Shown: positions 1 through 32,000 of the stretch, piece by piece | Layout of the letters: the number at the start of each line of letters is the position of its first letter | Position numbering within the stretch: position 1 is the stretch's first letter | NCBI RefSeq assembly: GCF_000012905.2 | Contig: NC_007493.2 | Location: 1,650,001-1,682,000, forward strand | DNA length: 32,000 bases | Reading direction: 5' to 3' | Source of the DNA: Cereibacter sphaeroides 2.4.1 | GTDB lineage: Bacteria > Pseudomonadota > Alphaproteobacteria > Rhodobacterales > Rhodobacteraceae | Made by a program: the position numbers and the translations under genes | The notes under the pieces: generated by a model | Databases searched by the model: none | Seen by the model: only the letters and a program-made list of their open reading frames with translations | What the model was told of the DNA's origin: nothing

Positions 1-921
1 GCTTCAGCGTGAGCCCCTGATCGGGCACCACGAGACGCTCGTCGAAGAAGAGCTCCATCCCCAGCCCGTCGCATTCCGGGCAGGCGCCGAAGGGCGCGTT
101 GAACGAGAAGAGCCGCGGCTCGATCTCGGGGATGGTGAAGCCCGAGACCGGGCAGGCGAATTTCTCGGAGAAGGTCGTGCGCACCGGCTCGCCCTCGGCG
201 GGCGCGCTCTCGAAGATCGCGATCCCGTCGGCGAGGTTCAGCGCGGTGCGGAAGCTGTCGGCCAGCCGCGTCTCGATCCCCTCGCGCACCACGATCCGGT
301 CCACCACCACATCGATGTCGTGGCGGAACTTCTTGTCCAGCGTCGGCGGCTCCTCCAGCTCGTGGAAGGTGCCGTTCACCTTCACCCGCTGGAAGCCCTG
401 CTTGCGGAGCTCGATGAACTCCTTCTTGTATTCGCCCTTGCGGTCCCGGACGATGGGCGCGAGCAGATAGCCCCGCGCGCCCTCGGGCATTGCCATCACC
501 GCATCGACCATGTCCTGCACCTGCTGCGCCGCGATGGGCAGGCCGGTGGCCGGGCTGTAGGGCGTGCCGACCCGCGCCCACAGAAGGCGCATGTAGTCGT
601 AGATCTCGGTCACGGTCCCCACGGTCGAGCGCGGGTTCTTCGAGGTCGTCTTCTGCTCGATGGAGATGGCCGGCGACAGACCCGAGATATGGTCCACATC
701 CGGCTTGCCCATCATGTCGAGGAACTGCCGCGCATAGGCCGAGAGGCTTTCGACATAGCGGCGCTGGCCCTCGGCATAGATCGTGTCGAAGGCGAGGCTG
801 GACTTGCCCGACCCTGACAGGCCGGTGATGACCACCAGCTGATCCCGCGGGATGTCGACATCGATGCCCTTGAGATTGTGCTCGCGCGCCCCGCGCACCG
901 AGATGAACTTCTGTTCGGCCA
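1..921 (-). CDS. uvrA: Excinuclease ABC subunit UvrA, N-terminal 307 codons; the 3' part lies beyond the window start
   Basis: I translated the reverse complement of 841-921 by hand. It gives [68 protein letters not shown], a typical UvrA N-terminus with Walker A GLSGSGKS. The ATG is at 919-921, and 921 nt is exactly 307 codons in frame to position 1. The ORF is missing from the supplied track because it is open at the window edge. Confidence 0.93.
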
Positions 922-999
922 TCGCCCCGATCCTCGCGATCTCGTCTTCCGGAACGGCGGATATAGAGGCCCGGGCCTGAGTCTCCAACCGCCGGTCGC

Positions 1000-1014
1000 G
1001 AACATAGTATGAAC
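1000..1014. promoter_or_regulatory. SOS (LexA) box of the alphaproteobacterial type, GAAC-N7-GAAC, upstream of uvrA
   Basis: The sequence gaacatagtatgaac reads GTTC-N7-GTTC in the uvrA sense. It lies 79-93 nt upstream of the uvrA ATG. This direct-repeat motif is the LexA operator described for Rhodobacter and Rhizobium SOS genes. Confidence 0.6.
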
Positions 1015-1038
1015 TTTAACCGGATGGCAGGGTTTATT

Positions 1039-2205
1039 TCACGCCATCGCCCTGCGGCGGGCAGAAAGCCACTGGTGGAGCAAGATCCCGGCGAGGCTCG
1101 GCAGCAGCACGAAGAAGATCAGCCCCCGTGCCCCTTGGGCGGCGATGAGGGCCGCCAGAAGAGGCGTTCCGCTGGTGGTGCCGAGATTGCCGAGCTGCGC
1201 CACCGCGCCCGCGGCGCGCGCGCGATCCTCCGGGGCCGGGTTCAGCTGCGGGATGGCCGCGAAGGACGCGCCCTGCACCAGCCCCAGCGCCGCGGCGAGG
1301 CTGAGCGCTGCCGCCTCCATGGCGAGCCCCTGCCCCCAGCCCGCCCAGAGCGCCAGCGTCGAGACGATGGCGAGGCCGAAGCCGCCCTGCACCACCTTCA
1401 CCGCCGGAACTCGCCCCAGCATCCAGACGCCCAGCGTCAGCGAGACGGCGATGGAGGCGAGCGGCATGGCCGAGGCGAGGAAAGCGGGATGCGGCGTCTC
1501 GGGCGGCAGAAGCGTCAGCAGCGCCACATAGACGAGCGTGTAGCAGAAGAAGCCGATGGCGGGCGCGGCCACCCGGGCCGAGGCATAGATCTGCCCGTGC
1601 TGGCGCAGAAGCGAGGGCTGCACGCCCGGCAGGCGGGGGCTCCGCGCGTCGGCGGGCAGGAGCGTCCGCACGAGGAGCGCACAGGCCGCCATATAGGCCG
1701 CATGGATCAGGAACAGCGGCGGGATGCCCCAGGCCGCCACCAGCGGCCGCCCGATCCAGGCGGTGAAGGCGAAGGAGACGGCGAAGAACGAGGCCCAGAG
1801 CGTCATGGCAAAGCCCTGCCGCGCCGGCGGGGCGATCTGCGCGATGAGCACCGGGGCGGACACCACGATGGCGAGATGCGCCAGACCCTCCACCGCCCGC
1901 AGCCCCAGCATGAGGCCCAGCGGCGGCAGCAGCGCCTCGATCAGCGACAGGCCCGCGCCGGCGAGGAGCGCCGTCACCAGCACCCGGCGGTAGCCGAGGC
2001 GGGCCACGAAGAGCCCCGCCGTCGTGCCGAAGATCAGCCCCGCGAAGCCCACGACCGAGACGATCAGCCCGAGCGTCACCTCCGCAGCCCCGGCATAAGC
2101 GGCCGAGATCGGCTCGAAGATCACCCCCACCTTGGAGAATTGCGCAGCCGCGCCCAGTCCGGCGAACCAGAGCACGAAGACCTGAAGCATGGGCGAGCGG
2201 ATCAT
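1039..2205 (-). CDS. MFS transporter, about 12 TM helices
   Basis: This is the 1039..2319 ORF. The protein is hydrophobic and multi-spanning throughout. I chose the start at MIRSPMLQVF (ATG 2203-2205) because GGAGG sits just upstream. The Arg/Gly-rich 38-aa extension to 2319 looks non-coding. Confidence 0.8.
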   Translation of the reverse strand: MIRSPMLQVFVLWFAGLGAAAQFSKVGVIFEPISAAYAGAAEVTLGLIVSVVGFAGLIFGTTAGLFVARLGYRRVLVTALLAGAGLSLIEALLPPLGLMLGLRAVEGLAHLAIVVSAPVLIAQIAPPARQGFAMTLWASFFAVSFAFTAWIGRPLVAAWGIPPLFLIHAAYMAACALLVRTLLPADARSPRLPGVQPSLLRQHGQIYASARVAAPAIGFFCYTLVYVALLTLLPPETPHPAFLASAMPLASIAVSLTLGVWMLGRVPAVKVVQGGFGLAIVSTLALWAGWGQGLAMEAAALSLAAALGLVQGASFAAIPQLNPAPEDRARAAGAVAQLGNLGTTSGTPLLAALIAAQGARGLIFFVLLPSLAGILLHQWLSARRRAMA

Positions 2206-2321
2206 GCCCCCTCCTACTCCCGCGCCCCGGCCAAGGCCAGAGCGTCCGGCACCTGACCGCCCCATGGTCAGGCCTCGCCGGGCTGCCAGAGCCCCACGGC
2301 GGCGAATGCCGGGCCACACAG

Positions 2322-2353
2322 CCCCAACGCAAACGGCGCCCCGGAGGGCGCCG
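2322..2353 (-). terminator. Intrinsic terminator downstream of lpdA
   Basis: In the minus sense it reads cggcgccc-tccg-gggcgccg, a perfect 8-bp stem at 2334-2353, followed by tttgcgttgggg. It lies 25 nt after the lpdA stop. Confidence 0.6.
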
Positions 2354-2377
2354 CCGCAGCCTTCTCAAGAGGAAGCC

Positions 2378-3772
2378 TCAGAAGTGGATCGCGCGGCCGT
2401 AGGCGTCGAGCACCGACTCATGCATCATCTCGGAGAGCGTCGGATGCGGGAAGACGGTCTCCATGAGCTCCGCCTCGGTCGTCTCCAGCGCGCGGCCCAC
2501 GACATAGCCCTGGATCAGCTCGGTCACTTCCGCGCCCACCATATGCGCCCCCAGCAGCTCGCCGGTCTTCGCATCGAACACCGTCTTCACGAAGCCCTCG
2601 GCCTCGCCGAGCGCGATGGCCTTGCCGTTGCCGATGAAGGGGAAGCGGCCGACCCGGATCTCGTAGCCCTTCTCCTTCGCCTTGGCCTCGGTCAGGCCGA
2701 CGCTCGCCACCTGCGGCTGGCAGTAGGTGCAGCCCGCGATCGAGCCCGGCTTGATCGGATGCGGATGCCCGCCCGCGATCAGCTCGGCCACCATGACGCC
2801 CTCGTGGCTGGCCTTGTGCGCGAGCCATGGCGCGCCCGCGATGTCGCCGATGGCATAGAGCCCCTCGACGCCGGTCCGGCAATATTCGTCGGTCACCACA
2901 TGGCTCCGGTCGACGGTCACGCCCGCGGCCTCGAGGCCCAGCCCCTCGACATTGCCCACGATCCCCACGGCCGAGATCACCGTGTCGAACTCCATCGTCT
3001 CGGTCTTGCCGCCGGTCTCGACATGGGCCGTAACCTTGCCGCCCGCCCGGTCGAGCTTCTTGACCGTCGCCTTCTCGAGGATCTTCATCCCCTGCTTCAC
3101 GAACTGCTTCTTGGCGAAGGCCGAGACCTCGGCATCCTCCACGGGCAGGATGCGCTCCATCACCTCGACCACCGTCGTGTCGGCGCCGAGCGTGTTGAAG
3201 AAGCTCGCGAATTCGATGCCGATGGCGCCCGAGCCGATCACGAGCAGCTTCTTCGGCATCCGCTTCGGTTCCAGCGCATGTCGATAGGTCCAGACCAGAT
3301 CGCCATCCGCCTCGAGCCCGGGCAGCTCGCGCGCCCGCGCGCCGGTGGCGAGGACGATGGACTTCGCCTCGAGCTCTTCCGTGCCCTTGTCGGTCCTGAC
3401 CGAGACGCGGCCCTTCCCGGCCAGCGTGGCATCGCCCATGACGACCGTGATCCTGTTCTTCTTCATCAGATGCGCCACGCCCGAGGAGAGCTGCTTGGCC
3501 ACCCCGCGCGACCGTTTCACCACCGCGCCGAGATCGTAGCCGATGCCCTCGGCCTTCAGGCCGAACTCCTTCGCGCGGTGCATCAGGTGGTAGACCTCGG
3601 CCGAGCGCAGCATCGCCTTGGTGGGGATGCAGCCCCAGTTCAGGCAGATCCCGCCCAAGTTCTCGCGCTCGACGATGGCGACGTTCAGGCCCAGCTGAGC
3701 CCCCCGGATCGCGCAGACATAGCCGCCGGGACCGGCGCCGATCACGATCATGTCGAAGCTCTTCGCGGGCAT
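2378..3772 (-). CDS. lpdA: Dihydrolipoyl dehydrogenase (E3 component)
   Basis: Motifs seen: FAD motif GAGPGG, redox-active disulfide GGICLNWGCIPTK, and C-terminal HPHPTLSE. The start was chosen at MPAKSFDM, with GGAGG 5-6 nt upstream. An alternative ATG is at 3784. Confidence 0.93.
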   Translation of the reverse strand: MPAKSFDMIVIGAGPGGYVCAIRGAQLGLNVAIVERENLGGICLNWGCIPTKAMLRSAEVYHLMHRAKEFGLKAEGIGYDLGAVVKRSRGVAKQLSSGVAHLMKKNRITVVMGDATLAGKGRVSVRTDKGTEELEAKSIVLATGARARELPGLEADGDLVWTYRHALEPKRMPKKLLVIGSGAIGIEFASFFNTLGADTTVVEVMERILPVEDAEVSAFAKKQFVKQGMKILEKATVKKLDRAGGKVTAHVETGGKTETMEFDTVISAVGIVGNVEGLGLEAAGVTVDRSHVVTDEYCRTGVEGLYAIGDIAGAPWLAHKASHEGVMVAELIAGGHPHPIKPGSIAGCTYCQPQVASVGLTEAKAKEKGYEIRVGRFPFIGNGKAIALGEAEGFVKTVFDAKTGELLGAHMVGAEVTELIQGYVVGRALETTEAELMETVFPHPTLSEMMHESVLDAYGRAIHF

Positions 3773-3860
3773 CCTCGCCTCCATGGAAAAAGTAGTTTGG
3801 CCTTAAACCATTTCCCTCGCCTGCGCAACGGCCGCCCCGGGAGCCCGGGAGCGCGGCGCC

Positions 3861-4436
3861 TCACCCCCTCAGGCGCCGCACCTCGGCCGCATAGGCGCCC
3901 TCCGCAAGGAAGGCCTCCTCCTCGGGGGTGGAGGTCCGTCCCAGCGCTGCGTTGCGGAAGGGAAAGCGCCCGAAGCGGGCGATGATGGCCGCATGGGCAT
4001 GGGCATGCAGCAGCCCTTCGGTTCCGGTCTCGGGCATCCGCTCCTGGAACAGACGCACCGCCTCGGCCTGATCCTCGGGCGCCTCGGAATGTTCGAGCGG
4101 CAGGTAGAAGAACTGCCGCTCGGGCTCGGGCGCGCCCAGATCCCAGTCCGCCGCAATCGCCTTGCGCGCGCAGTCCCGCGCCAGCGGATCGGTCGCGAAG
4201 GCCTCCGCGCTGCCGCGGAACATGTTGCGCGGAAACTGGTCGGTGAGGATCAGGAAGGCGAGGCTGCCCACCGTCCCTTCGGTCCAGTGATCCAGCCCAC
4301 CGTCGCGCGCCGCCTGCCACAGATCGCCGAACCGCTCGCGAATGGTCTCGTCCACCTCCGGATCGACCGCATACCAGCCCTCGGGCCCGACCTCGCCCAA
4401 CCAGAAGTCGAGCACCGCAACCGGATCGTCCGCCAT
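3861..4436 (-). CDS. DUF924 family protein
   Basis: 191 aa. It contains WF/DFW...FLILTDQFPRNMFRG...YLPLEHSE...HAAIIARFGRFPFRNAALGR, the characteristic DUF924 pattern as I remember it. RBS CAGGAGG lies upstream of the ATG at 4436. Confidence 0.8.
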   Translation of the reverse strand: MADDPVAVLDFWLGEVGPEGWYAVDPEVDETIRERFGDLWQAARDGGLDHWTEGTVGSLAFLILTDQFPRNMFRGSAEAFATDPLARDCARKAIAADWDLGAPEPERQFFYLPLEHSEAPEDQAEAVRLFQERMPETGTEGLLHAHAHAAIIARFGRFPFRNAALGRTSTPEEEAFLAEGAYAAEVRRLRG

Positions 4437-4540
4437 TCCTGCCTCCTGGCTGTCATGGGCGCAACCTGACAGGTCGGGCGCAGGGCGGCAACCGCCTTCG
4501 CCCCGGCGCGCGGACCGCCCTCACCGCGCGCCCGATCCCG

Positions 4541-4591
4541 CTTTCACTCTGTCCAAATATCCCGCGGGGAGTCCGGCCCGCAGGGCCGGAC
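4541..4591 (-). repeat. Dispersed intergenic box, copy A, with adjacent GC hairpin
   Basis: Plus strand ctttcactctgtccaaatatcc (4541-4562), followed by the hairpin gtccggccc-gca-gggccggac (4571-4591). In the minus sense this is a hairpin followed by GGATATTTGGACAGAGTGAAAG. It lies just downstream of the stop of MFS gene 4643..5899. Confidence 0.55.
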
Positions 4592-4642
4592 GGGGGCGCG
4601 CAGCCCCCTTCCCCCGGCGGCCGGAGCGCCGGACGGCTCCCG

Positions 4643-5899
4643 TCACTCGGCCGCCTGCTGCGCCTCCTGCGCCTCGGTCACCACTTCCATGACCGCCCCG
4701 ACCGCAACCGACGAGGCCGTGGGCGCCACGGTCGCGAACGAGCCGGTATCGGCCACCGCGGGCGCCGCGCGCCGCGTCATCCGCCATCCGGCATAGGCCG
4801 CCATCGCGCCATAGAGGATGCCGATGAAGAGGAAGAAGCCGCTCGGCCCCGCCTGCTCCATGATCCAGCCGGTCACCAGCGGGCCGCAGATCGCGCCGAG
4901 ACCGTTCATGAACAGGAGCGCAGCCGAGGCCGCCGCCATATCCTCCTTGCCCAGAAAATCGTTCGTATGGGCGATGAGCAGCGAATAGATCGGGTTGGTG
5001 ATCCCGCCCAGAAGCAGCGCGACCCCGATCAGCCCCCAGAAGGGCGGCGCCAGCGCCACGGTCAGGGCCATGAGCAGCCCCGCCACCACCGCAAGCCCGA
5101 GGATCAGCTGGCGTCGGTCCATCCGGTCCGAGGCCCAGCCGATCGGATATTGCAGCACGAGCCCGCCCACATAGAGCGAGCCGATGAAGATCGAGATCTC
5201 CTGCACCGAGAGCCCGTCGAGCGTGCCCCAGACCGAGGCCATGCCGAACATTGCCGAGAAGATCCCGCCCGTCATCAGCATCCCCACCACGCCCAGGGGA
5301 GACACGCGGAACAGGTCGCGCACCGAAAGCCGCCGCGTCGTCTCGAAGGTCGGCGTGGGCGTGACGGTGAGCAGGATCGGCATGAAGGCCAGCGACACCA
5401 GCACAGAGGGGATCACGAAGAGCGTGAAGCCGGACGGATCGGCCGCATTGAGCAGCGCCTGACTGGTGATGATGCCCACCATCTGCACCATCATGTAGGC
5501 CGACATCGCCTGCCCGCGGGTCTCGTTGGTGGCGGTGTTGTTCAGCCAGCTTTCGGCCGTGATATAGACGCCCGAGAAGCTGAAGCCGATCAGCACCCGC
5601 AGCAGCGTCCAGGCCGTCCAGTCGGGCAGCACCGGATAGACCACGAGCACCGCCGAGATCATCGACCCCAGCGCCGCAAAGACGCGCACATGGCCCACGC
5701 GGCGGATCATGTCGGGGGCCACCTGAGAGCCCACGAGAAAGCCTGCGAAATAGGCCGAGGTCACGATGGCGAGCTGCGTGGTGGAAAAGCCTTCCAGAGC
5801 GCCGCGGATGCCCAGAAGCGAGGCCTGCACGCCATTGCCCACCATCAGCAGCATGACGCCCAGCAGCAGCGGCCAGGTGGCGGCGAGGACCTTGAACAT
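4643..5899 (-). CDS. MFS transporter (YcaD/YfkF-like)
   Basis: 418 aa and hydrophobic throughout. The N-terminus LLGVMLLMVGNGVQASLLGIRG and the following ..TSAYFAGFLVGS.. are typical of this MFS subfamily. Confidence 0.85.
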   Translation of the reverse strand: MFKVLAATWPLLLGVMLLMVGNGVQASLLGIRGALEGFSTTQLAIVTSAYFAGFLVGSQVAPDMIRRVGHVRVFAALGSMISAVLVVYPVLPDWTAWTLLRVLIGFSFSGVYITAESWLNNTATNETRGQAMSAYMMVQMVGIITSQALLNAADPSGFTLFVIPSVLVSLAFMPILLTVTPTPTFETTRRLSVRDLFRVSPLGVVGMLMTGGIFSAMFGMASVWGTLDGLSVQEISIFIGSLYVGGLVLQYPIGWASDRMDRRQLILGLAVVAGLLMALTVALAPPFWGLIGVALLLGGITNPIYSLLIAHTNDFLGKEDMAAASAALLFMNGLGAICGPLVTGWIMEQAGPSGFFLFIGILYGAMAAYAGWRMTRRAAPAVADTGSFATVAPTASSVAVGAVMEVVTEAQEAQQAAE

Positions 5900-5978
5900 G
5901 AACGGCTCCGTGACTTGTCAGGCAGGCTATCATCCGGCCCCCGGAGGGACCGCCGGAAGGCGACGTTCGACGACCGTT

Positions 5979-7019
5979 TCAGCCGCCGGGGATCAACAGC
6001 GACGCATCGCCGTAGGAGAAGAAGCGGTAGTCGTGGCGCACCGCATGGTCGTAGATCGCGCGGATCCGCTCCTGTCCCATCAGCGCCGAGACGAGCATGA
6101 GGAGCGTCGATTTCGGCAGATGGAAGTTCGTCATCAGCGCGTCGGTCACCCGGAATCTATAGCCCGGATAGATGAAGATATCCGTCTCGCCGCGCCAGGG
6201 CCGGATCGCGCCCGAGGCGGCCGCGCTCTCGATCAGCCGGAGGGCGGTGGTGCCCACGGGGATCACCCGCCCGCCTGCGGCCTTCGTGGCCGCGATCTCG
6301 GCGGCGGCGGTCTCGGTCACCTCGCCCCATTCGGCATGCATCCGGTGCGTGGTCACATCCTCGACCTTCACCGGCAGGAAGGTGCCCGCGCCCACATGGA
6401 GCGTCACCTCGGTGAAGCCCACGCCGCGCGCGGCCAGCGCCTCGAGCAGCGGCCGGTCGAAATGGAGCGAGGCCGTGGGCGCGGCCACCGCGCCGGCATG
6501 GCGGGCGAAGACGGTCTGGTAATCCTCGTCATCCTGCGTGTCGGGCGCGCGGCGGGCGGCGATGTAGGGCGGCAGCGGCATGGCGCCGGCCTCGGCCAGC
6601 GCCGCGTCGAACGCCGCGCCCGCCCGGTCGAAGACGAGGCGCAGGTCCGTCTCGCCCTTCTCGGCCACCTCGGCCGAGAGCGCGTCCGAGAAGCGGATCG
6701 TCTCGCCCGGCTTCAGCTTGCGCAGCGGCTTGGCCATCGCCCGCCAGCCGCCCGCAGCCGCGGGCTCCATCAGCGTGACCTCGACGCGCGCCTCTGCCTC
6801 GCCCCGCGTCCGGGTGCCGGTGAGGCGGGCGGGAATCACGCGGGTGTTATTCAGCACCAGCCGGTCGCCGGGCCGGAAGATGCCCACCAGATCGCGCACA
6901 TGCCGGTCCTCGATCCGGTCCCCTTCGGCCAAGAGAAGCCGCGCCGCGGTGCGGGGGCGGGCCGGGCGCGTGGCGATCAGGCGCTCGGGCAGGTCGAAGT
7001 CGAAGTCGGAAAGCTGCAT
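5979..7019 (-). CDS. queA: S-adenosylmethionine:tRNA ribosyltransferase-isomerase
   Basis: 346 aa. N-terminus [23 protein letters not shown], then ..[12 protein letters not shown].., ..LPPYI.., and C-terminal [16 protein letters not shown]...[12 protein letters not shown]. These are classic QueA motifs. Confidence 0.95.
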
Positions 7020-7104
7020 GTCGGAAACCGGGTCGGACGCGGGGGCGGGATGGCGGCCACCCCGCCCGGGACTTGGAGTGCCGGCACGGGGAAGGCAAGG
7101 GCGA

Positions 7105-10100
7105 TCAGGGCAGAACCGGCACCGGTCGGCGAAAGATCTCGCGGAACATGCCGGGCGTGAGGATCGAGAGCGGGTTCACCGAGACGGCCGGGCGGTCGGC
7201 CGATCCGGTCACGGAATAGTTGAAACCGAACAGCCCCTCGCCGCGCCGGGTCAGCACCGAGCCGATGCCGTTCAGCAGATAGATGGGCGAGATCACCCCC
7301 TGCAGGTCGAGCCGCCGGTCGGCGGTGCGATAGAGCCCCTCCAGCGTGACCCCCATCGAGGCCCCCACCGCCGAGGCCTCGGAGATCTCGACCGCCCCCG
7401 GCTGGACGCGGAACCGGACATCGCCCTCGGCGAAGAGCAGCCCGTCGCCGTTCAGCTGCTCGAGAAGGCCCACCACCGAAATCGCATTGAGGAGTGCCGC
7501 CAGCACCGGCGCATTCGTCACGCGGAAGTTCGAGACCGCCGCCCGTCCGCGGTAGCCGTCGCGTCCCTCGGGCATGAGGCTCAGGTCGAGATCGCCGCCC
7601 CGCGCATCGGGAAAGATCCCCGCCGAGGCGATCACGCCGCCCGCGTCCCGGGATCTCAGCCGCACGGCGCTGCGCCCGCTCATCGGGACCACCGACCCTT
7701 CGACGACGGCGCGCCCGTTCACCCGTCCGCGGAAGGCGCCGTTGAACCCGCCGCGGGTGCCGAAGCGCCCCTCGACGCCGGTCAGCGCGATGCCCGACGT
7801 GACCTGCAGCCGGTCGAGCGCGACGAGGATCGGCACCGGCGTGCCCCCGCTGCCGCCCCCGCCGCCCAGATCGCCCAGCCGCGTGAGATCGACCGACCCG
7901 CCCCGCAGCTGCACCTCGGGCGGCTGGTTCGCGCCCCGCCCGACCAGCGTCACCGGCGCATCGAGCCAGCCGTTCAGCCGCACCCGGTCGAAGCGCACGG
8001 CATCCAGCCCGCCGTCGGCGCGCAGATCGACCCGGCCCGAGGCCGCGAGCCCGCCCCCCTCCAGCACGAGCTTGCCGACCGTGACCGGCTTGCCCAGCGA
8101 CGCCTCGACCTCGAGCCGGCCCGCGCGGTTCGCGGGCTTCGACCAGCCGATCGCGGCCAGACCCGTGCGCAGCCCTACGAGGTCCGACGAGAGCGTGAGC
8201 CGCGGATCGCGGCCCTTCTCCATCTCCACCCGGAAGCGGCCGGGCGCGCGGCCCTCGACGGTGCCTGCGGGCAGACCCAGCTTGAACTCCTCGACGGCGG
8301 CAGGCGAGAGGGTGGCGGTGCCCTCGACCGACGACCGTCCTTCCGCCTCGCGGCCGAAGGCCAGCCGGTAGGTCGCATCGAACGGCACCCGGCCGAAGCT
8401 GCCCGCGCCGGTCACGGTCAGACCCTCGGGCTCCGCCTCGAGCGCAAGGCGGGGCGCCACGATGCGGCGGCCGGGCACCAGCGTGTCGGAGCGGAAGTCG
8501 GTGATCGTGCCGCGGACCGAGAACTCGACATCCTCGGGCTCGACCTTGCGCTTCAGCGGCAGGGAGAGCGCCGTCTCCATCACCGCGACGCCCTCTCCCA
8601 GATCGACCGAGCGGCCGGCCTTTTCGAGGAAGCGGAACGGCGGCTGGTCCAGCAGCGACAGGGCCGCCGTGACGCCGCTCTCGCTGTTGAGCGAGATCCG
8701 CGCCTGCGCCGGTTTCTCGGTCACGTCCGGCACTTCGAAGACCGAGCGCGTGACCCGGATCGGCCCGCCTGCGGGGGGCGTAACCTGCCCCTCCTCCAGC
8801 ACCATCAGATAGCGGCGATCCTCGATCGAGGCATAGCCCGACCCTTTCTCGATAGGCGGCAGGGTTTTGAGATAGCGCACGTCCCCGTCGCGGAACTCGT
8901 AGCCGAGCGACAGGCGCGTCTCGTGGCCGGGGCTCATGCGCAGGCCGGCCTCGACCTCGAACAGCCGCCCCTCCTGCACATTCTCCTCCAGCCATTCCCG
9001 GGTCTTCGACACCAGCGACAGCGGCCAGAGCGCGAGCAGGTCGGAATGCGAGATCTCGTTCAGCCCGAGGTCGAAGGCCACGCGCCAGCCGCCCGGTTCG
9101 GCCGAGGCATGGCCGCGCCCCGACAGGCGCCGCCCCTGCTCGACCAGCGCGAGCTGCCCGATGTCCACCCGGAACGGATCGAGCCGCATCCGCAGATCGA
9201 GCGCCCCTTCCGAGAAATGGACCGGCGTCTCGAACAGGCCCTCGGGGTCGGCGCTGGCATCCTCGACCCGGATCTGCGCCAGGATCTCGCTCGGCAACCC
9301 GCGCGAGACCCCCGGCAGATAGGCGTGCCCCTGCGCCGAAAGCCGGATCGAGCGGCCCTGCACCTCGAGCCGGGTGAGGTTCAACCGCTCGCGTCCCGGA
9401 TCGTAGGCGAAGGCGAGCCCGGCCTTGTCGAAGGCGATGGGTCTGGTCTCGGGCCGCGGCTGCAGCGCCCCCTCGCCGCTGTCGAGCCCCGCCTCGAGCC
9501 GCGTGAGCCGCCCCTCGCCGTCGAGCGCCGCCGAGAAGCGGCCCGAGAGCGCCGCATCCAGCACCTCGAGCCAGGCCACGGGGGCGGCCTGCGCGGCGAT
9601 GTCGGCAGCCGCCACATGATCGACCGTGGCCGAGATCCGCGCCTCGGGGCTGCCGGGCGTGGTGACGAAGGTCACGAGCGCCTGCGCGGGCGCGCGGCCC
9701 TTGGAATTCAGAAGTGTCAGGCCGATCTCGAGCGCGCGCCGGTCGGGCCCGTTCACCAGCGTGAGACGCCCGTCCCCCGCCTGCCACGTCCGGCCCGCGC
9801 GGCGGTCATCGAGCGTCAGCGTCGTGCCCTCCGCCTCGATCCGCCGGAGGTCCGCCAGCACCGGCTGGGCGAAGAGCCGGTCCACCGTCTCGCGCAGTTC
9901 GGCATAGCTTGCGAGGCGGAAGGTGCCGCCCTGCTCGCCCATGGCGAAGTCGAAGCGCCCGTCGGCCAGCCGGCGCAGCGCGATGCGCGCGCCCGAGAGG
10001 GTGATGGTCTTGGGATGGAGCGCGCCGCGCAGCGCGGCGCCCCGGTCGAACACCACCCGCGCCTCGGGCAGCGTGACGAGCGTGCGCCCGTCGGCCTGCC

Positions 10101-10389
10101 GCAGGCGCACATCGTCGAGCCGGAGCCGCGGGATCCAGTTCGGCTCCACCGTCAGCACGAGCCCCCCGAGCGAGACCGACAGCGCAGGCTCCAGCGCCCG
10201 GTTGATCCGCGTCTCGGCCTCGGTCACCGCCCAGCCGGGCAAGGGCAGCGGCCGCCCCGTGAAGGCCAGCGTGGCAAAACACGCGACGGCCGCCACCAGC
10301 GCGAGACTGAGCAGCAACCACAGCGACGCCCGGCCGCGCCGCGACCGCCCCTTCCGCTCCGATGCCTGCCGCTCGCCGCTCTCTGCCAT
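7105..10389 (-). CDS. Large AsmA/YhdP-like (DUF3971-type) envelope protein with an N-terminal membrane anchor
   Basis: 1094 aa. A basic N-terminus is followed by one TM helix ([21 protein letters not shown]) and then a long beta-rich periplasmic region. The C-terminal part ([15 protein letters not shown]...[13 protein letters not shown]) resembles AsmA-like C-terminal regions. The family assignment is from memory. Confidence 0.7.
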
Positions 10390-10418
10390 CAGATCCTTTT
10401 CCCGAGCATGGGCTTGCC

Positions 10419-10446
10419 TTTACCGGGACTGTTGAACAACTAAAAC
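10419..10446 (+). promoter_or_regulatory. Candidate sigma-70 promoter for bcp
   Basis: TTTACC-N16-TAAAAC, about 34 nt upstream of the bcp ATG. RBS AAGGAG lies 7 nt upstream of the ATG. This is a weak sequence-only prediction. Confidence 0.3.
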
Positions 10447-10479
10447 TGCCGTGACCAGTCCCTCAGCAAGGAGCCGCCC

Positions 10480-10941
10480 ATGACCGATGCCGGACAGACC
10501 GCCCCCGATTTCACCCTGCCGCGCGATGGCGGGTCCACCGTGTCCCTGTCGGGCCTTCGGCCCGGCAAGGTGGTGGTTTACTTCTATCCCAAGGACGATA
10601 CCTCGGGCTGCACCCTCGAGGCGCAGGAATTCACCGCCCTCGCGCCGCAGTTCGCCGAGATCGGCACCACCGTCATCGGGATCTCGAAGGACAGCGTGAA
10701 ATCGCACGACAAGTTCTGCGCCAAGCACGGGCTCGGGATCGTGCTCGCCTCGGACGAGGGCGCGACCACCGCCGAAGATTACGGCGTGTGGAAGGAGAAG
10801 AACATGTATGGCAAGACCTACATGGGCATCGAACGCTCCACCTTCCTGATCGACGGCGAGGGCAGGATCGCCCGCGTCTGGCGCAAGGTGACGGCGCGGG
10901 GCCATGCGGCCGAGGTGCTCGAAGCGGCCCGCTCGCTCTGA
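10480..10941 (+). CDS. bcp: Thioredoxin-dependent thiol peroxidase (peroxiredoxin Bcp)
   Basis: 153 aa. It has APDFTLP...VVYFYPKDDTSGCTLEAQEF with the peroxidatic Cys. The +5 resolving Cys is replaced by Gln (CTLEAQ). Confidence 0.92.
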   Translation: MTDAGQTAPDFTLPRDGGSTVSLSGLRPGKVVVYFYPKDDTSGCTLEAQEFTALAPQFAEIGTTVIGISKDSVKSHDKFCAKHGLGIVLASDEGATTAEDYGVWKEKNMYGKTYMGIERSTFLIDGEGRIARVWRKVTARGHAAEVLEAARSL

Positions 10942-10950
10942 CGGCCCGCG

Positions 10951-11077
10951 CCCGCCGGAGCGGCGGGGGTAAGGCCTCCTCCGCGCCCGCCGAAGTGGCG
11001 GGCGCCAACCATGAAGGCCCGCAGCCGCCCGAAGGACGGGCATCGATCTTGCCCGCCCGCCCCCTCCCAGCGGCGGG
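10951..11077. repeat. Cluster of GC-rich stem-loops sharing CCCGCC/GGCGGG arms, downstream of bcp
   Basis: Four stem-loops: cccgcc-ggagc-ggcggg (10951-10967), gcgcccgcc-gaagt-ggcgggcgc (10983-11005, perfect 9 bp), gcccg-aagga-cgggc (11026-11041), and cccgcc-N10-ggcggg (11056-11077). None has a clean T-tract. Confidence 0.35.
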
Positions 11078-11134
11078 TGCAAAACCGGTGGCGGGATCCG
11101 GCCTGTTGCAGAATCGTCACGGCCGGAGATGCTT

Positions 11135-11220
11135 CGGCAAGCTTCCGCCGAAAAAGCCCCCCGCCTGACGGAACTTTCTCCAGATCGGCAAGTTTTCGCC
11201 CATTCGGGCAAGGTTTCGCC
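11135..11220 (+). repeat. Three direct repeats (C/G)GGCAAG-NTT-(C/T)CGCC in the M23/bactofilin upstream region
   Basis: cggcaagcttccgcc (11135-11149), cggcaagttttcgcc (11186-11200) and gggcaaggtttcgcc (11206-11220). Copies 2 and 3 are 20 nt apart. Copies 1 and 2 are 51 nt apart. Confidence 0.5.
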
Positions 11221-11351
11221 TTCGCCCTCCCTCGATTGGTCAAACTTGTTGCAGCCCTGCCGACCGCTGGCTAGTCAGTCTGCGGGGACAGGAAGGCCGA
11301 CCCGGCGTCGGCGAAGGTTCGTCACCGCGCAACAACAAACGGGACCGACCG

Positions 11352-12695
11352 GTGCTGACGCGACTTCATTATCGGATTCACACGAGCCTCGAACGCATCC
11401 TTCCGGAGCGTCGGCTTTTTCTTAAATCCGATAGCGACACGCGCTTCATCCGGCTCCGACCCGTGACGCAGCTCGCCGCTCTCGCCGGCGGCACGCTCCT
11501 CGTAAGCTGGACGATCCTCGCCACCTCCATCGTGCTGATGGACTCGGTGACCGCGGGCGGCACCCGCGACCAGACCCAGCGCCAGCAGGCGCTCTACGAA
11601 TCCCGCCTCAATGCCCTCTCCGCCGACCGCGACCGCCGCGCCGACGAAGCCGTGCGCGCGCAGGAGCGGTTCAACCTCGCGCTCGCCGAGGTCTCGAAGA
11701 TGCAGACGGCGCTCCTCGCCACCGAGGATCGCCGCAAGGAACTCGAGACCGGCATCGAGGTGCTGCAGGACACGCTGATCCGCACCATCAAGGAACGCGA
11801 CGACGCCCGCGAGGAGTCCGAGCGCGTGACGGTCGCGCTGGCCGAACAGACCGGCTCGGCGCGCACCGACGGCTCGCGGATGGCCGATGCCGAGGCGACG
11901 CTCGACCAGCTGTCCTCCACGCTCGCGGCCACCGCCCGCCAGCGTGACGACATGGCCAATGCCGTGCTCTTGGCCAAGGAAGAGACCGAGGAGGTCCTGC
12001 AGGAGAAGGCCGAGCTTCAGGCGCGCAACGACCTCATCTTCGGCCGGCTCGAGGAAGCGGTGACCGTCTCGATGGAACCGCTCGACAAGATGTTCCGCGC
12101 CGCGGGCCTCTCGACCGACTCGCTGCTGAAGCAGGTGCGCCGCGGCTATTCGGGTCAGGGCGGCCCACTCTCGAAGCTGACGGTCTCGACAATGGGCGGC
12201 GGCGATCTCACCCCCGAGGAGCGCCGCGCCAACGAGATCCTGAACGGGCTCGACCGCATGAACCTCTACCGGCTCGCGGCCACCAAGGCGCCCTTCTCGA
12301 TGCCGGTCAAGACCGCCTTCCGCTACACCTCGGGCTTCGGCGGGCGCAACGACCCGTTCGGGCGCGGCAACCGCCGCCACGAGGGCATCGACATGGCCGG
12401 CGCGAGCGGCAGCCCGATCTATTCCACCGCCGACGGCGTGGTGATCCAGGCGGGCACGGCCAGCGGCTATGGCAAGGTCATCAAGATCCGCCACGAGTTC
12501 GGCATCCAGACCGTCTACGGCCACCTGTCCCGAATCCGGGTGGAGAAGGGACAAAGGGTATCGCGCGGCGACCGGATCGGTGATATGGGCTCAACAGGCC
12601 GGTCCACCGGCACCCATCTTCACTATGAGGTCCGCGTGGACGGCTCGCCCGTCAACCCGATGACCTTCATCAAGGCGGCGAAAGATGTTTTCTAA
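11352..12695 (+). CDS. Bitopic M23 family metalloendopeptidase: cytoplasmic tail, TM helix, coiled coil, LytM domain (LmdC-like)
   Basis: GTG start at 11352. The TM helix is LAALAGGTLLVSWTILATSIVLM, followed by about 200 aa rich in E/R/L/A (coiled coil). The C-terminal M23 domain has intact metal ligands HEGID (HxxxD) and THLHYE (HxH). Confidence 0.9.
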   Translation: MLTRLHYRIHTSLERILPERRLFLKSDSDTRFIRLRPVTQLAALAGGTLLVSWTILATSIVLMDSVTAGGTRDQTQRQQALYESRLNALSADRDRRADEAVRAQERFNLALAEVSKMQTALLATEDRRKELETGIEVLQDTLIRTIKERDDAREESERVTVALAEQTGSARTDGSRMADAEATLDQLSSTLAATARQRDDMANAVLLAKEETEEVLQEKAELQARNDLIFGRLEEAVTVSMEPLDKMFRAAGLSTDSLLKQVRRGYSGQGGPLSKLTVSTMGGGDLTPEERRANEILNGLDRMNLYRLAATKAPFSMPVKTAFRYTSGFGGRNDPFGRGNRRHEGIDMAGASGSPIYSTADGVVIQAGTASGYGKVIKIRHEFGIQTVYGHLSRIRVEKGQRVSRGDRIGDMGSTGRSTGTHLHYEVRVDGSPVNPMTFIKAAKDVF

Positions 12696-13203
12696 GAGCA
12701 GAATCAACGAGCCCGGTCCCAAACAGGGCGAGGCCGAAAGGCCGAAGAATCAGGAAGCTCCCGTGCAGAAACCCTCGACCGACTTTGCGCCCGGCGCGCC
12801 GAAACCCAAGCCTTCCGCCTCGGTCCTGTCGTCTGACCTGACGGTGGTGGGCAACCTGCGCACGACCGGCGACATTCAGGTCGAAGGCACGGTCGAAGGC
12901 GACATCCGCGCGCACCTGCTGACCGTGGGCGAGAGCGCCACGATCCGCGGCGAGATCGTGGCGGACGACATCGTGGTCAATGGCCGCGTCATCGGCCGCG
13001 TCCGCGGCCTGAAGGTGCGCCTGACCTCGACCGCCCGCGTCGAGGGCGACATCATCCACAAGACCATCGCCATCGAGTCGGGCGCCCATTTCGAGGGCTC
13101 CGTTCAGCGGCAGGAAGATCCGCTTCAGAGCGGCAAAGGCGGCGCCTCCGCGGCTCCGCAGGCGGCCCCGGCCCCGCAGGCCACCAAACCCGCCGATCTC
13201 TGA
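12685..13203 (+). CDS. Bactofilin family cytoskeletal protein
   Basis: 172 aa. The core VVGNLRTTGDIQVEGTVEGDIRAHLLTVGESATIRGEIVADDIVVNGRVIGRVRGLKVRLTSTARVEGDIIHKTIAIESGAHFEGS is the bactofilin (DUF583) beta-helix repeat. It is flanked by Pro/Ala-rich tails. The start overlaps the M23 gene end by 11 nt. Confidence 0.92.
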   Translation: MFSKSRINEPGPKQGEAERPKNQEAPVQKPSTDFAPGAPKPKPSASVLSSDLTVVGNLRTTGDIQVEGTVEGDIRAHLLTVGESATIRGEIVADDIVVNGRVIGRVRGLKVRLTSTARVEGDIIHKTIAIESGAHFEGSVQRQEDPLQSGKGGASAAPQAAPAPQATKPADL

Positions 13204-13234
13204 TCCGTCTTCGCCGTCGGACCGGCACGACCAG

Positions 13235-13257
13235 GGGCGCCCATCGGGCGCCCTTTT
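13235..13257 (+). terminator. Intrinsic terminator after the bactofilin gene
   Basis: gggcgccc-atc-gggcgccc, a perfect 8-bp stem, followed by ttttg. It lies 32 nt after the stop codon. Confidence 0.7.
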
Positions 13258-13398
13258 GCATGGCAGCGGCTGTCGGTTCCCACGGCCTCTCTCCGACGCC
13301 GGCCGGCCCGTCCCCGCGCCAGATCGGGACATCGACTTCGCCCCAGCCCGGCGGGTGCAGGCAATCCTCCGGGCCACCCTGGGGCGGCCCGGCGCAGA

Positions 13399-14175
13399 TC
13401 AGTCGAGCGCCAGGCGATAGAGATGCCAGGTCGCATGGCCCAGCACCGGCAGGGCAATCAGCAATCCGAGAAATCCGGGCAGCATGGCGAAGAACAGGAT
13501 CCCCGCGATGGTGATGCCCCACGACAGCATCAGCACCGGATTGGCCTGCACCACCTGCACGCTGGTGATCATCGCGGTCACGAAATCGATCTCGCGGTCG
13601 AGGAGCAGCGGCAGGCTGACCACGGTGATCGAGAACAGGATGCTCGCGAAGACCGCGCCCACCAGAAGCTCGACGACGAGCAGCGTGAGCCCGTGCGCCG
13701 TCAGGAAAGACTCGAACGAGCTCGAGATGTTCACGATGGGCTGCATCCCCATGAAGAGGGCGAAGACCATGTGGGACAGGAAGTTCCAGAACAGGAAGAA
13801 GATCACCACGATCGCCGCCATGGACGGGATCTGGCGATCCTTCTGGCTGAGGATCACGCCGAGCACCTCCCCCCAGTGCAGCGGCAGGCCCAGTTCCAGC
13901 CGGCGGCTGACCTCGTAGAGGCCGCAGGCGATGAAGGGGCCGAGGATGGGAAAGCCCGCAGCAGCGGGCAAGATCCACCAGAGATTTCCGCTCGTGGTGA
14001 GCGCATAGAGAATGATCCAGCCAAAGATCACATAGGTGGCGGCAAAGAACAAACCGAAGGCCGGGGCGCGTCTGAAGTCACGCATTCCGGCAAATAGCAC
14101 AAGCCGCAGGTCTTCCGGGGTGAGCAAGCGCACCTCCGGAACGGCCTCGGCCGATTCCAGGTAGCTTTGCGACAT
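13399..14175 (-). CDS. DUF2189-like integral membrane protein
   Basis: 258 aa with about 6 TM segments. The N-terminal ..DLRLVLFAGMRDFRRAPAFGLFF.. matches my memory of DUF2189 proteins. RBS GGAGG lies about 10 nt upstream of the ATG. Confidence 0.7.
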   Translation of the reverse strand: MSQSYLESAEAVPEVRLLTPEDLRLVLFAGMRDFRRAPAFGLFFAATYVIFGWIILYALTTSGNLWWILPAAAGFPILGPFIACGLYEVSRRLELGLPLHWGEVLGVILSQKDRQIPSMAAIVVIFFLFWNFLSHMVFALFMGMQPIVNISSSFESFLTAHGLTLLVVELLVGAVFASILFSITVVSLPLLLDREIDFVTAMITSVQVVQANPVLMLSWGITIAGILFFAMLPGFLGLLIALPVLGHATWHLYRLALD

Positions 14176-14544
14176 TCCGAGACTCCTCCTTCTCGTAGGA
14201 GAGAGCCTAAGCGCAGGTGCCGTGCAGCACCAAGATGATTCTGCACCTCAGCTTTTGGTCGCGCTGCCCTCGGAAAAAGGGCGGAGGCGCAGCGCGCGGG
14301 CCGCTGCAGGACCGCCGCGGGTTGGAGGCAGGCGCGAAACGGATGGCTGCACCCGCCCTCTGCGGGGCCCGGCGCGTGAGCTTCTAGACGTTAAAATGGA
14401 TTTTCAGCGTAGGGACGCTGCACTGAAGGAAAGCGCAAAGCGGGTGGCTCACTGCTCCGCCTGCCCCTTTCGCGGGCACTGCAACGGCCTGCCGCCGCGC
14501 GGGCGACAGCCCTGCGCCGCCGGTGCAGCCGCGCCGCGCGAGGC

Positions 14545-15672
14545 TTACTCTTCGGCGTTGGCTTCCGCGCGGCTCTTGCCGGCCACATCCTGCGCGAGCG
14601 TCGCCTGCATGAACCGGTCCAGATCGCCGTCGAGCACGCCCTGCGTGTCCGAGGTCTCGACGCCCGTCCGCAGGTCCTTCACCATCTGATAGGGCTGAAG
14701 GACATAGGAGCGGATCTGGTTGCCCCAGCCCGCCTCGCCCTTGGCCTCGTGCTGGGCGTTGATCGCGGCGTTCCGCTTGTCGAGCTCGAGTTGGTAGAGC
14801 CGGGCCTTCAGCGCGTTCATCGCCGCCTCGCGGTTCTGGTGCTGCGACTTCATCGAGGAGGTCACGACGATATTGGTGGGAAGGTGGGTGATCCGCACCG
14901 CCGAGTCGGTGGTGTTGACGTGCTGTCCGCCCGCACCGGACGAGCGATAGGTGTCGATGCGGATGTCGTTCGCAGGGATCTCGATCTCGATATTGTCGTC
15001 CACCACCGGATAGACCCAGACCGACGAGAAGGAGGTGTGCCGCCGCGCCGCCGAGTCGTAGGGCGAGATCCGCACCAGCCGGTGAACGCCGCTCTCCGAC
15101 TTCAGCCAGCCATAGGCGTTCGGCCCCGAGATCTTGTAGGCAGCCGACTTGATGCCCGCCTCCTCGCCCGCCGATTCCGACTGCAGCTCGACCTTGTAGC
15201 CCTTGCGTTCGGCCCAGCGGACATACATCCGCGCCAGCATCGAGGCCCAGTCGCAGCTCTCGGTGCCGCCCGCGCCCGCATTGATCTCGAGGAACGTGTC
15301 GTTGCCGTCCGCCTCGCCGTCGAGCAGCGCCTCGAGCTCCTTCGCGCGGGCCGTCTCGACCAACGCGCGGATCGACGCCTCGGCCTCGGTCACGATCTCC
15401 TCGTCGCCCTCGGCCTCGCCGAGCTCGATCAGCTCGACATTGTCGCGCAGCCCGGTGTCGATCAGCCTGTAGGTCGAGAGCTGGTCCATGAGCTGCTGGC
15501 GCTCGCGCATCAGCTTCTGCGCGCGGGCCGGATCGTTCCACAGGTTGCCGTCCTCGATCATCGCGTCGAATTCCTCGAGCCGGTGCGGCGCGGTCTCGAG
15601 ATCCATGCGCTGGCCGAGCAGCGCGAGCGAGCGCCGGATGGCCTCGACTTGGTTCTGGGTCTCGGTGCGCAT
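14545..15672 (-). CDS. prfB: Peptide chain release factor 2, encoded without a programmed frameshift
   Basis: 375 aa with the GGQ motif ([19 protein letters not shown]). The segment [15 protein letters not shown] aligns to the E. coli SPF region. One uninterrupted ORF runs from MRTETQNQ, with RBS GAGGA upstream. Confidence 0.93.
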
Positions 15673-15780
15673 GGGCGAAGGTCCTCGAACGGTTCAGGCG
15701 GGGATCGGTTCAGGCGGGGGTGATAGCGCGAAGGCGCGGACCGGGCAAGGCCGGGCCGCGCCTGCGACAGGACGGCCGCG

Positions 15781-18366
15781 TCAGTAGAGACCGCCGGAAC
15801 TGAGCGTGCCGAAATCGGCCTTCTTGGGAATGACCTTCCGCTCGCCCGTGGCAGTGGTGACGGTCGCGCCCTGCTCGGTCTCCTCCTCGCCATAAGCAAA
15901 CAGCGGCAGGTTCGATCCCATGGCAAAGCCGCCGTCGACCCAGGCGCCCATGCCGAAGACCGGATCCTCGCCCTGACGGAAATACTCGGCCACCACATTG
16001 TCGCCCGTCGCATCGTCGGGCAGGCGCGCGCCGGTGAACCGGTCGATCTTCATGAAATAGCCGCCCGGGGGCACGCGGAACTCGGAGCCGCCGTATTTCT
16101 TCACGGCCTTCGTCATGAAGCTCTGGAACACCGGGCCGCAGAAGCCGCCGCCCGAGGCCGAGCCCATCGAGCGCGGCTGGTCGTAACCGATGTAGCAGCC
16201 CGCGACGATGTTCGAGGTATAGCCGATGAACCAGACGTCCTTGGCGTCGTTCGTGGTGCCGGTCTTGCCCGCCACCGGCACCGGCAGGTTGATCCCCCGC
16301 CCCGTGCCGCGCTTGATCACGCCCTCCATCATCGAGGTGAGCTGATAGGCGGTGATCGCATCCATCACCCGTTCGCGCTTCGAGGTGATGTGCGGCGCGC
16401 GACCCTCGGGCAGCAGCGGCTGGGCGCAGTCGTCGCAGATCCGCTGATCGTGCCGATAGATCGTGCGACCGAAGCGGTCCTGCACCCGGTCGACCAGAGT
16501 GGGCTGCACCCGCTCGCCGCCGTTGGCGAACATGGCGTAGGCGGCCACCATCTTGAAGAGCGTCGTCTCCTCTGCGCCGAGCGCATTGGCGAGGAACTGC
16601 CCCATCCGGTCGTAGACGCCGAAGCGCTCCGCATAGGAGGCCACGGTGTCCATGCCGATCTCCTGCGCGATCCGCACCGTCATCAGGTTCCGCGACTGCT
16701 CGACCCCGGTGCGCAGCGGCGTGGGCCCGTAATATTTCCCGGACGCGTTCTTCGGCGTCCAGAGCCCCTGCGCCGTCTGCACCTCGATGGGCGCGTCGAT
16801 CACGATGGTCGCCGGCGTGAAGCCGGAATCGAGGGCCGCCGCATAGACGAAGGGCTTGAAGCTCGACCCCGGCTGGCGCGTGGCCTGGGTGGCGCGGTTG
16901 AAGACCGAATACTGGTAGGAGAAGCCGCCCTGCATGGCGAGCACCCGGCCCGAATTCACGTCCATCGCCATGAAGGCGCCCTGCACTTCGGGCACCTGGC
17001 GCAGCGACCAGCGGCGGAAGCTGCCGTCCTCGCCCGTCACCTCGCGCACCAGCACCACGTCGCCCACCGCGAGAAGATCGCCCGCCCTGCGCGCCTTGGG
17101 CCCGAGCTTGCCGTCGGCCTGCCGCTTGCGCGCCCAGGTCACATCCTCGGCCGGGATGTAATGGCCGTCCTCGTCCTCCTCGACGCCCTCGATCCCGATG
17201 CGGGCCGCGCTGTCGCCCACCTCGAGCACCACCGCCGGATGCCAGCCCGGCACGTCGCGCGGCACCCGGGCCGCCGCCAGCGCCGCCCGCCAGTCGGCCT
17301 CCGAACCGAGTTTGTCTGCGGGCAGCGTCTGCCGCGTTCCCCGCCAGATGCCGAGGTTGCGGTCGTATTTCTCGAGCCCCACGCGCAGGGCGGCCGCCGC
17401 CTCCTCCTGCAGCTCCCGGTCGATGGTGGCGCGGATCGTGAGGCCGCCGCCGAAGAATTCCTGCTCGCCGAACTCGGAGGAGAGCTGGCGGCGGATCTCG
17501 TCGGTGAAATAGTCGCGCGGCGGCAGCGCCTCGCGGAAGGCCGGATAATCGCCGTTCTGCACCGAGCGCAGCGGCTCGTTCAGCGACGAGGTCAGCGTGG
17601 CCTCGTCGATATAGCCGTTCTCGAACATCTCGCGCAGCACATAGTTGCGCCGCTGGGTCAGCCGCTCCTTCGCCCGCACCGGGTGATACTGGCTCGGCGC
17701 CTGCGGCATCGAGGCGAGCGTTGCGGCCTCGGCCGGGGTCAGCTGCGACAGCGTCTTGTTGAAATAGGTCTGCGCCGCCGCCGCCACGCCATAGCTGTTC
17801 TGCCCGAGGAAGATCTCGTTCAGATAGAGTTCGAGGATCTTGTCCTTGGGCAGCGTCTCCTCGATCCGGGTGGCGAGGATGATCTCCTTGATCTTCCGCT
17901 CGCCCGTCCGGTCGCCCGACAGGAGGAAGTTCTTCATCACCTGCTGGGTGATGGTCGAGGCGCCGCGCACCGTCTTGCCGCGCGAGCGCACCGCCTCGAA
18001 GGCCGCCACGGCGATGCCGCGGGCATCGTAGCCGTGGTGGGTGTAGAAGTTCTTGTCCTCGGCCGAGATGAAGGCGTTCTTCACCAGGTCGGGGATCTCC
18101 TCGATCGGCGCGAAGATCCGCCGCTCCTGTGCGAATTCGTCGATGATCCGCCCCTCGCCCGAATAGATCCGGCTGATCGTCGGCGGCGTATATTGGGCGA
18201 GGCTCTCATGGCTCGGCAGGTCGCGCGAATACATCCAGAACACCGCCCCGATCGTGAGGGCGAGCGCAAGCAGCCCCAGCGTGATCGCGGTGAAGATGGC
18301 CCCGAAGACCGAGCCTACGAACCTCAACAATGGCGGTGCCCCCTCTGGTTGGCGGCCCTTATACAT
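15781..18366 (-). CDS. mrcA: Penicillin-binding protein 1A (bifunctional glycosyltransferase/transpeptidase)
   Basis: 861 aa. GT51 motifs are EDKNFYTHHG and GASTITQQ. Transpeptidase motifs are SSFKP, SRN and KTGT. There is an N-terminal TM anchor. Confidence 0.93.
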   Translation of the reverse strand: MYKGRQPEGAPPLLRFVGSVFGAIFTAITLGLLALALTIGAVFWMYSRDLPSHESLAQYTPPTISRIYSGEGRIIDEFAQERRIFAPIEEIPDLVKNAFISAEDKNFYTHHGYDARGIAVAAFEAVRSRGKTVRGASTITQQVMKNFLLSGDRTGERKIKEIILATRIEETLPKDKILELYLNEIFLGQNSYGVAAAAQTYFNKTLSQLTPAEAATLASMPQAPSQYHPVRAKERLTQRRNYVLREMFENGYIDEATLTSSLNEPLRSVQNGDYPAFREALPPRDYFTDEIRRQLSSEFGEQEFFGGGLTIRATIDRELQEEAAAALRVGLEKYDRNLGIWRGTRQTLPADKLGSEADWRAALAAARVPRDVPGWHPAVVLEVGDSAARIGIEGVEEDEDGHYIPAEDVTWARKRQADGKLGPKARRAGDLLAVGDVVLVREVTGEDGSFRRWSLRQVPEVQGAFMAMDVNSGRVLAMQGGFSYQYSVFNRATQATRQPGSSFKPFVYAAALDSGFTPATIVIDAPIEVQTAQGLWTPKNASGKYYGPTPLRTGVEQSRNLMTVRIAQEIGMDTVASYAERFGVYDRMGQFLANALGAEETTLFKMVAAYAMFANGGERVQPTLVDRVQDRFGRTIYRHDQRICDDCAQPLLPEGRAPHITSKRERVMDAITAYQLTSMMEGVIKRGTGRGINLPVPVAGKTGTTNDAKDVWFIGYTSNIVAGCYIGYDQPRSMGSASGGGFCGPVFQSFMTKAVKKYGGSEFRVPPGGYFMKIDRFTGARLPDDATGDNVVAEYFRQGEDPVFGMGAWVDGGFAMGSNLPLFAYGEEETEQGATVTTATGERKVIPKKADFGTLSSGGLY

Positions 18367-18421
18367 GCGGGCGGCCGGAAGAGCAAAACATGCCCAACCC
18401 CCGCGCTTCGCGATTTCGCGA

Positions 18422-19657
18422 TCAGCGCCGCAGCATGTCCTTCAGCGCCGCATCCTCGCGCGCCCAGACCTTCAGACCTTCCACGAGGGCGATCACCATC
18501 CGCGCCCGCCAGCCCGGATCGCGCAGCCGCGCGAGGTCGGCATCGCTCGACATGAAGCCCGTCTCGACGAGAATCGACGGCATGTCCGGCGACTTCAGCA
18601 CCGAGAATCCCGCGGCCTGCCGGGGATGGCGGTGCATGGCGATCTGCCGCCGTTTGATGGCCGCTTCCAGCGCCAGTGCCAGCCGCTCGTTCCGCGGCCC
18701 CGTCTCGGTGCGCGCCAGATCCATCAGCACGCCCGCCACCAGATCGTCGTGGCCGGTGAGGTCGATCCCCGCCAGCAGATCGTCCCGGTCGTGCCGCTCG
18801 GCCAGGGCCGCCGCCGCCGCATCCGACGCCTCCTCGGCCAGCGTATAGAGCGTGGCCCCCACTGCCTCGCCTTCCGCGATGGCATCGGCATGCAGCGAGA
18901 CGAACACCTGCCCCCCCGCCTCGCGCGCCAGCGTGATCCGGTCCTCGAGCGGCACGAACACATCCTCCGCCCGCGTCACCGCCACGCGGAAGGTGCCGTC
19001 CCGCACCAGCGCCTCCTTCAGCTCGCGCGAGAGCGTGAGCATCAGGCTCGCCTCGCTCACCCCGCCCCGCTCGGCTCCCGGGTCGATGCCGCCATGGCCC
19101 GGATCGAGCACCACCGTCAGCGGCCCCGCCCCCTGCACCGGCCGCGGCAGGTCGGCGGCCTTCGGCAACGCCCAGCCCGGCGGCTCGGGCGCCGCGGCCC
19201 GGGCCGCGAATTCCGCCTCATCCGCCTTGCGCAGCCGGATCGCGATCCGCGCCCCGTCGGAGGTCCGCATGTCCGCGCTCTCGACCACCATCGGCCGGGC
19301 CAGCTCCAGCACCAGCCGCGACCAGCCCAGGCGGAAGCTGCCCGCCCGCACCGCCGTCACCCGGTCGGTGTCCCGCGCCAGATCCTCGACCGGGCCGAAC
19401 TCGACCTCGCGGAAATCCATCACCAGCCGCGGCGGCCCGTCCATCACCCGCACCCGCCAGGGCACCGGCTGGCTCAACTGCAGCTCGACCGAGACCCCGC
19501 TCCAGCCGCGCGCCCCGATCGAGGATCCGTCGGGCATGAGCCGCGCGAGCCCGCTCAGCTCCTGCGCCGCAGCCCCTGACAGCGCGAGCAACGCCGCAAG
19601 AAGACCCGCCGCGACCGACCTGAGCGCCCCCCCGCTCCTCCGCCTCAGCCCCTCCAT
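18422..19657 (-). CDS. N-acetylmuramoyl-L-alanine amidase (AmiC-like, with an N-terminal AMIN-like domain)
   Basis: Amidase_3 motifs are VVLDPGHGGIDPGA, FVSLHAD and SILVETGFMSS. A signal peptide is present (LLAALLALSGAAAQE). The start was chosen at MEGLRRR (ATG 19657, AAGGG 5 nt upstream). The track ORF starts at a TTG at 19681. Confidence 0.88.
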   Translation of the reverse strand: MEGLRRRSGGALRSVAAGLLAALLALSGAAAQELSGLARLMPDGSSIGARGWSGVSVELQLSQPVPWRVRVMDGPPRLVMDFREVEFGPVEDLARDTDRVTAVRAGSFRLGWSRLVLELARPMVVESADMRTSDGARIAIRLRKADEAEFAARAAAPEPPGWALPKAADLPRPVQGAGPLTVVLDPGHGGIDPGAERGGVSEASLMLTLSRELKEALVRDGTFRVAVTRAEDVFVPLEDRITLAREAGGQVFVSLHADAIAEGEAVGATLYTLAEEASDAAAAALAERHDRDDLLAGIDLTGHDDLVAGVLMDLARTETGPRNERLALALEAAIKRRQIAMHRHPRQAAGFSVLKSPDMPSILVETGFMSSDADLARLRDPGWRARMVIALVEGLKVWAREDAALKDMLRR

Positions 19658-19664
19658 CCGCGCC

Positions 19665-19716
19665 CTTTCATTCTGGCCCAAATATCCCCGCCGGAGGCTC
19701 CGCCGTCAGCGCCGGC
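19665..19716 (-). repeat. Dispersed intergenic box, copy B
   Basis: Plus strand ctttcattctggcccaaatatcc (19665-19687), followed by a weak hairpin gccgg-N17-ccggc (19690-19716). In the minus sense it reads GGATATTTGGGCCAGAATGAAAG. It lies immediately downstream of the aminotransferase stop and upstream of the amidase start. Confidence 0.5.
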
Positions 19717-20857
19717 GCGCCGCCATGAAGGCCTCGAGCCGCGCCAGCCCCTCGACGATATCCTCAGTGGCCCGCGCATAGGAGAAGCGCAGCGTCCGCC
19801 CGCCCCGCAGGGGATCGAAATCGAGCCCCGGCGTCACCGCCACCCCCGCCTCCTCGAGGATCTCCGCCGCGAAGGCGAGGCTGTCGGAGGTCAGGTCCGA
19901 GACATCCGCATAGACATAGAAGGCCCCGTCCGGCGGCGCAAAGCGCGTGAATCCCGCCTTCGGCAGCCCCTCCAGCATCAGCCGCCGGTTCTCGGCATAG
20001 ACCGCGCGGTTCGCCTCCAGCTCCTGCGTGCAGTCGAGGGCGGCCAGCGCCGCGATCTGGCTCGCATGGGGCGGGCAGATGAACATGTTCTGCGCCAGCC
20101 GTTCGACGCGCCGCACATGGTCCTCGGGCACCACGAGCCAGCCGAGCCGCCAGCCGGTCATCGAGAAATATTTCGAGAAGGAGTTGATCACATAGACATC
20201 GTCGGTGATCTCCAGCGCCGAGACGGATCTCGTGCCATAATCCAGCCCGTGATAGATCTCGTCCGAGATGAAGGCCATGTCGCGCGCCTGCGCATGGGCG
20301 ATCAGCGCGTCCAGCGCCTCCTTCGAAAGCATCGTCCCCGACGGATTGCCCGGCGAGGCCACGATGAGCCCCGCCAGATCCTCCACCCCCTCCAGATCCG
20401 CGGGCACCGGCTGCAGCCGGTTCCGGGCCTCCGTGGGGATCCCCACCGGCTCGAGCGAGAGCGCGCGCAGGATCTGGCGATAGCTCGGATAGCCGGGCTC
20501 GCCGAGCGCCACCCGCTCGCCCGCCTCGAAGAGCGCGGTGAAGGCCAGAAGGAAGGCCGAGGAGGAGCCGGCCGTCACCACCACCCGCCCCGGATCGAGC
20601 TCGACGCCGTACCAGCGCCGGTAGAGATCGGCGATCCCCTGCCGCAGTTCCGGCAGGCCGAGCGCCACCGTATAGCCGAGCGGCCCCTCCTCCATGGCGC
20701 GCGCGAGCGCCGCCCGCGCCCCCGCCGGGGCCGGGGTGCCCGGCTGGCCCACCTCCATATGGACGATCGCCCGCCCCGTCGCTTCCAGCCTGCGCGCCTG
20801 CTCCATCACATCCATCACGATGAAGGGATCGACCGCCCCGCGCCTTGAAACCCGCAT
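19706..20857 (-). CDS. Pyridoxal-phosphate-dependent aminotransferase (class I/II)
   Basis: It has PFIVMDVMEQA...VHMEVGQP, SPGNPSG, and the PLP lysine in NSFSKYFSMTGWRLGW. The start was chosen at MRVSRRG (ATG 20857, AGAGG 6 nt upstream). An alternative start is at 20896. Confidence 0.88.
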   Translation of the reverse strand: MRVSRRGAVDPFIVMDVMEQARRLEATGRAIVHMEVGQPGTPAPAGARAALARAMEEGPLGYTVALGLPELRQGIADLYRRWYGVELDPGRVVVTAGSSSAFLLAFTALFEAGERVALGEPGYPSYRQILRALSLEPVGIPTEARNRLQPVPADLEGVEDLAGLIVASPGNPSGTMLSKEALDALIAHAQARDMAFISDEIYHGLDYGTRSVSALEITDDVYVINSFSKYFSMTGWRLGWLVVPEDHVRRVERLAQNMFICPPHASQIAALAALDCTQELEANRAVYAENRRLMLEGLPKAGFTRFAPPDGAFYVYADVSDLTSDSLAFAAEILEEAGVAVTPGLDFDPLRGGRTLRFSYARATEDIVEGLARLEAFMAARRR

Positions 20858-21024
20858 CCTCAGCCTCTTACACTTTGCCAGCCGTTCCTGAGACACCGGG
20901 GCGCGAAGGTCAATGGCGGCCCGCCGCCGCCCTGCCGCATATCCGGGTTGCCAAATGAACCGGATCGGTGTTCCTGTCCTGACCCGCGAGCCGGACCCTG
21001 ACCCGCCCCAACCGGAGCCTTTCC

Positions 21025-21768
21025 ATGAGACTGATCCCCCTCGGTGCCGCCGCCCTCGCCGGCGCCCTCGCCCTCGCTCCCGCCGCCCGGGCCGAGATGA
21101 GCGCCGCCGAGCGCGAGGCCGTTCGCGCCGAGGTCCGGGCCTATCTGCTCGAGAATCCCGAGGTGCTGATGGAGGCCTTCACGGCGCTCGAACAGCGCCA
21201 GCAGCTCGATCAGGTCAATGCCGACCTCGCCCGGCTTCAGGACCATTCCTCGGAAATCTACACCGATCCGGCCAGCTGGGCCGGCGGCAACCTGCAGGGC
21301 GACATCACGGTGGTCGAGTTCATCGACTACCGCTGCGGCTACTGCCGCAAGGCCAATGCCGAGGTCGAGGAGCTGGTGGCCTCCGATGGCAACATCCGCT
21401 TCGTGCTGAAGGAATATCCGATCCTCGGCGAGGAGTCGGTGCTGGCCTCGCGCTTCGCCATCTCCGTGCTGCAGATCGCGGGCCCCGAGCCCTACAAGGC
21501 GGTGCACGACAAGCTCATCACCTTCCGCGGCGACATCACGACCGAGGCGCTCGGCCGGCTCGCCGACGAGATGAAGCTCGACCGCGCGGCGATCCTCGCC
21601 CACATGGACAAGGACGAGGTCACGGCGGTGATCGCCGCGAACCACAAGCTCGCCGAAACGCTCGAGATCTCGGGCACGCCGACCTTCGTCGTCGACCGCA
21701 CCATGGTGCGCGGCTATGTGCCGCTCGACGGGATGCGCCAGATCGTCGAAGGCCAGCGCAAGGGCTGA
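21025..21768 (+). CDS. Secreted DsbA-family thiol:disulfide oxidoreductase
   Basis: 247 aa with a signal peptide ending AARA. The thioredoxin-fold active site is CGYC in VVEFIDYRCGYCRKA. C-terminal ..ISGTPTFVV.. is also present. Confidence 0.88.
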   Translation: MRLIPLGAAALAGALALAPAARAEMSAAEREAVRAEVRAYLLENPEVLMEAFTALEQRQQLDQVNADLARLQDHSSEIYTDPASWAGGNLQGDITVVEFIDYRCGYCRKANAEVEELVASDGNIRFVLKEYPILGEESVLASRFAISVLQIAGPEPYKAVHDKLITFRGDITTEALGRLADEMKLDRAAILAHMDKDEVTAVIAANHKLAETLEISGTPTFVVDRTMVRGYVPLDGMRQIVEGQRKG

Positions 21769-21790
21769 GCGCCCGCTGCGACCGAGCCCC

Positions 21791-21819
21791 AAGGCGCCCT
21801 CCGGGGCGCCTTTTCTTTT
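21791..21819 (+). terminator. Intrinsic terminator after the DsbA-like gene
   Basis: aaggcgccc-tccg-gggcgcctt, a perfect 9-bp stem, followed by ttcttttg. Confidence 0.75.
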
Positions 21820-22103
21820 GGAGAAGCCCGAGCCGGAGGCATTCCCGCGGGGCGAAAGACACGCAGAGGCGGGCCGCAGACCCCTGCCCGCCGCTTCTTC
21901 GCGACAGGGTTGACAGCCGCAACTCATGGGGCTCGGGCTGCGGTCCCGGTCCCTGCCGTTCACGAAGCGCGAACGGCAGCCTGCGGGCCGACTTTCCTCA
22001 CGATCCGGCCCGGCTTCCCAAGGTCATGCTCCGGGTGACCGCATCCGCGCGAGGCGATCCGCGATGACGGCCTGAGGCCGCCGCTCGCGTTTGCGACGGT
22101 GCG

Positions 22104-23237
22104 TTACTCGGCCGCTTCGGCCGCCGCGAGCTTTTCGGCCTCGATCTCGGCCGCACGGCTTTCGACCATCGACACGATCTCGTCGATCATCCGCTCGCTG
22201 CCGAGCTTGTGGGCCTGCTTGCCGGCCAGATAGACCATCCCCGAGCCGTTGCCGCCGCCGGTGAAGCCGATGTCGGTCATCAGCGCCTCGCCGGGGCCGT
22301 TCACCACACAGCCGATGATGGAAAGGCTCATCGAGGTGGTGACATGGGCCAGCCGATCCTCGAGTTCCGCCACCGTCTTGATGACGTCGAAGCCCTGCCG
22401 CGCGCAGGAGGGGCAGGAGATGATGGTGACGCCGCGGTGGCGGAGGCCCAGAGACTTCAGGATCTCGTAGCCGACCTTCACCTCTTCCACCGGGTCCGCC
22501 GAGAGCGAGACCCGCAGCGTGTCGCCGATCCCCGACCAGAGGAGGTTCCCCAGACCCACGGCCGATTTCACCGTGCCGGCGGTCAGCCCGCCCGCCTCGG
22601 TGATCCCGAGATGGATCGGCGCATCCGTCGCATCGGCCAGCGCCTGATAGGCCGCGGCGGCAAGGAACACGTCCGAGGCCTTCACCGAGATCTTGAACTC
22701 GTGGAAGTCGTTGTCCTGAAGAATCTTGATGTGATCGAGGCCCGACTCGACCATCGCCTCCGGGCAGGGCTCGCCATACTTGTCCAGCAGATGCTTTTCG
22801 AGCGAGCCCGCATTCACCCCGATCCGCATCGAGCAGCCATGATCCCGCGCGGCCTTGATGACCTCGCGCACCCGGCTCGCATCGCCGATGTTGCCCGGGT
22901 TGATCCGGAGGCAGGCCGCGCCCGCCTCGGCCGCCTCGATGGCGCGCTTGTAGTGGAAGTGGATGTCGGCCACGATCGGCACCGGGCTTGCCGCCACGAT
23001 CTCCTTCAGCGCCCGGGTCGAGGCCTCATCGGGCACCGACACGCGGACGATGTCGGCCCCCGCCTCGGCCGCGCGGAGCACCTGCGCGATGGTCGCGGGC
23101 GCGTCGGCGGTGATGGTGTTCGTCATCGTCTGCACCGAGATCGGCGCATCGCCCCCCACCGGAACATTGCCCACCATGATCTGCCGCGACTTGCGGCGGT
23201 GGATGTTGCGCCAGGGGCGGACATGATTGAGCGACAT
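22104..23237 (-). CDS. ispG: 4-hydroxy-3-methylbut-2-en-1-yl diphosphate synthase
   Basis: 377 aa with [20 protein letters not shown], ..RINPGNIG.. and ..ISCPSCARQ.. with the [4Fe-4S] cysteines. Confidence 0.95.
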
Positions 23238-23367
23238 GGGTGGAAACCTCGGGTGATGGTCGCGTGCAACTTAAACCCGCAGCGGCATCGGCACAACCGG
23301 CTGCGCCCAAATGCCCTGCCCCTCGGGCAAGGCACGGCGCGCCCGCGCGATCACATCCGCGCGGGGG

Positions 23368-24582
23368 TCAGCGGGTTTCGTTCTGCGCGACCGTGACGTA
23401 GCGCGCGAGATCCGCGTCGCCGGTCAGGTCCGCCATGGCATATTTGCCGGTGAGCGCCTCGGGCGAGAGGGCCACGTTCTTCACCACCTGCGCACCGGGC
23501 GCCGACGGGCCGTAGGTCTCGCCGTTGACGGCGAAATAGAGCGAGCCCGAGTTGCCCGCGCGCAGCACCGGCGGCTCTTCCATCTGCGGCACGACATAGC
23601 GTTCGCCCGCGTCGAGGATCTTCTCGAACAGCACCGTCCCGTCGGCCGCCTGCACCCGCACCCACGAGGGGCGCACGGCCAGAAGCTCGACCGTCGGCGG
23701 CGCGGCCTCGGCCACCTGCACCTCTTCCTCCACCGGCACGGCAGCGGCCGTGGCGGGGATCGCGGGCAGCTCGAGCGAGGCCTGCTGGACGCTGTCGTTC
23801 ATCCGCGGATTGATGGCCGCGATCGGCCCGTCGCGCGAGACCAGCACCGGCACGTCGAGCGCCTGGGCCTGCGGACGATAGAGCCGCCCCATGAGGTCGG
23901 GCTGCGCCGGATCGGCGGCGGCGAGATCCATCGTGTCGGAGGCAGGCTCGGACCGCACGAGCGGCGCCACCGTGCCGACGCTGCCCAGCGGGTCGATCTC
24001 GGCCACCACCTGCGGCGCCTGATCGACCGGCGCCACCTGCACGCGCTGCACCTGCTGAAGCACCGCCCAGCCGCCGTATCCGATGCCGCCGATCAGCGCG
24101 AGCAGGACCAGAACCGATCCCACCGCGCCGGGCTCGATGCTGGCCAGCACACTCTCGCCCCGGGGTACGAACAGCGCATTCGGATCCGCCAGCGGATCGC
24201 GCCCCTCGCCCTGCGGTCGGGACCGCGGACCGGTATCGCGGCGCGCGCCGGTCACCGAAACGGCCATGCCGTGCATCGTGGTGAAGTTCGCCTCGTGGCA
24301 GAAGCGCGCGAAGGCCTCGTCCGGGTCCATGCCGAGATAGCGCGCATAGGAGCGCACATATCCCGCCACGAAGCCCTGCGTCTCGAAGGCCGACACGTCG
24401 GCATTCTCGATGGCGGCGATATAGGTGGCCTTGATCTTCAGCTCGCGCTGGACATCGAGCAGCGACTTGCCGAGCGTCGCCCGCTCACCGCGCATCAGGT
24501 CGCCCAACCGCAACTCGAAATCGTCGAACCCTTTGGGTTTATCGACTTCGGCCGTCGAAGGTTGTGTCCTCCGCCAGATCAT
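23368..24582 (-). CDS. rodZ: RodZ-like cytoskeleton protein (HTH domain, TM helix, C-terminal DUF4115-like domain)
   Basis: The N-terminal HTH is LRLGDLMRGERATLGKSLLDVQRELKIKATYIAAIEN. A single TM helix is GSVLVLLALIGGIGYGGWAVL. The C-terminal part is SWVRVQAADGTVLFEKILDAGERYVVP...LRAGNSGSLYFAVNG. It lies directly upstream of ispG, the same gene order as E. coli rodZ-ispG. Confidence 0.8.
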   Translation of the reverse strand: MIWRRTQPSTAEVDKPKGFDDFELRLGDLMRGERATLGKSLLDVQRELKIKATYIAAIENADVSAFETQGFVAGYVRSYARYLGMDPDEAFARFCHEANFTTMHGMAVSVTGARRDTGPRSRPQGEGRDPLADPNALFVPRGESVLASIEPGAVGSVLVLLALIGGIGYGGWAVLQQVQRVQVAPVDQAPQVVAEIDPLGSVGTVAPLVRSEPASDTMDLAAADPAQPDLMGRLYRPQAQALDVPVLVSRDGPIAAINPRMNDSVQQASLELPAIPATAAAVPVEEEVQVAEAAPPTVELLAVRPSWVRVQAADGTVLFEKILDAGERYVVPQMEEPPVLRAGNSGSLYFAVNGETYGPSAPGAQVVKNVALSPEALTGKYAMADLTGDADLARYVTVAQNETR

Positions 24583-24692
24583 GCGTGTGCCCGTCCTGCC
24601 CCGATTTACCCCGGCCGGTTGCTTCCGACTCAGGGGTGCCCTGTCCCGAAAGAAGTAGCACAGGGCAGGGGCCTTTGCATCCGCAGAAGCTG

Positions 24693-25916
24693 TCAGGCAA
24701 CGACCTCGGCGCGATTCAGCGCACAGTGCTGCCAGAGCACGTCCATGGCCTTCACGAGGTGATCGATCATGCCGGAATCATGCACGGGCGACGGGGTGAA
24801 GCGCAGCCGCTCGGTCCCGCGCGGCACGGTCGGGAAGTTGATCGGCTGGACATAGATGCCGAAATGCTCGAGCAGCATGTCCGAGATCATCTTGCAGTGC
24901 ACGGGGTCGCCCACATGGACCGGCACGATGTGCGAGCCGTGGTCGATGATCGGCAGGCCGAGCCCCTTGAGGCGCATCTTCAGGATGCGGGCCTGGGTCT
25001 GGTGCTTCTCGCGCAGCTCCACATCGCCCTTGAGGTGGCGCACCGAGGCCGCCGCACCGGCCGCCACGACGGGCGGCAGCGAGGTCGAGAAGATGAAGCC
25101 CGGCGCGTAGGAGCGCACCGCGTCGCACATCTTTGACGAGGCCGCGATATAGCCGCCGAACACGCCATAGGCCTTGCCCAGCGTCCCGTTGATGATGTCG
25201 ATCCGGTCCATCAGCCCGTCCCGCTCGGCCACGCCGCCGCCGCGGGGGCCGTACATGCCGACGGCATGGACCTCGTCGATGTATTTCAGCGCGCCGAACT
25301 CGTCGGCGATGTCGCAGATCTCCTCGATGCGGCCGAAGTCGCCATCCATCGAATAGACGGATTCGAAGGCCACGAGGATCGGACGGTCCTTGCCGATCGA
25401 GGTCAGGATCCGGCGCAGGTCGTCGAGGTCATTGTGCTTGAAGATGTGCTTCTCGGTGCCCGAGCGGCGGATGCCCTCGATCATCGAAGCGTGGTTCAAC
25501 TTGTCCGAGACGATGACGAGGCCCGGGATCAGCTGCGGCAGCGTCGAGAGGGTCGCGTCGTTGGCGATATAGGCCGACGAGAAGACCAGCGCCGCTTCCT
25601 TGCCGTGCAGGTCGGCGAGCTCGGCCTCGAGGCGCTTGTGATAGAGCGTGGTGCCCGAGATGTTGCGCGTGCCGCCCGACCCGGCGCCGGTCGAATCCAG
25701 CGCCTCGTGCATGGCCCCCAGCACCACCGGATGCTGGCCCATGCCGAGATAGTCGTTGCCGCACCAGACGGTGATTTCCTTCTCGCTCCCGTCGGGCTTG
25801 CGCCACATGGCTTTCGGGAAGGCACCCTTGCGCCGCTCGATGTCGATGAAGGTCCGGTACCGGCCCTCGGTATGGAGCCGGTTCAGAGCGGTATCGAGTG
25901 CCAGATTGTAGTCCAT
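24693..25916 (-). CDS. hemA: 5-aminolevulinate synthase
   Basis: 407 aa starting at [34 protein letters not shown]. The PLP lysine is in GTLGKAYG. From memory it matches R. sphaeroides HemA. The RBS is GGGAGA. The 28-codon extension to 26000 is rejected. Confidence 0.95.
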
Positions 25917-25986
25917 CTTCGTCTCCCTGACGCTCGGGCTGCCGAGCAAGCTGGGTGTCATCATCAATTTTCGGCGCAACATGGCC

Positions 25987-26000
25987 TTGATAAGGATCAA
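25987..26000. promoter_or_regulatory. FNR/FnrL-type binding site TTGAT-N4-ATCAA upstream of hemA
   Basis: ttgataaggatcaa is a perfect match to both consensus half-sites. It lies 71-84 nt upstream of the hemA ATG. FnrL-dependent control of hemA has been described in R. sphaeroides. Confidence 0.7.
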
Positions 26001-26050
26001 ATCCTAAGTCTGGAACCGGCCAATTTGAAACCCGTTCATTGGTCCCTGCG

Positions 26051-26620
26051 TCAATCGGCCACCGCCAGCACGCAATCCCCGGCGCCTCCGGCCTTCGCGC
26101 AGGCAGCAAGCGCCTTCTCTCCCGCCCCCGCTCCGGTCCCGATGCCCCAGCGCCCGGTGGCCGGCGAGACCGCCAGCGCCCTCGGGCCGCGGGCGCCATA
26201 GTCGGCCCGGAATCCCTCGGTTGCATCGGACGATAGGCTGAGCGGGCGGCTCTTCCAGCCCTTGGGGCGCACGAATCCCACGATCGCGCACGGCGCCCTG
26301 CCCTTGCGCTTCTCCTCGCAGACCGCGAGCGCGGCGCGCGCCGCGGCCTCGGTCGTGTGATGGTTCGCGGCCGCGATGGTCGCCTCCGAGGCCAGCCCCT
26401 CATCGGGCGAGACGGCGATGGCCCCGTAATAGGGCTGCTCGCTCACCACCATGCGCAGGAGCGCGCGGTCGTTCTCGGAGAGGAAGGCGACCGGCAGGAT
26501 CTCCACCTCGGCCTTCGCGGGGGGAAAGAGCATCTTCTTCGCCTCGCGGCCCGTCACCGGCTGGGCGAGCGCAGCCCCCGCCGTCAAGATCCCGAGGGCT
26601 GCCACCATTGCCAGACGCAT
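26051..26620 (-). CDS. Secreted hypothetical protein with two Cys-pair modules (DUF4189-like)
   Basis: The start was chosen at MRLAMVAALGILTAGAALAQP (signal peptide; GGAGAGGA upstream). Two similar modules each end in a Cys pair: AAARAALAVCEEKRKGRAPCAIV and GEKALAACAKAGGAGDCVLAV. Confidence 0.7.
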   Translation of the reverse strand: MRLAMVAALGILTAGAALAQPVTGREAKKMLFPPAKAEVEILPVAFLSENDRALLRMVVSEQPYYGAIAVSPDEGLASEATIAAANHHTTEAAARAALAVCEEKRKGRAPCAIVGFVRPKGWKSRPLSLSSDATEGFRADYGARGPRALAVSPATGRWGIGTGAGAGEKALAACAKAGGAGDCVLAVAD

Positions 26621-26849
26621 GATCCTCTCCACCTGCACCCTGTCGCGGCCCTCTTAGCCCACCGCGCCCCTCCTGCACAGAGCCTCCCCGTCTTGTGAAC
26701 GCCCCCCGCCCTGCCCCACGGCCATCCTCCAAATTGACTTCGCCCTTAGCCGCGGCCCATACCGGGACGCGCAGGAGCCGAGTCCGGCGAAGGGCACCGC
26801 TCCGCCCGCCGTGCTGCGGCGGACACATTGGACGTGGAAGGACCAGACG

Positions 26850-28223
26850 ATGACGCTCGACGCCGTGCTCACCCGGATCGACACCGGCCTGCCCGAGGCT
26901 CTGGACCGGCTGATGGCGCTGTTGCGCATCCCCTCGATCTCGACCGATCCCGCCCATGCCGCCGAATGCGAGGCCGCCGCCGACTGGCTGGTGGCCGATC
27001 TCGCGTCGCTGGGCTTCGAGGTCTCGAAGCGCCCCACCCCCGGCCATCCGATGGTGGTGGCTCATGCCCCGGGTCAAGGGCCGCACCTGCTGTTCTACGG
27101 CCATTACGACGTGCAGCCCGTCGATCCGCTCTCGCTCTGGGACCGTCCGCCCTTCGAGCCGGCGATCGAGGAGACGCCGCGCGGCAAGGTGATCCGCGGC
27201 CGCGGCGCCTCCGACGACAAGGGCCAGCTCATGACCTTCCTCGAGGCCTGCCGCGCCTGGAAGGCCGAGCACGGCACGCTGCCCTGCCGCCTCACGATCT
27301 TCCTCGAGGGCGAGGAGGAATCGGGCTCGCCCTCGCTCGTGCCCTTCATGAAGGAGAATGCCGAAGAGCTGACCGCGGATGTGGCGCTGATCTGCGACAC
27401 CGGCCTCTTCGAATCGCGCACGCCCGCCATCGTGACCATGCTGCGCGGCCTGCTGGGCGAGGAGCTGGTGGTGCGCGGCCCCTCGAAGGACCTGCATTCC
27501 GGCATGTATGGCGGGGTCGCGATCAACCCGATCCGCGTGCTGACCCGCGCGCTCGCGGCCCTTCACGACGAGACCGGCCGCGTCACCCTGCCCGGCTTCT
27601 ACGACGGCGTGAGCGAATTGCCCGAGGCGATCCGCGCCCAGTGGCAGGGGCTCGCCTTCGATCACGCGCGCTTCCTCGGCGACGTGGGCCTCTCGCAGCC
27701 CGCAGGCGAAGAGGATCGCACACCCCTCGAGATGATCTGGTCGCGCCCCACCTGCGAGATCAACGGCATCTGGGGCGGCTATACCGGGGCGGGCTTCAAG
27801 ACGGTGCTGCCCGCCGAGGCCCATGCCAAGGTCAGCTTCCGCCTCGTGGGCGAGCAGGATCCGCATGCGATCCGCGAGGCCTTCCGCGCCCATGTCCGCG
27901 CGCATCTGCCCCCGGACTGCACGGTCGAGTTCCACGGCCACGGCAATTCCAAGGCCTCGCACATGCGCACCTCCGCGCCCGCCTTCGAGCAGGCGCGCGC
28001 CGCGCTGACCGAGGAATGGGGCCGGCCCGCCGCCTATGTGGGCTGCGGCGGCTCGATCCCGATCGCGGGCCACTTCCAGACGCTTCTCGGCATGGATGCG
28101 ATGCTCGTGGGCTTTGCGAAGGACGACGATCAGATCCATTCGCCGAACGAGAAATACGACGTCGAGAGCTTCCACAAGGGCATCCGCTCCTGGGCGCGCT
28201 TCCTCGCCCGCGTGACGGAATGA
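26850..28223 (+). CDS. M20 family metallopeptidase (dipeptidase-like)
   Basis: It has LLRIPSIS, FYGHYDVQP, RGASDDKG and FLEGEEESGS, which are M20 metal and catalytic motifs. The start was chosen at MTLDAVL, with GGAAGGA 7 nt upstream. Confidence 0.88.
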   Translation: MTLDAVLTRIDTGLPEALDRLMALLRIPSISTDPAHAAECEAAADWLVADLASLGFEVSKRPTPGHPMVVAHAPGQGPHLLFYGHYDVQPVDPLSLWDRPPFEPAIEETPRGKVIRGRGASDDKGQLMTFLEACRAWKAEHGTLPCRLTIFLEGEEESGSPSLVPFMKENAEELTADVALICDTGLFESRTPAIVTMLRGLLGEELVVRGPSKDLHSGMYGGVAINPIRVLTRALAALHDETGRVTLPGFYDGVSELPEAIRAQWQGLAFDHARFLGDVGLSQPAGEEDRTPLEMIWSRPTCEINGIWGGYTGAGFKTVLPAEAHAKVSFRLVGEQDPHAIREAFRAHVRAHLPPDCTVEFHGHGNSKASHMRTSAPAFEQARAALTEEWGRPAAYVGCGGSIPIAGHFQTLLGMDAMLVGFAKDDDQIHSPNEKYDVESFHKGIRSWARFLARVTE

Positions 28224-28663
28224 CCCGCCTGATCCGCAGCGTGGAGGCGGCCGACGAGGCCGCCTTCCGCGCCCTCTGGGCGGACTATCTGAGCTTCTAT
28301 CGCGTGGATCTCGCCCCCGAGGTGACCGACGCCACCTGGGCCCGCCTCCTCGAGCCCGCATCGCCGCTCACGGGCCGCCTCGTGCTGACCGAGGGGCGCG
28401 TACGGGGCTTTGCGCTCCATCACACCCATCTGTCGACCTGGAACCTCCGCCCCGACGTCTATCTCGAGGATCTCTATCTCGAGCCTTCCGCGCGCGGCCT
28501 GGGTCTTGGCCGGGCCCTGATCGAGGATCTGATCGCACTCGGACGCGCTGCGGGCTGGGGCCGCCTCTACTGGCACACGGACGAGGGGAACCGGACGGCG
28601 CGCGCCCTCTACGACCGCTTCACCCGCGCCGACGGGCACGTCCGCTACCGCCTCACCCTCTGA
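28220..28663 (+). CDS. GNAT family N-acetyltransferase
   Basis: 147 aa beginning MTRLIRSVEAAD. The acetyl-CoA motif is ARGLGLGRALIEDL. Its ATG overlaps the M20 stop (ATGA at 28220-28223). It is read from the second half of the 26828..28663 frame. Confidence 0.85.
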   Translation: MTRLIRSVEAADEAAFRALWADYLSFYRVDLAPEVTDATWARLLEPASPLTGRLVLTEGRVRGFALHHTHLSTWNLRPDVYLEDLYLEPSARGLGLGRALIEDLIALGRAAGWGRLYWHTDEGNRTARALYDRFTRADGHVRYRLTL

Positions 28664-28692
28664 CCCGCCGCCAGCGGCAGAAGCCCCGCCCC

Positions 28693-28747
28693 CGTCTCAC
28701 TCTGGAAAAATATCCTCGGGGGGTGCGGGGGGCAGACGGCCCCCCGC
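28693..28747 (-). repeat. Dispersed intergenic box, copy C, with adjacent GC hairpin
   Basis: Plus strand cgtctcactctggaaaaatatcc (28693-28715), followed by gcggggggc-agacg-gccccccgc (28725-28747, perfect 9 bp). In the minus sense this is a hairpin followed by GGATATTTTTCCAGAGTGAGACG. Confidence 0.55.
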
Positions 28748-28814
28748 GGGCTCCACCGCGCCCCGCCCGGCCCGCCCCGCCCTGCATCACCCGGCCGGCC
28801 TGCCCGCCAAAAGC

Positions 28815-28842
28815 AAAAGGCCGGGCAGAAGCCCGGCCTTTT
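28815..28842. terminator. Bidirectional intrinsic terminator between the GNAT gene and the tRNA-Asp pair
   Basis: aaaaggccgggc-agaa-gcccggcctttt is a perfect 12-bp stem including the A/T arms. T-runs follow on both strands. It lies 18 nt downstream of the tRNA 3' end. Confidence 0.8.
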
Positions 28843-28859
28843 CGCAATCCTGAAAGAAG

Positions 28860-28936
28860 TGGCGCGGTTGACGGGGCTCGAACCCGCGACCCCCGGCGTG
28901 ACAGGCCGGTACTCTAACCAACTGAGCTACAACCGC
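28860..28936 (-). tRNA. tRNA-Asp (anticodon GTC), copy 1, CCA encoded
   Basis: The reverse complement folds by hand as follows. Acceptor GCGGTTG/CAACCGC. D arm GCTC-AGTTGGTTA-GAGT. Anticodon arm CCGGC-CTGTCAC-GCCGG. Variable loop GGGTC. T arm GCGGG-TTCGAGC-CCCGT. Discriminator G, then CCA. It closely resembles E. coli tRNA-Asp. Confidence 0.93.
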
Positions 28937-28971
28937 GCTCTTCTTCCTCACGTTCGGGCGGCGGCGGACGG

Positions 28972-29048
28972 TGGCGCGGTTGACGGGGCTCGAACCCGCG
29001 ACCCCCGGCGTGACAGGCCGGTACTCTAACCGACTGAGCTACAACCGC
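28972..29048 (-). tRNA. tRNA-Asp (anticodon GTC), copy 2, CCA encoded
   Basis: Same fold as copy 1. It differs at one D-loop position: AGTCGGTTA here versus AGTTGGTTA in copy 1. A 35-nt spacer separates the two genes. Confidence 0.93.
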
Positions 29049-29081
29049 GTGCGCCGTCCGGTCGCCGCCGAACGTGGGGGC

Positions 29082-29110
29082 GTATTACGCAGCCTCACGG
29101 GCGCCGTCAA
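29082..29110 (-). promoter_or_regulatory. Sigma-70-type promoter for the tRNA-Asp pair
   Basis: In the minus sense it reads TTGACG (29105-29110), a 17-nt spacer, then TAATAC (29082-29087). An A/T-rich stretch ttcacattttt lies upstream, in UP-element position. The -10 element ends about 33 nt before the first tRNA 5' end. Confidence 0.55.
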
Positions 29111-29137
29111 GCGCCCCCGCGCCGAAAAATGTGAAAG

Positions 29138-29902
29138 TCATTTCTCCGGGGCCGGAATGAACTCGGCACTGTCGTTCGGTGGCAGGCGGAAGCGCCCGTG
29201 CGCCCAGTCCCCCGCCCGCCAGGCTTCGCGCGCGGCCTCGATCCGCTCCTTCGAGGAGGCCACGAAATTCCACCAGATCCAGCGCGGCCCGTCGGCCACG
29301 GCGCCGCCCAGCACCATCAGGCGCGCGCCCTGAGAGCCCGCCGTCAGCGCCAGCCGGTCGACCGGGCGCATGACCAGCATCCGCCCCGCCTCGAAGCTCT
29401 GCCCGCCCACGCTCACCGAGCCGTCGATGACATAGGCTCCCAGATCCTCGTGCCCCTCGGGCATCGGCAGCCGCGCCCCGGGGGCGAGAATGGCGTCGGC
29501 ATAGACCGCCTCGACCGGCAGATCGACCGGCGCCCGTTCGCCCCAGGCCTGCCCGAGGATCAGCCGGACGCGCTTGCCCTCGCCCTCGAGCTCGGGCAGC
29601 CGGTCGGCGCCCTGATGCACGAAGGCCGCGGCATCGTCCTCGCGGTCCTTCGGCAGCGCGAGCCATGTCTGCAGCCCGAACAGGCTGCCCGGCCCCTCCG
29701 GCGCATCCGTGCGCTCGGAATGGGTGATTCCGTGGCCCGCGAGCATCCAGTTCACCGCGCCCGGCTCGATCCACTGGTCGGTGCCGAGGCCGTCGCGGTG
29801 GTGGAGCCGCCCGCGCAGGAGATAGGTCACGGTGCCGAGGCCGATATGCGGATGCGGCCGCACATCGATCCCCCGCCCGGTCAGGAACTCCGCCGGGCCC
29901 AT
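29138..29902 (-). CDS. Pirin family protein lacking its N-terminal roughly 45 residues (probable gene remnant)
   Basis: It has MGPAEF..GIDVRPHPHIGLGTVTYLL.G...HRD and NWMLAGHGITHSER, which are pirin cupin motifs. Pirin-like sequence continues upstream of the first ATG (PFTFFDQ, 29903-29923). It then changes to NDKGKI and an in-frame TGA at 29942-29944, with no alternative start codon. Confidence 0.8.
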   Translation of the reverse strand: MGPAEFLTGRGIDVRPHPHIGLGTVTYLLRGRLHHRDGLGTDQWIEPGAVNWMLAGHGITHSERTDAPEGPGSLFGLQTWLALPKDREDDAAAFVHQGADRLPELEGEGKRVRLILGQAWGERAPVDLPVEAVYADAILAPGARLPMPEGHEDLGAYVIDGSVSVGGQSFEAGRMLVMRPVDRLALTAGSQGARLMVLGGAVADGPRWIWWNFVASSKERIEAAREAWRAGDWAHGRFRLPPNDSAEFIPAPEK

Positions 29903-30078
29903 CTGGTCGAAGAATGTGAAGGGTATTTTACCCTTGTCGTTTCAGTGACTTAGGGCAGCACTTGCCGAGATCGGGCCTCAAGCCCCTGCCCCGATCTACC
30001 TACATACGAGTCCCGCGAAACTATCAAGTCGATTGCCAGCCTAAATACATTTAATTTAGGCAAGGCGGATTGCAAAAC

Positions 30079-30411
30079 ATGGAAGCTTTATTATTTGGAA
30101 TTCCGCTATTCGTATTTACAGCCGCCTTTATTGGGGCTCTTTATTCGACTAAGGAATTCAAGTCGAAACGGGGAACCCGAATTGGTCGGATGTTCGATTA
30201 CCTGATTCACTTCACATTGGCGTTTTTATCGGCATTGGTTCTGTATTCGCCAATATCAGCCTATTTCGGATTGCCTCCTGATTTGCATGGATTTATGGCG
30301 CTCATCCTGTCTATGACATTTCACAATATCGCGAATGGATTCACGAAACTGTCAAAAGATAAAGATGCCATTCGCGACTTCATCATTCGATTGTTAGGCG
30401 GCAAAAAGTAA
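30079..30411 (+). CDS. Small 3-TM membrane protein with a charged C-terminal tail (moron, holin-like or exclusion candidate)
   Basis: 110 aa from ATG 30079; an alternative TTG is at 30070. Hydrophobic segments are LLFGIPLFVFTAAFIGALY, MFDYLIHFTLAFLSALVLY and GFMALILSMTFHNIANGF. The tail is KLSKDKDAIRDFIIRLLGGKK. A GGA-containing RBS lies about 9 nt upstream. I recognised no family. Confidence 0.6.
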   Translation: MEALLFGIPLFVFTAAFIGALYSTKEFKSKRGTRIGRMFDYLIHFTLAFLSALVLYSPISAYFGLPPDLHGFMALILSMTFHNIANGFTKLSKDKDAIRDFIIRLLGGKK

Positions 30412-30412
30412 A

Positions 30413-30441
30413 GGGGACCGAATTAACGATCCCCTCTTTAT
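30413..30441. terminator. Bidirectional terminator between the convergent small membrane protein gene and the tail-fibre gene
   Basis: ggggaccg-aattaa-cgatcccc is an 8-bp stem with one mismatch. On the plus strand it is followed by tctttatcttt. On the minus strand it is followed by tttactttttg. Confidence 0.6.
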
Positions 30442-30443
30442 CT

Positions 30444-32000
30444 TTATCTGCTAATCTGACTGACAATCACCTTCGGACGGTAAACAACACCCTTACCGGT
30501 ATCCATCACAACTCGAACTTTCAGGTTAGCAATGCGCTCGAATAAGATGCTTGAGTATACACCTCCAATGAGAAGGCCATTCACCGCCAGCGCCTCACCA
30601 CCCTCCAATTCTTTCGAAGCCAAGTAAATGCTATTGAATTCGGAGTTCGTCCCATACAAGTTAATCCAAGCATTCGGGTTTGCCGCAGTTGAAGCCCACA
30701 AGGTGACTGCAATTCTGCAACTCGAAACCGATGAACGACGCCCAAGAGAACAATAGAATTCAGTTCTGATCGGGTTAAGCAATGCTCCTCCGTCATCTTC
30801 AGCCGCCGCGAAATTCAATCCAGATCCAAGAGGAATGACACCTTCCCAAACCGAAGTGTCGTCTTTCGTGAATGTCTGGAATTGCTGATAATAAGTCTTC
30901 GATACGGCACCAGACACGATCATGTCCGAACGGACTTTCAGACTGTTGAATTCAGCATTTCCATTTTGCTGAATGCGCCATCCCGAAGTGTTTGCAACGA
31001 AGTTATTAGATTGCAGCACGTTATTAAAGACAGCCAATCCAGCGGCATTGAAGCTAGAGGTATTGATATGCTCGGCCAGAAGTGAACCAGTAGTGTGATG
31101 GTTCGATGTCAGCGTGTTAGAAGAAATGTGATTCCCCTTAACACTTCCATCAACGATCAATTCGCCTCCTGCTGCTTTACGGACGGCCAATGAACCCATT
31201 TGGACATAGGAAGCCACGGAGTCATTGCGGATATACATCTGAACCCGAGCGAAAGCCGCATTGGCATGAGCAGTTACGTTAGCCGTTTTTCGATCAACAC
31301 CAAGGTTAGCAGTATCGGCATAAACGTTTCTTTGCCCGAGCAAAGCACCAGCGTTATTATAGAACGCCAAACGAAGGATAACGTTGGCACCGCCTGAGCC
31401 TTGCGTTTGGAGCAGAGCCGAAACGTGATAATCGGTGCCGCCTGTAACGGCGAAGGTAGAAGATTGAACACCAGAATAGTTCGTGTCTCCTGTCCCGTTA
31501 ACGCTCAACCGCAGAATATAAGGGCTTGCCCAGACAGCATTACCGGCCACGCTGAAAGCTTGGAACGGGCCAAGCCCGCCACCTCCAACCCAAGTTGCCC
31601 CTCCGCTGAAAAACTCCGAGAAGTCTGCATCAGGAACAAGGTTCGAGAAGTCGCTAATGGCAACTTTCGACGCAACAACCGATTGGCTGGCAAGTTCCCT
31701 AGTTCCGATTGCCCCGGCAGCGATTTGTGCTGCAACCAATTCGCCAATCACATCCGTAGCATTGACGTTCTTGACGTATGCACCATTAGACCATCTATAG
31801 GTTTCACCTTTCCAGAAAATCAGCGATGTCTTCTTAGTTGTTGGAAGTGCAGCACCAGCCCATGGAGTGATTGGCTCAATCCCCAATGCGAAAGAAGCAA
31901 TATCGACACTGCCCGGAGTCGGAGCAGCAACAAGCTCAGATACCCATGCAGAACCGTTCCAGCGGTAAAGCTTGCCAGTCGGAACCTGCATAACTAGTTG
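30444..32000 (-). CDS. Phage tail-fibre / receptor-binding-like protein, 5' end probably beyond the window
   Basis: At least 515 aa. It has duplicated GKLYRWNGSAWV and GETYRWSNGAYV motifs. It also has GELVAAQIAAGAIGTRELASQSVVASKVA and NTSGWRIQQNGNAEFNSLKVRS, motifs I associate with phage tail fibres. The frame stays open upstream of the first ATG (31991) to position 32000. Confidence 0.7.
   Translation of the reverse strand, partial: QLVMQVPTGKLYRWNGSAWVSELVAAPTPGSVDIASFALGIEPITPWAGAALPTTKKTSLIFWKGETYRWSNGAYVKNVNATDVIGELVAAQIAAGAIGTRELASQSVVASKVAISDFSNLVPDADFSEFFSGGATWVGGGGLGPFQAFSVAGNAVWASPYILRLSVNGTGDTNYSGVQSSTFAVTGGTDYHVSALLQTQGSGGANVILRLAFYNNAGALLGQRNVYADTANLGVDRKTANVTAHANAAFARVQMYIRNDSVASYVQMGSLAVRKAAGGELIVDGSVKGNHISSNTLTSNHHTTGSLLAEHINTSSFNAAGLAVFNNVLQSNNFVANTSGWRIQQNGNAEFNSLKVRSDMIVSGAVSKTYYQQFQTFTKDDTSVWEGVIPLGSGLNFAAAEDDGGALLNPIRTEFYCSLGRRSSVSSCRIAVTLWASTAANPNAWINLYGTNSEFNSIYLASKELEGGEALAVNGLLIGGVYSSILFERIANLKVRVVMDTGKGVVYRPKVIVSQISR

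Follow-up and report, generated by a model that had tools for sequence, protein, structure and literature searches.

The abrupt change from GC-rich to GC-poor DNA at the end of the window (the whole 32,000-nucleotide stretch of Cereibacter sphaeroides 2.4.1 analyzed here) is very probably the attR attachment site, at 29888-29933, of a 26.4-kb element of temperate-phage type, which a large serine integrase inserted into the pirin gene of 2.4.1-type strains. Direct observations cover the two junctions, an empty site that matches exactly, the domains of the recombinase, the symmetry of attP, the set of phage genes, and diverged variants that occupy this site as well. A prophage attR explains the GC break completely, as well as the bypassed tRNA genes nearby.

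Composition of the junction

The initial annotation reported a sharp composition break at this position and proposed that a foreign, low-GC element ends there. Sliding-window analysis confirmed the break. In 400-nt windows, G+C was 0.62-0.77 everywhere up to 30000 and 0.42-0.53 afterwards, while 60-nt windows revealed a drop from 0.73 to 0.47 between 29840 and 29900. At the junction itself, G+C changed from ~69% to ~48% over roughly 30 bases. The host part of the window had a GC content of 69.2%, compared to 48.5% for the element, and the GC content at third codon positions was 0.90 in the pirin and M20 peptidase genes compared to 0.46-0.47 in the two phage ORFs of the window. The foreign element itself was also borne out, as the boundary is the attR of a prophage-like element of 26,397 bp.

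The abruptness of the break, taken alone, would be expected from an assembly chimera or from contaminant DNA joined to host DNA. However, four complete ~3.19-Mb chromosomes with the insertion (CP047031.1, CP015287.1, CP051468.1, and CP012960.1) share the identical junction, as do several ENA and Logan assemblies of independent origin, and the truncated pirin and the adjacent 110-aa phage ORF co-occurred in many independent assemblies, including ENA and Logan contigs. A second junction also exists, and the two junctions rebuild the empty site exactly. An assembly chimera was rejected on the basis of the same junction in independent assemblies and the exact rebuilding of the empty site; we consider its probability negligible.

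The pirin gene is split by the element

The minus strand of the window carries a 3' fragment of pirin at 29138-29909, which consists of the last base of codon 54, codons 55-310, and the stop codon. The fragment is without promoter, start codon, and first 53 codons, and its sole remaining in-frame ATG is at 29902. The Pfam domains Pirin and Pirin_C were detected in the window ORF, with the Pirin model matched from position 19 of 108 onward only. Upstream of the fragment, the minus-strand pirin frame reads a stop codon (TGA at 29942-29944) followed by NDKGKIPFTFFDQMGPAEF. The gene had been described as running up to 29921-29923; pirin does end here, but the exact point differs, and the crossover between host and phage falls at 29910-29911. 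The codons for 'PFT' at 29915-29923 are phage DNA resembling the host arm of the attachment site; pirin-like codons are found 12 nt into phage DNA because the P arm resembles the B arm. The reported N-terminal truncation was likewise observed, but 53 codons are missing rather than about 45, since the intact protein has 310 aa.

The closest intact pirin was a C. sphaeroides protein of 310 aa with 98% identity. A 161-nt 5' fragment of pirin was found at attL, the other boundary of the element, where the missing part had been expected, and this fragment together with that of the window forms an intact pirin ORF of 933 nt and 310 codons. The claim that an insertion decapitated the gene is thus supported, with the first 53 codons preserved at the other boundary. 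When the rejoined pirin was compared with 13 empty-site alleles, 7-17 nt differences and no disabling change were observed. The insertion in the 2.4.1 line is therefore young enough for pirin to be undecayed.

A search for an uninterrupted pirin in sister strains, suggested as a check, succeeded. The empty site, guaA followed by the 310-aa pirin, was present in at least 13 strains, which include CP001150.1, CP000577.1, CM001161.1, CP033434.1, CP033446.1, and CP033450.1. An acetyltransferase and an M20 peptidase follow pirin where enough flanking sequence was retrieved; CP033446.1 carries other genes there. Pirin is intact in KD131, ATCC 17029, WS8N, and others, and split in 2.4.1.

Reconstruction of the attachment sites

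attR, on the minus strand at 29888-29933, is composed of the host B' half-site (29888-29909), the crossover (29910-29911), and the phage P half-site (29912-29933). The probable crossover dinucleotide reads AA on the plus strand and TT in pirin sense, where it forms the first two bases of codon 54. In pirin sense, attL is ...GGTGGGCCCCTTCATCTTC TT GAACATGATTGGTATTGTGACC... and attR, the reverse complement of the window, is ...GGGTAAAATACCCTTCACATTC TT CGACCAGATGGGCCCGGCGG.... Fusing the left side of attL with the right side of attR yielded the empty site of CP033434.1 (82 of 82 nt). The reciprocal fusion, with the left side from attR and the right side from attL, yielded attP, a 46-bp imperfect palindrome centred on TT. 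In a symmetry scan, the 22-nt arms of attP were symmetric about TT at 15 of 22 positions, compared to 10 of 22 for the next best centre; the binomial probability of at least 15/22 is 2.5e-5 per centre. The junction sequence was ACCCTTCACATTCTTGAACATGATTGG in attP and CCCTTCATCTTCTTCGACCAGATGG in attB, and the core common to both was only TTCTT (29910-29914). Strand exchange probably occurred exactly at the TT of 29910-29911; judged from the sequences, an exchange elsewhere in the TTCTT core would also be compatible.

The P arm resembles the B arm (CCCTTCACATTC vs CCCTTCATCTTC). By hand comparison of the inner bases, the B and P arms were identical at 10 of 12 positions and the B' and P' arms at 7 of 12, and the attB half-sites were weakly symmetric about TT (9/22). 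Among the outer bases, GGGCCC was seen by eye in both B arms, but the outer attP motif could not be shown to be cleanly displaced by 5 bp. Attachment sites of serine recombinases are described as shorter than 50 bp, with imperfect inverted repeats flanking a core dinucleotide (PMC5937489). In a model derived from an A118-family integrase, attP is pseudo-palindromic with half-sites of ~25 bp, and attB shares the inner recombinase-domain motif with attP and has the zinc-ribbon motif ~5 bp further inward (PMC3783163). In their short length, in the imperfect inverted repeats around a core dinucleotide, and in the pseudo-palindromic attP, the rebuilt sites match these published descriptions of serine-integrase sites.

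Two attB alleles, GGGCCCCTTC and GGGGCCGTTC, were present among the strains, and both were found occupied. The insertion involved neither duplication nor loss of target sequence, and the borders had no direct repeat longer than 5 bp and no terminal inverted repeats. In particular, the direct repeat of 29915-29940 that was anticipated at the other end does not exist, the shared core being the 5-bp TTCTT only; the integrase is a large serine recombinase, an enzyme that exchanges strands at a 2-bp centre. Neither JGI metagenomes nor IMG/VR contained the exact attP 27-mer that would mark an excised or free phage.

The three repeat structures described previously are all present. The hairpin AAGGGTA-TTT-TACCCTT at 29919-29935 had a fold z of -4.0 and was more stable than all 200 shuffles. 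It had been regarded as a structure sitting on the junction, but it is not a junction structure of its own, as it lies almost wholly within the phage (P) half-site of attR. The other two belong to the phage intergenic region between attP and the 110-aa ORF (29934-30078). The inverted repeat AGATCGGG/CCCGATCT, with arms at 29968-29975 and 29990-29997, was unremarkable (fold z only -1.95 and -0.03), and the palindrome GCCTAAAT-N7-ATTTAGGC at 30039-30061 had a fold z of -3.6 and surpassed all 200 shuffles. No sigma-70-type consensus promoter was found in a scan of 29850-30500. Rfam gave no match in the junction region and the element; its only hits were the two tRNAs and sub-threshold sRNA matches overlapping them.

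Two tRNA-Asp genes are located at 28860-28936 and 28972-29048. This tandem pair, 0.86 kb from the junction, might point to an island of a tyrosine integrase or transposase, for example one that was aimed at tRNA-Asp and later rearranged, and one internal 130-aa ORF of the element has an IS66 C-terminal motif. However, neither a tyrosine integrase nor a DDE transposase was found in the element, whose sole recombinase is of the serine type, and the conservative insertion, with no target-site duplication and no terminal inverted repeats, argues against such an island. The order of the tRNA genes and the pirin 3' part is also the same as in empty-site strains. A tRNA-targeted tyrosine-integrase island or transposon was rejected by the exact attB reconstruction and is hardly credible. 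The borders lie inside pirin, so the observation that the tRNA-Asp genes are not the junction holds. As tRNA genes are not the usual targets of serine integrases, insertion by such an enzyme accounts for the nearby pair being passed over.

The serine recombinase and the attL side

At attL, which adjoins guaA, lysogens carry guaA, a 96-aa ORF, and then a large serine recombinase of 567-582 aa. A recombinase was thus found at the far end, where the initial annotation had advised looking for one. The 96-aa ORF is the attL fusion, composed of the first 53 pirin codons and 43 phage codons, and it runs into the integrase gene, whose start codon is 47 nt from the crossover. From its likely start (L007 9618), the recombinase is 582 aa long, with the N-terminus KAYSYIRMSSAIQ; it is UniProt Q3J212_CERS4 in 2.4.1. 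The Pfam domains Resolvase (PF00239, 48.7 bits), Recombinase (PF07508, 55.2 bits), and Zn_ribbon_recom (PF13408, 39.7 bits) were all detected above the cut-offs. The protein also contains the motif YSYIRMSSAIQ, of the kind that holds the catalytic serine. These features suggest that this recombinase catalysed the integration.

The nearest recombinases among deposited phages were those of the Burkholderia phages Bcep176 and Bcep22, with about 30% identity, and identity to any deposited-phage recombinase was at most 31%. Scans for the integrase in representative genomes of 185,579 species and in JGI metagenome contigs returned only relatives of ≤31% identity. The negative from the genome scan is weak because C. 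sphaeroides itself was not returned, the stretch perhaps being masked. No ORF of the element was annotated by family as a recombination directionality factor, and several small ORFs had no family match. Recombination directionality factors are not known to share a common sequence signature.

Gene content of the element

The right-hand 2.09 kb of the prophage lies in the window (29910-32000), and the remainder lies outside it. We assembled the element from ENA ERZ1758115 NODE_2, which is identical to the window over 29703-32000 (0/2298 mismatches). The length of 26,397 bp was measured between the two central dinucleotides. The proteins of the element are ABA79151-ABA79172 of strain ATCC 17023 / 2.4.1, and its genes have been in public annotation since the deposit of the 2.4.1 genome. 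A literature search found no paper describing this prophage.

From attL, the element begins with the pirin 5' fusion ORF, the serine recombinase, and an H-NS-like protein (PF00816, E 3e-19). These are followed, on the opposite strand, by a 132-aa ORF, a 101-aa fragment of an S24/S26 peptidase, and a 372-aa ORF with a Cys-rich N-terminus. A 1.5-kb ORF-free stretch full of iteron-like direct repeats comes next, then a DUF2971 protein, small ORFs without assignment, two HNH endonucleases, and another small ORF of that kind. Next come the genes for TerS, TerL, portal, S78 protease, HK97-type capsid, connectors, tail terminator, and tail tube. They are followed by a third HNH endonuclease, the tail assembly chaperone, the tape measure, the distal tail protein, a tail protein, DUF6950, and, before attR, a 1205-aa tail fibre, a strong terminator, and the 110-aa membrane ORF on the opposite strand. 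Together these genes make up a complete head-tail module, with the packaging, head, and tail gene set of an HK97-fold siphovirus type, and this bears out the earlier proposal of a phage-derived element.

Three features of this right end are visible in the window. The small membrane protein (30079-30411, plus strand) is transcribed away from attR and has hydrophobic segments at ~1-24 and 38-65 and a charged C-terminus. It had no match in Pfam, PHROGs, or PADLOC and only 12 representative homologues among 1.84 billion proteins; it is possibly a holin-like gene or an exclusion 'moron' gene. The ORF is on record as the 110-aa version with an ATG start, as opposed to a 113-aa reading with a TTG start. 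A strong hairpin terminator with an 11-pair stem and a T tract on the minus strand (30410-30437) is located between this ORF and the convergent tail fibre gene; its fold z was -4.4 on the minus strand and -2.35 on the plus strand. The tail fibre or host-specificity gene occupies 30444-32000 on the minus strand with at least 515 C-terminal codons of the 1205-aa protein (PF09327) and continues past the window. At full length (loci L001/L023), the gene has PF13550 and PF09327 and matches phrog_5616, 'tail fiber protein', with an E of 5e-159.

No lysis gene (endolysin or holin), replication protein, or full repressor was recognised in the element, and PADLOC gave no defence-system match for the accessory genes. 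Candidates for parts of the lysis, replication, and immunity modules are the 101-aa S24/S26 fragment, the H-NS-like gene, the iteron-like region, and the 110-aa membrane ORF. The sole lead to replication is the iteron-like region beside the 372-aa ORF. The 101-aa S24/S26 fragment resembles the C-terminus of CI-type repressors. The prophage may be defective, because this CI-like gene consists of the S24/S26 domain only and is without a DNA-binding domain. On the other hand, it may still be inducible.

Relatives of the element and the origin of its low GC content

Relatives among deposited phages are remote. TerL was 53% identical to TerL of Klebsiella phage ST16-OXA48phi5.3 and Pseudomonas phage PAJU2, the capsid was ≤28% identical to that of any deposited phage, and the tail tube protein had only 13 homologues among 5.8 billion clustered proteins. 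A DNA search with the 2-kb phage end against deposited phages gave only a trivial 65-nt match in a Salmonella phage, and a scan of IMG/VR with the tape-measure protein gave no match. Closer relatives were found elsewhere. A 5-kb contig of SRR19631145 had 83% nucleotide identity over 4.9 kb and a GC content of 47.5%. GCA_002844435.1 carries a variant at the same attL, adjoining guaA; its aligned phage stretches show 91-96% identity, with about 93.5% for the initial 5.6 kb, and ~41-52% GC per kb, and its host flanks are 94.9% identical. Gene content differs between this variant and the 2.4.1 element, with a ClpP-like gene in one and DUF2971 in the other. Proteins of the element are also present in Rhodobacter sp. 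AKP1, and more distant syntenic relatives of the tail module, from metagenomes, have 63-64% GC.

The initial annotation interpreted the GC difference as a sign of very recent acquisition or of an unusual donor. Accordingly, the element might have come very recently from a low-GC donor in another taxon, and the 20-point gap would then mark its foreign host of origin. The low GC content (48.5% vs 69.2%; GC3 0.46 vs 0.90), the undecayed state of the split pirin, the lack of a close integrase relative in the representative genomes and JGI metagenomes, the tape-measure query without a match in IMG/VR, and the distant capsid are all as expected from such a transfer. However, at least three diverged versions (the 2.4.1 group, GCA_002844435.1, and the 83% contig) have kept a GC content of 46-49% under purifying selection, each of the two Cereibacter attB alleles is in use, and the proteins shared with Rhodobacter sp. 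AKP1 also argue against a recent donor. The 63-64% GC of the distant relatives indicates that the tail-module family occurs in high-GC contigs, and the genome scan that failed to return C. sphaeroides itself is a weak negative. We therefore consider a very recent cross-taxon acquisition very unlikely. Recent acquisition agrees with the undecayed pirin halves but not with the diverged low-GC variants, one of them at the same site. The unusual donor is only partly supported, as the low-GC variants in Cereibacter point to a resident phage lineage. The GC gap appears to be a lasting property of a low-GC phage lineage resident in Cereibacter and not the mark of a fresh jump, because the diverged variants (83-96% nucleotide identity) maintain 46-49% GC under purifying selection.

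The variant at the same site could also indicate an old, defective or domesticated phage remnant (a cryptic prophage or a producer of GTA-like particles) that has been inherited vertically at this site and is no active temperate phage, with the junction as a fossil attR. The host flanks of that variant are 94.9% identical to those of 2.4.1, and dS in phage genes (0.04-0.32) is similar to that in flanking host genes (0.12-0.15), as it would be under co-divergence. The small size of the element (26.4 kb), the truncated repressor-like gene, and the fact that a lysis gene, a replication gene, and a directionality factor were not recognised are in line with a remnant. In contrast, the structural genes are all intact, with dN/dS of 0.06-0.28, and the mosaic dS values and the difference in gene content (ClpP-like vs DUF2971) are as in circulating phages. 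A relative with 83% nucleotide identity also occurs in an unrelated sequencing run. Moreover, the empty-site strains, whose pirin is 98-99% identical to that of 2.4.1, are more closely related to it than is the second lysogen, so that vertical descent would need repeated scarless loss; this kinship favours separate integrations or scarless losses. An inherited remnant is thus unlikely, although it accounts for several of the observations, and integration by a temperate-phage-type element is the reading that we prefer.

Discussion

The integration that we propose would proceed as follows. The recombinase would pair the ~46-bp pseudo-palindromic attP with attB in pirin codons about 47-61 and exchange strands at the central TT. 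Such recombination is conservative, with nothing duplicated or lost, and its sole visible trace is the abrupt switch from host DNA of 69% GC to phage DNA of 48% GC. At attR, pirin codons 54-310 now have neither a promoter nor a start codon; at attL, at a distance of 26.4 kb, the promoter and first 53 codons of pirin are fused to 43 phage codons. Integration would separate int from any phage promoter across attP and place it behind the host pirin promoter, which suggests that int expression is rewired. Because the int start is only 47 nt from the crossover, the phage promoter of int would have to lie in 29934-30078. From this geometry, 29934-30078 may be a control region both for int, across attP in the circular phage, and for the 110-aa ORF in the opposite direction. 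With the integrase and a putative directionality factor, excision would restore pirin exactly.

The nearest parallel is phiC31 of Streptomyces, whose attB lies inside SCO3798, a pirin homologue, whose attP is just upstream of int, and which exchanges strands at TT (PMC5937489). As in phiC31, the element described here has a large serine recombinase, is a temperate phage of siphovirus type, and inactivates a pirin-family ORF. The attB of phiC31 is 36 bp long (PMC5940133), and its reverse-strand translation is APGEPKGTPWH, the stretch of pirin that directly precedes the HPH metal motif. In a hand alignment, this attB is ~14 codons downstream of the crossover found here, and the two sites abut in the conserved N-terminal cupin region. 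However, the attB sequences and positions differ, the hosts belong to Actinomycetota and Alphaproteobacteria, respectively, and the integrases are barely related (phmmer E ~6e-4 over ~100 residues), so the common pirin target looks convergent rather than inherited. The GC content of phiC31 also matches that of its host, whereas the present element is 20 points below its host.

Elements that split genes in Firmicutes include A118/phi10403S in comK of Listeria, SPbeta in spsM of Bacillus, and the skin element in sigK. They share with this element a large serine recombinase, insertion within an ORF, and int beside the att site; their precise excision restores the gene, as it would here. For A118, SPbeta, and skin, experiments have shown that excision serves as a switch during development or infection, whereas here what is shown is an ORF that can be reconstituted; host, target gene, and integrase sequence also differ. 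The closest recombinases among deposited phages are those of the Burkholderia phages Bcep176, Bcep22, and JC1 and of the E. coli YbcK type, which likewise come from Proteobacteria, but identity is only 28-31% and the likeness is one of recombinase sequence. Overall, the present case is a standard prophage insertion into an ORF by a serine integrase, with an unusually large and apparently stable GC gap between phage and host.

What makes the element interesting is chiefly that the GC gap is stable, that the phage brings an H-NS-like gene, that it targets pirin as phiC31 does, and that the reference strain has a split pirin. A more far-reaching interpretation would combine these features into a lineage that stably maintains ~48% GC in hosts of 69% GC, is perhaps tolerated owing to its own H-NS-type silencer of AT-rich DNA, and has a serine integrase convergent with that of phiC31, for which the insertion acts as a reversible on/off switch of pirin. 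We regard this combination as doubtful; if the reading of a reversible insertion were true, 2.4.1 would be a natural, revertible pirin knock-out. Maintained under purifying selection across the diverged variants, the gap of 20 points, or 44 at third codon positions, offers a useful system for studying how phages of GC-rich hosts avoid amelioration and silencing. A defined attP/attB pair with a proteobacterial serine integrase, if active, would provide an integration tool for high-GC Alphaproteobacteria. Finally, a 2018 study by Tala and colleagues is said to describe the Streptomyces pirin as a redox-sensitive modulator of metabolism. Since the reference strain 2.4.1 carries a split pirin and KD131, ATCC 17029, and WS8N an intact one, comparisons among these strains could be affected.

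Prophage genes and repeats

The part of the prophage within the window encodes a 110-aa membrane protein (window 30079-30411, forward strand). Searches of Pfam, PHROGs, and PADLOC gave no match for this protein, and its family is very small: a set of 1.84 billion proteins contained 12 representative homologues.

Several other prophage features are located by their coordinates in L007, a 2.4.1-type locus carrying the prophage. An ORF-free stretch of 1.5 kb (L007 3980-5457), inside the prophage and outside the window, was densely filled with iteron-like direct repeats, namely 4-5 copies of CACATAGAGGTTTTGAGATC and approximately six copies of an 11-12-nt unit, GGTGACGATGT. Next to this stretch lies a 372-aa ORF whose N-terminus is rich in Cys, and the pair may represent a replication origin and its initiator.

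The prophage also carries three HNH endonuclease genes, all free-standing (L007 679-1185, L007 1267-1653, and, in another 2.4.1-type locus, L023 10586-11071). One of them is inserted between the genes for the tail tube and the tail chaperone, and L061, an 83%-identical relative, has it too. Relative to L007, the variant prophage at the same site in GCA_002844435.1 (L063 16525-19545) showed no DUF2971 gene among its called genes, and upstream of TerL it carries a ClpP-like gene (PF00574). These differences represent mosaic gene content between the variants.

Assembly quality and reach of the genome scan

Many prophage and flanking genes were broken up in CP047031.1 (L022, L006, and L002), including TerL (287 aa), portal (339 aa), recombinase (268 aa), and capsid (two pieces), whereas the same genes were intact in other 2.4.1-type chromosomes (L023, L024, and L007). 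The splits are probably indel errors of the assembly and not biology. No Cereibacter locus came out of the recombinase scan of the representative-genome collection, even though the gene is present in 2.4.1-type genomes; the representative may lack the prophage, or the stretch may have been masked. Negative results from this collection need caution.

Host-side features of the window

Within the pirin CDS, the 14-nt sequence CGGTGCCGAGGCCG is present twice as an exact direct repeat (window 29779-29792 and 29830-29843), with a spacing of 51 nt. In GC-rich coding DNA, this repeat is probably a coincidence. Sub-threshold Rfam matches to SorY (28.7 bits, cut-off 111) and YrlA (28.5 bits, cut-off 69) were obtained on the reverse strand at window 28811-29007, over the tRNA-Asp pair and its flank. 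The likeliest explanation for both is an artefact of tRNA-like or terminator sequence.

Genes adjoining the integrase

The start of the integrase gene is overlapped in a different frame by a 96-aa chimeric ORF (L007 9536-9826, reverse strand; L063 9748-10038, forward strand) composed of 53 pirin codons and 43 phage codons. In the lysogen, this ORF could couple or occlude int translation. Directly after the integrase, the AT-rich prophage carries a gene for an H-NS-like protein (L007 7420-7815, reverse strand; PF00816, E 2.9e-19), which is also kept in the variant prophage L063 with a dN/dS of 0.08. A possible role for the H-NS-like protein is silencing of this AT-rich element within a GC-rich host.
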